Assembly: GCA_963833225.1 (NCBI GenBank)
Contig: CAWHXD010000008.1
Location: forward strand, 224,001 to 288,000
DNA: 64,000 nt
Direction of reading: 5' to 3'
DNA from: an uncultured Chloroflexia bacterium
GTDB taxonomy: Bacteria; Chloroflexota; Limnocylindria; Limnocylindrales; CSP1-4
The notes beneath the pieces were generated by a model, which saw only the letters and a program-made list of their open reading frames with translations, was not told the DNA's origin and made no database searches. Made by a program: the position numbers and the translations under genes. This document shows, piece after piece, positions 1-64,000 of the stretch (positions are counted from its first letter, which is position 1; the number at the start of each line of letters is the position of its first letter).

Positions 1-533
1 ACCGGGCGGTCGTCGTGTCCGTGACCCGGGTCGAGCCGTTGCCCGCACTCGGTGCACAGTCCCGGGCAGCCTGGCTCGCACAGGGGTGCGATCGGCTCCT
101 GGAGGCTGATCGCCTCCGCGACAAGCGGGCGCAGCTCAAGCTCGTGGTGGTCCGTGAGGCGCGGCGCTTCGGGGTCAGCGTCCTCCTCGAGCGGCACCGG
201 CATGCCGCTGGCGAAATCGATGGATGGCAGCACCTCCTCGTCGATCCGCATCGTCACGGGCGTCACCAGCGACCGCAGGCAGCGGGCGCACTCGCCGGCG
301 AGCGCCGCATGCAGCCTCGCTTCGACCACGAGGCCGCGGTTGGTGCGCGCCAGCCGCATCGTTCCACTGACGGGCTCGGCCAGCCGGAGGTCATCGCCCG
401 GGTCGACGTCGACCGGATCGATCACGTAGTCACGGACCGCGCCCGGAGCCTCGGCCATGAGGCCCGACACGGCAAAGACCAGCGGATCCCCGTGGGCGTC
501 CACGGGGTAGCGGTGTGACGGGGCGTCGGTCAT
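1..533 (-). CDS. DUF177/YceD family protein (3' end runs off the window)
   Basis: Manual minus-strand translation MTDAPSH...GECARCL...PLCEPGCPGLCTECGQRL shows the YceD CxxC motifs. The ATG overlaps the upstream stop (ATGA). Absent from the ORF track because it is truncated. Confidence 0.85.
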   Translation of the reverse strand, partial: MTDAPSHRYPVDAHGDPLVFAVSGLMAEAPGAVRDYVIDPVDVDPGDDLRLAEPVSGTMRLARTNRGLVVEARLHAALAGECARCLRSLVTPVTMRIDEEVLPSIDFASGMPVPLEEDADPEAPRLTDHHELELRPLVAEAISLQEPIAPLCEPGCPGLCTECGQRLDPGHGHDDRP

Positions 534-1099
534 CGACGACCGACCGTCTCGGCTCCTTCTTCCGCGTCCCGGTCCTGGTCGTACGGCTCGACCGGTGCGT
601 ATTCCGGTTCGATGTCCTCGACGGGCTGTGGCGCCTGTGCACTCGCATAGGCGACCCGACGCTCCTCGAGCATGGCGAGGCCCCGCTCGATCCCGCTCAA
701 GGTGCGGCTGATCTCCGCCTCGAGGCTGCCGAGGACGCCCGCGGCGTACTCGTCTGCGCCGTGGCGGATCAGGCTCGCGTCGTCCTCCGCCTCCGCGAGG
801 ATCCGGCGTGACTCGTCCTCGGCCGCATCGGTCAGGCCGCGCTCGCCGATGAGGTACGCCGCCTGCTCCTGGGCACGGGCGACGATGTGCTCAGCCTCCT
901 GCTGCGCCTTCTCGATGATGCGCTCGCCTTCCTGGTTGATCCGCTTGGCGGCGCGCACCTCCTCGGGCACGGCAACGCGCAGCTCGTCGATCAGGTTGAG
1001 GGCGGCGTCGCGATCCACGATCGCGTTGTGCGTCATCGGCAGGCTCTTGCCGTTCGCGATCAGCGATTCGAGTCGCTCGACGAGAAAGATGATGTCCAG
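530..1099 (-). CDS. Coiled-coil protein (DivIVA-like/ATP synthase b-like) of the type found between coaD and yceD
   Basis: DIIFLVERLESLI...PEEVRAAKRI...IEKAQQEAEHIVARAQ. Probable CTG start at 1099 after a GGGGAG SD. Confidence 0.75.
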   Translation of the reverse strand: MDIIFLVERLESLIANGKSLPMTHNAIVDRDAALNLIDELRVAVPEEVRAAKRINQEGERIIEKAQQEAEHIVARAQEQAAYLIGERGLTDAAEDESRRILAEAEDDASLIRHGADEYAAGVLGSLEAEISRTLSGIERGLAMLEERRVAYASAQAPQPVEDIEPEYAPVEPYDQDRDAEEGAETVGRR

Positions 1100-1427
1100 C
1101 GGACGTCTCCCCTGGGCTCGGCGCACCCCGGCGGGGCGTTCCGTGGATTATGGCACGGCGGGCGGAGTGATCCCGGGCGTCCGGCGCGCCGGTGTCCGGT
1201 GAGCCGGCGTTTCGTGCGATCCCCGCCGGGTGTCCAGTCGGCCGAAGCCCAGATATCGGCCCTGGCCGCTATAGCGACGGCCCCCGGACGGTGGGCATCG
1301 ATAACATCAGCGGGGACTGTTGTCCGGCATTGAAATCGGGGGCGCGGCCGTTGCTGGAGCGGTGGAGACTGATGTCTGGTGCAGACATTCGCGTCTCGCC
1401 GCGACGTGCCGCCTCGCGCGCCACGGT

Positions 1428-1934
1428 CTAGGCCGGCGGCTTCTCCGTGGGCAGCGCCTGCCTGAGGGCTGCGGCCGCGGCCTCGGGGACCATCGCCGAC
1501 ACGTCACCGCCAAAGGCCGCGATCTCCTTGACCAGGCTGGAGCTGATGTAGCCATGCGGCAGGCTGGTCATGAAGAACACGGTGTCCACGTCGGGGGCGA
1601 GCTGGTGGTTGTTGTGCGCCAGCTGCAGCTCCGTGTCGAAGTCGCCGATCGCGCGCAGCCCGCGGACGAGGAACCCGGCACCCACCCGATGGCAGAAGTC
1701 CACCGTCAGCCCGTCGAACGTCGCGACCTCCACGTGGGCGGGGACGTCAGGGGCGGCCGCGAGCGAATCACGGATCACCGCGACCCGAACGTCGGCGCGC
1801 AGCAGCGGCGTCTTGCGCGGATTGACCAGGACCGCGACCACGACCCGATCGAACACGCGGCCGGCCCGGCTGATCACGTCGAGGTGGCCGTTGGTGATCG
1901 GGTCGAACGTCCCCGGGTAGACCGCCGTCTTCAC
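1428..1934 (-). CDS. coaD: Phosphopantetheine adenylyltransferase
   Basis: AVYPGTFDPITNGHLD, VRGLR and ISSSLVKE motifs. Confidence 0.97.
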   Translation of the reverse strand: MKTAVYPGTFDPITNGHLDVISRAGRVFDRVVVAVLVNPRKTPLLRADVRVAVIRDSLAAAPDVPAHVEVATFDGLTVDFCHRVGAGFLVRGLRAIGDFDTELQLAHNNHQLAPDVDTVFFMTSLPHGYISSSLVKEIAAFGGDVSAMVPEAAAAALRQALPTEKPPA

Positions 1935-2542
1935 GCCTCGCCCGTCTCCTCGTCCGTGGTGTCGCCGGCCGTCCCCGTGCGCCGGTAGAAGGTCAGCGCG
2001 GTCTCGCCAAATCGCCGCTCACGCTCCGATGCTAGCAGCCCGATCACGGGCGGCGGCGCGTCCCGCCAGAAGTGCTTGGCCACCACGATGCCGCCCTCGC
2101 GGACGACCGCGCCGACGCCATCGAGCACGCGCACGAGCGCGACGGTGTCCGCGTACGGGGGGTCGATGATCACCAGGTCATACCGGGGACCGGTCGCCAC
2201 GGCGTCACGCGCCGCGTCCCCGAGCCAGGTCAGCACATCGCGCCGGATGACCGCGGCTCCGGGTTCCAGTCCGGCCCGGCGCAGGTTCTCGGCAATGACC
2301 CGCAGTGCTCCGTGATCCCGCTCGACGAAGACCGCCGTCGAAGCGCCCCGCGAGAGCGCCTCGATCCCGGCCGCCCCGCTACCCGCGAACAGGTCGAGCA
2401 CGGCAGCCCCGTCAAGGTTCGGCTCCAGGATGCCGAACAGCGTCTGCTTCACCCGGTCGGTGAGCGGGCGGGTTCCTGGTCCCGGCGCGGCGAGACGAAC
2501 ACCACGGGCGGTTCCGGCGATCACGCGACCAGCCTCGGGCAT
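1931..2542 (-). CDS. rsmD: 16S rRNA m2G966 methyltransferase
   Basis: RVIAGTARG, TRPLTDRVK, LDLFAGSG, DPPY. Confidence 0.95.
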   Translation of the reverse strand: MPEAGRVIAGTARGVRLAAPGPGTRPLTDRVKQTLFGILEPNLDGAAVLDLFAGSGAAGIEALSRGASTAVFVERDHGALRVIAENLRRAGLEPGAAVIRRDVLTWLGDAARDAVATGPRYDLVIIDPPYADTVALVRVLDGVGAVVREGGIVVAKHFWRDAPPPVIGLLASERERRFGETALTFYRRTGTAGDTTDEETGEA

Positions 2543-2543
2543 G

Positions 2544-4832
2544 TCAGGCGGCGCTCGCCGGGTCGCCGTCGTGGACGCGCCGCAGCCAGCCATCTGCCAG
2601 CTCCCGCTCGAGCTCGGGCTCGTCGACGATCGCCCCGCGATCGTCCAGCAGCTGCTCGGCCCAGCCACGGGCATGCGTCGCCAGCTCGCGATGCTCGAGG
2701 CTCGCCAGGGTCGCGACGCGGAGGCGGGGAAGGCCGCTCTGGGCGAGGCCCAGCACGTCACCCTCCCGGCGGAGCTCGAAGTCCCGCTCGGCAAGCTCGA
2801 ACCCGTCGGTAGTGGCCGCGACCGCGCGGAGGCGCTCGTGCTCGGTGGTCCCCTCGACGGCCTCACTGACGAGCACGCAGAACGAGGCGTCGGTTCCGCG
2901 GCCCACGCGTCCCCGCAGCTGGTGGAGCTGCGCGAGCCCGAAGCGCTCCGCCCCCTCGACGATCATCAGCGTGGCCTCCGGCACGTCCACGCCGACCTCG
3001 ACCACGGTCGTGCCGACCAGGACGTCGAGGTCGCCGTCGCGGAACCTCGCCATCTCGGCATCCCGTTCAGCGGCCTTCAGGCGGCCATGCACGAGGCCGA
3101 CGCGGAGGGGCGCCAGCAACCCTGTGAGGCGCTCGAACTCGGCTTCGGCCGCCACCGCCCACGCGGTCTCGACATCCTCGTCGGGCAGCTCGTCGTCGCC
3201 GAGCCAGCCGGCGTCCTCGGCATCGCTGTCCCCCGCGTTCCCCGCCGCGGCGGCCGGGCCGATCCGGGGCACGACCACGAACGTCCGGTGGCCGGCCGCC
3301 GCCTCGTCGCGGACCCGCTGCCAGGTCCCGGCGAGGTCCTCGGGCCGGCGGATCCCGGTCCGGATCGCGAGACGGCCCTCGGGCGGCGTCCGGAGGGTGG
3401 AGACGTCGAGGTCCGCGTACAGCACCTGGCCCAGCGTGCGCGGGATGGGCGTCGCCGTCATCAGCAGCACGTGGGGAGCGCCGCGGGCCGCCTTGTCCTC
3501 GAGCGCGCCGCGCTGCTCCACGCCGAACCGGTGCTGCTCGTCCACCACGGCCAGCGCCAGGTCCGCGAATGCGACCGCCTCCTGGAGCAACGCGTGGGTG
3601 CCGACCACCACCTGCGCCTGGCCCGTGGTGAGCGCCTCGGACGCGTTCCGGCGGGCCAGCGCGGGCAGCGAGCCCGTGAGCAGGATCACCTCGATCCCGA
3701 GGGCCTCCAGCAGGCTGCCCAGCGTCTCGCGGTGCTGCCGGGCGAGAAGATCGGTGGGGGCCAGCAGCGCCGCCTGCCGCCCGTCGAGCGCCGCCGCGGC
3801 CAGCGCCCACGCCGCGACCGCGGTCTTGCCCGAGCCGACGTCGCCCTGGAGCAGGCGGAGCATCGGCGTCTCGCGCGCCAGGTCGTCGCGAACCTCGTCG
3901 ATGGTGCGGGACTGGTCCTCGGTGAGCGAGATCGGGTGTCCGAGCTTGCGCGAGATGGATCCTTCGAGGGCGGCTCGCATCCGCGCGTCGTTCGTCGGGC
4001 TCACGGGAACCGGCTCGGTGCGCGCCCGGCCACGGGCCCTCCGCCGGCCGACCATGCCCAGCTGCAGCGCGAGCAGCTCGTCGAAGGCCAGGCGCCGGAG
4101 GGCGGCGTCGCGCGCCTCGAAGGTGATCGGGTAGTGCGCGGCCTCGAGCGCCTCGCCGATTGCCGGCAGCGCCTCCTCCCCGCGGATCCGGTGCGGCAGG
4201 TACTCCGGGTAGGCATCGCCCGCGGCGTCCAGCGCCCGGCGCATGGCCGCGCGCAGGCGGTTCGCGGTGACGCCCGTCGTCAGCCGGTAGACCGGCACGA
4301 TCCGGCCGACGTGGAGCAGGTTCGACGCGTCGGCCGGCTGGAAGTCCGGCCCCTCGAACACGATGCCGCCCTGGCGGTGCTTGATGCGCCCCGAGACCAG
4401 GAGCTCATCGCCGGCGTGGACGCGCCGCTCCACGAAGCGGCGGCCGAACCAGGTGGCCGTGGCCGATCCCGTCTCGTCGACCACGTGGGCCGTGGTGACC
4501 TGGACGCGCCGCCGCCAGGTCTGCTGGACGCCGATCTCCAGGACCCGTACCCGGGCCGAGGCCACGGTCCCGTCATCGAGGTCGCGCAGGTCGCGAAGCC
4601 GGCGGAGCTCGCGGAGGTCATCGTAGCGGCGGGGCAGGTGGAACAGCAGGTCGCGGACCGTGTCCACACCGAGCCGCCGGGCCTGGCGGCGCAGCGACGA
4701 GACGCCCGTGATCCCCGACAGTCCGACCGGCGAGGCGAGGATCGCCGCCGGGTCCCGGGGCGCCACGACGGCCACCTCGGGACGGAGCGAGCGGCTTCCC
4801 TGCGCCGGTGCCCGGCGCCTGCGATCGCTCAC
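2544..4832 (-). CDS. recG: ATP-dependent DNA helicase RecG
   Basis: RLLQGDVGSGKT, DEQHRFGV, MTATPIPRT, QLHQLRGRVGRG. Confidence 0.97.
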   Translation of the reverse strand: MSDRRRRAPAQGSRSLRPEVAVVAPRDPAAILASPVGLSGITGVSSLRRQARRLGVDTVRDLLFHLPRRYDDLRELRRLRDLRDLDDGTVASARVRVLEIGVQQTWRRRVQVTTAHVVDETGSATATWFGRRFVERRVHAGDELLVSGRIKHRQGGIVFEGPDFQPADASNLLHVGRIVPVYRLTTGVTANRLRAAMRRALDAAGDAYPEYLPHRIRGEEALPAIGEALEAAHYPITFEARDAALRRLAFDELLALQLGMVGRRRARGRARTEPVPVSPTNDARMRAALEGSISRKLGHPISLTEDQSRTIDEVRDDLARETPMLRLLQGDVGSGKTAVAAWALAAAALDGRQAALLAPTDLLARQHRETLGSLLEALGIEVILLTGSLPALARRNASEALTTGQAQVVVGTHALLQEAVAFADLALAVVDEQHRFGVEQRGALEDKAARGAPHVLLMTATPIPRTLGQVLYADLDVSTLRTPPEGRLAIRTGIRRPEDLAGTWQRVRDEAAAGHRTFVVVPRIGPAAAAGNAGDSDAEDAGWLGDDELPDEDVETAWAVAAEAEFERLTGLLAPLRVGLVHGRLKAAERDAEMARFRDGDLDVLVGTTVVEVGVDVPEATLMIVEGAERFGLAQLHQLRGRVGRGTDASFCVLVSEAVEGTTEHERLRAVAATTDGFELAERDFELRREGDVLGLAQSGLPRLRVATLASLEHRELATHARGWAEQLLDDRGAIVDEPELERELADGWLRRVHDGDPASAA

Positions 4833-6586
4833 TCGGCCGAGATCAGGTACCGGTAGTGGGGCTGTCCGCCGTGGTACAGCTCCACGTCCTCGAGACCCGG
4901 CGCCGCGGCGCTGATCCGGGCGGCGAGCTGCTCGGCGGCGTCGAGCGTCGCGTCCTCGCCGTAGTAGATGGTCACCACGCCGAAGCCGGGCGCAAGACGG
5001 GCGAACGCGGCGAGGACGGCCTTCTCGGCATCGTTGTCCACGGCCAGCAGCCCATCGTCGGGGTCAAGGACGATCGTCTGGCCCTTGCGCACCTTGTGGC
5101 CGGACACGGTCGCGTCCCGGACGGCCTCGGTCACCTGCATCGTCTGCAGCCCGCGGCCGGCGTCGGTCATCGTCGCCGCGTTCTGCTCGGCCGGGAGGGA
5201 CGGGTCCAGCTCGAACAGGGCCGCGATCCCCTCGGCGACATTGCGGGTGGGCACGACGTGGACCGGCCGGCTGGTCATCGACATGACCTGGCGCGCCGCC
5301 AGCACGACATTGGGGTTGTTGGGCAGGATCAGCAGCGCATCGGCCTGGGTGGCCTCCACCGCCTCCAGCAGCTCCCCGGTGGACGGGTTGGCGGTCTGGC
5401 CTCCGCGGACGATCCGGAACGCTCCGTACTCACGGAACGGTGCAGCCGTGTCGGTGAGCACCGCCGCGAGCCCGTCCGAGGGCGCGACGGCCACCACCCC
5501 GAGCGGCAGCCGCGTGGCGGGGTCCGCGTCATGGCCGGCATCCGCCGCGGTCGCACCGGCCTCGGCGACCGCCGTGGCGGCGGTCACCGCCCGCGACGGC
5601 ACACCGCCGACCACGCCCACGAACTCGGCGGCCCTGGCCTCCCGGACGTCGTAGGCCTGGCCGTCGAGGTTCTCGACGGTGATCCGCGACAGCGCGCCCA
5701 GCGACAGGCCGTAGCTGATGACCAGGTCGGGCCGCTCGTTGTGGACGTGGATCTTGGCCATCAGCACGTCGCCGGCGACCAGCACCGACTCGCCGATCGT
5801 CTCCAGGTGCGCCTGGATCGCGTAGGTGTCGAGCGGGGTGCCCGTTCGAGCCCGGAGGAGGAAGACCGTCTCGTAGCCGAACTCGGTGGCATCGACGGGG
5901 GCGGTCGCGGCCTCACGGCGCGGTCCGCCGGCAACCGCCACGACCGGCTCCGCCGTGTCGGCCGGCCGGCCGCGTGCGGCCTCCAGCGCGCCCTGGAACA
6001 GCCGGAGCAGGCCCTGGCCGCCCGAGTCCACCACGTGGGCCTCGCGCAGGATCGGCAGCAGCGATGGCGTCTTGGCGACGGCCCGCTCGGCCGCCTCGAC
6101 GGTCGCCGCGAGGACCATCTCGACGTTGTTGTCACGCTCGGCGGCGACCACGGCGGCAGCGGCGGCCTCGCGGATGACCGTCAGGATCGTGCCCTCCACC
6201 GGCTTGGCCACCGCCTTGTAGGCGGTCTTGGCGCCGAGGTCCAGGGCATGGGCGAGGTCGAGGCCGTTGAACCGGCGCTTGCCCGCCATGCCGGTCTCCA
6301 TCCCCTTGAGGATCTGGCTGGCGATGACGCCGGAGTTGCCGCGCGCACCCATCAGGGCGCCGAAGGAGGCGGCCTGGGCGACCACGCCGGCCTCGGCGCC
6401 GCGCCCGGCTCGCTCCGCCTCGTCGAGCGCGGCCATCATCGTGGCCAGCATGTTCGTCCCCGTGTCACCGTCGGGGACCGGGAAGACGTTGAGGGCGTTG
6501 ATCTCGTCGACGTTCGCCTCGAGACGGGCGACGGCGCTCCGGAACGCGGCCAGGAATCCGGCGCCGTCGCAGGACCGGCGGGGCAT
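4829..6586 (-). CDS. fakA: DAK2-domain fatty acid kinase subunit (YloV/FakA family)
   Basis: INALNVFPVPDGDTGTNM, GARGNSGVI, GGQTANPS, GGQPHY. Confidence 0.9.
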   Translation of the reverse strand: MPRRSCDGAGFLAAFRSAVARLEANVDEINALNVFPVPDGDTGTNMLATMMAALDEAERAGRGAEAGVVAQAASFGALMGARGNSGVIASQILKGMETGMAGKRRFNGLDLAHALDLGAKTAYKAVAKPVEGTILTVIREAAAAAVVAAERDNNVEMVLAATVEAAERAVAKTPSLLPILREAHVVDSGGQGLLRLFQGALEAARGRPADTAEPVVAVAGGPRREAATAPVDATEFGYETVFLLRARTGTPLDTYAIQAHLETIGESVLVAGDVLMAKIHVHNERPDLVISYGLSLGALSRITVENLDGQAYDVREARAAEFVGVVGGVPSRAVTAATAVAEAGATAADAGHDADPATRLPLGVVAVAPSDGLAAVLTDTAAPFREYGAFRIVRGGQTANPSTGELLEAVEATQADALLILPNNPNVVLAARQVMSMTSRPVHVVPTRNVAEGIAALFELDPSLPAEQNAATMTDAGRGLQTMQVTEAVRDATVSGHKVRKGQTIVLDPDDGLLAVDNDAEKAVLAAFARLAPGFGVVTIYYGEDATLDAAEQLAARISAAAPGLEDVELYHGGQPHYRYLISAE

Positions 6587-7059
6587 CAGGCGACGTCCGT
6601 CCCGCTCGCGGCGAGGTCCGATGTGCCGGGCTCGGTCGAGGCAGGGTCCGCGGCCGGTGGGATGCCGTGTTGGTGGACCAGGCGACCGATGCGGATCGAT
6701 ACCCTGTCCGGCTCGCGACCGAGTGCGTGCCTCAGCGTGTAGCGCACCGATGACTCGAGCTGGCGCGCCACCTCCGCGATGGGAAGCCCGTAGGCGACCG
6801 TGAGGCGCAGGTCGACGACGAGCTCCGGCTCGATCTCCAGGTGGATGCCCGGATGCGCGAGGCCGAGCCGCGCGAGCACGCGGCCCAGCGGCCCGCCACC
6901 GGCAAAGCCGGTCACGCCGTAGACCGCCAGGACGGAGGTCCGGACCAGGTCGCGGATCGCCCGCTTGGTGACGAGGGAGCGGCCGGGCAGGGGTTCGGTC
7001 ACGCTGGCGACGTCCTCCTCACGGTCCCGGCCCGCGGGTCGCGGGTCGCGGCTGGGCAC
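6586..7059 (-). CDS. Asp23/Gls24 family protein (YloU-like)
   Basis: VYGVTGFA...VDLRLTVAYGLPIAEVA; conserved rpmB/yloU/yloV/recG context. Start uncertain. Confidence 0.85.
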   Translation of the reverse strand: MPSRDPRPAGRDREEDVASVTEPLPGRSLVTKRAIRDLVRTSVLAVYGVTGFAGGGPLGRVLARLGLAHPGIHLEIEPELVVDLRLTVAYGLPIAEVARQLESSVRYTLRHALGREPDRVSIRIGRLVHQHGIPPAADPASTEPGTSDLAASGTDVA

Positions 7060-7162
7060 CTCCGGGGGCCGCCGAAGGCTGTGCTACGATACCACCCCGT
7101 TCGCACCGGCCAGCCGGCGCGTGCACGTCTTCCGGCCCCCATCAAAGGATCAACCAACGACC

Positions 7163-7363
7163 ATGGCTCGTGCTTGCGCCATCTGCGGCAAGGCTTCCAT
7201 GGGCGGGTTCAACCCCCAGTCCTCGGGGATGAACCGCGTCCGGGCTCACCGCCGCTATCAGCCGAACCTCCAGGTCACGACGCTGACCGGCAAGAACGGC
7301 GGCCCCGAGAAGGTGCTCGCCTGCACCCGGTGCCGTCGGACCCTGACCAAGAGCGCCCGCTAG
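7163..7363 (+). CDS. rpmB: 50S ribosomal protein L28 (Zn-binding CxxC type)
   Basis: MARACAICGK...YQPNLQ...CTRCRRT; AAGGA SD; divergent from yloU. Confidence 0.92.
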   Translation: MARACAICGKASMGGFNPQSSGMNRVRAHRRYQPNLQVTTLTGKNGGPEKVLACTRCRRTLTKSAR

Positions 7364-7471
7364 GCCCGTTTCCGGGTCGGGGCCAGAGCCGGTCGCCACG
7401 CGGCGGCCGGCTTTCGTGTGTCCGCCGCCGGGGCGCCCCGGTGATCCCGCCGGGTGCGAGCGTGCCGCCGG

Positions 7472-7933
7472 CTACGAGGTCCCGCCGCGGTCGGCCGTGT
7501 CCAGCCAGATCGTGAACGGGCCGTCGTTGACCAGCTCCACGTCCATCTCCGCGCCGAACTCCCCGAGCTCGATGCGCTTCACGCCCTGGACCTCCATGGA
7601 CGCGGCGACCCGCAGCCACAGGACCTTGGCCAGGGCCGGCGTTGCCGCGTCGGTGAACCCAGGCCGGCGCCCCCGCCGCGTGTCGGCGTAGAGGGTGAAC
7701 TGGGAGACGACCAGTGCCTCACCGTCGACATCGAGCAGCGAGCGGTTCGTTCGCCCCTCGTCGTCCTCGAAGATGCGCAGCTCGCAGATCCGCCGCGCCA
7801 GCCAGTCCGCCGTCGCCTCGTCGTCGCCGTGGCCGACGCCCACGAACACCAGCAACCCGGGCCCGATGGACCCCGTGACCCGCTCCCCCACCCGGACCTC
7901 GGCGCGGGAGACCCGCTGCAGGAGCGCGCGCAC
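7472..7933 (-). CDS. dtd: D-aminoacyl-tRNA deacylase
   Basis: RALLQRV, VSQFTLYAD, GRRP, NDGPFT. Confidence 0.96.
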   Translation of the reverse strand: MRALLQRVSRAEVRVGERVTGSIGPGLLVFVGVGHGDDEATADWLARRICELRIFEDDEGRTNRSLLDVDGEALVVSQFTLYADTRRGRRPGFTDAATPALAKVLWLRVAASMEVQGVKRIELGEFGAEMDVELVNDGPFTIWLDTADRGGTS

Positions 7934-7944
7934 GCGGGTGGCGC

Positions 7945-8682
7945 CTACCGGTCCAGCGTCGCAGCCCGCGCCGCGTTCGCGATCGACCGGATCCGCTCCA
8001 CCTCGCCCGCCATGTCCTCCGCGCGGTAGAGCGCGGAGCCGGCCACGATGACATCCGTCCCGCCGCGTCCGATGACCTCGGCCGTCGTGGACCTGCCGCC
8101 GCCGTCGACCTGGACCTCGCTGGCGCCGTTCGGGTCCAGCCACGCGCGGGCTGCCAGGAGCTTGGCGTCGGCCACGTCCGCCATGAACGCCTGGCCGCCG
8201 AACCCCGGCTCGACCGTCATGACCAGCACGATGTCCAGCAGCTCCCGGTAGGCATCCAGGGCCGCCAGCGGCGTGCCGGGCTTGACCGACAGGCCGGCCG
8301 ACCGTCCGGCCCCGCGGATCCGCTCGAGCGCCGGACGAACCTGCGGCGCCTCGACCTCGACGTGGAGAGTGATCGAGTCGCAGCCGGCATCAAGGAACGG
8401 CTCGACCCAGCGCCCGGGCTCGCTGATCATGAGGTGGGCGTCGAACGGCAGCGCGGTCACCCGCCGCAGCGCGGCGATCATCGTCCAGCCGAAGGTGATG
8501 TTGGGGACGAAGTGGCCGTCCATGACATCGAGGTGGATCCGGTCGGCCCCCGCCTCCTCGGCCCGCCTGATCTCGTCGCCCAGCGCACCGAGGTCGCTGT
8601 CGAGGATGGAGGCGGCGACCAGCACCCCTGACGGGCGCCGGCTGCCGGGTCCGCCCGGGACCGGGGCGGCAGTGCCGCTCAT
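7945..8682 (-). CDS. rpe: Ribulose-phosphate 3-epimerase
   Basis: HLDVMDGHFVPNITFG, DAHLM, MTVEPGFGGQ, VDGG. Confidence 0.96.
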   Translation of the reverse strand: MSGTAAPVPGGPGSRRPSGVLVAASILDSDLGALGDEIRRAEEAGADRIHLDVMDGHFVPNITFGWTMIAALRRVTALPFDAHLMISEPGRWVEPFLDAGCDSITLHVEVEAPQVRPALERIRGAGRSAGLSVKPGTPLAALDAYRELLDIVLVMTVEPGFGGQAFMADVADAKLLAARAWLDPNGASEVQVDGGGRSTTAEVIGRGGTDVIVAGSALYRAEDMAGEVERIRSIANAARAATLDR

Positions 8683-9923
8683 CGCTCCCCCACCCCGGCC
8701 GGGACGGGCTCCGTGGACCGTTCGCCCCGCAGCGCAGCGGCGCTCTGCGCGACAAGCCGCTCGCGCCGGCGCTGGACGACGATCGGGGTTGGCTGATCGG
8801 CATGCTCGGCCGCCAGTTGCCCGCACGCGGCCCCGATCTCGGTGCCCCGGTTGAACCGGATGGTGGTCGCGATGCCGGCGGCCCGGAGGCGCTCCGCGAA
8901 GCCCTCCACGCGAGGGATCGGCGTGCCGGTCCAGGGCGTGTGGGCCACGGCATTCATCGGGATGAGGTTGACGTGGGCATGCTCGTGGCGAAGCAGGTCG
9001 GCCATCGCGTCCGCGTCGAGGTCGGTGTCGTTGATGCCGTCGATCATCGTCACCTCGTAGGTCACGCGCCGGCCCGTGACCTGCGCGTGCTCGCGGGCCG
9101 CGGCCACGACCTCTTCCACCGGCCAGCGCCGGTTGAGCGGGACGAGGACGTCGCGCAGCGCGTTGCGCGCGGCATGGAGCGAGATGGCCAGCGTGAACTG
9201 GGGACCGAGCGCGGTGAGGCGCCGGATCCCCGGTACCACCCCCGACGAGCTGACCGTGATGTGGCGCGCCCCGAGGCCGAACCGCTCCGGGTCGTTGAGC
9301 GCCTCGATCGACTCCAGCACCCGGTCCAGGTTGAGCAGCGGCTCGCCCATGCCCATGTACACGACGTTGGTCAGGTGCCGGCCGTCCGCGGCGAGGCGGC
9401 GCGCGGCGTGGCGGACCTGGTCCACGATCTCCGCGGTCTCGAGGTCGCGCTCCATCCCGAGCTCGCCCGTCGCGCAGAAGGGGCAGCCCACGGCACAGCC
9501 GGCCTGCGAGGAGATGCACAGGGTGTGCCGCTCGCGGGAATCGGGGCGTGCCGGGTAGTGCATCAGCACCGACTCCACCAGCAGCCCGTCGGACAGGCGG
9601 TGGACGGCCTTCTCGGTGAGGACGCCGTCGGTGAGGCGGATCTCCGACGCCTCGACCGTATCGAAGCGGAACGCCCCGGCGAGGTCGGCGCGCAGGGCCG
9701 GGGGCAGGGTGAGGATCTCGTCGAACGAGGCCTGCCGGCCGCGCCACGCCGCGTCGAGGACCTGGCGCGTCCGGTACCGCGGATGTCCACGCTCCGCGAA
9801 CCAGGCGGCCAGGGCATCGGGAGCCAGGCCGCCGATCCCCGGGCGCGGATCGCGGGGCCGGCTGGCGGAGGGGGCTGGCCGCAACCCGAAGAACGGGGTC
9901 ACGACCGGGGTGTCGTCGGTCAT
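8679..9923 (-). CDS. rlmN: Radical SAM RNA methyltransferase RlmN
   Basis: CISSQAGCAVGCPFCATG, MGMGEPLLN, AACGQL. Confidence 0.96.
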   Translation of the reverse strand: MTDDTPVVTPFFGLRPAPSASRPRDPRPGIGGLAPDALAAWFAERGHPRYRTRQVLDAAWRGRQASFDEILTLPPALRADLAGAFRFDTVEASEIRLTDGVLTEKAVHRLSDGLLVESVLMHYPARPDSRERHTLCISSQAGCAVGCPFCATGELGMERDLETAEIVDQVRHAARRLAADGRHLTNVVYMGMGEPLLNLDRVLESIEALNDPERFGLGARHITVSSSGVVPGIRRLTALGPQFTLAISLHAARNALRDVLVPLNRRWPVEEVVAAAREHAQVTGRRVTYEVTMIDGINDTDLDADAMADLLRHEHAHVNLIPMNAVAHTPWTGTPIPRVEGFAERLRAAGIATTIRFNRGTEIGAACGQLAAEHADQPTPIVVQRRRERLVAQSAAALRGERSTEPVPAGVGER

Positions 9924-9961
9924 CACCCCCGATGATGACACGCGTGGCTCGGTGACCGCCC

Positions 9962-10906
9962 TCAGGCGGGGTCGCGACGGCCGCGAAGCCAGTCCTGCCC
10001 GGTCATCGGGCGGCGGCCGGCGGGGGTCACCCCTTCGAGCACCAGGCGCCCGTCACCGGTGGCCAGGGCCGGGCGGCCGCCGTGGCGGATGATCGCGCCG
10101 GGGACGTCACCGGGTCCGGACGGGGCGACCGATGCCTCGCTGACCACCAGCCTTCCGTCGGCAAGGTCGAGGAACGTCCCGGGCCAGGGCAGGTAGGCGC
10201 GGACCAGGCGCTCCAGCTCGGCCGCCGGCCGCGAGGGGTCGAGGCGTCCATCCTCCCGGCGGAGCGGGCGCGTGTGCGTGGCGCCCTCCGAGCCCTGCGC
10301 GACCACCCGCAGCTCGCCCCGGATCCAGGGCCCGAGCCGGTCGTCCAGCAGCTGCGCGGCGATCTCGGCCAGCCGGGTCTCCAGCTCCGGCGCCCGCTCG
10401 TCGCCCCGCAGCGCCACGTCCACGCCCGCGACGATCGGTCCGGTGTCCACGCCCGCGTCCATCCGCATCAGTGTCACGGCGGTGGAGGCGTCCCCGGCGG
10501 CGATGGTCGCGGGCACGGGGGCGGCGCCGCGCCACCGCGGCAGCCGTGACGGGTGCAGGTTGAGCGCCCCGAGGGGCAGGTCGAGCAGCGCCGCCGGGAC
10601 GATCTGGCCGTAATCGGCCAGGACGGCAAGCGCAGGCTCGAGCGCGAGGATGGTGGCGATGGCCTCCGGTGCGCGCAGGCGCTCCGGGGTCAGCACCGGC
10701 GAGAGCGCCAGCTCCACGGCCAGCCCGCCGATCGGGGTCGGCGTGGGAACGTGCCGGCGCCCGACGGGGCGGGGAGGCGCCGTGACCACCCCGACGAGCT
10801 CCACGTCCGGATGCGCGGAGAGCCGGCGCAGGGCGGGGATCCCGAACGCCCCGCTGCCCAGGAAGACCGTCCGGACGCGCACGGCCCCGCCCGGAGGAGG
10901 CGTCAC
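9962..10906 (-). CDS. fmt: Methionyl-tRNA formyltransferase
   Basis: NLHPSRLPRWRGAAP, MDAGVDTGP; directly follows def. Confidence 0.95.
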   Translation of the reverse strand: MTPPPGGAVRVRTVFLGSGAFGIPALRRLSAHPDVELVGVVTAPPRPVGRRHVPTPTPIGGLAVELALSPVLTPERLRAPEAIATILALEPALAVLADYGQIVPAALLDLPLGALNLHPSRLPRWRGAAPVPATIAAGDASTAVTLMRMDAGVDTGPIVAGVDVALRGDERAPELETRLAEIAAQLLDDRLGPWIRGELRVVAQGSEGATHTRPLRREDGRLDPSRPAAELERLVRAYLPWPGTFLDLADGRLVVSEASVAPSGPGDVPGAIIRHGGRPALATGDGRLVLEGVTPAGRRPMTGQDWLRGRRDPA

Positions 10907-11454
10907 GCCAGGGCGCTCGTCGCCCGCTGGATCCGTGCGTCCGAGGCGCGGTCGCCGTCGTTGTCGCCGTCGGCCTCGTCGTCGTCGCCGTGGCCCACGG
11001 CGATCAGCTCGTCCATCGAGTCGAGATAGTCGATGTACAGCTTCCCGTCGAGATGATCGAGCTCGTGCTGGAGCGCCCGGCCAAGGAGCCCGGAACCGCC
11101 CACCTTGATCTTCCGCCCGAGGCGGTTCTGGGCGACGATCCACACCTTCTCGCGACGCGTGACGTAGGCGACGTAGCCCGGGATCGACAGGCAGCCCTCA
11201 AGGTCCCGGTCGTCACCGTGGGCCCGGACGATCTGCGGGTTCACGAGCTCGTAGAGCTGGCTCTCGACCTCGACCACGCAGGCCCGGACCGCCTCGCCGA
11301 GCTGGGGCGCCGCGAGACCGACACCCGGCGCGTGCCGCATCGAGTCCGTGAGGTCGTCGAGGAGCTCGTGGAGATACTTGCCGAAGCTGTCCACGGTCTC
11401 GCCCTTGAGGCGGAGCCGGGGGTCGCCCAGGAGGACGATGGGTTTGACGCTCAT
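10903..11454 (-). CDS. def: Peptide deformylase
   Basis: GVGLAAPQ, EGCLS, QHELDHLDG. Confidence 0.97.
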   Translation of the reverse strand: MSVKPIVLLGDPRLRLKGETVDSFGKYLHELLDDLTDSMRHAPGVGLAAPQLGEAVRACVVEVESQLYELVNPQIVRAHGDDRDLEGCLSIPGYVAYVTRREKVWIVAQNRLGRKIKVGGSGLLGRALQHELDHLDGKLYIDYLDSMDELIAVGHGDDDEADGDNDGDRASDARIQRATSALA

Positions 11455-11562
11455 GGCGGCTGAGTATACGCAACCGACCGCCGTGGCCTCGTTCGGGCGG
11501 GCGGTCGGCACCGGGTCCGCGATGGAGCCGGATGGCGCGGCGGGCGCTCCCTGGCGCCGGGC

Positions 11563-11955
11563 CTAGCTGCCGGTGCCCTGCGTCTCCTCGGGGTCCCCGG
11601 CGGTCTCCACCGCGGCCGCCTCGTCCGCGCCCTCGGTGCCCTCCTCGGCATCCTGCTGGCGCAGGTCTGCGGCCACGGTCTGCGCCCGCTCGGCGAACCG
11701 CTGGCCGTACTCGGAGGTCAGGTTCGCCGCCTTCTGGGCGGCCGGACCGGCCTTGACGGCGGCCAGGGCGGCAAGCTCGGCCGCCTTGGCGCTGACCTGG
11801 CGGGCGACGGGTGCGGCTGCCGTCGAAACCTGCTGGATCATCGCCTCCAGCTGCGCGAGCCACTCCCGGGCGCGCACGGAAGCGCCGGGCCCGTCGCCCT
11901 CGGGCTCCACGTCGGGGATCGGCTCGTCGGCGAGGGGCGGGGTCTGCTCGGTCAT
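11563..11955 (-). CDS. Hypothetical helical protein
   Basis: MTEQTPP... preceded by a GGAGG SD; Ala-rich amphipathic core. Confidence 0.6.
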   Translation of the reverse strand: MTEQTPPLADEPIPDVEPEGDGPGASVRAREWLAQLEAMIQQVSTAAAPVARQVSAKAAELAALAAVKAGPAAQKAANLTSEYGQRFAERAQTVAADLRQQDAEEGTEGADEAAAVETAGDPEETQGTGS

Positions 11956-12070
11956 CGTGTGCCTCCTTCGGGCAGGGGCCAGATCCTGGCTGTCCCGTGG
12001 GACCCCATTGTCGCCCACGCACCCGGGTTGCGCACGTGCCGCACCTCCCGGGATCGTCGCGTCGCGCGCC

Positions 12071-14607
12071 TCAGAGCAGCGATTCCGGGTCGACGTCGAT
12101 GCTCCACGGGGCCCCCGGCACGGGATCCAGGAGCGCCACGGGATCCGGTCCGCGCAGGACGACATGGAAGCGCCAGCGATCGCCACGCCTGGCGACGTAT
12201 GCCGGCGCCGGCCCCACCACCTGGACGGCCGATCCGCGGTCCCGAGCCAGGGCGCGAAGCCGCTCCGCCATCGCGACCGCCTCGCGCTCCGCCGCGTCGC
12301 GCTCCGGCAGGCTGACCGTGAGCTTGACCAGCCGCCCGAACGGCGGCGACCCGAACCGCTCGCGGAGGGCAAGCTCCTCGTCGTAGAAGGTCGCGGCATC
12401 GCGCTCCACGACGGCCCGGATCGCTCGATGGTCCGGGCGGTACGTCTGGATGATCGCCCGGCCCGGGCGGTCGCCTCGTCCCGCCCGCCCAACCGCCTGG
12501 GCGAGCAGCTGGTAGGTCCGCTCCGAGGCGCGCTCGTCGGGGAGGTTGAGGGCGATGTCGGCGGAGACGACGCCGACCAGGATGACCTCGGCGATGTCGA
12601 GGCCCTTCGTCACCAGGCTCGTCCCGACCAGGACGTCCGTGCGCCCGGCGGCGAACGCGTCGAGGACGCGGTCCGCGGCTCCCTTGCGCTCGACCACGTC
12701 GCGATCCAGCCGGGCGACACGGAGCGACGGGAAGCGCTCCCGGACCTCGCGCTCCACGCGCTCGGTGCCGCCGCCCAGGTACCGGATCCGCGGCGAGGCG
12801 CACTGGCGGGCATCGGTTCGCGATGGGCCAGGCCCGGCCGCAGTGGTGGCAGCGCAGCGTGGTCCCCGCCTGGTGGTACACGAGCGGCCGGTCGCAGTCG
12901 GGGCAGGCCTGCACGAACCCGCAGTCCCGGCACAGCACCACCGACGCCGTCCCGCGGCGGTTCAGCACCAGGATCGCGCGGTCCCCGTGCTCGGTGTCGA
13001 GCTCGGCAACAGCCGCGACGAGCGCGTCCGAGAGCAGGCCGCGATTGCCGGCCGCGAGCTCCTCGCGCAGGTCGATCGCCACGACCGTGGGCTCCGCGCC
13101 GGCCGCGCGCACCGGCAGCACCGCCCGCCGGTATCGCCCCGCCCGGGCGTGACCCATCGTCTCGACCGCGGGCGTGGCCGAGCCGAGCACCACCGCCGCG
13201 CCGGCCAGCCGTCCGAGCTCCACCGCCCCGTCGCGCGCCTGGAACCGCGGGGTCCGGTCGCTCTTGTACGCGGCGTCGTGCTCCTCGTCGACCACGATCA
13301 GGCCCACGTCCGCCAGCGGGGCGAGGAGCGCCGTCCGGGTCCCGACGACGAGGTCCGCGTCGCCCGCTCGGACCCGGCGCCACTCGTCGGCCCGCTCGCC
13401 GTCGCCCAGCGCCGAGTGCAGGACGGCGATCCTCGGCCTGGAGCTCCGCCCGGAGGCGGTCCACGATCGGCGTCGCCAGCGCGATCTCCGGGACGAGCAG
13501 CATGGCCGGCCGGCCGGCCGCGAGCGACGCGGCGATCGCCTCCACGTAGATCGCCGTCTTGCCACCGCCGGTGACGCCGTCGAGGAGGGTGGGTGTCGGG
13601 TCGCGGGCGGCGATCGCGTCGGTCACGAGCCGCAGGGCCGCGGCCTGGTCACCGGTCAGCGCCGACCCCGGTGGGCGGGCGCCGCGTGTCGGAGCCGGGC
13701 GCCCCGCGAGCGGTCGGCGCGGTCGTTCGCGGACCTCCGCCCGGACGAGGCCCCGCCGCACGAGCCCCGCGATGGACGACGATCCGAACCGCTCCACGAA
13801 CGCCGAGGCCGCGACGCCTGACCCGTCCGCCGCGGCGGTCGCCGACAGCTCGGTTGTCGCCGACAGCTCGGCGAGCGCGTCCCGCTGGCGCGGACCCAGC
13901 GGGCGGCCATGGACACGCTCGCCCGCGGCAAGGGCCGCGGCCGCGGATCGGCCATCGTCGGTCAGCCACAGGCGCCGCTCATAGCGCGGGCCCAGGGCCG
14001 CGCCGAGCAGGGTCCAGGTGAGGTCCACCAGGTCCTCGTCGGCCAGCGCCCGGAGCCGGCGCAGCAGCGCGGCCCGACCCTCGGGGCTGGACAGGTCGCG
14101 CACCGGCCGGGCCCGGCCGGCGAGCTCGTCGAGGAGATCCAGGTCCGGCAGGGACAGGCCGGGCTCCGGGCGCCCCATCCGCGCCTCGCCGGCGGGCGTG
14201 ACCTCTGCCATCAGCTCCAGGCGCTCCAGCATGCCCGGCGGCAGCATCGCCCGGATCACCACGGCCAGCGGCGCGAGGTACCGGCCCGCGAGCAGCGCCG
14301 CGAACGCCAGCGCAAGCGGCGGCAGCAGCGGGCCGTCGGACCGGATGCGCGCCGCCAGTGGCCGCAGCTCCCCGCCCGGAGGCGCGGTCCCCTCCCCGAT
14401 CACGATCCCGATCGCCTGGCGGCCGCCCTTCCCAAACGGAACGAGGACCGCCTCGCCCGTCTCCAGGTCCTCGAGGCCGGCCGGCACGAGGTAGGTGTAG
14501 GTTCGCGGCCCGGGTCCCGCGGGGGCATCCACCGCCACCTCGACGAGCCGCCCCCGGGCCGTCGCGGGTGTCATCCCGCCCGGGTCAAGGCCAAGCGTGG
14601 GCGCCAT
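12071..14607 (-). CDS. priA: Primosomal protein N' (two apparent frameshifts, ~13430 and ~12800)
   Basis: LLDGVTGGGKT, DEEHDAAYK, SATP, CRDC/CPDC/CHHC, QAVGRAGR and WSIDVDP spread over three frames. Confidence 0.92.
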
Positions 14608-14617
14608 GGTGGGGCTC

Positions 14618-15247
14618 TCAGCCGACGCGGATCTGCCGCTCGGCGTTCCGGCGCTTCTCCTGCTCGATGATCGCCTCGATCTCGGCAGCGGTCCGCTCGA
14701 CCTGGCCGGTCTCGTTGAGGACCACGCGGTCGTAGTCGCCCTGCCGGGCCAGCTCGATCGCCGCGTTGCGCTGGCGGATCTCGAGCTCATCGGCGGTCTC
14801 GGTGGCGCGCGAGCGGAGCCGCTGGAAGAGGGCCTCGAGCGAGGGCGGGACGAGGAACACCAGCAGCGCCTCCGGGACGCGCTGCTTCACCACCATCGCG
14901 CCCTGGACGTCGATCTTGAGGATGACGTCGTGCCCCTCGGCAAGCGCCCGCGCGACGTCGCGTCGCGGGGTCCCGTACCAGTTCCCGTGGACCTCGTTGG
15001 CCTCCAGCAGCTCGCCGGCCTCGCGCAGCTGGTTGAACTGTGGCCTGGTGAGGAACTGGTACGACACGCCGGGGATCTCGCCCGTGCGAGGCCTGCGGGT
15101 CGTGCACGTGACCACGTAGTGGTAGTCGGGGTCACGGGGCCGCGTCCGCAGCTCGTCGATGACGGTGTCCTTGCCCACCCCCGACGGCCCGCTGACGATG
15201 ACGAGCAGGGCGCCGGGCGCGCCGAGCAGCACCTCCGGGGTGGTCAC
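14618..15247 (-). CDS. gmk: Guanylate kinase
   Basis: SGPSGVGKDT, TTRRPR, NWYGT, IDVQGA. Confidence 0.96.
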   Translation of the reverse strand: MTTPEVLLGAPGALLVIVSGPSGVGKDTVIDELRTRPRDPDYHYVVTCTTRRPRTGEIPGVSYQFLTRPQFNQLREAGELLEANEVHGNWYGTPRRDVARALAEGHDVILKIDVQGAMVVKQRVPEALLVFLVPPSLEALFQRLRSRATETADELEIRQRNAAIELARQGDYDRVVLNETGQVERTAAEIEAIIEQEKRRNAERQIRVG

Positions 15248-16314
15248 TCGCTCCCTCCCACCGGCCGTCCGCCGGCTGACGTCTCGGCCTCCCGCAGCCG
15301 GGTGAGCACCAGCTCCAGGTTGTCGGGGAGCGGCGCCTCCACCCGGAGCAGCTTGCCCGACGAGGGGGAGACGAGCTCCAGCCGCCACGCGTGGAGGAAC
15401 AGCCGGTCCAGGCTGTCGGGGCCCTTGCGAGCGGTGCCCGTGCCGTACACGGCGTCACCCGCCACGGAGTGGCCGAGCGCGGCCAGGTGGACCCGGATCT
15501 GGTGGGTTCGCCCGGTGACCAGGTCGAGCTCGAGCAGGGTCCACTCGCGGAATCGCTCCCGGACGCGGTAGCCGGTGGTGGCCGCGCGCCCATCCACGAC
15601 CACGGCCATCCGCTTGCGATCCTTCGGGTTGCGCCCGATCGGGGCTTCGATCCGGCCGGCGGCCGCGGCCACCGCGCCCTGGGCCAGGGCCAGGTAGGTC
15701 TTGCGCACGCGGCGCGCCTTGAGCTGCGCCATGACCGACGCCTGGGCGGCGTCGTTGCGAGCCACGATCAGCAGCCCCGAGGTGTCCCGGTCCAGCCGGT
15801 GGACGATCCCCGGTCGGGCGACACCCGCGATCCCCCCGTAGTGGTCGCCGCGCGCGAGGAGGGCGTTGACGAGCGTGCCCCGCCAGTGGCCCGGGGCCGG
15901 GTGGACGACCAGCCCCGTGGGCTTGTTGACGATCAGGATGTCGTCGTCCTCGTAGGCAACCTCGATCGGGATCGTGGGGTCCGGCTCGAGGTGGTACGGG
16001 ACCTCGGGCGGGGGAACCTCGAGGACCACGGCCCCGCCGCGGACCTCCGAGTTGGCCCGCAGCCGGCGACCGGTGTCGTCGACGAGGCGCCCGTCGCTGA
16101 TGAGCTTCTGCACGTACGACCGGGAGAGGCCCGTCCGGTCGGCGACGAAGCGGTCGACGCGGCGGATGATCTCGCCCTCCGGGATCGTCAGGCGCCGCGG
16201 GCCGGGGGGCACCGACGGCGGGCCCGGCTCGGGGCCCAGGACGGTCTCCAGCTCGTCGTCCGGTTCGACGACCTCGTCCTCACCCAGCAGCTCGAGCTCG
16301 CCCGGGTCAGCCAT
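15244..16314 (-). CDS. RluA/RluD family pseudouridine synthase
   Basis: S4-like N-terminus, NKPTGLVVHP, HRLDRDTSG, TGRTHQIRVH. Confidence 0.95.
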   Translation of the reverse strand: MADPGELELLGEDEVVEPDDELETVLGPEPGPPSVPPGPRRLTIPEGEIIRRVDRFVADRTGLSRSYVQKLISDGRLVDDTGRRLRANSEVRGGAVVLEVPPPEVPYHLEPDPTIPIEVAYEDDDILIVNKPTGLVVHPAPGHWRGTLVNALLARGDHYGGIAGVARPGIVHRLDRDTSGLLIVARNDAAQASVMAQLKARRVRKTYLALAQGAVAAAAGRIEAPIGRNPKDRKRMAVVVDGRAATTGYRVRERFREWTLLELDLVTGRTHQIRVHLAALGHSVAGDAVYGTGTARKGPDSLDRLFLHAWRLELVSPSSGKLLRVEAPLPDNLELVLTRLREAETSAGGRPVGGSE

Positions 16315-16909
16315 CCGCGCCCCACTCCGCGATCCGCGGGACGATCGCCATCGCGATCAGCAGCACGATCGATGTCGTGATGCAGGCATCGGCGACGTTG
16401 TAGGTCCAGAAGCGGACGGTGCCGATCCCCATGTCGACCCAGTCGATCACGTGGCCGTGGTTGAGCCGGTCGAGCAGGTTGCCGATGGCGCCGCCGAGCA
16501 GGAGGCCCAGCGCGACGGTGGTGACGAAGCCGCGGCCGGCCTTCGCGTGGTACAGCACGATCAGCGCCGTGACCCCCATGGACACGATCGCGAACGCGGG
16601 CGCGGACTGCGGGAGCATCCCGAACAGGATCCCCGAGTTCTGGCCGTACACGACGTTGAGCAGGTCCGGGATGACCACCATCCCGGCGCCCGGTGCCAGC
16701 TGGCTGACGACCCACGCCTTGCTCAGCTGGTCGATGACGACGACCACCAGCGCCAGGGCGCCGAACACGACCCACCGCCGGCTCGACGGGCCCCGCCACT
16801 CCGCCCGCCGCACCGCCCCGTCGTCGGCGGGAATCTCGTCCTCGTCGACGATCTCGACGTCCTCATCGAGGACGCCGTCGTCGTCGCCCAGCACCGGCCC
16901 GGTCGTCAT
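16307..16909 (-). CDS. lspA: Signal peptidase II
   Basis: DQLSK, GGAIGNLLDR, VIDW, YNVAD. Confidence 0.95.
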   Translation of the reverse strand: MTTGPVLGDDDGVLDEDVEIVDEDEIPADDGAVRRAEWRGPSSRRWVVFGALALVVVVIDQLSKAWVVSQLAPGAGMVVIPDLLNVVYGQNSGILFGMLPQSAPAFAIVSMGVTALIVLYHAKAGRGFVTTVALGLLLGGAIGNLLDRLNHGHVIDWVDMGIGTVRFWTYNVADACITTSIVLLIAMAIVPRIAEWGADG

Positions 16910-16913
16910 CAGC

Positions 16914-19900
16914 TCAGGTGTCCCCGGCCCGTCGGAGCCCGATCCGCAGCTCGCCGCGATCGAGGTGGACCGCCGCCATGGGCACCCCCGCCGGCGGCGG
17001 CTCCCGGCGAACCTCGTCCGCAAGCGTCTCCACCGCCACGGAACGCAGGTGGGGCTCCAGCTCCGCGCGGGCGCCGTCGAGCCACAGCACGATCCGGTCG
17101 TCGAGGTCCAGCTCCGCCTCCTTGCGCAGGTCCTGGATCGCGCGCTGGAGCTCGCGGGCGTCGCCCTCGGCCAGCAGGTCCGGCGTGAGCTCGGTATCCA
17201 GCACGACCACGAGCCCGTCCCGATCGGCCACCGCGGTTCCGGGGCGTGGGGTGGCCTGGATCTCCACCTCGTCCGGGGCGAGCGTCTCGCCGGCCAGCGT
17301 CACGGAGCCGTCCGCGTGGAACGTGACGGCCCCCTCGCGCGCGGCGGCCATGACCGCCGGGATGGCGGCTCCAAGCCGCTTGCCGATCCTGGGCAGCAGG
17401 GGCTTGACCCGTCGCTCGACGAGCGCGGATCCGTCCGGGATGACCTCCACGCGCTTGACGTTGAGCTCGTCGGCAAACAGGGCCAGGAGATCCGGACCCA
17501 GGGCAAGCCCTCGATCCGGGACGGCGAGCCAGGCCGTGGCCAGCGGTTGGCGAATTCTTGAGCCCGGCCTGTGCGCGCAGGGTCCGTGCCAGGTCCACCG
17601 CGCCGCGCAGCAGCGCCATCGCGCGCTCGAGCGGTTCGTCGCGGTGTGGGGCCATGGTCTCGGCCGGCCATCGGGTCAGGTGGACGCTGTCGGGGTGCTC
17701 CGGCAGGACCGCCACCACGAGGTTCCCGTACAGGGTGTCGGCCAGGAACGGCAGGATCGGGGCCAGGGTGCGCGACAGGCTCACCAGCGCGGCATGCAGC
17801 GTGGCGAACGCGGCATCCCTGTCCGCCGCCTCCGCGCCGGCCCGCATCCGGTCCCTCGAACGGCGCAGGTACCACGTCGAGAGGTCGTCGATGAACGCGC
17901 TGAGCGCCCGCGTCGCCCCCACGGCGTCGATGTCGTCCAGGCGCGCGCCGACCTCGGCGGCCAGGCCCGCGGATCGTGACAGGATCCAGCGGTCCAGCAC
18001 CGGCCACGTGCGGGCAGCCTCGATGGCCTCCCCGATCCCCCGGCTGGGTGTCCAGCCCGCGAGCCGCGCGTAGGTCACGAAGAACGCGTACACGTTCCAC
18101 AACACCAGCAGCTCCCGGCGGGCCTCGTCGGCCGCGTGCCAGCCAAACAGGATGTTGTCCTCGGGCCGGGCCTTCGCGAACATCCAGCGCATGACGTCGA
18201 CGCCCATCCGGTCGGCCGCCTCGTCGAACTCGATCGCGTTGCCCCAGCTCTTGTGCATCGGCCGGCCGTCCTCACCAAAGACCAGGGCGTAGCCGAAGAT
18301 CGCGCGGAACGGCTCCGTCCGGCGTAGGACGGTGGACATCGCGAGCATCGAGTAGAACCAGTTGCGGAACTGGCCCGGGAAGCTCTCCGTGATGAAGTCG
18401 GCCGGGAACCAGTCCGCCCAGGCGTCGGGGTCCTCGCGGTAATGCATCGTCGAGAACGGCACGATCCCCGCATCCAGCCAGGGGTTGCCGACGTCCCGGA
18501 TCCGCTCCACGGGCTCGCCGCAGGACGGGCAGGCGATGCGCACCTCGTCAACCCACGGTCGATGCGGCGTGTGGCCGTCAAACGCGTCCCAGCCGGCCAC
18601 GGCGCGGACCTTGAGCTCCTCCCGACCGCCGATGACCTCCACGGTGCCGCACGCGGCGCAGTCGTAGATGGGCAGCGCCAGGCCCCAGTAGCGCTTCTTG
18701 CTGATCATCCAGTCATGCATGTTGCGGAGCCAGTCCAGCTCCCGGTCATGGCCGAAGTCCGGGATCCACCGGATCCGGTCCACGACCTCCATGATCTGGT
18801 AGCGGAGGCTCCGGTCCACCTGCTCCGGCGTGAGCGTCTCGCGAGGCTGGTCGTACACCTCGCCCATGGAGATGAACCACTCGTCCACGAGCCGGAACAG
18901 GAGCGGCGTCCCGCAGCGCCAGCAGTGGGGATACCGGTGGCTGTACGGCTCGAGGTGGTAGAAGAACCCGCGCCGCTCGAGGTCGTCCACGATCCGCTCG
19001 GCGACCGCGGGGGCCTCCAGGCCCGTGAGCCAGTCAAACCCCGGGACATACCGGCCACCCTCGTCGATGGGACCGATGACGGGCAGCCCGAGCTGCCTCC
19101 CCAGCTGGTAGTCCTCGGCACCACACCCGGGAGCGATATGGACGATCCCGGTGCCCTCGTCCTCCCCGACCTCGCCCCAGGCCACGACCCGGTGCTGGTA
19201 CCCCGCCGCCTCGAACGCCGTTCCCACGGCGGGCAGCTCGTCATAGGGGCCCGTGTAGCGCCAGCCGACCAGCTCGGAGCCGGCGACCTCCTCCTCGACG
19301 GTGAACGGGCCCCGGAGGGCGGCCTTGAGCATCCCCTTGCCCACCCAGAACCGGTCTTCTCCCTGGCGAACCTTCAGGTAGCGAAGGTCCGGACCGACCG
19401 CGGCCGCCACGTTCGACGTCAGCGTCCAGGGCGTCGTCGTCCACACGAGGAGCGCCTCGCCCGGGCGGTCCAGCAGCGGGAGCCGGATCGTCAGGCCGGG
19501 ATCCTCGCGGTCCGCATAGCCCTCGTTCATCTCCATCTGCGACAGGCCGGTGCCGCAGCGCGGGCACCAGGGCATCGTGTCCGAGCCCTTGTACAGCCAG
19601 CCGCGCCGATGGCATTCGGCGAGGAAGCCCCAGATGAGGTCGTTGTTCTCGTTGCTGAAGGTGAAGTAGGACCCGCCCAGCTCGGGCATCCCGAGCCGGC
19701 CGACGAGCATCTCGACGGTGTCGGTGACGGGGCCCTCCGGACCTTCGATGCTGGTCACCGCCGTCGGGTCCTTGCCGAGCAGATCGTGAAGTCGCCGGAG
19801 CTCGGCCGGGTCGTTCCAGTCCATCCACATGCCCAGCCGGACCGACTGCTCGGTCTGGCGCGCCGCGTAGGTCAGGACCCGCTGCTTGCACAGGGTCACG

Positions 19901-20247
19901 AACCGGTCGATGCCGTAGGCCTCGATGTCTCGCTTGGACGTGAAGCCCAGGTCACGCTCGACGTTGACCTCGACCCACAGCCCCTGGCAGTCGAAGCCGT
20001 TCTGGTATCGCTGGTCGTGCCCCAGCATCGCGTGGTAGCGCTGGTAGAGATCCTTGTAGGCACGCCCCCAGGCGTGGTGGACGCCCATCGGGTTGTTGGC
20101 CGTGATCGGCCCGTCGAGGAAGCTCCAGCGCTGGTTGCCGGCGTTCTGGGCGCGCAGGCGGGCGAACGTCCGCCGCTCGGTCCACTCCCCGAGGAGGGCG
20201 TGCTCCTGCGCAACGAAGTCGGGGCGGGCGGAAACGGGTTGGAACAT
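16914..20247 (-). CDS. ileS: Isoleucine--tRNA ligase, type 2 (apparent frameshift ~17555)
   Basis: DGPITAN, GVHH, WTTTPWTL, GTGIVH, DWMISKKRYWG, MHKSWGN; C-terminal EGDARELQRAIQDLRK lies in a second frame. Confidence 0.93.
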
Positions 20248-20381
20248 CTGGCCTCGATGGAGCGCCGGCGCGGGCGTTCACCGGCCGCGGCGGGGCACCA
20301 GTCTATCGGCAATGCGGCCCCGGTCGCGACGCGACACCAGCCCATCTCCGCGAATCCCGCCTGCGCGTATCATTCGGCCCG

Positions 20382-22217
20382 ATGTCGACTCCCCAGCGGG
20401 CTCCCCGCTCGCGCTCCGCCTTCGGCGCGGCCTTCCTGTCCCTCGTGTTCCCTGGGCTGGGCCACGCCTATGCGGGGGCGCCGGTCCGTGCCCTCGGCTT
20501 TGCGGCCGTGCCGCTGCTGCTGGTCGCGCTGCTCCTCGGGGTCGTGGTCCGCGGCGATCGGGCAGCTCTGCTCGGAATGATGGCCAACCCCGGGATCCTC
20601 ACGGCGATCTTCATCGGCAACATCGTCGTCCTGGTCTACCGGATCGCCGCGGCCGTGGATGCCTGGCAGGTCGCCCGGTTCCTCAACGCGGCCGATGCCT
20701 CGGGTGGCGGCCGGCTCGGGCGGGCCAGGATGCCCCTGCACCCGGTCTCGATCGCGGGGCTGCTGGCCGTCATCCTCGTGATGGGGATCAGCCACGTGGC
20801 GGTGGCCCGCTACGACCTGCTGGGCATGCGGGCCGTCAACTGCATCTTCACCGAGGAGTCCAACCCCGACTGCGAACAGCCAGGCCCGGGCGCCGAGGCC
20901 ACACCGGGGACCTCCGAGGAACCCGCCGCGACCGACCTGCCAGGCGAGTCCGTGCCGCCCGAACCCACCGACGCCGTCCCGACACCGGTGCCGTCGGCAA
21001 CGGGCACCCTGGCGCCTACCCTGCCACCCTGGGACGGCAAGGAGCGGCTCAACATCCTCGCCGTCGGCGTGGACGCCCGTGAGGGTGACGGGTCGAGCTT
21101 CAACACCGACACCCTCATCGTCATCTCGATCGACCCGGTCACCAACCAGGTCGCGATGTTCCAGGTCCCTCGCGACATGGTGGACGTGCCGGTCCCGGCC
21201 AATGCCCGGTCGCTGTGGGGCTCCACCTACGCCGGCAAGATCAACAGCTGGTACAACCAGAACCGGAACCGGACCGACCTGTGGCCGGGCAAGACCGCCA
21301 CCTCGCGCGGGTTCAACGCCCTCAAGGCACTGCTGGGCGAGCTGTACGGCCTCGACATCCGCTACTACGTGAAGGTGGACTTCGGGGGCTTCAAGGACGC
21401 GGTCAACACGCTCGGCGGCCTCCAGGTCAACGTCCAGATGCCCGTCTACGAGAGCCTGTATCCCGCGGGTGTCGGGTACCTGACCCGGCTGTACATCCCC
21501 GCCGGACCGCAGCACATGACCGGCGCCGAGGCCCTGCGCTACGCGCGATCGCGGCACCGGGCAACGGACTTCGACCGCGGCCGCCGGCAGCAACGGGTGC
21601 TCATCTCGCTCAAGGACCAGATGAGCGTCCAGGCGATCTTCGCCAACCTCGACCAGCTCACCACGGACATCGGCCGGGCCGTCAAGACCGACATCCCGGT
21701 CAGCGAGCTCCCCAAGCTGCTGTCGCTCGCCGAGAGCGTCGACACGAAGAACATCCGGTCCTACGTGTTCTCGCCCAACGTCTACGCCAGCGAGTTCCCC
21801 AACTCGTCGCGCGGCTACATCATCACCCCCAACCTGTCGCGCATCCGGCGGGCCGTCAAGGAGGCGTTCTCGGTCAGCGCGGACCTGCTCGCCCAGCGCG
21901 ACCGTCTCGGCGAGGAGGAGGCGCGGGTCTGGGTCATGGACGCGTCCGGGCAGCACCTGTCGGCAGGCAACGCCGAGTGGCTCGCGTACAACGGACTGGA
22001 TGCCTCGGCTCCGAACAAGAAGGTCGCGAACCAGCTGGCGACCACCGAGATCAAGGTCTACAACGGGGCCGAGACGGCGATGCCGGAGACGGTCAAGTTC
22101 CTGGAGAAGGTCTACGGGGTCACCGTGGTGCCCGTGGCCGACCCGACGGTCACGGTGGACTTCATCATCACGCTCGGCCGCGACGCACCGGACAAGCAGG
22201 TCGACGCCCTCGGTTGA
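20382..22217 (+). CDS. LCP (LytR-CpsA-Psr) family glycopolymer transferase with N-terminal TM helices and a LytR_C-like tail
   Basis: NILAVGVD, NTDTLI, PRD, KIN, ALRYARSRH, DFDRGRRQQ. Confidence 0.93.
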   Translation: MSTPQRAPRSRSAFGAAFLSLVFPGLGHAYAGAPVRALGFAAVPLLLVALLLGVVVRGDRAALLGMMANPGILTAIFIGNIVVLVYRIAAAVDAWQVARFLNAADASGGGRLGRARMPLHPVSIAGLLAVILVMGISHVAVARYDLLGMRAVNCIFTEESNPDCEQPGPGAEATPGTSEEPAATDLPGESVPPEPTDAVPTPVPSATGTLAPTLPPWDGKERLNILAVGVDAREGDGSSFNTDTLIVISIDPVTNQVAMFQVPRDMVDVPVPANARSLWGSTYAGKINSWYNQNRNRTDLWPGKTATSRGFNALKALLGELYGLDIRYYVKVDFGGFKDAVNTLGGLQVNVQMPVYESLYPAGVGYLTRLYIPAGPQHMTGAEALRYARSRHRATDFDRGRRQQRVLISLKDQMSVQAIFANLDQLTTDIGRAVKTDIPVSELPKLLSLAESVDTKNIRSYVFSPNVYASEFPNSSRGYIITPNLSRIRRAVKEAFSVSADLLAQRDRLGEEEARVWVMDASGQHLSAGNAEWLAYNGLDASAPNKKVANQLATTEIKVYNGAETAMPETVKFLEKVYGVTVVPVADPTVTVDFIITLGRDAPDKQVDALG

Positions 22218-22293
22218 CGGGACCCCGCGCCCGGCTCAGGACCGCGCGCCCAACCCAGACCCCCCCCCGCTCAGCGCGGCCCCTGGCCGCCGG

Positions 22294-23268
22294 CTACCGG
22301 ATCGCCGTGAGCCAGCCCGCGTACCGGGGATCGTTGCCGCGGACCGCCTTGAAGTAGTGCTCGGAGATCGTGCGGCTGATGGGCCCGATGGCTCCCGTGC
22401 CCACGGCCCGATGGTCGATCTCGACGACCGGGCTCACCTGGACCCCGGTCCCGCACAGGAAGACCTCGTCGCAGACATAGAGCTCCGAGCGGTCCACGGA
22501 CCGGACCTCGCTCGGGATCCCGAGGTCCGCGGCCAGCGTCAGGACCGCCTTGCGGGTGACGCCCTCGAGGATGTCGTCCGACACCGGCGGCGTGATCACG
22601 ACGCCGTCGCGAACCATGAACAGGTTGGCGGCAGACGCCTCCGATGCGTGCCCGTCGGGGGTCATGACCAGGGCCTCGTCAAAGCCGTTGAGCTCCGCCT
22701 CGGACTTCTGGAATGCCATGTTGACGTAGCCGCCGACGATCTTGCCGCGAGCCGGCAGGGCCTCGTCAGCGTTGCGCCGCCAGGTGCTCGTCATGACCCG
22801 GACGCCCTTCTCGATGTCGATGTAGTTCCCGAAGGGCGACGTGATCACGTACAGCTGGTGGTCGAGGTGGTGGAGCCGGACGCCGATCGCGAGGGTGCTC
22901 TTGTAGAACGACGGCCGGATGTAGACGTCCTCGCGGAACTGGTTCCGGCGCACGGTCTCGAGCACGATCTGCTCGAGCTCGTCGACCGAGGGCACATCCT
23001 CCATCAGGAGCATCTTGGCGCTGTTGCGGATCCGCGCGAGGTGCTCACGCACGAACAGGACGTACAGCGTCTCCTGCTCGGCGTTCCAGTAGCCCCGGAT
23101 GCCCTCGAACGTCGCCGTGCCGTACATGAACGCGTGGGTCATGATGCTGACCTTCGCGTCGCGCAGCGGGACGTACTCGCCCTCGAAGTAGGCGATCAGG
23201 TCTTCGACGGATCGCGGCTGGGCGGGGACGGCCTCGGCCGGAGGATCGGACGGCTGCTGGGTGAGCAT
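22294..23268 (-). CDS. ilvE: Branched-chain amino acid aminotransferase
   Basis: HAFMYGTATFEGIRGY, YIRP, DEAL, ILEGVTR, EVFLCGT. Confidence 0.93.
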   Translation of the reverse strand: MLTQQPSDPPAEAVPAQPRSVEDLIAYFEGEYVPLRDAKVSIMTHAFMYGTATFEGIRGYWNAEQETLYVLFVREHLARIRNSAKMLLMEDVPSVDELEQIVLETVRRNQFREDVYIRPSFYKSTLAIGVRLHHLDHQLYVITSPFGNYIDIEKGVRVMTSTWRRNADEALPARGKIVGGYVNMAFQKSEAELNGFDEALVMTPDGHASEASAANLFMVRDGVVITPPVSDDILEGVTRKAVLTLAADLGIPSEVRSVDRSELYVCDEVFLCGTGVQVSPVVEIDHRAVGTGAIGPISRTISEHYFKAVRGNDPRYAGWLTAIR

Positions 23269-23378
23269 GGGTCGGCTCCAGGTCGCGTGCGGCGATCAGC
23301 CGCGGGTGCCTCGTGACGGCAGCAGTCTAGCACCGGGCCCCCGGCGCCAGGCCGGGGGCCGTCCCGTCGAAACGGGGG

Positions 23379-24440
23379 TCAGCCGACGGGGAGCACGCCC
23401 GCGATCGCCAGGCCGACGATCGTCAGGTACACCACGTAGAGCGCGCCGCCGACAAGCAGCCAGCGCCCGTCCAGGCGGTTGCGGCGCCACATGGGCCCGA
23501 ACACCGCGGCGACCGCGAGGAACGCGATTCCGGCCGACAGGAACGCGACCAGCGAGTGCTCGTTGACGTGCCAGGCCGACCCCGCGAGCACGAGCGCCAC
23601 GACCGTGGGGATGGCCGACTGGAACACCATCGCGCCGGTGATGTTGCCCATCGCGAGGGTGTCCTTGCCCTGGCGGACCCAGATCAGCGAGTTGAACTTC
23701 TCGGGCAGCTCGGTGGCGATCGGGGCGATCACGAGCGCCACCAGCAGCTCGCTGACCCCGAGCGTCCTGGACACGCTCTCCACGGCCCCCACGAACAGGT
23801 AGGCGCCGCCGATGATGCAGCCGAGGGCGAACAGCACCTGGAACCCGACCACCCGCAGCCGGGGGGTCAGCGGGTCGGCTTCGTGGCCGGACCGGTCCAT
23901 CCGGCGAAAGCGCAGGGGCTCCAGCTCATCCTCGTGATCCTCAGCCTCGGCGTCCAGGTGCCCCTTCACGTAGATCACGTAGATCCCGATCAGCACCACG
24001 GCCACGCCCAGGCGCGCCACGCCCATGTCGGGCGGCAGGAACGCCGTCGCGATCGCCAGCGCGTAGGCGATCAGGAAGTAGCGGATGTCGTGGACGAGGA
24101 CGGTGGTGTCCACCACCATCCGGGTCCCCGTCAGCCGGCGGCGCCGGAAGGCGATGACCCCGATCCCGGTGACGAACATGGCCAGGGTTGACAGCATGAA
24201 CGGCGCGCCCAGGATCGCGCCGACGCCCACCGCCTCGGTCGTCTCGCGTCCCCCGCCAAACCCGATGGCGATCAGCGGGATCATGGTCTCGGGCAGGGCC
24301 GTGCCAACGGCGGCGAGCACCGAGCCCACCGCACCCTGCGCCAGGCTGAGCTTCCGTCCGAACCACTCGATGCCGTTGGTGAACAGCTCCGCTCCGAGGA
24401 GGATCACCACGAACGCGATCGCGAGCACGATCAGGTCCAT
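23379..24440 (-). CDS. Sodium:calcium antiporter (CaCA family)
   Basis: Alpha-repeats GTALPE and ATELPE; multiple TM helices. Confidence 0.9.
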   Translation of the reverse strand: MDLIVLAIAFVVILLGAELFTNGIEWFGRKLSLAQGAVGSVLAAVGTALPETMIPLIAIGFGGGRETTEAVGVGAILGAPFMLSTLAMFVTGIGVIAFRRRRLTGTRMVVDTTVLVHDIRYFLIAYALAIATAFLPPDMGVARLGVAVVLIGIYVIYVKGHLDAEAEDHEDELEPLRFRRMDRSGHEADPLTPRLRVVGFQVLFALGCIIGGAYLFVGAVESVSRTLGVSELLVALVIAPIATELPEKFNSLIWVRQGKDTLAMGNITGAMVFQSAIPTVVALVLAGSAWHVNEHSLVAFLSAGIAFLAVAAVFGPMWRRNRLDGRWLLVGGALYVVYLTIVGLAIAGVLPVG

Positions 24441-24441
24441 G

Positions 24442-24834
24442 TCAGCCCTCCAGCCCGAGAGCGGCGACGATCGAGATCACCACGACCAGCAGCACGAGGA
24501 GCGACACCAGGGCCAGCCGGCCGTCGCGGGCGGCCAGGAATCCAAGACCGGCGACCACGACCCGCCCGACGGGCAGGGTCACGATGAGGGCGATCCCCGC
24601 CCACAGGAAGCCACCTGGCTGGAGGGCGACCATGTCGGCCGGAATGCGCGACGGGTCGAAGGGCGGCAGGCCGGAGCGGGTCAGCGGATCGATGCCACCG
24701 GCGAGCATCAGCAGGACTCCCACGAGGACGAGGGCCATCGCGAGCCAGGTGCCGGCCACCAGCATCCGTCCGATCACCGCCTCCAGGGCGTCCGCCGCAT
24801 CACGCCGGCCCCGAGCGGCCTCCTCGACGCTCAC
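24442..24834 (-). CDS. DUF1634-like membrane protein
   Basis: Three TM segments, TLPVGRV; typical partner of TSUP genes. Confidence 0.75.
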   Translation of the reverse strand: MSVEEAARGRRDAADALEAVIGRMLVAGTWLAMALVLVGVLLMLAGGIDPLTRSGLPPFDPSRIPADMVALQPGGFLWAGIALIVTLPVGRVVVAGLGFLAARDGRLALVSLLVLLVVVISIVAALGLEG

Positions 24835-25733
24835 AGGCCCATCGCCCGCATGCTCATCTGGATTGCCGTGTACACGAGGACCGCGACAAACAGCCAGCGG
24901 AGGAACCGGAGGTCCACGCGGTGGGCCAGGCGCGAGCCCATCGATGCTCCGATGAAGACCCCCAGCGCCACCGGGCCGGCGACGAACGGGTCGATCTGGT
25001 CCCGCAACAGGTAGATGACCGCCGACGAGGTCGCCGTGATGCCCATCATCATGTTGCTGGTCGCCGTCGAGGTCCGCAGCGGAACACCCATCAGGAGGTG
25101 CATGACCGGCACCTTGATGATCCCGCCCCCCACGCCCAGCAGCGCGGAGTTGAGGCCCGCGAACACCGCCCCCACCATGCCCAGGGGGAGGCTGTGGATG
25201 CGGTAGCCGGGGCCGGAGATCCGGGCCGCCAGCGAGCCGTCGGCCCCCTGCTCCGATGGGGCCGTGTCGATCACGTGCGCAGGTTGGACCGGCTCCCGCA
25301 GGATGGGCTCCGCCCCGAACGACACCAGGTCATCGTCCGCGGTGCCGGGCGCTGTGGCCGGGGCGCGTGGCGGATCCTTGCGCCGGATCATGGAGATCGC
25401 CACCCAGGTCAGGAGCGCGGCGAACAGGGCCGCGAGCACGCGGTCGGCGATCAGGAACGCGATCAGGCCGCCGACGAGCGCACCGCCGGCGGAGAACAGC
25501 TCGAGCGTCATGCCCAGCCGCAGATTGGCGACGTGCCGCTGGAGGTAGACGGCGGCCGAGGCACTCGAGGTCACGATCACGGACACGAGCGAGACCGCCA
25601 CCGCCTCGCGCAGCGGCAGGCCGAACCCGAGGGTCAGCAGCGGCACGATGAGGATGCCGCCCCCGAGCCCCAAGAGCGACCCAAAGGTGCCGGCCGCGGC
25701 GCCGCCGACGAGCAGGACGAGCCCGGCGATCAC
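24831..25733 (-). CDS. TauE/SafE (TSUP) family transporter
   Basis: GSLLGLGGG, LLGVGGGIIKVP, ATSN. Confidence 0.92.
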   Translation of the reverse strand: MIAGLVLLVGGAAAGTFGSLLGLGGGILIVPLLTLGFGLPLREAVAVSLVSVIVTSSASAAVYLQRHVANLRLGMTLELFSAGGALVGGLIAFLIADRVLAALFAALLTWVAISMIRRKDPPRAPATAPGTADDDLVSFGAEPILREPVQPAHVIDTAPSEQGADGSLAARISGPGYRIHSLPLGMVGAVFAGLNSALLGVGGGIIKVPVMHLLMGVPLRTSTATSNMMMGITATSSAVIYLLRDQIDPFVAGPVALGVFIGASMGSRLAHRVDLRFLRWLFVAVLVYTAIQMSMRAMGL

Positions 25734-25793
25734 CGCGGGTCGAGCGGAGCTGCCCCCGCCTCCACCGTGTGTCCGCCGCGCTCGGTCACGGGA

Positions 25794-26054
25794 CTAGGGG
25801 CGCAGGTGCTGGGGCGCGTACGGGAGCAGGGCCACGTGGCGCGCCCGCTTGAGCGCGACCGAGAGCTCGCGCTGGTGCGCGGCGCAGGTGCCGGTCTTGC
25901 GGCGGGGCTCGATCTTCGCGCGCTCGGACAGGTAGCGGCGGAGGCGGTTGACCTCCTTGTAGTCGATCGCGACCGTCTTGTCGGCGCAGAAGGAGCAGAC
26001 CTTCCGGCGCCGGCGATCCCGGTAGTCGTCGCGCTTCTTCATGCGGGGCGGCAT
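25794..26054 (-). CDS. rpsR: 30S ribosomal protein S18 (Zn-type)
   Basis: [35 protein letters not shown]. Confidence 0.97.
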
Positions 26055-26118
26055 TGGTATCTCCTGGCTGTGGTGGCGGGCTGTCCGCCGGGGCGGCCGT
26101 CAGGCCGCGGAAGGATCG

Positions 26119-26616
26119 TCAGAACGGGAGGTCGTCGAGGTCGTCGTCACGCGGCGGGGCGGCCGGGCGGGTGGGTCGGACGGGCTCGCCGCCACCGCTG
26201 CCGGTCCCGCCACCGCTGCCGGTCCCGCCGCCGCTGAGGCCGCCGGATGGAGCCTTGAACGAGCCCCCCTCCTCGTCGCGGACCCGCGCATCGAGGCTGA
26301 TGACGTTGTCCGCGGTGATCTCCAGCGAGACCCGCTTCTGGCCGTCACGGCCCTCGAACTCGCGCGTGCGGAAGCGGCCTTCGACAAAGACCTTGTTGCC
26401 CTTGCGGAATTGCTCGGCAGTTCGCTCCGCCCGGTCCCCCCAGACGGTGACGCGGTACCAGTCGGTCTGGTCGTCCTGCCACTCGCCCGTCTGCGCGTCC
26501 CGGCTCCGATGGCTGACGGCAACGGAGAACTCCGTCACCGGCCTCCCGTTGGGCGTGTAGCGCATCTCGGGATCACGCCCGAGGTTGCCGATGATCATGA
26601 CCTTCGCGAATGCCAT
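26119..26616 (-). CDS. ssb: Single-stranded DNA-binding protein
   Basis: IIGNLGRDPEMRYT; C-terminal DDLPF. Confidence 0.97.
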   Translation of the reverse strand: MAFAKVMIIGNLGRDPEMRYTPNGRPVTEFSVAVSHRSRDAQTGEWQDDQTDWYRVTVWGDRAERTAEQFRKGNKVFVEGRFRTREFEGRDGQKRVSLEITADNVISLDARVRDEEGGSFKAPSGGLSGGGTGSGGGTGSGGGEPVRPTRPAAPPRDDDLDDLPF

Positions 26617-26632
26617 CGCTGGCTCTCCTCGC

Positions 26633-27082
26633 TCAGTCGATGGCCGCGGGTGCGGCCTCGCTCTCGGATTCGTCGATCCGCTCTTCCGAGTCCTCGTCAG
26701 CGTCGTCATCCTCGGAGGACGGGACGTCGGAGTCATCGTCGGAGTCGGAGTCGTCCTGGTCGCCGCTGGCGGACGCGTCGCGTCGGACCTTGACGGGCCT
26801 GACGGTTCGGGTCACGAGGTACCGCAGCACGTCCTCGGTGATCTGGAGGCTGCGTTCCATCTCGGCGATGGCCTCTGCCGGGGACTCGAAGACCACGATG
26901 TGGTACGAGCCCTCGCGGTAGCGGTCGATCGGATAGGCAAGGCGACGGCGCCCCCAGGGCGCCACCTTGACGATCTGGCCGCCCGACGCGACGACATAGC
27001 GCGTGGTGCGGTCGATGACCGCCGCGGCACGCTCATCCGGCACATCCGGCTTGAGCACGAGCATGAGTTCATAGCGGCGCAC
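26633..27082 (-). CDS. rpsF: 30S ribosomal protein S6 with a long acidic tail
   Basis: RRYELM, WGRRRLAYPI, VLRYL. Confidence 0.96.
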   Translation of the reverse strand: MRRYELMLVLKPDVPDERAAAVIDRTTRYVVASGGQIVKVAPWGRRRLAYPIDRYREGSYHIVVFESPAEAIAEMERSLQITEDVLRYLVTRTVRPVKVRRDASASGDQDDSDSDDDSDVPSSEDDDADEDSEERIDESESEAAPAAID

Positions 27083-27165
27083 GGCCTGCTGTACTCCTTC
27101 CAATGGGATCTGCCCCGCTGACGGCGTGCCGGCACGGGGCCGAAAGGACGACCGGAGGATAGCAT
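27083..27165 (-). promoter_or_regulatory. Promoter and possible S6:S18 autoregulatory leader
   Basis: Extended -10 TGcTATCCT; hairpin GCCCCG...CGGGGC; upstream TCCTTT could pair with the GAAGGA SD. Confidence 0.45.
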
Positions 27166-27320
27166 GGGCACCGATCCCGGCCCTGCGCGCCCGCCGATTT
27201 CCCTGGCATGGTCTATCGCTGGCATGGTCCGCCATCTCGCGGGCGCGCGGCGGGCTGGTGGCACGTGCCGTATCCTTCCGCCGTCACCACTGCCCAAGTA
27301 GCGAAGCTCCCGGGAGAGGC

Positions 27321-28535
27321 GTGCAGCTTTCGATCCTCCTCCTTGCGGCCGAGCGGTCGGCCGTCCAGACGCTCGTCACCGCGCTGGCCCAGCCGGGGCA
27401 TGGCGTGACCGTCGTCACGCGTCCCGATGAGGCCGTGACCGCGGCGGCCGGGTACAGCCTGCTCATGATCGATGGCGTGACGCCCCCGGCCACCGTGGGC
27501 GACGTCGTCACGATGCTTCGCGCATCCGTGATGACGGTCGGGTTGCCCGTGCTCGCCATCGCGCACAGCGGCGAGCTCGACGAGAGGATCACGCTGCTCG
27601 AGATGGGCGCCGACGAGGTGATCGCCAAGCCCTTCAACGAGCAGGAGCTCCTCGCGCGCGTCGAAGCCCTCGCCCTGCACTCGCAGAGCGCAGCCTCGGG
27701 CGCTTCAGGCCGGTCCATCGGGGCCATGGGGCGTCACCGCCTGGTGTCCGTGTTCAGCCCCAAGGGCGGCGTCGGCACCACGACCGTGGCCACGAACCTC
27801 GCCCTCATCGCGGCTCAGGCACGCCCCAACCAGGTGCTCCTCATCGACCTTGACCTGTCGTTCGGCCAGGTGGCCTCGCACCTCAACCTGCAGCCCAAGC
27901 AGACACTCCTCGAGCTGTCGCGGGACGAGGCCGCCCTTCACGAGACCGATCTGTTCCGTACCTATGCGATCCACCACGCAAGCGGCCTCCACCTCCTGGC
28001 AGGGCCGCCGTCGCCGTCCTTCGCGGCGCTGATCACCGCGGAGCATGTCGAGCTCGTGCTGGCAAGGGCGATCGAGGCCTACGAGATCGTGGTCCTCGAC
28101 GCCGGGACCGCCCTCGACAACCGCCTGACGACCATCTTCTCGCAGTCCGAGACCGTGGTCGTCCCCGTCCTGCCCGAGATCCCCGCCCTCAACTCGGTCC
28201 ACATCCTGCTCGAGCAGCTCGCGGACTCCGGGGCGCTCGGCGGGCGGACGATGTTCGTGCTCAACAACGCCTTCGCCCGAGACCTGCTCAAGCGAACCGA
28301 CATCGAGGCCGCCCTGGGCAACAAGATCTCGGCCGAGCTCCCCTACGACCCGATCGTGTACCTCAAGGCCGTCAACGAGGGCAACCCCGTCGTCCGCAGC
28401 GCCCCGAAGTCGCTGCCCGCGGAGAAGCTTCGCGCGTTGGCGCTAGCCGTCTTCGGTGGTGCGCTCGCCCCCGCGCCGCCTGCCGATGCTGATGCGCAGA
28501 AGAAGGAGAAACGGGGCCTCTTCGGGCGTCGCTGA
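27321..28535 (+). CDS. Receiver domain + MinD/ParA-type ATPase (CpaE/TadZ-like)
   Basis: REC features (GADEVIAKPF), deviant Walker A SPKGGVGTTT, IDLDLSFG, basic C-terminal KRGLFGRR. Confidence 0.85.
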   Translation: MQLSILLLAAERSAVQTLVTALAQPGHGVTVVTRPDEAVTAAAGYSLLMIDGVTPPATVGDVVTMLRASVMTVGLPVLAIAHSGELDERITLLEMGADEVIAKPFNEQELLARVEALALHSQSAASGASGRSIGAMGRHRLVSVFSPKGGVGTTTVATNLALIAAQARPNQVLLIDLDLSFGQVASHLNLQPKQTLLELSRDEAALHETDLFRTYAIHHASGLHLLAGPPSPSFAALITAEHVELVLARAIEAYEIVVLDAGTALDNRLTTIFSQSETVVVPVLPEIPALNSVHILLEQLADSGALGGRTMFVLNNAFARDLLKRTDIEAALGNKISAELPYDPIVYLKAVNEGNPVVRSAPKSLPAEKLRALALAVFGGALAPAPPADADAQKKEKRGLFGRR

Positions 28536-29138
28536 CGGGACGGGTGCCGCCCGGGTCCCGTCCGCCGGCCAGGACCCCGCGGTCGCCGGATCGGCCGGCA
28601 GGAGCTCAACGCCCAGCGCCGCGAGCGTCGCTCCCAGGAGCCGGGCGATGATCCGCCCCGATCCGCGGCCCCGCCCGCCCAGGCGCCGGAGGGCGATCCA
28701 GAAGCTCGTCAACGCAGCGCCGACGAGGATCACCGGGGATGCGGGCGCTCCCCCGTCGACCGGGTCCAGCGTGGCTGGCGCATCGGTCTCCGGCGCGCCA
28801 CCGACCGTGAACGTCGCCTGTGCGGCGCACTCCGGATGGCCGCGAACCTCGGCCCGTGCCCGCCACCGACCACGGTCGGCCTCGGTCGTCCTGATCGCGT
28901 ACCGGACGAACCCACTCCCTCGCAGGTAGACCGTCCTCACCAGCCGGCCATCCTGGTACAGGCTGAGGTCGCTCGCCGCACCGAGGTTCGTCCTGAACAC
29001 GAACGTCGTGCCCGGGGGACCCCACGAGGGCGAGATCGTGGCCACACCGCCGCAGTGATCGGCCGAGACCGTCGACGGGATGCCGAGGGCAACCGTGGCC
29101 AGGAACGACAGGAATCCGATGCCACGTGCCAGCCGCAT
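28443..29138 (-). CDS. Secreted protein with a C-terminal membrane anchor (3' end uncertain; overlaps the cpaE-like gene)
   Basis: Signal peptide ending VSA-D, two Cys, APETD followed by a hydrophobic stretch and RR. Confidence 0.55.
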   Translation of the reverse strand: MRLARGIGFLSFLATVALGIPSTVSADHCGGVATISPSWGPPGTTFVFRTNLGAASDLSLYQDGRLVRTVYLRGSGFVRYAIRTTEADRGRWRARAEVRGHPECAAQATFTVGGAPETDAPATLDPVDGGAPASPVILVGAALTSFWIALRRLGGRGRGSGRIIARLLGATLAALGVELLPADPATAGSWPADGTRAAPVPSATPEEAPFLLLLRISIGRRRGGERTTEDG

Positions 29139-29339
29139 CGCGATCAACCTCGGGCGTTGGGGTGGACCAATGCTGGTGTGACCCGCTGGGGCGTCCCGAT
29201 GTGACCTCGGGGCGTCCCGGCATGACCTCGGGGCCTAAGCCTGGTCGCGTGTCGCCGTTCGTGCTGATAGGTTCTGCGTCCGGCCCTGGGTGAGCATCGC
29301 CATGGCAGGGCGGCCGCCGGACCCGACCAGTCGAGCCGG

Positions 29340-29505
29340 CGTGGACTCTCAGTCCACGATTCCGCCGGCCGGGCTCCCCTGGCGGCGAATCCGTGGACTG
29401 GCAGGCAACGGGTTCGCCCGCGCCCCTGGATTCGCGGACTCACGGGCCACGTCAGCGCCACCTGGGCGGTGTCGGCGGCGAATCCGTGGACTGGCAGGCA
29501 ACGGG
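29340..29505. repeat. REP-like palindrome and 32-bp direct repeat cluster
   Basis: CGTGGACT-ctc-AGTCCACG at 29340-29358; GGCGGCGAATCCGTGGACTGGCAGGCAACGGG at 29381 and 29474. Confidence 0.8.
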
Positions 29506-29694
29506 GCGCGCTTCGAGCGATGAGCCGGGCTGGCGATGAGGGTCTTCCGCGTGCCGTGCGCGGGCTGAAGATCAGGCGCCAGGACGGCGCGCTGTCACAC
29601 CACGTGCTGCGACTTGACCAAGTCTGTCTAGATCCCGGCGCGCGGAGCTCAGCGATGCCGGCCGGGGCGCCAATCCGCCGATCGGCGGCTGGAC

Positions 29695-30507
29695 CTACTG
29701 CTTGGCGGAGTCGTCCATCGTGCGAGCGATCCTGTCCGCGGTCCGCCGCGATGACTCGTACCAGCCCTGGGTGATCTTGCTCGCGGTGCCCTGGCCGCCG
29801 AGGCCGAAGGCCAGCCCGATCGCGATGGCGAACGCGGCCACGATACCGGTGTAGAGCGTGATGATGAACTCGCTCGCGACCCCGACCTGATTGATGGCGA
29901 TCATGACGGCGAACACGACGACGGCCACCTCGACGATCCGGCCGAGGAAGCGGGCGTTCGTGAATCCGGCCTGGCCCGCGCCGACCTCGATGATGCTGCG
30001 CAGGAACTTCGCGATGACCGGGGCGACGAGCAGGATGATCGCGGCGACGATGAGGTTCGGCAGCCACAGGATGATCACGTTCACGAGGGTGCTCACCTCG
30101 GCGAGGCCGAGCACGGTCGCGGCCAGCACGAGCGTGGCGAGCCGCACGAGCCACATGACGATCTGGCCGGACGCTTCGCTCGGGACGACCTGCTGACCAC
30201 CATGCTCGGAGAAGAGGCGGTCCGCGGCCGTACGCCTGATGATCGCGGCCGTCGCGCGACCGGCGATGCCGGCGACGATCCAGCCGATGATGAGGACGAG
30301 GAGGGCGCCAAGCAACGCCGGGATGGCGAGTCCGATGCGGTCGAGCGCCGATCGCACTGCGCTGTCGAGCTGATCCACGAGGTAGCTCCCTTCACTGGCG
30401 GCCGGCGAACGGGTCTGCGTCGGCGCGGTCTGGGCAGCGCGCATGTCCTGCCCATCCGGGCGGGAGCTGGCGTCGAAGGGACGCGCACGCTCTGGCAAGG
30501 ATGCCAC
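29695..30507 (-). CDS. Conserved TM-helix protein (CmpX/small mechanosensitive channel-like)
   Basis: Repeated P-x-LL-x-A TM motif and GLAFGLGG. Start uncertain. Confidence 0.8.
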   Translation of the reverse strand: MASLPERARPFDASSRPDGQDMRAAQTAPTQTRSPAASEGSYLVDQLDSAVRSALDRIGLAIPALLGALLVLIIGWIVAGIAGRATAAIIRRTAADRLFSEHGGQQVVPSEASGQIVMWLVRLATLVLAATVLGLAEVSTLVNVIILWLPNLIVAAIILLVAPVIAKFLRSIIEVGAGQAGFTNARFLGRIVEVAVVVFAVMIAINQVGVASEFIITLYTGIVAAFAIAIGLAFGLGGQGTASKITQGWYESSRRTADRIARTMDDSAKQ

Positions 30508-30545
30508 CGTGAGGACGCGATGTCACGTTTGCGGGTGGCTTCGAT

Positions 30546-30632
30546 TGGTGCCGAGGCCGGGATTTGAACCCGGACGGGGTTGCCCCCAGCGGTGTTTAAG
30601 ACCGCCGCGTCTGCCGGTTCCGCCACCTCGGC
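30546..30632 (-). tRNA. tRNA-Leu(UAA)
   Basis: Cloverleaf with long variable arm, anticodon loop CT-TAA-AC, GGTTCAAATCC, CCA. Confidence 0.95.
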
Positions 30633-31057
30633 GTGGCCGCGCCACTCCCAGCATCGTACCGGCTACCGCGGGCGGGGCGGCGAGCGATCGGCAAGCAACT
30701 GGTCCGGGGGCAGCGGTAGACATCGTCCGGGACCGGCCGGTCCTGGCGGGTCAGGCGGCCGTACTCGAGGCGCACGGGCCGGTCCAGTTGCTGCACCTCG
30801 ACCTCCTCATCGGCGGTCTCGAAGGAGAGCCCGCAGGCATTGCAGTGCCGGGCGTTGACGAACGGCCCGAGGCAGCCCCCGATCACCGCTTCCCCGGCGG
30901 CCAGTTCCGCCTCGACTTCGTCACTGAAGAGATGCGGCCCGCACGGGATGCGGGCGACGCTCTCTGAGCCGCAGGCCGGGCAGGGCTCCGTGCGCCCGAG
31001 CGGGGTTGGGCCGACTTGCCTTGGGCGACCGACGCCAGGTCGCGCGCCCGTCTGCAA
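30596..31057 (-). CDS. Small Cys-rich hypothetical protein (CPxCGS...GGC...CxxCG); 3' end probably disrupted
   Basis: Zn-ribbon-like motif set; the reading frame runs on into the tRNA gene. Confidence 0.45.
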   Translation of the reverse strand: MQTGARPGVGRPRQVGPTPLGRTEPCPACGSESVARIPCGPHLFSDEVEAELAAGEAVIGGCLGPFVNARHCNACGLSFETADEEVEVQQLDRPVRLEYGRLTRQDRPVPDDVYRCPRTSCLPIARRPARGSRYDAGSGAATPRWRNRQTRRS

Positions 31058-31139
31058 GGGTCCTATGCTCGGTCCATCGGCTCCTCGGGCTCAGGGTGGG
31101 TACCCTCCGCCCTGACAGGTGACGGTTGGGAGGACTTGA

Positions 31140-31580
31140 ATGGGGATGGGACATCGTCTAGTCGCCCTCGCCATTGCACTGCTGCTGGCAGCGTGCAGCG
31201 GCCAGGGCCCCGCGCAGACAGCCGGCTCCCCCGGCCCGACGGGTTCAGCTTCGCCCTCTGGTCCGGCCACATCCGCAGGCTCGGCTGGTGACCTCGACGC
31301 GGCGATCTCGGGACTCGGACTGCCAACGGCATCGGGGCTAACTATCACCGCTGCAGACGTGCGGACCAACGGCGACTGGTCCGCCATCACGGCAGGACCA
31401 TCGACGAACGATCCGGCCCACCCTGTGGCCCCGTTCACGATGGTGATCGGGCACCGCGTCAACGGAGTTTGGCAACTCGTGAGCGAGCGCGATGGGGCAG
31501 CGTTCTGCGCCGCGCTGGATGCCGCGCCGACCGATCTCGGGACCGCCAGCATGCGTGCCTACTACGGGGGGTGCCAGTAG
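31140..31580 (+). CDS. Lipoprotein of unknown function
   Basis: GGAGG SD, lipobox LAAC, Ser/Pro linker, C-terminal Cys pair. Confidence 0.8.
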   Translation: MGMGHRLVALAIALLLAACSGQGPAQTAGSPGPTGSASPSGPATSAGSAGDLDAAISGLGLPTASGLTITAADVRTNGDWSAITAGPSTNDPAHPVAPFTMVIGHRVNGVWQLVSERDGAAFCAALDAAPTDLGTASMRAYYGGCQ

Positions 31581-32611
31581 TGCGTCGCTCCCAGCTCGCC
31601 CTCGCAGTCGTGGTCGCCCTCGCCGCCCAGCCGCTCATCGCAACTCAGAGCGGGGCTGCCGCACCCTACCTCCTGCCCGTCCCGGCAGGGACGGAGGTGT
31701 TGGTGTTCCAGGGGAACAGCAGCGCCTTCAGCCACACGGCGGGATCCAAGGCCCAATACGCCTGGGACTTCACCGTTGGGGCGACCCAATTCCCGGTCGT
31801 TGCGGCGCGGGCTGGCACGGTCATCGGCATGCGGTCGGACTCGACGGCCTCGTGCGACAACGACAGTTGCTGGACGGAGGCCAACTTCGTCCTCATCGAC
31901 CACGGCGATGACAAGACATCGGCGCTCTACCTCCACCTCAAGACCGGTTCCGTCGTGGTGAAGGTCGGCCAAGCCGTCGCGCAGGGGACGCTCCTCGGGA
32001 ATGCCGACTCAACCGGCTACTCGGAGGGCACGCACCTCCACTTCATGGTCGAGGCCACGCCCACCATCCGGACGGCCCCCGGCTGGTGGTGGAGCCAGTC
32101 CGTCCCGATCACGTTCGCCGACGCGGGACGACCGCTGGAGTGGCAGTCCTACACGTCCCGGAACGCGGCCCAAGTCGCTCCCACACCGACGCCTAGCCCG
32201 ACCCCAGTCCCGCCCACGCTCAAGGTGGTGCAGTCGTGCAGGAAGGAGGCCACGCTGTCCAACCCCCCAGTGATCTGGTCGAGCCCCTTCCTCAAGATCA
32301 GGTACACCGGGGACCTCGGGGTGAGGCGCGGGGGGGCGCTCGTGTTCCCGGCTGCTGGCTCGGGCTATCCTGAGACCTCTCCACGCAATGGCGGCATTGT
32401 GGCCCAGTGGGGTGCGGGGATCCAGGTCTGGAATGGGAAGCTCACCGGCAACCCGCTGAAGACCATCACCCCGGACGCTCACTCAGCGTACTTCGAGATC
32501 TCCGAACGCCGTCCGGGGTCCGAGGCTGGGAAGAAGTACTGGGTGGCATTCGCCCCGGCGTCCCCGCACGACCCGACAGCTGTAGAGATCACGATCCGGA
32601 AGTGCCCCTGA
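31580..32611 (+). CDS. Secreted M23 family metallopeptidase with an extra C-terminal domain
   Basis: Signal peptide; H...WDF, PVVAARAG, YLHL, GYSEGTHLHF; start overlaps the upstream stop. Confidence 0.9.
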   Translation: MRRSQLALAVVVALAAQPLIATQSGAAAPYLLPVPAGTEVLVFQGNSSAFSHTAGSKAQYAWDFTVGATQFPVVAARAGTVIGMRSDSTASCDNDSCWTEANFVLIDHGDDKTSALYLHLKTGSVVVKVGQAVAQGTLLGNADSTGYSEGTHLHFMVEATPTIRTAPGWWWSQSVPITFADAGRPLEWQSYTSRNAAQVAPTPTPSPTPVPPTLKVVQSCRKEATLSNPPVIWSSPFLKIRYTGDLGVRRGGALVFPAAGSGYPETSPRNGGIVAQWGAGIQVWNGKLTGNPLKTITPDAHSAYFEISERRPGSEAGKKYWVAFAPASPHDPTAVEITIRKCP

Positions 32612-32619
32612 TATACCGC

Positions 32620-32815
32620 CTTGTGGGTCGATCATGACATCGACCTCCACGGGGAGACCGGTGCGGCCCTATCCGGCAGATGACCGTTGTCGCTAGTGTC
32701 CGGCCCCCGACCTTCGGCCGTGAACGGTGATCGGGATCCTGCGGCAGTTGACCGGTGATCGGACCCGTCAGGTGACGTCGGCCGGGGCGTCCGGGACCCC
32801 CTTGAGGTCCGCCGA
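32620..32815 (+). ncRNA. Predicted IS110 bridge RNA
   Basis: 5' hairpin followed by two stem-enclosed loops with segments matching the reconstructed target and donor sites (see findings). Confidence 0.75.
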
Positions 32816-32830
32816 AGGAGGCTGGCCAGG

Positions 32831-34021
32831 ATGACGACGATCGGGATCGACATCGGGGGACGGACGCACGTCGCAGCCCGCTGCCGGGACGGCGAGTCCC
32901 GGGCCGACCGGGAGATCCTCCGGGTCAGCCAGGACCGAGCGGGCTTCACTGCCCTCGACACCTGGCTCGAGCAGCAGCCGGAACCCGTGACGCTCGTGAC
33001 GATGGAGTCGTCGGGCCACTACTGGATGCCGCTGGCCAGTCACCTGCGGCGGCGCGATGTCCCGGTCGCGGTGGTCAACCCGCTCGCGGCGAAGTACTTT
33101 GCGAGGAGCCGCCTGGGCCGCACGAAGTCCGACCCGGCCGACGCCCGGAGCCTTGCCGAGATGGCCATGCGCGACACGCCCGACACCCGCGATCCGCTCG
33201 CCGGCGCCGAGCTGCGCCAGGCGGCCCGCTTCGCGATGACCCTGGTGACCGAGCAGGCCAGGGTCTGCCAGCGCCTCATCCGCCTCGTCGAGCTCGGCTT
33301 CCCGGAGCTCGGCGAGCTGTTCGACGACCCGACCTGCCGAACGGCCCGGGAGGTGCTGCGCATCGCGCCGACGGCACGCGCTGCCACCCGTCGCCGGACG
33401 TCGACCCTGGCCAACGCCAATGCCGGTCCGGGTCACCGACGCCTCGGGACGGCGAAGGCGGAGTGGCTCCAGGCGGCTGCGGCCGACTCGATCGCGGTGC
33501 CCGGGCTTGACGCCGAGATCGCCTTCGAGGTCGACCTCCTGCTCGACCAGTACGACCTGCTCGAACGCCAGATCGGCGACGCCGACCGGCGGGTCGCGGG
33601 ACTCCTCGACGGCGAGACGGCCAGCCGGCTCCAGACCATCCCGGGTGTCGGGCCCTCGATCGCCGCCACCCTGCTCGCTGAGATCGGCGACATCGGGCGC
33701 TTCACCGACTTCGACGAGCTCCTCGCCTATGCCGGCGTCCACCCGGCCGAGCGGAGCTCGGGCCGCAAGGGGGCGAACCCCGAGACCTCCTGGCACATGA
33801 GCAAGGCCGGCAACGCCAACCTCCGGGCAGCGGCGTACCGGATGGCGGTCGTCGGGGTCCAGCACAACCCGGTCATCGCTGCCCACTACGCCCGGAAGCG
33901 GGCCGCCGGCAAGAGCAAGATGAACGCGCTCGGCCACTGCATGCGCAAGGCTCTGAGCATCGTCTGGGGCGTCTGGCGCAACGGAGCGGACTTCGACCCG
34001 GACTGGGGGGCCGAGGCTTGA
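32831..34021 (+). CDS. IS110 family DEDD recombinase/transposase
   Basis: GIDIG, MESSGHYW, KSDPAD, TIPGVG, YAGVHP..RSSG, SKAGN; AAGGAGG SD. Confidence 0.97.
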   Translation: MTTIGIDIGGRTHVAARCRDGESRADREILRVSQDRAGFTALDTWLEQQPEPVTLVTMESSGHYWMPLASHLRRRDVPVAVVNPLAAKYFARSRLGRTKSDPADARSLAEMAMRDTPDTRDPLAGAELRQAARFAMTLVTEQARVCQRLIRLVELGFPELGELFDDPTCRTAREVLRIAPTARAATRRRTSTLANANAGPGHRRLGTAKAEWLQAAAADSIAVPGLDAEIAFEVDLLLDQYDLLERQIGDADRRVAGLLDGETASRLQTIPGVGPSIAATLLAEIGDIGRFTDFDELLAYAGVHPAERSSGRKGANPETSWHMSKAGNANLRAAAYRMAVVGVQHNPVIAAHYARKRAAGKSKMNALGHCMRKALSIVWGVWRNGADFDPDWGAEA

Positions 34022-34175
34022 CAAGACCCTATGGGATCTAGCGTCTCACGCAAGATCGCCGAGCCGATCATCTGGCGAGCCCCACGGCGGATAGGCTGAC
34101 CAGCGGTCGCATTCGCGCGTTGCGACGATCACGACCGATGAATGCGTGCAGCGGGTCCCCAGATTGGGGGTCCCT

Positions 34176-34250
34176 GCAGCCTCTTGGAGCACCTCTTTGG
34201 CGACGTCATGGAAAGCAGGGTTGCCTATCTGCGCGTACACACGGTCCACC
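34176..34250 (-). pseudogene. Remnant of a third paralog of the adjacent lipoproteins
   Basis: VYAQIGNPAFHDVAKEVLQEA aligns by eye with VYTQTGEQAFYDLAKAVYAQA. Confidence 0.55.
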
Positions 34251-34349
34251 CGTCGGCTGCACCAGGCCCTTCGCGGTGCAGGGCCCGTTGGCCACACCAG
34301 CGGCCGAGTCGGCTCGAACGCGTTGCGTGGTCCTCGCATGCGGGATCGG

Positions 34350-34934
34350 CTACGGATAGTTCCATCCTCCACTCAGCAGGTTTTCCCTCAGGACCTTCAC
34401 CTGGTAGTCGGACAGAGTCGCCGACGCCTGGGCGTACACCGCTTTCGCCAGGTCGTAGAAGGCTTGTTCACCGGTCTGCGTGTAGACGTAGTAGAGCCTG
34501 CCCAGCAACAGCTCGCAGGTCGCTTCGCGGCCCTTTCCTTCGATACTGAGGTTGTGACATTCCCCCCACGCCCCAAGGTATTCCGCCTCCGTGTACAGGT
34601 CGTCGGTGGAACCAGGCGTGCTCCCGAGGGCCCCCTTGAGGGTCTTCGCCACCTTCGTCGCGTTCGGCTTCGGGGCGACTGGGGGTTCGAAGACGCTGGA
34701 GATCGGCAGCAATGACGGCGCCGACGTTGGTGTCGGGGCGGGCTCCGGCGAGGATGTCGGGGTGGGCGTGTCGACCGGTGTCGGCGTGACGGTTGGCGCA
34801 TTGGGCGTGACCGGCGGCTGCGTGGCCGCCTGACTCCCTGCGACATCCGGCGCTGCACTGCCTCCGCACGCGGCGACCATCAAAGCGAGGAGCGTGGCCA
34901 CGACCGTGCCCTTGACTGCCCTGCCCTGCTGCAT
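34350..34934 (-). CDS. Lipoprotein, paralog A
   Basis: Lipobox VAAC, Pro/Thr linker, helical C-terminal domain with two Cys. Confidence 0.85.
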   Translation of the reverse strand: MQQGRAVKGTVVATLLALMVAACGGSAAPDVAGSQAATQPPVTPNAPTVTPTPVDTPTPTSSPEPAPTPTSAPSLLPISSVFEPPVAPKPNATKVAKTLKGALGSTPGSTDDLYTEAEYLGAWGECHNLSIEGKGREATCELLLGRLYYVYTQTGEQAFYDLAKAVYAQASATLSDYQVKVLRENLLSGGWNYP

Positions 34935-35020
34935 CCTTCCCTCCCATCGACTGGACGGTGATCCGGATCATCCGAGGTCCACGAGCATGATGCCCTCCGG
35001 CCTTGGCCGCTGCATTGCCC
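34725..35020. repeat. 296-bp direct repeat, copy 1 (copy 2 at 35702-35997)
   Basis: Identical by eye; constant offset of 977 bp. Confidence 0.92.
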
Positions 35021-35332
35021 CTGACGTCGGACGGTGGTCGATCCCTGCCCGCACCGCTCCTGCTGCGATACGTCAGTTCAGGCGACGGTGATGGCTGATA
35101 GAGAGTGGCGCCCGGCGAAGAGCGAGGTCCAGATCACCCAATCGAGCCGTTCGCGGACTGCGACGAGGAAGCGAGGCGTGCCTGGCCGTGCCGCCATGCC
35201 GCTCGCTGAAGGATCTGCCGGCCCTACCAGCGGCCAAGTCGCCTCGAACGCGCGGTGAGACACAGGGTTCGAGGTGTCAGGCTGCGCCCGCGGCAAGTAC
35301 GTGGTGTCCTAGCAAACACGGCCAGATTGACC

Positions 35333-35911
35333 CTAGTGGCTGAGGCCGTCCCTGATCCCCGCGACATAGGGCTTCGGCAGCGTCGCGTTCGCGTACGCAT
35401 AGACCATCCCGGCCAGGTTGTAGAACTCGAGGTCTTTGAACGTCGAGTAGTTGTCCCAAGTCCTGCGAATCAGCGCTTCGCAGTAGAGCGCCTTGTTGGT
35501 ATCGGGGTCGCCCTTCAGAGTCGGATCTCCGCTCTGGCAGTGCTTCCACGTGTCCAGGTACGTCTGGAGGACCCACTTGCTCTCGCCGCTGGTGTCAGTA
35601 GCACCCGGGTACTGCGCCAGAACCGACTTGATTGCCGAGCGGACCTTGGAAGCGGAAGGCTTCGCCATCGAGGCCTTGAAGAGGCTCGCTATCGGAAGCA
35701 GCGTTGGTGTCGGGGCGGGCTCCGGCGAGGATGTCGGGGTGGGCGTGTCGACCGGTGTCGGCGTGACGGTTGGCGCATTGGGCGTGACCGGCGGCTGCGT
35801 GGCCGCCTGACTCCCTGCGACATCCGGCGCTGCACTGCCTCCGCACGCGGCGACCATCAAAGCGAGGAGCGTGGCCACGACCGTGCCCTTGACTGCCCTG
35901 CCCTGCTGCAT
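35333..35911 (-). CDS. Lipoprotein, paralog B
   Basis: First ~70 aa identical to paralog A; C-terminal domain diverged. Confidence 0.85.
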   Translation of the reverse strand: MQQGRAVKGTVVATLLALMVAACGGSAAPDVAGSQAATQPPVTPNAPTVTPTPVDTPTPTSSPEPAPTPTLLPIASLFKASMAKPSASKVRSAIKSVLAQYPGATDTSGESKWVLQTYLDTWKHCQSGDPTLKGDPDTNKALYCEALIRRTWDNYSTFKDLEFYNLAGMVYAYANATLPKPYVAGIRDGLSH

Positions 35912-35997
35912 CCTTCCCTCCCATCGACTGGACGGTGATCCGGATCATCCGAGGTCCACGAGCATGATGCCCTCCGGCCTTGGCCGCTGCATTGCCC
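35702..35997. repeat. 296-bp direct repeat, copy 2
   Basis: Identical to 34725-35020. Confidence 0.92.
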
Positions 35998-36287
35998 GCC
36001 GGCACCGATTCGTCGAAATCCGCGTCGCTGCCGAGGCTCTCCGGTACGCTGGCCGGCAGCCGCCGCGTCGCAGCACTCGGGCAGACGCCTTATCTCCGCG
36101 CGGTCTTGAGTACATCCGCTGCTCATCTGCCTGGACTCCGTCCGCGGGCTCTGGCAGCCGCGGGGCGAGCATCCACATGAGCGCGCGGTGGTAGGTCACC
36201 ACGAGCACGACCACAGGCTTGGGAATGGAGGCGTCGAGCCCCTGGCACCGCCCAGCTCGAACTCCCGACCAAACTCCCGACCAAACG

Positions 36288-36314
36288 AAAGCCCGCTGGT
36301 CACCCAGCGGGCCT
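36288..36314 (-). terminator. Probable terminator of the tRNA cluster
   Basis: GCCCGCTGG-gtga-CCAGCGGGC hairpin followed by TTTCGTTT on the minus strand. Confidence 0.65.
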
Positions 36315-36330
36315 GTTCGTCCTCAGAAAG

Positions 36331-36407
36331 TGGAGGCGACGATCGGATTCGAACCGATGAATAGAGGTTTTGCAGACCTCCGTGTTGAGCCACTTCACCA
36401 CGTCGCC
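36331..36407 (-). tRNA. tRNA-Cys(GCA)
   Basis: Anticodon arm GAGGT-CTGCAAA-ACCTC, T-arm, CCA. Confidence 0.95.
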
Positions 36408-36448
36408 CCGTGGTACCGGTCCATTCGCGGGCCGGCCGGATTCAGTTT

Positions 36449-36522
36449 TGGCTGCCCCTCGAGGATTCGAACCTCGGCTAACGGATCCAAAGTCCGCTGT
36501 CCTACCGCTAGACGAAGGGGCA
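36449..36522 (-). tRNA. tRNA-Gln(UUG)
   Basis: GCGGA-CTTTGGA-TCCGT, GGTTCGAATCC, CCA. Confidence 0.95.
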
Positions 36523-36556
36523 GCGGTGCCGGGCTATGTCGAGGATACAGGGGGAG

Positions 36557-36632
36557 TGGAGCGGAAGACGGGACTCGAACCCGCGACCCTCACCTTGGCA
36601 AGGTGATGCTCTACCAACTGAGCCACTTCCGC
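36557..36632 (-). tRNA. tRNA-Gly(GCC)
   Basis: TCACC-TTGCCAA-GGTGA, CCA. Confidence 0.96.
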
Positions 36633-36651
36633 TCGATGACCGACCAGGTGA

Positions 36652-36727
36652 TGGTGCCGAGAGCCAGATTCGAACTGGCGACACCGCGATTTTCAGTCGC
36701 GTGCTCTACCAACTGAGCTATCTCGGC
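36652..36727 (-). tRNA. tRNA-Phe(GAA)
   Basis: CGCGA-CTGAAAA-TCGCG, CCA. Confidence 0.96.
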
Positions 36728-36814
36728 CCGGTCCCGGACCCCCACGGGAGCCCGTCGGCGCGCCGGAGAATAGCACGGGACGCGAAGGGCCAGCAACCAG
36801 CCGGGAACGGCATT

Positions 36815-37833
36815 TCAGCGTGGCCCGGCGGCCCCGGTGCGGACGTACGCAGCCTGGGCTGACGGGTCGAGGACAAGCCGGGCGTCGGGTACCGGGGGCT
36901 GGCCGGTGAGCTGCCGGAGGCGGTTGATCCGCTCGAGGGCCGGTGGATGGGTCGAGAACAGGCCGCGCTTGGATCCCGTCGCCGCCTTGACCGGATTGTC
37001 GAAGTAGAGGTGCTGCGTGGCGCGGTTCGCGACCTCGAGCGGCTCGGTGTCGAGGGTGATCTTGGCGAGCGCTCGCTCCAGCCCGACCGGGTTGCGCGTG
37101 AGCTCCACGCCGGAGGCGTCGGCGAGGTATTCGCGCTGCCGGCTCACCGCCAGCTGGACCAGGCGCGCGGCAATGGGGGCGAGGATCGCGAGCACGATCG
37201 CCACCACCATGATCACCACCTGGATGCCCCCTCCCCCTCGGAGGAGCCACGGCTCCTCCCCCGCCTCCCCATGCCGCCCCAGAAGGTGAAGCGCAGGAAG
37301 AAGTCGGCAAGCAGGGCGATGGATCCGACCAGCACCCCGACCATCAGCGAGAAGCGGATGTCGAAGTTGCGCACGTGGCTCAGCTCGTGGGCCATGACGC
37401 CCTGGAGCTCCTCCCGGTCGAGCTTCTGGAGGAGGCCGGTCGTGATCGCCACGGACGCGTGGGCCGGGTCGCGCCCGGTCGCAAACGCGTTGGGGGCCGA
37501 GTCGTTGATCAGGTAGACCCTGGGCATGGGCAGGCTTGCCGCGATGGCGAGCTCCTGGACCACGTTGAGGAGCTGCGGCAGGTCCGGGGGCTTGACCTCG
37601 CGCGCCCCGGACGTCGCGAGGACGAGGGAATCGCCCAGGTAGTAGGAGACGAGCGATGCCAGCAGCCCCACGCCGATCGCGATCAGGGTCGACGGCACCG
37701 CGGCCTTTGGATCTCCCGTCACCCCCCACCCGATGAACAGGCCCAGGAGGCCGAGCAGGATCACCACGGCCAGGGCGAGCACAACGGAGTTCCGCTTGTT
37801 CGCCCCGATCTGGCCGTAGAAGGTCGTTGCCAT
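36815..37833 (-). CDS. htpX: M48 zinc metalloprotease HtpX (apparent frameshift ~37230-37280)
   Basis: PNAFATG, AHELSH; SRQREYLAD and STHPP in a second frame. Confidence 0.92.
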
Positions 37834-37866
37834 GGTGGTTCTGCGCGGCGTCGGCTGCGCTGCGAC

Positions 37867-38430
37867 CTAGTTCAGCGACAGGTCCACGTTGGGGACGTTG
37901 GCGGCCTCGGGCTCAGCGTCGAAGAACTCGCGCTTGGCGAAGCCCATCGGCCCCGCGATCAGCACGCTGGGGATGGTCTGGATCGTGTTGTTGTAGTCCA
38001 GGACCGTGGCGTTGTAGTGCTGGCGCGAGAAGCTGATCTGGTTCTCCGTGGTGGTGAGCTCCTCCTGGAGCTGCATCACGTTCTGGTTGGCCTTGAGGTC
38101 CGGGTAGTTCTCGACCACCGCGAACAGGCTCCGCAGCGCGCCGGTCAGCTGGTTCTCGGCCTGGGCCTGCTGGACGGGACCCTGGGCGCCGGCGGCGACG
38201 GCAGAGGCGCGTGCCTCGGTCACCCGGGTCAGCACATCCTGCTCGAACCCCATGTAGCCCTTCACGGCCTGGACCAGGTTCGGGATGAGGTCGTGCCGGC
38301 GCTTGAGCTGGACCTCGATCTGCGCAAACGCCTCGTCGATGCGGTTGCGGCGGGTCACGAGACCGTTGTAGATCCCGACGAGGACGAGGACGATGACGAC
38401 GACAATCGCCAGGATGACGATGAGTTCCAA
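37867..38430 (-). CDS. lemA: LemA family protein
   Basis: YNGLV, QLKRRHDLIPNLV, ENYPDLKA; TTG start after GGAGG. Confidence 0.95.
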   Translation of the reverse strand: MELIVILAIVVVIVLVLVGIYNGLVTRRNRIDEAFAQIEVQLKRRHDLIPNLVQAVKGYMGFEQDVLTRVTEARASAVAAGAQGPVQQAQAENQLTGALRSLFAVVENYPDLKANQNVMQLQEELTTTENQISFSRQHYNATVLDYNNTIQTIPSVLIAGPMGFAKREFFDAEPEAANVPNVDLSLN

Positions 38431-38566
38431 CTGGGCCTCCTGGTTGTGGACGGGGGCTCGAAGTCCCTTGGGGATCAGCATACCGCGCTCCGGGGAGGAG
38501 GTCGGGTCCCGCGGGTGTTGACGGGCCGGGCGCGACGGACGACGGGCCCGGTTCCATCGGTCCAGT

Positions 38567-38694
38567 CGGCCAAATTCATGTGGAGTGCGCGTTATCGCCT
38601 GCCGAGCGCGTCCGACCCGGCCAGATTCATGTGGGGTGCGCGTTATCGCCTGCCGAGCGCGTCCGACCCGGCCAATTCATGTGGGGTGCGCGTT
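38567..38694. repeat. 51-bp tandem repeat, ~2.5 copies
   Basis: Units start at 38567, 38618 and 38669. Confidence 0.9.
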
Positions 38695-38852
38695 GGGCCA
38701 GATACAACTGGCCAGTGCTCCCGGGCAGACTGGCCGGCTCCCCGCGCGCATCGAGCACGGGGGCGGCTCGACGCGAGGTGGACTCGGCGACCACGGAGGC
38801 CAGGAAGACGGTCGATGCGCAACTCATCGGATTCTGGCAACGTGCGCCTGCG

Positions 38853-38915
38853 CGAGAAGAACCAGGGCCGCGCGGGCAGGGCAGCACGAGAAGGACCAGG
38901 GCCGCGCGGGCAAGG
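38853..38915. repeat. ~27-bp direct repeat, two copies 34 bp apart
   Basis: CGAGAAG(A/G)ACCAGGGCCGCGCGGGCA at 38853 and 38887. Confidence 0.8.
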
Positions 38916-39033
38916 TTGCCGCGCAGGCCCCCCGTTCGATCGCGGCGAACCGGCTGACTGGTTCCCTGCGTGCAACCGGACAGGTGCTCGCTCGCCGGAG
39001 GGCGCGCGTCGCCGATGACGCGACTCAGGACAA

Positions 39034-39110
<77 letters not shown>

Positions 39111-39161
39111 GGAATGGCAAACGGGCGGCCATCCGGCCGCCCGCAATCGAGGTCAGGAGGG

Positions 39162-39246
39162 TGGTGCCCAGGCCGGGACTTGAACCCGGATGAGTTGCCT
39201 CATACGCCCCTCAAACGTACGCGTATACCAATTCCGCCACCTGGGC
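39162..39246 (-). tRNA. tRNA-Leu(GAG)
   Basis: TACGT-TTGAGGG-GCGTA, long variable arm, CCA. Confidence 0.93.
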
Positions 39247-39287
39247 TGGTGCACCTTCGCCGGCGTCGGGAGGCCCCCACGTGAGGG

Positions 39288-39373
39288 TGGTACCGAGGGA
39301 GGGAGTCGAACCCACACGGCCTTGCAGCCACTGGTACCTGAAACCAGCGCGTCTACCATTCCGCCACCTCGGC
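39288..39373 (-). tRNA. tRNA-Leu(CAG)
   Basis: CTGGT-TTCAGGT-ACCAG, long variable arm, CCA. Confidence 0.93.
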
Positions 39374-39401
39374 CCGACCACGAACCGGGGCCCCCGAGGG
39401 C

Positions 39402-41151
39402 TCACCGGTCTGCAGCGAGGCGCCATGCTAGCACATCCCAATACCGGTCGCCGGTGTCCACGATGAGCCGCGGAGTCACGCCCTCGAGGCCCCGGGCGAG
39501 CATGATCTCGTCGATCCATGCGAGCGGCAAGATGGGTTGCCGGGTGGCCAGGCCGGACGAGGAGCGCCTTCCACGCCGCAGCGCGCTCCTCCTGCGTTCC
39601 GGGCGCGCGTGCCGCCTCCAGGAGCGGGTCCAGGGTCGGGTCCTGGTAGCCGGCGAGGTTGGACCCGGTCGACTGGACCTGTGACGTCGCCAGCAGCGGA
39701 TACAGGTCTGGCTCCAGGCCCTCCGCGATGTCGACGACGGCTGCTGTGAAGCTCCCCTCGCGCAGGCGGGTCGCCAGGTCGGGGGCCTTCACCGTGACCG
39801 CCACGACGTTGAACCCGATCTCACGCCACGCTCGTCGCACGCTGTCCGCGATCGCGGCGAGGCGGGGGTTGGCAGCGGATGGGACGCTCAGGACCTCGAG
39901 CTCGTAGGGGGCCTTGCCGCCGGGCGCGACCCACTTGCCGTCCTTCTTCGTCCAGCCCGCCTTCTCCAGGGCCTTGCCCGCCGCCTTGGGGTCGTAGGCG
40001 ACGGAGCCGGCGGCCGAAGCGTCGTAGACGCCGGACGTCGGCGGGATCAGGGCGTCAGCCCGGGTCGCGTTGCCGCCCAGCACGCTGGCGACGAGCTGGT
40101 CGCGGTCGATCGCCCCGAGGAGCGCGGTCCGGACGGTCTCGTCGCGGAGCTCCTTGTGGCTGACGCGCAGGTTGAGCAGCACGGCGGACAGGGTCGTCTT
40201 GGGGTAGACGTGTCGCTCGAGCGTTGCGTCCTTCGTCACCCCCGCGAGGCGTGGCCGCCGAGAGACCCGAGGCCACGTCCACGTCGCGGGCCTCCAGCGC
40301 GTTGGCCAGCGTGGTCTCGTCCGGATAGAAGCGGACCTCGAGCTCGTCCAGGTAGGGCCTGCGGCAACGCCGCGGTCGCCTGGGGCGCCGGCGTGGCGAG
40401 CGAATCACCCGAAGGCGTCGGGGACGGCACCGCCGGCTGGCTCCTCGAGCTCCGGCGGCAGCACGCCGGACGCGGGCACGAGCGTCGCTCCCTGGTCGCT
40501 CACGTCCAGCAGCGCGAACGGTCCGCTGCCAAGCGGGAGCTGGGCGAAGCTGCTGGTCGCGAGATCCGCGTAGGCAACGTCGCCCAGCAGGTGGGCCGGG
40601 AGGAGAGGCTGGGTGGCCAGCGCCAGGACGCCGGCGATCGGCGTGCCAAGGGTCAGGCGAACGGTCCGGTCATCGAGCGCCTCGACGGTCACATCGGCCC
40701 AGGCCCCGGCGGCGGCGCCCGCTGCGTCTGGACTCTGCAACGCGCCGACCGTATACACCACGTCGTCCGCGGTCACGGGCACCCCGTCCTGCCAGATGGC
40801 ATCCCGACGGATGGTGAACGTCCAGACCGCACCCGTGTCGTCGGTCGACCATGACTCGGCGAGATCCGGCTGGTAGGTGGTGCCGGGGCCAAGCCGCACG
40901 AGCCCGCTGAACACGAGGCCGACCAGCACTCGGTCGGCACGGCTGCGCGCGGTCACCGGGGTGATGGACGTCGGCATGCCAACCACGCCCTCGCGCAGGA
41001 TGATCGGCGGGGGCATGGTGGGGTCAGGCGTCGGCTCGGTCTGTGGACCGGGATCGGTCGCGGCCGGCTGGCGCGGCGTGGCGATCACGCCGCCGAGGAC
41101 GACGAGCACCAGGACCAGCACGGCAACGACCGCGCGATCGAGGCGGTTCAT
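39402..41151 (-). CDS. ABC peptide/nickel substrate-binding protein (family 5), several apparent frameshifts
   Basis: PDLAESW, WQDGVPVTADDVVYT, GSGPF, AIDRDQLV, LEKAGW across frames. Confidence 0.8.
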
Positions 41152-41191
41152 GGGCTCGGGCTTCGGCGATGCGGCCGGGAAGGGGCCGCGC

Positions 41192-41413
41192 TCAGCGGAC
41201 GAAGATGAACGAGACCAGCGCGAAGACGATGAACAGCACGAGCAGCAGGATCGTGAACTGCCACAGCCGGCGCTCCACGCCGCGGCGGCTGCGGTACACG
41301 CCCGAGTCGCCGCCGAACGTGCCGGACAGGCCCGTACCGCGCGCCTGCATCAGGATGGATGCGATCAGCGCGATGCTGAGCAGGATCTGTCCGACGGCCA
41401 GGATAGGGTTCAC
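41192..41413 (-). CDS. secG: Preprotein translocase subunit SecG
   Basis: ILMQARGTGLSGTFGG, RRGVER, two TM helices. Confidence 0.93.
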   Translation of the reverse strand: MNPILAVGQILLSIALIASILMQARGTGLSGTFGGDSGVYRSRRGVERRLWQFTILLLVLFIVFALVSFIFVR

Positions 41414-41486
41414 GAGTGCGGCAACCTCCGTTGGGTGACGGAGGCGGATGGTAGCAGACCCCGCCCTCCGAGCCGTTCCATCGCCG

Positions 41487-43067
41487 TCACGCCGGGTCCA
41501 GCAGCGACCGGCCGGTCATGCCCGCCCAGCGCGGCAGGCCCGCCAGATCGAGAATGGTGGGCGCCACGTCGGCGAGCACCCCGTCCCGCAGCGTCCGGCC
41601 GTCGAGGGCACGGCCCATGCCGAGCAGGGGAACCGGGTTGAGCGAGTGCTTGGTCACGGGTTTGCCGGCGTCGTCGATCATGTCGTCCGCGTTGCCGTGA
41701 TCGGCGGTGACGAGCAGGGCAGCACCCCGGCCCGTCGTGGTCCGCGGCGTCGACCGCGTCGATCGCGTCGAAGACCGCGCCCAGGCAGCCGTCGATGACC
41801 CCGAGCGCCGTCACCGTGGCATCCCAGACACCCGTGTGGGCGACCATGTCGGGGTTCGCGAAGTTGGCGACGATGAAGTCGTACCGGCCGCTCCCGATCG
41901 CGGCGACCAGCTCCTCGGTCACGCCGGCGGCGCTCATCTCCGGCTGCAGGTCGTAGGTCGCGACCTTGGGCGACGGGACCAGCCGGCGAACCTCGCCCGG
42001 CCAGGCAGCTTCCACCCCGCCGTTGAAGAAGTAGGTGACGTGGGCGTACTTCTCGGTCTCCGCGACGTGGAACTGCGTCCAGCCGGCCTCGCTGAAGGCC
42101 TGGGCGAGCGAGCGCGCCTCCTCGGGTCCGAAGGCCACCTCGACCGGCAGCCCCGATTCGTACTCGGTCATGGTGACGACCAGCAGGTCCGCGGGAGCGG
42201 GCCGTCCGGAGGGAGAGGTGCGGTCGAAGTCGGCGAAGTCCGGCTCCGACAGCGCATGCGTCAGCTGGCGCGCCCGGTCGGCCCGGAAGTTGAAGTGCAC
42301 GATGGGGTCGCCGTCGCGCAGGGCGCCCTCGGTGCCGTCGACGATCGTTGGGGCCACGAACTCGTCGGTCTCGCCGCGTGCGTAGGCCTCCTCGATCGCC
42401 CCGACCGCGGACGCGGCGTGCAGCCCCTCGGCGTGGACGATCGCGTCGTAGCCGCGCTCGGTCCGCTCCCAGCGCCGATCACGGTCCATCGCGTAGTAGC
42501 GACCGCCGACCGAGGCGATCCGCACGTCCGGGTGCGCCGTGGCCAGACGGGCTTCAAGGTCTCGCATGAACGCCAGGGCGGAGCTGGGCGGCGTGTCACG
42601 ACCGTCGAGCAGCGCATGGATCCTCACCGCTGGCACGCCGAGGCGCGCCGCCAGCTCGACGAGCGCCACCAGATGCCGGTCGTTGGCATGGACGCCCCCG
42701 GGGCCGATGAGTCCCACCGCGTGCAGACGACCCGTCCGCTTCGCGCGCTCGCACGCGGCCAGCAGCGCGGGTCGCGTCGCGAACGAGCCGTCGGCGATCG
42801 CTGCGTCGATCCGCGGCAGGTCCTGCAGGACGGGCCGTCCCGCGCCCAGGTTGAGGTGTCCCACCTCGGAGTTCCCCATCTGGCCCGCGGGCAGGCCAAC
42901 GGCATCCTCCGACGCGCGCAGCGCCGAGTGTGGCCGGCGGGCCAGGGCGGCCCGCCAGCGGGGCATCGACGCGGCCGCGATCGCGTCCTTCGCCGGGTCG
43001 GGGCCGATGCCGAACCCGTCGAGCACGACCAGGACGATGGGCCGCGGCCGGGACGCCCTTCGCTCAC
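41487..43067 (-). CDS. gpmI: 2,3-BPG-independent phosphoglycerate mutase (apparent frameshifts)
   Basis: LVVLDGFG, MGNSEVGH, AETEKYAHVT, NPDMVAH, LADVAPTIL. Confidence 0.93.
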
Positions 43068-43853
43068 GAGGCGAGGCCGCGCGCCTGCGCCGTGATCCCC
43101 GCTCGAGCGGCGATGCCGGCCATCTCGTCCGGCTTGAGCGAGGCCCCGCCGATGAGCGCCCCGTCCACGCCCGGCTCGGCGAGGAACTCGCCGATGTTCG
43201 CGGACGTGACAGAGCCGCCGTACAGGACGGGCGTGGCCTCGGCGCCGTCGCCCCAGCCCAGGCCGCGCAGGCTCGTCCGGATGGCGTCGGCCATCGCTGC
43301 CGCATCGGAGCCGAAGGCGTTCTTGCCGGTCCCGATGGCCCACACGGGCTCATAGGCGATCACGATCCCCGCGGCGAGGAGCGCGGCGGGATCACGCCCC
43401 TCGAGGGCGCCCACGAGCTGCGCGTTGACGACCTGCGTCTCGCGGCCGGCCTCGCGGTCCGCGAGGACCTCGCCGACGCACAGGATCGGTCGGAGGCCGC
43501 CGGCCACGGCGCGGTCCAGCTTGCTGCCGATCAGGGCGTCGGTCTCGGCGAAGGAGGCGCGGCGCTCGGAGTGCCCGAGGATGACCCAGGTCGCGAGGCC
43601 GTCCAGCATGGGCACCGACACCTCGCCGGTGTACGCCCCGGCGAGCTCATGGTGGACGTTCTGGGCACCAACCCCCACGTCCTCGCCCACCAGGGCGTCC
43701 CGGACGGCGGTCAGGCAGACATACGGTGGGCAGATGACCCGGGTGACCCCGGGCTCCCTGCGTCCGGGAGGCGATGATCCGCGCGAGCTCACCGGCATCG
43801 GCGGGGGTGGTGTTCATCTTCCAGTTGGCGGCAATCACGATCGGGCGGTTCAT
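43064..43853 (-). CDS. tpiA: Triosephosphate isomerase (apparent frameshift ~43770)
   Basis: ANWKMN, GHSERR, AYEPVWAIGTG, YGGSV, GGASL. Confidence 0.95.
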
Positions 43854-43859
43854 GCCCGC

Positions 43860-44790
43860 AATGATGCCAGAGGGCGGCGGCCCTACCGACGGCCGACCGG
43901 CCTCCCGGGACCCGCCGCGCGGCCCGGAGACCGCCGGCCGTCGAGGCACCCCGGACCCGCGCCGGATGGCCCCCCGTGGCGCAGCCCGATCGCCCTCGTC
44001 GTCGTGGAGCGCGAGGCGCTCCACGCCGGTCCAGCGCCCGCTGGACGGTGCTCCGGTGCAGCTCGAGGCGGGCGGCGATGTCGGACAGGGACGCCTCCGG
44101 GGTCTCGCGGCGGGCCTCGGCGACGGCGCGCACGGTGCGCGGCTGGGTCGCGAGGCGGCCGTCCGCCTCGAGGGTGTCGATCGCGGCCAGCTGGCGGCCG
44201 GCGGCCTCGACCGACCGCTGGAGGTTGGCCGACTCCGCGTTGAGCACCCGGTTCAGCTCCCCGCGCAGGGTCCTCGCCACGCTCCGCGCCTCAAGCTCGA
44301 GGAGCGCGGCACTGCCCCCGATCCGCCCGAGGAACGCGGTGATCGACTCGGTGCTCTTCCAGGTCACCACTCCCTGCCCCCGGCGAAGGCGCCACGACGC
44401 GGGCAGGCCGACATCGGCCAGGCGGGTCGCGAGCTGCCGCGCATCTTCCGCCGGCACCGTGAACTCGAGGTGCGCCGCGGCCGGCCGCAAGGCTGAGCGA
44501 GCCGCGAGCGAGGAACCGGCCGCGCAGCCAGGCGAGGCGGCAGTGGTCGGCCGCGGCAGTCCCAGTCGCAGGTCGGCCTCGGGGAGCAGGAACGTGCGAC
44601 GGGAGACTCCCGCACCCTCGCGGGCGTGCCCGCCGAGGCGGACCACGAGACGGGCGACGGCCGGCTCCCGGGCATGGATTCGGGCTCCGAGCCCGGCGAT
44701 CTCGGCCTGTCGGTCGCAGGCGCGAGCCGGGTCGATGGCGGCCAGCTCGGCTCGCAGCGCGGCCACGAGGTCGCGGTCGGAGCCGGACAT
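43860..44790 (-). CDS. whiA: WhiA family DNA-binding protein (frameshifts; 3' end uncertain)
   Basis: [28 protein letters not shown]; rapZ-yvcK-whiA order. Confidence 0.85.
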
Positions 44791-44799
44791 CGGCTCCCG

Positions 44800-46203
44800 T
44801 CAGGACGCGCGCACGCGCGCGCGTGGAGGCGAGCGGCGCCGGTGGCCGCCCTGCCGTCTCCCAGATCCGCATGATCGCGGCAGCGAGCCGGGCCGGGTCG
44901 TGGCGATGGGCGTTGGCCGGGTCGACGATGTCATCGAGCACGAGCCGCGGGCCGGCGCCTGCCAGCTCCGGTCCGGCGGCCACCGGAGGCGGACCGGCTC
45001 GCCGAGCCAGCCCTCGGGCGCGGCGGCGTTCGAACCGGTTGTTGGCCAGGACGACGTCCAGCAGGCTCGCCGGCGCCATGGCGGTCGAGCGCCTCGATGT
45101 GGTCGGCGAGGTCGTAGCCGCCGGTCTCGCCGGCCTGGGTGGCCACGTTGCACGCGAAGACGACGCAGCGCGCCCGAGGCCGCGATCGCCTCGCGGATCC
45201 CGGGGACCAGCAGGGCCGGGCAGGATGCTGGTGTACAGGCTGCCCGGGCCGATGACGATCATGTCCGCCTCCTCGATCGCCCGCAGGGCATCGGCGCAGG
45301 CGCGGACATCCGCCGGTGTCACCCACACCCGCTCCACGGCCGCGGTGCGCGCCGATCCGGCTCTGGCCCTCGACCTCGGTGCCGTCGCGCAGGCGAGCGT
45401 GCAGGCTGAGCGCGGTGCCGGTCGCCGGGAGCACCCGCCCACGGACCGCGAGCACGCGGTTCATCTCGCGGACGCCCTCCTCGAAATCACCGTCCTCGAG
45501 GGCGACCAGCGCGGCCAGGAGCAGGTTGCCGACGGCGTGCCCGCCCAGCCCGACCGAGAGCGCCTCGGCCCCGCGAGCCGGGGGCAGGCCATGCTCGGAG
45601 TCGGCCGCCGGGACAGCCGGCCCGGTGCCCGGGAACCGGTACTGGAGCAGCCGGCCCATCGCGGCTCGGCATCGGCAAGCGCGACCACGCAGTTGCGGAT
45701 GTCGCCCACGGCCGGGATCCCCAGCTCGGCCCGCAGCGACGCCCGACGATCCCCCGTCGTCGGCCACGGTGACCACCGCGGTCAGGTTCGAGGTGTGCTC
45801 CTTGAGGCCGCGAAGGAGCGCGGACAGGCCGGTGCCACCGCCGATCGCCGCCATCCGCGGGCCCCTTGCCAGGAAGCGCTTCTGGTAGATGACCTCGACC
45901 ATCGGCTGGTCGCGGTCCCAGAGCGCGAACGGGTCCACCAGCGCACGCACCAGGCGGTAGGCGCCGAGGAGGAACAGGGCCAGGCCGAGGACGCCCGCGA
46001 TGAGCCCGCGCAGCTGGTACGGCAGGAACTGCAGGGTCAGCACGTCGAGCACCGTCATGACCGGGCCGCCGGGCTCGGCGGAGGCGGTGACCTGGCGGAT
46101 GACGTGTGCGACGCCGATCGCGAGGACGAGCAGCCCGAGGAAGGCGACCAGGAGCCAGCGCTTGACGCCGATGCCCGACGGCCAGCCAGCGGCGGAGGTT
46201 CAC
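44800..46203 (-). CDS. yvcK: YvcK/GlmR family protein with N-terminal TM helices (frameshifts)
   Basis: [37 protein letters not shown]. Confidence 0.88.
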
Positions 46204-47161
46204 CGCTCAAGCTCGCGGTGGAAGACCGAGACGGGTCCGAAGTCCCGCTCCCGGAGCCACTGCGCCAGCTCCTCGCTCATCACGATCGAGCGGTGCCAGC
46301 CGCCGGTGCACCCGATCGCGATCGTGAGCCGGGTCTTGCCCTCCTCGACATAGGCCGGCACCAGCAGGTCGAGGAGATCCTCGAGCCGGTCGAGGAACCC
46401 CGCCGCGATGGGCTGGCCGAGGACGTACGTCGCGCACCTCGGCGCGTGAGGCCGGAGCGCGGCCGCAGCGCCTCGATGTAGTGCGGGTTCTTCATGAACC
46501 GGACGTCGAGCACGAGGTCCGCCTCGAGCGGCACGCCGTACTTGAAGCCGAAGCTGATGAGCTGGATCGACGAGCCGCTCCGAACCCTGGACATCGCCGA
46601 GGCGCGCGAAGATCCGCTCCCGCAGCTCGCGCAGGGCGAGGTCGCTGCGTATCGAGGATCACGTCCGCCTGCGCGCGAACCGAGTCCAGCATCGCGCGCT
46701 CCTGCGCGATGGACGCGGCGATCCCCCGCTCGTCGGCCAGTGGATGCCGGTGGCGGGTCTCGCTGAAGCGCCGGATCAGGATGTCGTCGCGCGCCTCCAG
46801 GAAGATGATGACCGGGCGGATCCCGCGTCCCTCGAGCGCGCCCGCGCATGGCCCCGAACGCGAGTGGCACGTCGCCCGTCCGGACATCGAGCACGATCGC
46901 CGTCCGGCCGTAGCGGCGGGGTCGGTGGCGATCAGGTCGGCGAGGTCGCGCAGCAGCTCGCCCGGCAGGTTGTCGACGACGACGTAGCCCAGGTCCTCGA
47001 ACAGCTTCGCCGCGGCCGTCTTGCCGCCCCCCGACAGGCCGGTGAGCACCACCACCTGCTGGTCACCCGGTGGCCCATCCCGGTGGCGCCCGGGCCGGCG
47101 GTCCACGCCCGCGGTCGGTCGCCGTGGAGGTGTCGAGGAGGGGCTGTTCGTCGTCCGTCAT
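46200..47161 (-). CDS. rapZ: RNase adapter RapZ/YvcJ (frameshifts; start uncertain)
   Basis: [47 protein letters not shown]. Confidence 0.9.
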
Positions 47162-47177
47162 GCCAGCTCCGACCGGC

Positions 47178-47972
47178 TCACTTGCCGCTGCGCCTGATGA
47201 ACAGGATGGTCAGCTCGAAGAGCAGGTACATCGTGCCACCCAGCGCCATCGGGCTGACGAGGTCACCGCCGGGCGTGATCGCCGCCGCGAAGATCGCGAT
47301 CCCGAGCAGCGCGATCCGCCGGCCGGAAGCCAGGCGCTGGGAGGTGACGATGCCCACCCGGGACAGCCCGAACAGCACGATCGGGAACTCCATGACCAGG
47401 CCGAAGGCGAGGAAGATCGTGGTCACGAAGTCGAAGTACGGACCCGCCGCCAGGTTGGCGACGAGCTGATTGTCCGTGAACCCGAGCAGGAAGCCGACGG
47501 CAGCGGGCAGCACCAGGTAGGCGATGCCGACGCCCAGCGCGAAGAAGCACAGCGCCAGCGGGATCCACGGCCGGACGATCCGCTTCTCGCGTCGGTGAGG
47601 CCGGGGGACACGAAGCGCCCAGATCTGCCACAGCAGGACCGGCATCGCGAGGATGATCCCGGCGACGACGGAGATGCGCAGGGCGATGGCGAACGCGTCT
47701 CCAGGCCCGAGAACCTGGACGGTCTTGGTGGGCAGCGGGTCCAGGAGGACGTTCCGGATCTGCTCCCAGAAGATGAAGCCGACGACGCTCCCCAGCGCGA
47801 TCGCGATCACGGACTTGACCAGCCGGTTGCGCAGCTCGACCAGGTGACCGACGAGGGACATCTCGCCCGGCGCCGGGGCAGGCGAGGCCGAGGCTGGGGA
47901 CGGAGACGGCGGCGCGGGGTCCGTCACCCGGGCCGGGGCGGTGTCCTCACCGCCAGCTTCGATCTCGGCCAT
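47178..47972 (-). CDS. tatC: Twin-arginine translocase TatC
   Basis: MSLVGHLVELRNRL, MEFP, ITPGGD; a short compensating frameshift near 47590 is likely. Confidence 0.95.
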   Translation of the reverse strand: MAEIEAGGEDTAPARVTDPAPPSPSPASASPAPAPGEMSLVGHLVELRNRLVKSVIAIALGSVVGFIFWEQIRNVLLDPLPTKTVQVLGPGDAFAIALRISVVAGIILAMPVLLWQIWALRVPRPHRREKRIVRPWIPLALCFFALGVGIAYLVLPAAVGFLLGFTDNQLVANLAAGPYFDFVTTIFLAFGLVMEFPIVLFGLSRVGIVTSQRLASGRRIALLGIAIFAAAITPGGDLVSPMALGGTMYLLFELTILFIRRSGK

Positions 47973-48002
47973 GCGGGCGCGGTCCGGGGCGTGGCTGACG
48001 TG

Positions 48003-48443
48003 CTACGCCGACGGCGTGGACTGCTGCTCGTCGACCGGGGTGACTTCGGCCGGCCACTCGGATGCCGGCGCGGCGGCCGCCTCGGCCCCTGCGACTTCCT
48101 GGGCCTCCGTGGCTGCGGGGCCTTCAGCGCCTGCGGCGGGTCCAACCGGGGCCGCGACCTGGCTGGCTGCCGACGCGGGCGGCATGGCGGGCACGGGGGG
48201 CGCCGAGGAGACGGCGGGCAGGGCCGCCTGCGCGGGCGGGGTCGCCGGCGCTGCGCCTGGCGCTTCCGGCGCGGCCGGGGCGTCCATGCTCGTGGACTCC
48301 TTCACGTCGGCCGCCGCCTTGCGGAACTCGCGGATGCTCTTGCCCAGCGAGGCGCCGACATCCGGCAGACGGCCCGGGCCCACGACGATGAGCGCAATGA
48401 TCAGGACGATGATGAGCTCACCCGGTCCGATATTGAACGGCAT
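48003..48443 (-). CDS. tatA: Twin-arginine translocase TatA/TatB
   Basis: GPGELII...GPGRLPDVGASLGKSIREFRK. Confidence 0.9.
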   Translation of the reverse strand: MPFNIGPGELIIVLIIALIVVGPGRLPDVGASLGKSIREFRKAAADVKESTSMDAPAAPEAPGAAPATPPAQAALPAVSSAPPVPAMPPASAASQVAAPVGPAAGAEGPAATEAQEVAGAEAAAAPASEWPAEVTPVDEQQSTPSA

Positions 48444-48495
48444 GACCAGCGTCGACCTCGTGACGGAGCGGTCCGCTCCCTGATATTGAAGGGCG

Positions 48496-49371
48496 TCAGG
48501 TTAGCACAGCGAGCCGGTTCGCCCACGCTCGCGCGGCCTCCGCCAGGCGCCCACCGGCGTCCCCTGACCCCCCGCCGGACGGTCCGTCGAGCGCCGCTTG
48601 CGCGATCCCCCGCGACACGTTGACGAGCAGGCCGCCGCCAGGGCGTCCACCAGCCGGTCCGCCGATCGCGGAGCCATGGGCCAGCACGGAGGCGATGTCA
48701 CCCCCCTGGGCGCCGACGCCAGGCACCAGGAAGGCGAGGCCCGGGGCCAGCATCCGGATCGCGGCGAGCTCGGCGGGCGCCGTGGCGCCGACCACCAGCC
48801 CGACCGTGCCACCGGGCCCCCAGGCCGTCGCCCGGCGGGCGACACGGGCCCAGAGCGGCTCCGACGGATCGCCGGCCGCGTCATCCGCGGCAACCTCGAG
48901 CCCCTGGAGCTCGGTGCCTCCCGGGTTCGAGGTCCGGCACAGGACGTACGCGAACCGGTCCGGGCGCTCGAGCAACGGGGCGATGGCCTCCTCGCCGAGG
49001 TATGGGTTGACGGTCACCGCGTCGGCCCCGAGGACGTCAAACAGGGCCACGGCCTGCCTGGCCGCCGTGGTCCCGATGTCGCCGCGCTTGGCGTCGGCCA
49101 CTACCGGCACGTCGGCCGGGATCCCGGCGCGAAGCCGCTCGAGGGCCGCGAGCCCGGCCGAGCCGTATGCCTCGAAGAACGCGAGGTTGGGCTTGACAGC
49201 GGCGGCGTACGGGAGCGATGCCTCGAGGATCAGCCGCGAGAAGGCTTCAACGCCGGCGAGGCCCGCCGGGAAGCCGGCCGGGAGCGCGGCGGGGTCGGGG
49301 TCCAGCCCCACGCACAGGACCGTCCGGGTCGACGCCGTCCGCGCCGCCAGCCGCTCCAGGTAACCGGGCAT
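48496..49371 (-). CDS. pyrF: Orotidine-5'-phosphate decarboxylase (type 2)
   Basis: CVGLDP, KPNLAFF, DAKRGDIG, LVPGVGAQGG, NVSR. Confidence 0.95.
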   Translation of the reverse strand: MPGYLERLAARTASTRTVLCVGLDPDPAALPAGFPAGLAGVEAFSRLILEASLPYAAAVKPNLAFFEAYGSAGLAALERLRAGIPADVPVVADAKRGDIGTTAARQAVALFDVLGADAVTVNPYLGEEAIAPLLERPDRFAYVLCRTSNPGGTELQGLEVAADDAAGDPSEPLWARVARRATAWGPGGTVGLVVGATAPAELAAIRMLAPGLAFLVPGVGAQGGDIASVLAHGSAIGGPAGGRPGGGLLVNVSRGIAQAALDGPSGGGSGDAGGRLAEAARAWANRLAVLT

Positions 49372-50639
49372 CACGAGCCCGCGGGGGACACGACGGGAGT
49401 GGGCGAAGGCGTGGGCGCCGGCAGCTGGTCCTTCGGGATCCACCAGCCCGGCCGCGAGATGCTCTCGAGCCCGGCATTGGTCGTCAGGTCGACCGTGTCG
49501 TCGACGGTCCACGCGGGCGCCGCACCGCCGAGGACGGCCAGCCGCAGGTCAACGACCTGCCCCGACACGTGCAGGTAGGCGATCTGGTTCCCGGCCGGCG
49601 ACCACACTGGCCCCCAGCTGTTGCCGTCGTCCGTGATCCGGACCAGCTCGGCACCACTTGAGGCATCGAGGATGACCACGTCCGTCCCGAACGAGCTCGT
49701 GCGCGTCGCGGCAAGGTAGCGGCCGTCCGGTGACCACGCCGGGTGGAGGTAGCCGGGTCCCGTGACCGCCTTCGTCTTGCCGGTTGACGGGGTGTAGAGG
49801 TAGATCCGCGGGGTGCCCTTGGCGCCGTCCCGGTCGTTGCGCACGTAGGCGATGCGCTGGCCATCCGGGCGCCAGGCCGCGTCCTGGTGCCCCAGCGGTG
49901 AACGCTGGTCGAGACCCGGGTCCGTGATCTTGCCGTTCTTGACGTTGAGCAGCTTGAGGGTGACGTCGCTGCGGGTTGGATCGGGCAGGTCGCTCACCAT
50001 CGCGATCGTGCTGCCATCCGGGGACACCACCGGGTTGCGGATGAAGCCCATCCACTTGAGGGTGCCCGGCGGGTCCACGAGACCGTCATAGACCTTGACG
50101 ACCGGGCCATCGGCGGTGGGGATGCGCATGATCGCCGGCACGTCCATGTCGTACTTGCGGATCACCCCGTTCACGCTCCAGGCGCCCTCCATCGCCCGGG
50201 TGCGCACGAAGTACACGGCGCTCCCGTCCCCCGAGAACGACGGCATGCTGTCCCTGCCGCTGTTGGTCAGCTGCTTCGCCTGCCCGTTCGACTGCACCCA
50301 GATGTTGCCATCCTTGGCATACACGAACGTGCCCGGGATCTCCAGCCCCGGTTCCTCGGTCGGCACGACCACGATGCCGGACGGGGTGGGGGTCTTGATC
50401 ACCTTCGGGTCGTCCGTCGGCGCCGGACCTCCGCTGCCGCCGTTGTTGCCGGCGCCGCCACCACCGAAGCTGGGGAGCTGGCCAGACAGCAACGTGAGCG
50501 ACACGGCGGCCACGACCACCAGGCCGACGACCGACACGATCGCGGCGATCGGAGTCCCTGCAGGCAGCAGACCATAGGGGTCCCGACCGGACGGCGGACG
50601 GGCGGCGCGGGGACGGCCAGCGCGCGATGAGCGGGTCAT
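49371..50639 (-). CDS. Membrane-anchored TolB-like/PD40 beta-propeller protein
   Basis: N-terminal TM helix; repeated P.WSPDG-type motifs. Confidence 0.85.
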   Translation of the reverse strand: MTRSSRAGRPRAARPPSGRDPYGLLPAGTPIAAIVSVVGLVVVAAVSLTLLSGQLPSFGGGGAGNNGGSGGPAPTDDPKVIKTPTPSGIVVVPTEEPGLEIPGTFVYAKDGNIWVQSNGQAKQLTNSGRDSMPSFSGDGSAVYFVRTRAMEGAWSVNGVIRKYDMDVPAIMRIPTADGPVVKVYDGLVDPPGTLKWMGFIRNPVVSPDGSTIAMVSDLPDPTRSDVTLKLLNVKNGKITDPGLDQRSPLGHQDAAWRPDGQRIAYVRNDRDGAKGTPRIYLYTPSTGKTKAVTGPGYLHPAWSPDGRYLAATRTSSFGTDVVILDASSGAELVRITDDGNSWGPVWSPAGNQIAYLHVSGQVVDLRLAVLGGAAPAWTVDDTVDLTTNAGLESISRPGWWIPKDQLPAPTPSPTPVVSPAGS

Positions 50640-52513
50640 GCGGTGCCTCCGGAGACGGGCACGGCTTCTCCGGGCCCGACGGGGATGCCGGTCCTGCCGG
50701 CGGCTCGCTCCAGGACGTCCCTGGCCCGCGGGTGGGAGCCGCTGGCGGCCACGTCACGGACCTCGAGCTGGAGCGTCTCGAGACCGCCGAAGACCCGGCT
50801 GACGAGGCGGGCGACGACGTCGACCCGGTCCCCCTCGGCCAGCTGCACGGCCAGGTCGGCCCGGCCGAAGGCGATGCCGTCAAGGACGTCCCGCTCCCGG
50901 CGCAGGACGAGCTGGGTGTGGCCGCCGTTCGCGGCCCGGACCCGCTGCACCGTGAGCCCAAGGACCGCGACCAGCGGCTCGGGATTGCCGGGGCCGCATG
51001 GCGCCAGGCGAGCGAGGTCCCGATACAGCGCGTAGTCCACGTACTCGGCCGGCAGTGCCAGGTCCACGGCCAGCGGCGTCCGGGGGTCGGGTGGACCTGC
51101 CGCGGCCGCCAGGGCGAGGAACCGCTCCGAGAACGCCTCCCAGCGGTCCGCCGGCAGCTCGAAACCCGCCGCAGCCGCGTGGCCGCCGAAGCGCACGAAG
51201 AGGTCGCCGCACGCGGCCAGCATCTCCGCGAGATCCAGCCGTCCATCGCTGCGGCAGGACGCGCGGATGACATCGCCGACCACGGTCCCGATCACGGCCG
51301 GCCGGCCGGCCTCGTCGGCCAGGCGGCCGGCGACGAGGCCGATGATCCCGATCGGCCACGGGCCGTACGCAACGATCGCCGGGGACGATCCATCGCCGGC
51401 GACGATCACCGGTCCGACGTCCGGCCGCGGCCCGGGGAGCAGCGGCTCCTGGCCGGGAACGGCACCCGGGTCCGGCAGGCCGACGGCGGCCCGGGCCTCG
51501 GCGATCGCCGCCCGCATCAGGTCCTTGCGGTTCGAGTTGGCGGCCTCCAGCGTGGCCGCAAGCCCGGCGGCCTCTGCCGGCGTCTCGGCGAGCAGCAGGC
51601 GTGCGGCGTCGAGGGCCTCCCCCACCCGCCCGGCGGCATTGAGCCGCGGCGCCAGGACGAACCCCACCGTCTCGAGGTCAACCGTCGCGGGTGCCACGCG
51701 GGCCCGCTCCAGCAGCGCGGCGATCCCGGGCCGTGGCGTGGTGCGCATCCGCTCGAGGCCGAGCCTGGCGATCGCGCGGTTCTCCCCCAGGATGGGCACC
51801 ACGTCCGACACGGTGCCGATGGTGGCGAGCTCCGCGAGGTCCAGCGCATCCGCCTCCGACCCCGCCAGCTCCCCGAGCAGCAGCCGCGCGACCGTGAAGG
51901 CGACCCCGGAGCCAGACAGCCGCGGATCCGGGTAGGTCGAGTCCGCCCGGTGGGGATTGACGATCGCCACGGCCGCGGGGAGCACGGGCGGCAGGTGGTG
52001 ATGGTCGGTCACGATGACGTCGATCCCGCGCGACCCGGCCGCGGCGATCTCGGTCACGCTCGTGGATCCCGTGTCCACCGTGACGATGAGCGCGAGTCCG
52101 AGACGTTCAGCCGTCTCCACCGCCGCCATCGACAGCCCGTGGCCCTCCTCCAGCCGGGACGGGACGTACGGGTGCGCCTCGAGACCCAGCCGCCGGAGCA
52201 CGATGACCAGCTGGGCGAGACCGGTGAGGCCATCGGCGTCAAAGTCGCCGAAGACCATGACCCGCTCGGCCCGCTCGCGCGCCCGGCGGATGCGCTCCAC
52301 GACCAGCGCCGAGTCGGGCAGGAGCCGCGGATCGTTGAGGCCGGCGATCGCCGGTCCCAGGAAGGCCGCCAGGGCCGTCTCGTCCGCGATGCCGCGGCGG
52401 GCCATCACCGTGGCGGCAACGGTGCCGACGCCCAGGGCCCGCGCGGCCGCGCGCAGACCCGGATCGAGCCGGAGCGGTTCAGCGAAGATCCAGCGGTGAC
52501 GGGCGTCGATCAT
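50636..52513 (-). CDS. recJ: ssDNA exonuclease RecJ (DHH family)
   Basis: GDFDADG, TVDTG, TDHH, PRLNAAGR, GGHAAAAG, PCGPGNPEP. Confidence 0.95.
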   Translation of the reverse strand: MIDARHRWIFAEPLRLDPGLRAAARALGVGTVAATVMARRGIADETALAAFLGPAIAGLNDPRLLPDSALVVERIRRARERAERVMVFGDFDADGLTGLAQLVIVLRRLGLEAHPYVPSRLEEGHGLSMAAVETAERLGLALIVTVDTGSTSVTEIAAAGSRGIDVIVTDHHHLPPVLPAAVAIVNPHRADSTYPDPRLSGSGVAFTVARLLLGELAGSEADALDLAELATIGTVSDVVPILGENRAIARLGLERMRTTPRPGIAALLERARVAPATVDLETVGFVLAPRLNAAGRVGEALDAARLLLAETPAEAAGLAATLEAANSNRKDLMRAAIAEARAAVGLPDPGAVPGQEPLLPGPRPDVGPVIVAGDGSSPAIVAYGPWPIGIIGLVAGRLADEAGRPAVIGTVVGDVIRASCRSDGRLDLAEMLAACGDLFVRFGGHAAAAGFELPADRWEAFSERFLALAAAAGPPDPRTPLAVDLALPAEYVDYALYRDLARLAPCGPGNPEPLVAVLGLTVQRVRAANGGHTQLVLRRERDVLDGIAFGRADLAVQLAEGDRVDVVARLVSRVFGGLETLQLEVRDVAASGSHPRARDVLERAAGRTGIPVGPGEAVPVSGGTA

Positions 52514-52601
52514 CGCACGCAGAATGCCACGGCGGACGTATCTGCCACTTGACGGTGGCGCGGAGCGGATGACGGGCGCCGGCGACAACCGGGCCCCGTG
52601 A

Positions 52602-53867
52602 TCACGTGGCCGCGCGGCGGCTTGGGCGAGCCGCGAGCTCGCGGCCCTTCCTGCGGTCTTCCCAGAGATGCCAGACCACGAGGAGCGGGCTCGCGTTGAA
52701 GATCGATGAGTAGGTCCCGGACACGATGCCCAGGAGCAGCGCGAGGACGAAGGTGCCGATCGCCTCGCCGGCGAACAGGAGCAGCGCGAGGAGAGTGATG
52801 ACGACGGTGAGGCTTGTCGTGATCGAGCGGCCGAACGTCTGCAGGATCGAGTGGTTGACGATCTGGTCGAACGGCTCGCCCACGTGGCGGGCTCGGTTCT
52901 CGCGGACCCGGTCGAACACCACGATCGTGTCGTGGACCGAGAAGCCGATGACGGTCAGCATCGCCGTCACGAACAGGCTGTCGATCTGGAGGCCCACCAG
53001 CGTCCCCAGGATCGCGAACACGCCGACCACGACGAGCACGTCGTGGAGGAGCGCGATCAGGGCGCAGACGCCCATCTTGAAGTCGCGGAACCGGTACGTG
53101 ATCCACAGCAGGATCCCGATCGATCCGAAGAAGATCAGGGTCAGGGCCTGCAGGATGAGATCGCTCGAGACGACCGCGCCGACCGACGTCAGCGACTGCT
53201 GCTCGGCGATCGGGCCGAGCTTGGCCTCCAGGGCGAAGCGGACCTCGCCCAGCTTGCCGGTCGATGGCAGCGTCGCGCCGACACCCGCCGACGGCGATGC
53301 TGACGGGGAGGCCGAGGCGGCGGCGGAGGCCGACGGGGCGACGCTCGGGGAGGCCGACGGGGCGGCGGAGGGAGCGGTGCTCGCCGATGCCGAGGGCACG
53401 ACGCTCGCGGCGAGCGAGGGCACGACGCTCGCGGCGGCCGACGGAGCGGTCGAGATTGACGGCACGGCGGACGCGGAGGGCACGGCGGAGGGTGACACGG
53501 CCACGGACGCGGCCGGCGAGCTGGACGCGGCCACCGACGCCGACGGCGCAACCGACGGCAGCGGCGTCGCGACCGGCACCGGCGCCGCCAGGGCGGCCTC
53601 CTTGGTCCGGATCTCGATGAAGTCGCCCGTCTTGGTGGCGGAGGCGTCGTAGCCCTCCGCCTGGACGATGGCCCTGACCTCCTCGGGTGTGACCGCGGGG
53701 TTCTCGAACCGGATCGACCAGACGGTGCCACCCGTGAAGTCGATCGCGTACTGCAGGCCGACCGCGCCGCCGGTGATGGGCCCGAGGAGAATGAAGATGA
53801 GGCCGGGGATGGTGACGAGCAGGGAGAAGGCGAAGAACCACTTCCGCTTGCCGATGACGTCAAACAC
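52602..53867 (-). CDS. secF: Protein translocase SecF
   Basis: IDFTGG, HDV, GFSVHDTIVVFDRVRE, GTYSS. Confidence 0.95.
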   Translation of the reverse strand: MFDVIGKRKWFFAFSLLVTIPGLIFILLGPITGGAVGLQYAIDFTGGTVWSIRFENPAVTPEEVRAIVQAEGYDASATKTGDFIEIRTKEAALAAPVPVATPLPSVAPSASVAASSSPAASVAVSPSAVPSASAVPSISTAPSAAASVVPSLAASVVPSASASTAPSAAPSASPSVAPSASAAASASPSASPSAGVGATLPSTGKLGEVRFALEAKLGPIAEQQSLTSVGAVVSSDLILQALTLIFFGSIGILLWITYRFRDFKMGVCALIALLHDVLVVVGVFAILGTLVGLQIDSLFVTAMLTVIGFSVHDTIVVFDRVRENRARHVGEPFDQIVNHSILQTFGRSITTSLTVVITLLALLLFAGEAIGTFVLALLLGIVSGTYSSIFNASPLLVVWHLWEDRRKGRELAARPSRRAAT

Positions 53868-55266
53868 GCCCGCGCGCCTCTCGCCGAAGGGCGCCGCGGC
53901 CGGACGTCGGCCGGGCCAGGAACTCTTCCTCCGTGACCCCGTAGAGACTCGCCTTGCGAGCCCACGGCTGCGCAACGACGATCCGCATGACCGTCCGGGT
54001 CACGGTGACCGCGGTGAACATCGAGACCAGCACGCCGATGATCAGCACGAGACCGAACCCGCGGATGGTCGATGAGCCGAACAGGAACAGGATCGTGGCC
54101 GTGATCAGGCTGGACACGTTCGAGTCGAGGATCGAGTTCCAGGCCCGGTTGAACCCGGCCTCGATGGCCGCCGGCAGGCTCTTGCCCACGCGCATCTCTT
54201 CCTTGGTCCGCTCGAAGATCAGGATGTTGGCGTCGACCGCCATGCCCACCGAGAGCACGAAGCCCGCGATGCCGGCCAGGGTGAGGGTCACCGGGATGAT
54301 CCGGAACAGGGCGAGGACCACCAGCGCGTAGTAGACGAGCGCTCCGCTGGCCACGAGGCCCGGGAGCCGGTAGTGCACGACCATGAACACCAGGACCATC
54401 AGGACGGCGATCGCACCCGCCAGCAGGCTCTGGCGCAGGAACGCGTCGCCCAGGGTCGGGCTGACCTGCGCCCGGGACAGGGGCTCGATCGGGAATGGCA
54501 GCTGGCCGAACTGGAGGATCGTGACCAGGTTCTGGGCCTCAGCCAGCGGGTAGCCGCCGATGCCACCCTGGCTGATCTGGACCTGGCCATTGGGAATGGA
54601 CGACTGGATGACCGGGGCGCTGATGACCTCGCCGTCGAGGACGATCGCGAAGAAGTCCTGGATATGACCCGTCGTGTACTTGGCAAACAGGTCCTTGCCC
54701 TCGGCGTTGAGGGTGAAGTCGACCGTGCGCTGGCCGTTCTGGTCGGCACCGATCGACGCGGCGGCGACCTGGTTGCCGGAGAACAGCACGCAGTTGATCT
54801 GCTCGACATCCGCGCACTTCGTGTTGATCCAGGTTGGGTCGAGCTGCTGGCCCTGTGAGGCCGGCGCTGCGCCGCCCACGGCCGGCCCGAGGGGCATGAA
54901 GTCCAGCCGACCCGTGGTGCCGATCAGCGATTCGATCTGCTCGAAGTTCTTCACGCCCGGCATCTCGACCACGACGCGGTCCGAGCCCTGGACCACGACG
55001 GTCGGTTCCGACACGCCGGACTTGTCGACCCGGTTGAGGATGATCTGGCGCATGATGTTGAGGTCGCTGGGGGCAGGAACCTTGCCCTCGGCGGGGAGCA
55101 CCCGGTACTCGATCCGCAGGCCGCCGGTGAGGTCGAGGCCCAGCTTGGTCTCGAGGTTCCGCGCCTGCCCGGACGAGCTCAGGGCGGGGATGGGAAGCGG
55201 AAACACGCTCGCCAGAAAGGCGAGCAGACCCACGACGACAATCAGGATCGGACCGGCGCGACGCAT
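53860..55266 (-). CDS. secD: Protein translocase SecD
   Basis: LGLDLTGG, AIVLDG, GMAVDANILIFER, DSN, IRGFG. Confidence 0.96.
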   Translation of the reverse strand: MRRAGPILIVVVGLLAFLASVFPLPIPALSSSGQARNLETKLGLDLTGGLRIEYRVLPAEGKVPAPSDLNIMRQIILNRVDKSGVSEPTVVVQGSDRVVVEMPGVKNFEQIESLIGTTGRLDFMPLGPAVGGAAPASQGQQLDPTWINTKCADVEQINCVLFSGNQVAAASIGADQNGQRTVDFTLNAEGKDLFAKYTTGHIQDFFAIVLDGEVISAPVIQSSIPNGQVQISQGGIGGYPLAEAQNLVTILQFGQLPFPIEPLSRAQVSPTLGDAFLRQSLLAGAIAVLMVLVFMVVHYRLPGLVASGALVYYALVVLALFRIIPVTLTLAGIAGFVLSVGMAVDANILIFERTKEEMRVGKSLPAAIEAGFNRAWNSILDSNVSSLITATILFLFGSSTIRGFGLVLIIGVLVSMFTAVTVTRTVMRIVVAQPWARKASLYGVTEEEFLARPTSGRGALRREARGRV

Positions 55267-55387
55267 CGGGGCGGGATGATACAGGGAGCGGCCGGGTCGT
55301 GCGGCGCCGCCCAGCGGTCCCCCGGGGTCGTCGCGCCGGCCGCAGCGGACGGCACATTGGCCCAGAACGCCGCCGGCCCTGGATCGA

Positions 55388-57244
55388 TCAGGACTCGAGG
55401 TGGGCCTTGATCCGCTCCGCCAGCGCCCGCCCGATGCCGGGCACCGCGGCCACCTGCTCAACCGGCGCCTCCCGGACCCGCTTTGCCGAGCCGAACACCT
55501 TGAGCAGCTCACGCTTGCGCTTGGGACCCACGCCGGGCAGGTCGTCGAACGCCGACTTGACCGCGCGCTTGTTGCGCAGGTTGCGGTGGTACGTGATGGC
55601 GAACCGGTGCGCCTCGTCGCGCAGCCGCTGGACCAGGTACAGGGCCTGGGAGGTGGTCGGCAGCATCACCGGGTCATCGCGATCCGGGAGGACCAGCTCC
55701 TCGCGCTCCTTGGCCAGGCCGACCATCGGCAGGTCGTGCAGCCCCAGCTCGTCGAGGACCTCCTTCGCGGCGCTCACCTGGCCCCGGCCGCCATCGATGA
55801 TCACCAGGTCCGGCATCGCCCAGCGGCGCTCTTCCTCGGTCCCCTCCTCGCCCGCCCGCGTGTTGCGGAACCGGCGGCGCAGCACCTCCTGGTGGCTGGC
55901 GAAGTCATTGGGCCCCTGGACGCCGCGGACCTGGAACCGGCGGTACTCCCCGGTCCGAGGGCGGCCCTCCTCGAACACCACCATGCTGCCCACCGTCTGG
56001 GCGCCGCCGAGGTTGCTGATGTCGTAGCACTCGATCCGCATCGGCGGCCCGGGCAGGCCGAGCGCCGACGCCAGCTCCTCGAGCGCGCCGAGCGTGCGGC
56101 CCTCGTCGGCGAGCCAGCGGGCGGCCTCCCGGGCGAGCGACTCCTGGGCGTTCCGGGTCGCCAGGTCCATCAGCTGGCGCTTCTCGCCGCGCAGGGGGGT
56201 GCGCAGGTGGACGCCGCTGCCGCGACGCAGCGCGAGGAACGCCTCGAGGTCGGCCTTCTCGGTCACGGACCGCGGGACCAGCACCTCGCGCGGGACGCTG
56301 GTCGCCCGGGCGTAGTACTGGAGCAGGAACTGGCCAAGCACCTCGTCATCGGCGACATCGTGGTGGGCATCGAGGAAGAACACGTCCCGGCCCAGCATCT
56401 TGCCGTTGCGGACCACGAACAGCTGGACGGCAGCCTGGTCATCCTTGCGGGCCAGCGCCACAAGGTCGAGCTCCGTGCGGGCGAAGGCGGCCATCTTCTG
56501 GCTCTCCATCGTCCGCTCGATGGCGCGGATCTTGTCGCGGACCACCGCCGCCTTCTCGTACTGCTCGGCCTCGGAGGCGACGTGCATCTCGTGGCCGAGG
56601 CCGTCCAGCAGGACCTCGGCGTTGCCCTCGAGGAACAGCTCGACCTGGGCGATGTCGCGCCGGTAGGCAGCCCTGGAGATCGCCTCGATGCACGGGCCCT
56701 GGCAGCGCTTGATGTGGTACAGGAGGCATGGACGGGCGAGCGCCCGGACGCCCTCCTTGATCTCGATGGTGCAGGTCCGGAACGGGAACAGGCGCCGGAC
56801 GAGGTTCATCGCCTCGTCCACGGACGACGCCGACGCGTACGGCCCGAAGTAGCGCGACCCGTCATTGGGCAGCTTGCGCGTGCGTTCGACGCGCGGGAAG
56901 TCGTCAGCCAGCGTGACCTTGATGTACGGGTAGCTCTTGTCGTCCTTGAGCCTCACGTTGAACCGCGGCTTGAACCGCTTGATGAGGTTCGCCTCGAGCA
57001 GGAGGGCCTCGCTGACCGAGTCCACCTCCGTGACCTCGAGGTCGGTGACCCGCTCGATCGCCTGGCGGATCCGGTGCACCTCGCCCCGGCCGCCGGGTGC
57101 CTGCTTCTGCCAGTAGCTTCGGACGCGGCTGCGGAGGCTCTGGGCCTTGCCCACGTACAGGACCTCGCCGCGGGCGTCCTTCATCAGGTACACGCCCGGC
57201 CGGTCCGGGAGGGTCGCGAGGGTTGCCTTCAGCGCCGAGTTCAC
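55388..57244 (-). CDS. uvrC: Excinuclease ABC subunit C
   Basis: PGVY, YVGKA, DDKSYPY, IECYDIS, DGG, RDEAHRFA, HhH motifs. Confidence 0.97.
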   Translation of the reverse strand: MNSALKATLATLPDRPGVYLMKDARGEVLYVGKAQSLRSRVRSYWQKQAPGGRGEVHRIRQAIERVTDLEVTEVDSVSEALLLEANLIKRFKPRFNVRLKDDKSYPYIKVTLADDFPRVERTRKLPNDGSRYFGPYASASSVDEAMNLVRRLFPFRTCTIEIKEGVRALARPCLLYHIKRCQGPCIEAISRAAYRRDIAQVELFLEGNAEVLLDGLGHEMHVASEAEQYEKAAVVRDKIRAIERTMESQKMAAFARTELDLVALARKDDQAAVQLFVVRNGKMLGRDVFFLDAHHDVADDEVLGQFLLQYYARATSVPREVLVPRSVTEKADLEAFLALRRGSGVHLRTPLRGEKRQLMDLATRNAQESLAREAARWLADEGRTLGALEELASALGLPGPPMRIECYDISNLGGAQTVGSMVVFEEGRPRTGEYRRFQVRGVQGPNDFASHQEVLRRRFRNTRAGEEGTEEERRWAMPDLVIIDGGRGQVSAAKEVLDELGLHDLPMVGLAKEREELVLPDRDDPVMLPTTSQALYLVQRLRDEAHRFAITYHRNLRNKRAVKSAFDDLPGVGPKRKRELLKVFGSAKRVREAPVEQVAAVPGIGRALAERIKAHLES

Positions 57245-57275
57245 GTGGCCGATTATCGACCCGGCGCCGCGCTGG

Positions 57276-57320
57276 GGCGCGGAACCGCTATGGTGCGGCG
57301 CGGAACCGCTATGGTGCGGC
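57276..57320. repeat. 21-bp tandem repeat x2 in the divergent uvrC/helicase spacer
   Basis: GGCGCGGAACCGCTATGGTGC at 57276 and 57297. Confidence 0.85.
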
Positions 57321-57390
57321 CTGGCAACTGGTGCCCGATGGCACCGGCAAGCCGGCGATAAGCGGCGTGGCGCACGATCCGGGGATGGCA

Positions 57391-59067
57391 ATGCCTCCCC
57401 ATCCCTCGGTGGTCGAACGACTCGCGCGCCTGGCAGCCGATCAGCGCGCCGCGGCGACCTCGCCGCCGGGTCCCGTGCTGTGCGTCGCACCTGCGGGGAG
57501 CGGCAAGACCACGACGCTGGTCGCGCGCGTCGCCTGGCTGGTGGACGGCGGCGCCGACCCGGCGACCGTGTGCATCGTCGCGTTCAACAAGCGTGCCGCC
57601 GAGGAGCTCACCGACCGGGTCGACGCCGCGCTGGCCGTGCTCGGGATCGCCGCGGGTTCCGTGCGGGTGCGGACGTTCCACGCCCTGGGCCGCGAGATCC
57701 TGGGCGATGCGGGCATCCCGGTGGAGCCGCTCGCCGACCGGGACCAGGTCCTGCGGGAGCTGTTCCCGGGGATCACGGCAGGCGATCGCGGCCGGCTGGA
57801 CCTGGCGTTCTCGCGCCTCAAGCTGGACCTGCGGGTGACCGCCGCCGACGTCGCCGCCGACCCGGCGCCCGGCCCCGTGGCGCGGGCGTTCGTCGCGTAC
57901 GAGGAGGCCGTGCGCGCCACCGGCGGCGTCGACTTCGATGACCTGCTCGTGCGGGCGCTGGCCGAGCTCCGTGCCGACGAGTCGCTGCTTGCCCGCTGGC
58001 GCGGACGGACCGCGAGGCTGCTCGTCGACGAGGCGCAGGATCTCGATCGAACCCAGCTCGAGCTCGCGCTCCTGCTGGCCGCGCCGGCGAACGACGTGTT
58101 CCTCGTGGGCGACGATGACCAGACGATCTACTCCTGGCGGCTCGCGGACGTGCGCCGCGTCCTGGGGCTGGCGGCCGCGCTGCCCGGCCTGCGCCGGGTG
58201 GACCTCGAGACCAACTACCGGTGTCCTCCCCCGGTCGTCGAGCGCGCCGTGCGACTGGTGGAGCACAACCGCGAGCGGTTCGCGAAGCGGATCCTTGCGG
58301 GCTCCCGGTCGGGCGGCGCGATCATCCTGGCCGGCGATGCCTCCGATGATCCGGTCCGGGTTCGGAGGGTCATGGCGGCGTGGCCCGGCGATGGCTCGTC
58401 CCGGGCAGTCCTCGCGAGAACGAACCGGGAGCTGCTCGCCGCCATCGTCGCCGCCCTGGATCTCGGGGTCCCGTTCCGGGCGCCGTCCCTCGTCCTGCCG
58501 ATCGAGGATCCCCGGCTCGATGGGCTGATGGACCGCGCGGCCGGGCTCGAGGCAGGGGGGACAGCCCTGCTGCTGGCCCTGGGGCAGCTGCGGGCTGAGC
58601 TTCGCGCCGAGGAGGCACGTGCCGTCACCGGCGCGGCCCCCGCCGCCGCGGTCGACCCAGGCGACGAGCCGGCCCTATCCGACCTCGTCACGGCCCTGCT
58701 CGGGTGGGCCGCCCCGGTGACGTCCATCGACGTGCTCCGGGCTGCTGTCGACGCGCGACGGGTCCGCCTGGCCGAGCTTCGGCGGGAGGACGCCGCCCTC
58801 TCGCTAGCCACGGCCCACGGCACCAAGGGACTCGAGTGGGACCACGTCCTCGTCCTCACCGACGGGTTCCCGGGCCGTCGCTCCGTCACCGATGCCACCG
58901 AGCCGGAGCGGGCGCTGGAGGAGGAGCGGCGGCTGGCGTACGTCGCCTGGACGCGCGCACGGCGCTCCCTGACCCTGCTCTACGACCCGGACAGCCCGTC
59001 CCCGTTCCTCGGCGAGGCATTCGAACCCTGGGAGCTGGCGGCTCCTCACCGGGCGCGTGCCGCCTAG
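57391..59067 (+). CDS. UvrD/Rep/PcrA-family helicase (compact, ~560 aa)
   Basis: AGSGKT, DEAQD, GDDDQTIY, NYRC, TAHGTKGLEW, EERRLAYVAWTRAR. Confidence 0.92.
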   Translation: MPPHPSVVERLARLAADQRAAATSPPGPVLCVAPAGSGKTTTLVARVAWLVDGGADPATVCIVAFNKRAAEELTDRVDAALAVLGIAAGSVRVRTFHALGREILGDAGIPVEPLADRDQVLRELFPGITAGDRGRLDLAFSRLKLDLRVTAADVAADPAPGPVARAFVAYEEAVRATGGVDFDDLLVRALAELRADESLLARWRGRTARLLVDEAQDLDRTQLELALLLAAPANDVFLVGDDDQTIYSWRLADVRRVLGLAAALPGLRRVDLETNYRCPPPVVERAVRLVEHNRERFAKRILAGSRSGGAIILAGDASDDPVRVRRVMAAWPGDGSSRAVLARTNRELLAAIVAALDLGVPFRAPSLVLPIEDPRLDGLMDRAAGLEAGGTALLLALGQLRAELRAEEARAVTGAAPAAAVDPGDEPALSDLVTALLGWAAPVTSIDVLRAAVDARRVRLAELRREDAALSLATAHGTKGLEWDHVLVLTDGFPGRRSVTDATEPERALEEERRLAYVAWTRARRSLTLLYDPDSPSPFLGEAFEPWELAAPHRARAA

Positions 59068-59132
59068 ACTGGCGCGGTGATCGCAACCCCGACGCTGGCC
59101 GTCCCCGTGCCCGTTCGTTGGCTTCGGTCGGC

Positions 59133-59717
59133 ATGAGCCGGTCTCCGGATCCGGGACATCCCCCCGAGCCGTGCTTACCCGCGGAGCCGAGCCTCCTCTC
59201 TGAGCCGGGCTTGCCCGCGGAGCCCAGCCTCCTCCATGAGCCGAGCCGGCTGCCGGATCTCGGTCCACGCGGCGAGGGCTGGGTGGCGATCCAGTTCGTC
59301 CTCTTCGCGCTCGTCTTCGTCGCCGGGTCGACCGGTCCCGCGACCAGCGGGACTGCGCGCATCGTTCTCGTCGTGGCGGGCATGGGCTTCGGTGCCGCCG
59401 GAGGGATGCTCGCCCTGCGCGGGCTGTACGACCTGCGCGCCGCGCTCACGGCACTCCCGCACCCGCGCGACGGAGCCGAGCTCGTCGGGACCGGGTCCTA
59501 CGGGCTCGTCCGCCATCCGATCTACGGCGGGATCGTGCTCGCCGCCACCGGCTGGGCCCTGTTCATGGCCGCCCCGGCGGCCCTCCTGGGGGCGGCCCTG
59601 TTGCTCGCCTTCTTCCGGCTCAAGTCGAGTCGTGAGGAGGCCTGGCTCCGGGAGCGGTATCCGGAATACGCCGCGTATGCGGCCCGCACGAGGCGGATGC
59701 TCCCCTACCTCTACTGA
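59133..59717 (+). CDS. Isoprenylcysteine carboxylmethyltransferase/PEMT family membrane protein
   Basis: LVGTGSYGLVRHPIY, EEAWL, YAAY. Confidence 0.88.
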   Translation: MSRSPDPGHPPEPCLPAEPSLLSEPGLPAEPSLLHEPSRLPDLGPRGEGWVAIQFVLFALVFVAGSTGPATSGTARIVLVVAGMGFGAAGGMLALRGLYDLRAALTALPHPRDGAELVGTGSYGLVRHPIYGGIVLAATGWALFMAAPAALLGAALLLAFFRLKSSREEAWLRERYPEYAAYAARTRRMLPYLY

Positions 59718-59937
59718 CCGTCGACCGGCGTCGCGCCCCGTGGTCCCTGTTCGGTCGCACTTGTTGAACGCTGGCCGTTCCTTGCAGCGGCTCCGGGCAT
59801 CGCCAGCCTCCACGTGGAACGCCTTGGGTTCGGATTCAGGGCTCCGAGCCATCGGTCGGCGCATCTCGAACGGCCCGCGTTCAGGGTGGCGGTTGAGGGG
59901 GCGCGTCCACGGTAGTCACCCGCGGTAGGGAACGCTC

Positions 59938-60073
59938 GGCGTTCAGCCCGGGCGAGAGCACCGGGTCGTCGGGGCGTTCAGCCCGGGCGAGAGCACCGGG
60001 TCGTCGGGGCGTTCAGCCCGGGCGAGGGCACCGGGTCGTCGGGGCGTTCAGCCCGGGCGAGGGCACCGGGTCG
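59938..60073. repeat. 35-bp tandem repeat, ~4 copies
   Basis: GGCGTTCAGCCCGGGCGAG(A/G)GCACCGGGTCGTCGG at 59938, 59973, 60008 and 60043. Confidence 0.92.
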
Positions 60074-60103
60074 GCGTGGCCCGGTCTCAGACCGCGGGGC
60101 CGA

Positions 60104-60454
60104 TCAGCCGTCCGCGCTCAGCTCGCGCTTCGCGAGCTCCTTGAGCAGCCGGTCGATGGCGACGAGGAATGGCTCGGTCACGTCGGCCGGCAGCGAATCG
60201 CGGATCGAATCCTTGGGGCCGAACGCCGCACGGGCTCGGAGCGCGGCGCGGCGGAGGTCAACGAGCTCGTCGTCGCGCAGTCGATCCGGGATGGCTTCCA
60301 TGTAGGCGACCCACCGCGCGTTCCCCGCTTCCCGTGCGGCCGCCACCAGACGGTCAGCGGTGCGCGCCGCCGCGAGCGCGACATCGTCGATGACCGGCCG
60401 CTCGTGGCGCGCTGGTCCGCGCCGAACCGCGCGTTCCCCGCGTCGAACCGTCAC
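60104..60454 (-). CDS. Hypothetical protein
   Basis: Start overlaps the upstream stop (GTGA); helical, AAFGPKDSIRD. Confidence 0.6.
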   Translation of the reverse strand: MTVRRGERAVRRGPARHERPVIDDVALAAARTADRLVAAAREAGNARWVAYMEAIPDRLRDDELVDLRRAALRARAAFGPKDSIRDSLPADVTEPFLVAIDRLLKELAKRELSADG

Positions 60455-60894
60455 GAGGTGGGGGCACCGCCCGCTGGCGCGTCTCCTGCGGCCGCCGGCG
60501 GCCGCACCAGGACGAGCCCCAGGCGCTTGCGCTCCGAGCCATTCACGAGGATCCGGAACGAGTAGTCGCCCGGCGCCGGAAACGTGAGGTTCCAGAGGTC
60601 GATGCTGAACGTGAGGATCGCATCGCGGGCGTCAGGGTTCGCGTGGGCGACCAGGCTGCCGGTCGCCCCGGTGACCTCGGCACCGTCGGGATCGAGGAGG
60701 ACGATCCGGAGCTCGTGCTCGTGCTCCGTCTCCGGCGCTGTGACGACGAGCCCCACGACCAGTGCCAGGTGCGGATGGCGAAGCGGAAAGGTCCGTCCAC
60801 CGATCCGGGTGATCCCGCCGCCGAGCACGTGGAACTTCTGGCCAGGCTGCGTCTCGGCCGCGTCGGCGAGGAAGGCGAAGTCGATCTCGGGCAT
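60451..60894 (-). CDS. Small beta-sandwich protein (DUF6941-like)
   Basis: DFAFLADAA...KFHVLGGG...FPAPGDY. Confidence 0.65.
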   Translation of the reverse strand: MPEIDFAFLADAAETQPGQKFHVLGGGITRIGGRTFPLRHPHLALVVGLVVTAPETEHEHELRIVLLDPDGAEVTGATGSLVAHANPDARDAILTFSIDLWNLTFPAPGDYSFRILVNGSERKRLGLVLVRPPAAAGDAPAGGAPTS

Positions 60895-60956
60895 GAGGGG
60901 ATGGTAGCCCCCCGCGTGACCCGCGTCAGGCGCGGCTGGCCCCAACGTGACCTGCG

Positions 60957-64000
<3,044 letters not shown>

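Follow-up and report, generated by a model that had tools for sequence, protein, structure and literature searches.

Positions 32610-34039 of the window, the 64,000-nt stretch of DNA analysed here, are occupied by an insertion sequence of the IS110 group, 1430 bp long, with a CT core at both junctions. The element consists of a left end of 221 nt, a recombinase gene for 396 aa, and a right end of 18 nt after the stop codon. Its architecture is that of the IS110 group: the left end is long and the right end short, long terminal inverted repeats are lacking, and the recombinase combines a DEDD RuvC-like domain at the N-terminus with a Tnp domain at the C-terminus. The left junction reads AAGTGCCC-CT/GATATA (32600-32615) and the right junction TATGGGAT-CT/AGCGTC (34030-34045), the slash marking the element boundary. 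The features of the locus, with the roles predicted for them, are as follows.

32604-32609, + strand: left target GCCC (-4 to -1) and left copy of the CT core; positions -4 to -1 covary with the left guide across the family.
32610-34039, + strand: IS110-group insertion sequence, the right-hand CT core (34038-39) counted inside; boundaries common to three copies in its own genome, same ends in related loci.
32610-32615, + strand: right donor GATATA; GATAT hardly varies, if at all, among 56 left ends, and GAT would be read by the right donor guide.
32622-32650, + strand: 5' stem-loop of the predicted bridge RNA, folded in 51 unique homologous segments with different stem sequences (mean z -2.0).
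32650-32709, + strand: predicted target-binding loop in the RNAalifold consensus; more than 99% of cells paired, pairs almost invariant.
32662-32670, + strand: putative left target guide segment TGCGGCC+CT, of which only GGCC+CT (32665-70) tracks the target.
32690-32696, + strand: putative right target guide TCGC+TAG, reverse complement of CT-AGCGA.
32713-32786, + strand: predicted donor-binding loop; among the closing pairs, both-side changes in 4/5 and 94% of cells paired.
32733-32739, + strand: putative left donor guide GGGATC(C), in the sense orientation of GGGAT at the right end plus core C.
32767-32773, + strand: putative right donor guide GTCAG (32767-71) and handshake position G32772; reverse complement of CTGAC, with a G.T wobble to the donor CTGAT.
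32794-32821, + strand: predicted 3' hairpin GGACC/GGTCC (32794-98, 32806-10) and ribosome-binding site AGGAGG (32816-21) preceding the recombinase start; read from the sequence, similar in the alignment.
32831-34021, + strand: recombinase gene (396 aa) encoding a DEDD RuvC-like and a Tnp (serine) domain, from Pfam and alignment to IS621 and ISCro4.
34018-34023, + strand: TTGACA overlapping the stop codon, a candidate -35 box of a promoter that would be complete only in the circle, by comparison with IS621.
34030-34039, + strand: left donor, made up of TAT (the subterminal repeat), GGGAT, and then the CT core.
34040-34044, + strand: right target AGCGT (+1 to +5), where the guide predicts AGCGA.

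Three copies with identical CT/GATATA...GGGATCT/ boundaries and different flanks lie in the genome of the window, and the element accounts for three repeats there. CT stands at both junctions in all three (3/3) and likewise in related loci, so the CT core and the ends named in the original prediction are borne out by two further copies, and the ends recur both within the genome and in relatives. Each sequence string given in that prediction stands at its stated position. The window copy differs from a sister copy (L002) at 3 of 1430 bases, two of the three differences lying inside the left target guide, and such closeness points to very recent transposition. In the third copy (L003) there are 31 mismatches, 28 small deletions, and no full-length frame. 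When the 600-nt left flank was compared with 41 genomes (24 of the same genus) for an empty site, only short, weak matches were returned, the best at E 4.8e-6 over about 50 nt; the "empty target" sequence is the one deduced from the two junctions. Assembled contigs of four sequencing runs, compared with 32200-34450, matched parts of the element only, from relatives, leaving the flanks uncovered and showing no joints, circles, or empty sites. The best explanation for 32610-34039 is an intact, recently mobile IS110-group element.

The recombinase frame is full length, as it is in relatives. Pfam profile PF01548 matches residues 4-158 over its whole 155 positions (E 1.9e-27) and PF02371 matches residues 265-353 (E 2.5e-22). 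The protein aligns to the IS621 and ISCro4 chains at E of about 1e-23, with the catalytic E, D, D, and S columns conserved. In the phmmer alignment to 8wt6, the MES, SDPADAR, and SSG motifs of the query align with IEA, TDTVDAR, and ESG of IS621, and residues equivalent to IS621 E60, D102, D105, and S241 are present, on the assumption that the deposited chain is numbered +2 relative to the IS621 paper. IS621 D11 falls outside the aligned stretch, and the query N-terminus reads MTTIGIDIGG. The description of the recombinase as intact, made in the original prediction, is upheld by the full-length frame and by the catalytic columns aligned to IS621, and the word is also reasonable because the second copy is so nearly identical.

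An IS621-type bridge RNA, about 175 nt long, is most likely encoded in the 221-nt left end, as judged from its sequence and by analogy. In the IS621 layout, as given in the main text of Durrant et al. 2024 (PMC11208160), a 5' hairpin is followed by a target-binding loop, whose left guide is sense and whose right guide is antisense, and then by a donor-binding loop built likewise; the layout originally proposed for the left end agrees with this. The predicted 5' hairpin was located at 32622/3-32650, and both internal loops appear in the RNAalifold consensus, with the target-binding loop 5' of the donor-binding loop. The closing stem of the target-binding loop, which had also been predicted, is present (32650-61 with 32700-09) and pairs CGGGG/CCGG (32650-54, 32658-61) with CCGG/CCCCG (32700-03, 32705-09); an inner hairpin pairs CGG 32674-76 with CCG 32684-86. 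These stems are almost invariant and hence carry no covariation information. The closing stem of the donor-binding loop pairs TTCGG 32713-17 with CCGGG 32782-86 and is the only stem for which covariation is informative; its inner hairpin, CGG 32742-44 with CCG 32752-54, is lengthened as a helix by an insertion in some relatives. The second closing stem had been proposed as CGGCCG/CGGCCG, of which only the outer three pairs belong to the covarying helix, the inner three being formed in just 68% of cells. Across the consensus pairs, 94.5% of cells are paired versus 91.2% in shuffles, and eight pairs show double changes. G-U pairs occur on this strand only (20/56 at one pair, for example), which points to a sense-strand structure. 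Folded as a single sequence, 32611-32830 gave -93.2 kcal/mol versus -98.0 +/- 4.3 for shuffles (z +1.1), no better than the shuffles, and the minimum free energy (MFE) structure of the left end lacked the first loop. A search of 32000-34600 against Rfam 15 with E up to 10 returned only two chance-level matches (E 8.6 and 9.8).

The guides were compared with the DNA that they would read in 80 related elements plus the copies from the same genome, the relatives coming from Limnocylindria-like Chloroflexota, Dormibacterota, and a few other MAG lineages. The left-end alignment (A1) holds 56 of 58 unique left ends, L003 and L032 being left out as elements apparently degraded or hybrid. Truncated loci and loci whose 5' left end is foreign (e.g. 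L009, L040, and L048) escaped the regular expressions for guides and flanks, and covariation counts cover only loci with both members of a pair captured. In the alignment, the guide positions are the most variable columns and lie between invariant neighbours. Each loop segment named in the original prediction covaries with the DNA to be read, across about 60 related elements.

For the left target guide, match to the left flank at -4 to -1 was 0.48/0.65/0.74/0.85 against a null of 0.28/0.27/0.33/0.63, and 0/2000 shuffles reached each of these values. At -7 to -5 (TGC in the window copy) the match was not above null across the family; these bases are variable, covary with none of the target positions between -12 and +12, and have no convincing column as an internal pairing partner (best z 3.6 among many). 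The right target guide matched the right flank at +1 to +5 in proportions of 0.94/0.94/0.79/0.89/0.77, with a null of 0.86/0.69/0.28/0.29/0.32; at +2 to +5, 0/2000 shuffles reached each value and the complement diagonal stood at z 8-10. Guide-flank diagonals are clean across both target guides (z 4-10). Compensatory cases include L083 (guide GCGTCAG, flank CT-GACGC), L022 (GAG, CTC), and L078 (CGGTTAG, CT-AACCG). Out of sample, three metagenome elements with nearly the same left guide obey the rule, with left flanks matching at 3/4 and 4/4 and right flanks at 5/5 and 4/5. Flanks in the family resemble the loop segments, following the guides at -4 to -1 and +1 to +5.

In the window copy, TGCGGCCCT at 32662-70 matches the left target plus core at 6/9, and CGCTAG at 32691-96 is the exact reverse complement of CTAGCG, both as originally predicted. 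Because tracking of the target is limited to the four bases of the left guide nearest the core, the family rule predicts a target of about GGCC-CT-AGCGA in place of the TGCGGCCCTAGCG put forward earlier. The actual insertion, GCCC-CT-AGCGT, has mismatches at -3 and +5, two relative to the predicted 11-mer. The idea that left-guide mismatches were tolerated survives for one position in the effective guide (-3) and not for three. One perfect GGCCCTAGCGA site in the assembly is unoccupied. This vacant site, the two mismatches at the occupied one, and the decayed state of L003 would fit a bridge-RNA element by descent whose window copy no longer moves, but we regard such a loss as very unlikely, given the full-length frame, the conserved catalytic columns, the presence of all guide and structural elements, and a sister copy only three bases away.

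The donor guides behave in the same way towards the element's own ends. The left donor guide matches the right end 6/6 in 62/64 loci, in the variants GGGATC, GGGACC, GGGTTC, and GGGACT, and this covariation confirms the earlier identification of GGGATC at 32733-38 with the left donor; its seventh base (C) is a mismatch to the core T. For the right donor guide, the TCAG originally noted at 32768-71 is present and pairs with the left end, but the guide is better given as GTCAG (32767-71), with a G.T wobble. Guide and left-end start read ATCAG/CTGAT in 58 loci, GTCAG/CTGAC in 2, GTCAG/CTGAT in 6, and otherwise in 1, so that pairing is Watson-Crick in 60/67 and includes a G.T wobble in 6 more. The base after CAG, the donor-loop handshake position, is complementary to left guide position -1 in 64/65 loci (G:C 53, C:G 9, A:T 2), which was reached in 0/5000 permutations; the same handshake relation is reported for IS621 relatives in the text of Hiraizumi et al. 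(PMC11208158). In the target loop, 14 of the loci with a donor ending in AT have AT after the right target guide and 22 have TG. The window copy has TG there, not complementary to donor positions 6-7. A 3-nt subterminal inverted repeat, ATA (32613-15) with TAT (34030-32), is conserved on both sides in the alignments.

As a chance control on the window alone, the 221-nt left end was shuffled 20000 times with dinucleotides preserved. CGCTAG occurred in 302/20000 and GGGATC in 5098/20000, the two in the right order in 46/20000, and these with a later TCAG in 6/20000; the control is only indicative because it was chosen after the strings had been seen. On sequence evidence, the real test of the guide reading is the family-level covariation. 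The anatomy of the element, its copies, and the covariation of guides with DNA are direct observations, and we consider it very probable that this is an intact mobile IS110-group element with an IS621-type bridge RNA that reads its own ends and its target.

IS200/IS605 transposons use DNA guides, and the guide segments here might act as single-stranded DNA of the excised element instead of as RNA. Sequence covariation alone cannot separate an RNA guide from a top-strand DNA guide, and IS621 mainly excises a single-stranded circle according to the abstract of a 2026 preprint. We nevertheless find a DNA guide highly improbable: in IS621 the left end is transcribed into the guide RNA, which is bound in the structures, as set out in the main texts of Durrant et al. 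(PMC11208160) and Hiraizumi et al. (PMC11208158), the same loop order and handshake relation are found here, and the conserved TTGACA is placed for left-end transcription from a circle. A left end serving just as a structured 5' leader or as a binding region for protein, with the protein picking the target and the flank matches arising from chance or composition, would accord with the non-significant MFE, the frequency of GGGATC alone in the shuffles, and the invariant target-loop stems, but this reading is scarcely credible and is already contradicted by the guide-flank, handshake, and donor covariation in these sequences, where the most variable columns are guide positions changing in register with the flanks and the donor guides change along with the element's own ends, which a protein-only reading does not predict.

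For the bridge-RNA element, we infer from the analogy with IS621 a guide acting as RNA, a circle, a promoter at its junction, and the chemistry of recombination. In the target loop, GGCC-CT (32665-70) on the 5' side would carry the sense of the left target plus core, and TCGC-TAG (32690-96) on the 3' side would pair with the core plus right target. In the donor loop, GGGATC (32733-38) on the 5' side would have the sense of the right end, and GTCAG (32767-71) on the 3' side would pair with the core plus the left end of the element, with G32772 as the handshake base, complementary to target position -1. Like IS621, the element would excise as a circle joining TATGGGAT-CT-GATATA. In the circle, the TTGACA of the right end would come to lie 16 nt ahead of the left end, where it would drive both the RNA and the recombinase. 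A TTGACA hexamer, or its variant TTGACC or TTGACT, is placed 15-16 nt from the end of the element in 59/59 tabulated loci, and neither GATATA nor TATACC is a perfect candidate for the -10 of the junction promoter. A promoter and terminator scan of the integrated copy gave no sigma-70-like promoter and no terminator. The complex of recombinase and RNA would then recombine the circle at the CT core into sites like NNNN-CT-A-NNNN, and in this scheme GGCC-CT-AGCGA would be the preferred site of the window copy.

The closest studied relative is IS621 of Escherichia coli, and the element belongs to this already known IS621-type class and is not a new kind of system. As far as the main texts on IS621 describe it, the two share a DEDD/Ser recombinase, a long left end, a short right end, and a CT core; a 5' stem-loop, target-binding loop, and donor-binding loop with sense left and antisense right guides that each include the core; a handshake base after the right donor guide, pairing with target position 7; and a short subterminal inverted repeat around the donor together with a -35 box, here a candidate one, in the right end. 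The recombinases are distant (phmmer E 8e-23, in two stretches), that of the window having 396 aa and the solved IS621 chain 328 aa. The effective left target guide is 4+2 nt here and 7+2 in the published description of IS621, whereas the right target guide is 5+2 nt here and 2+2 there; some orthologues have longer right guides according to Durrant et al. (PMC11208160). Unlike IS621, +1 is nearly always A in this family, so that the target is centred on CTAG, the left donor guide pairs with the core C and not the core T, target-loop handshake complementarity is absent in the window copy, and the hosts are those of our comparison set. The TAT...ATA orientation of the repeat also differs from the ATA...TAT quoted for IS621 relatives in the main text of PMC11208160.

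Among solved structures, the best-scoring relative is the ISCro4 transposase (PDB 9t56; E 3.1e-23), which is distant in sequence but has the same two domains and catalytic columns, a comparison made by protein alignment only. Elements of the IS1111 group, whose guide RNA is also called seekRNA, share the recombinase family and the two-loop guide principle; in the main text of PMC11208160 their right ends are long, their subterminal repeats measure 7-17 bp, and the RNA is encoded downstream of the gene. With a right end of 18 nt, a 3-nt repeat, and an RNA that would lie upstream of the gene, the present element stands apart from that group. By target/donor covariance, bridge RNAs have been predicted in 85.7% of IS110-group ISfinder entries (main text of Durrant et al. 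2024, PMC11208160), and a 2026 preprint (10.64898/2026.10.21.760802) clusters bridge-recombinase loci, as its text describes. Among the main texts searched, one paper brings IS110, bridge RNA, and Chloroflexota together, and it names neither Limnocylindria nor Dormibacterota.

It is conceivable, though doubtful, that this clade has a re-weighted target code (4 nt-CT-A+4 nt, anchored on CTAG) with insertion at gene ends and a separate role or partner for the bases at -7 to -5. In this genome CTAG occurs at about one tenth of its expected frequency, mostly at TAG stop codons. In 32/39 loci, versus 17 and 19 at control offsets, the TAG of the target ends a frame of 100 codons or more on one strand. 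A separate preference for stop codons was rejected, as the pattern largely follows from targeting CTAG: 625/952 CTAG sites in the genome likewise close such a frame (controls 413 and 561). With the stop codon rebuilt as TGA by the left end, the genes alongside would remain whole, and the insertion accounts for the adjoining M23 peptidase gene still ending at the same codon. In a weaker form, guide bases may turn over faster than neutral, a new site needing a new guide. In 19 close pairs of elements, guide positions differ by a mean of 0.36 and the left-end backbone by 0.027, a contrast that owes much to the strongly conserved scaffold, because the same pairs are 2-13% different over whole elements. 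A special mechanism of guide evolution was likewise set aside, the contrast being largely scaffold conservation and the one striking case being that of the window copy and L002, with 2/3 differences in the guide.

Bridge recombinases are in development as programmable DNA-insertion tools, and their natural diversity informs guide design. This clade amounts to a natural reprogramming series, in which about 60 elements with a near-invariant scaffold carry different 4+4-nt guide words paired with their sites. In this series the left guide is short, the right guide long, and the donor-loop handshake rule clear, and the system is of a known kind, found here in little-studied soil and sediment bacteria.

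The element at the centre of this analysis belongs to the IS110 group, and the positions on which the argument rests are listed here.

32610-34039: IS110-group element, 1430 bp, with junctions CT/GATATA on the left and GGGATCT/AG on the right
32831-34021: recombinase open frame, 396 aa, with both IS110 Pfam domains
32772: handshake base G of this copy, facing C32607

The recombinase matches DEDD_Tnp_IS110 (E 1.9e-27, whole profile covered) and Transposase_20 (E 2.5e-22), and the solved IS621 and ISCro4 recombinases align to it at E about 1e-23. When columns are read with the deposited chain taken as numbered +2, IS621 residues E60, D102, D105 and S241 correspond to E, D, D and S in the alignment to the solved chain; IS621 D11 is outside the aligned part, and the N-terminus of the window recombinase is MTTIGIDIGG. 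The left and right ends span 221 nt and 18 nt, which is the IS110-group shape described by Durrant et al. 2024 (PMC11208160). In 59 of 59 loci tabulated a TTGACA-like hexamer lies over the stop codon, at 15-16 nt from the end of the element, and a scan of the sequence found no promoter in the integrated copy.

The genome's own assembly (3.89 Mb, 20 contigs) holds three copies. In keeping with the original prediction, the two others, L002 and L003, share the ends of the window copy, with different flanks:

Window copy: ..GTGCCC-CT on the left, CT-AGCGTC.. on the right
L002: ..AGAGCC-CT on the left, CT-AGCGGG.. on the right
L003 (C7:464009-465412): ..CCGCCC-CT on the left, CT-AGCTGG.. on the right

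Only three base differences separate the window copy from L002, two of them in the left target guide (32662 T/C and 32665 G/A) and the third in the gene (33716). L003, which lacks a full frame, has 28 deletions of 1-3 nt and 31 mismatches relative to the window copy, and is explained either by decay of the copy or by an error-rich assembly of the repeat.

The window recombinase has many metagenome relatives at 88-93% identity, and those that are named carry the label IS110 family transposase of Chloroflexota or Limnocylindrales MAGs. Sampling one genome per species gave 142 stretches encoding a relative, from which we took the best 80 (59-91% identity); by record title these are mostly Limnocylindria-like Chloroflexota and Dormibacterota MAGs, with a few other phyla. 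Left-end similarity was detected by blastn in 75 of 83 loci. Family alignments show short hypervariable words inside a near-invariant scaffold, which begins with CT/GATAT.., the 5' hairpin and the target-guide part CGGGGAGACCGG-(7 nt)-CTAT.CGG...CCG.TG-(4 nt)-TAG...CCGGCCC.CG. The donor part, ..GGTGAT.-GGGATCC-..CGG...CCGG-TGAT...ATCAG-N..ACG, lies 3' of this, and the right end reads ..TTGACA-N10-TATGGGATCT up to the boundary. In L059 and L062 a tandem duplication of the right end's final ~30 bp (TTGACC...TATGGGAT) precedes the final CT, and the left ends of L026, L027, L028, L037 and L077 have a ~20-nt duplication just inside the end, 5' of the 5' hairpin. L009, L040 and L048 may be truncated elements or hybrids: unrelated sequence stands in place of the left end's 5' half, left target guide included, ahead of a retained donor-binding loop and gene.

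The hypervariable target-guide words follow the flanks of the elements that carry them. Guides and flanks were captured by regular expression, leaving out truncated or hybrid elements, and each element's guide words were compared with its own flanks and with 2000 permuted pairings. Target positions run from -7 to -1 left of the CT core and from +1 to +5 right of it.

Table. Agreement of target guides with flanks (left guide, identity, 65 pairs; right guide, complementarity, 62 pairs, 47 unique)
Left guide, -7 to -1, observed: 0.28, 0.23, 0.28, 0.48, 0.65, 0.74, 0.85
Left guide, -7 to -1, permuted: 0.36, 0.28, 0.30, 0.28, 0.27, 0.33, 0.63
Right guide, +1 to +5, observed: 0.94, 0.94, 0.79, 0.89, 0.77
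Right guide, +1 to +5, permuted: 0.86, 0.69, 0.28, 0.29, 0.32

The observed agreement was reached by 0 of 2000 shuffles at each of -4 to -1 in the left guide and by 0 of 2000 at +2 to +5 in the right; these counts overstate independence because of relatedness among the loci, an effect mitigated by several independent variant classes and by out-of-sample loci. Positions -7 to -5 showed no excess identity, with nearly all of the 2000 shuffles reaching the observed value. A guide-by-target map of 57 loci gave a same-sense diagonal for left guide -4 to -1 (z 4, 7, 7, 7), a complementary diagonal for right guide +2 to +5 (z 8, 9, 10, 9) and no other signal. The TAG of the right guide, normally constant, also varies with the flank (GAG with CT-C in L022, CAG with CT-G in L083). 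The loop guides read in the original prediction covary with flanks and element ends among the related loci, target guide -7 to -5 excepted. The first three bases of the left-guide word (32662-32664; columns 86-88 of the alignment of 56 unique left ends) vary, show no covariation with target positions -12 to +12 and have no clear internal pairing partner. Three more elements were found by scanning metagenomes for the scaffold that surrounds the left guide of the genome's own copies; guide -4 to -1 is matched at 3/4 and 4/4 by their left flanks, their right flanks match at 5/5 and 4/5, and all three have G after the right donor guide and C at guide -1.

In L028 and L077 the right flank is CT/CAGCCC, one extra C past the core relative to the CT/AGCCC that the right guide predicts, which may reflect an offset or off-target insertion. 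Contigs of four sequencing runs, from relatives, covered parts of the element and none of its flanks. Sediment-metagenome contigs of related elements (runs X3 and X5) are interrupted or divergent precisely where the guide words lie, as at 32669, with a loose end ahead of it, and at 32690-92, with three neighbouring differences, and are consistent with guide variation among co-occurring copies.

The donor guides correspond to the element's own ends. In 62 of 64 loci the right end contains the left donor guide's first six bases (GGGATC 51, GGGACC 5, GGGTTC 3, GGGACT 3); the two mismatched loci are L028 and L003, whose guide no longer agrees with its own right end. Right donor guide and left end combine as ATCAG/CTGAT in 58 loci, GTCAG/CTGAC in two and GTCAG/CTGAT, a G.T wobble, in six that include the window copy; degraded L003 has CCGAG. 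Left guide -1 and the base 3' of the right donor guide are complementary in 64 of 65 loci (G:C 53, C:G 9, A:T 2, one exception), a level reached in 0 of 5000 permutations; for target position 7 and the donor-loop handshake guide, Hiraizumi et al. 2024 (PMC11208158) describe the same relation. Complementarity to the donor at the corresponding positions 3' of the right target guide is limited to some loci, and the window copy is not among them.

All strings from which the bridge RNA had been read in the left end were found in place. CGCTAG occurs in 302 of 20000 dinucleotide shuffles of the left end and GGGATC in 5098, the two in order in 46, and with a later TCAG in 6, a control chosen once the strings were known and so only indicative. 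Both loops appear in the RNAalifold consensus of the 56 left ends. For a structure that we specified on these, 94.5% of cells are paired, compared with 91.2 +/- 0.4 in shuffles, eight pairs show double changes, and sliding the partners by 1-3 columns lowers pairing to 28-56%. Covariation is informative in the closing stem of the donor loop (32713-17/32782-86), where four of five pairs show double changes; the target-loop stems do not vary across the alignment. The CGGCCG/CGGCCG stem first proposed for the donor loop held in its outer half, which falls within this covarying stem, and fared less well in its inner half, paired in 68% of cells. A structure in the sense strand agrees with the G-U pairs found on that strand, for example 20 of 56 at a single pair. 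Fifty-one unique homologous segments fold into the 5' hairpin using differing stem sequences (mean z -2.0; below -2 in 25 of the 51 versus mononucleotide shuffles). A check suggested with the original prediction, folding the left end as a single sequence, gave no advantage over shuffles (z +1.1), and no Rfam family matches the left end.

Family targets centre on CTAG, which occurs 1922 times on both strands of the genome compared with about 20600 expected, ~ten times rarer than the mononucleotide expectation. In 32 of 39 loci the target TAG is, on one strand, the stop of a reading frame 100 or more codons long, a situation seen in 17 and 19 loci at control offsets and at 625 of the 952 CTAG sites in the genome. 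Upstream of the window copy, an M23-peptidase-like ORF (PF01551; 31469-32611) ends in a TGA composed of the core T and the element's first two bases, GA. This stop would be TAG in the inferred empty site, and insertion, changing TAG to TGA, would therefore leave the protein's end unchanged.

By analogy with IS621, an Escherichia coli element with a studied bridge RNA, the element would excise as a circle joining TATGGGAT-CT-GATATA, which would place the TTGACA-like hexamer upstream of the left end as part of a promoter with an imperfect -10 candidate. The RNA-recombinase complex would hold the circle via 32733-38 and 32767-71 and the target via 32665-70 and 32690-96, with strand exchange at the CT core. 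The window copy's predicted site is GGCC-CT-AGCGA, and its actual site, GCCC-CT-AGCGT, has mismatches at -3 and +5; the L002 guide, AGCC, is perfect on the left of its site AGCC-CT-AGCGG. The assembly contains one perfect 11-mer for the window guide, GGCCCTAGCGA, which is unoccupied (contig C5, about 48403-48413, minus strand). An empty insertion site was not found among 41 related genomes.

Bridge RNAs are predicted in 85.7% of IS110-group entries, and some orthologues have longer right guides (Durrant et al. 2024, PMC11208160); a 2026 preprint (10.64898/2026.10.21.760802) reports large-scale mining of such loci. In a library search, a single paper joined IS110, bridge RNA and Chloroflexota, and its text does not mention Limnocylindr- or Dormibacter-. 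The family of the window element has a left guide of 4+2 where IS621 has 7+2, and has a right guide of 5+2 with a near-fixed A at +1 and a left donor guide without pairing to the core T. Since the defining features of an IS621-type system that sequence can address appear to be present in the window element, with the target-loop handshake seen in some relatives and the junction promoter a candidate, and the differences are of degree, the element likely belongs to a known kind of system.
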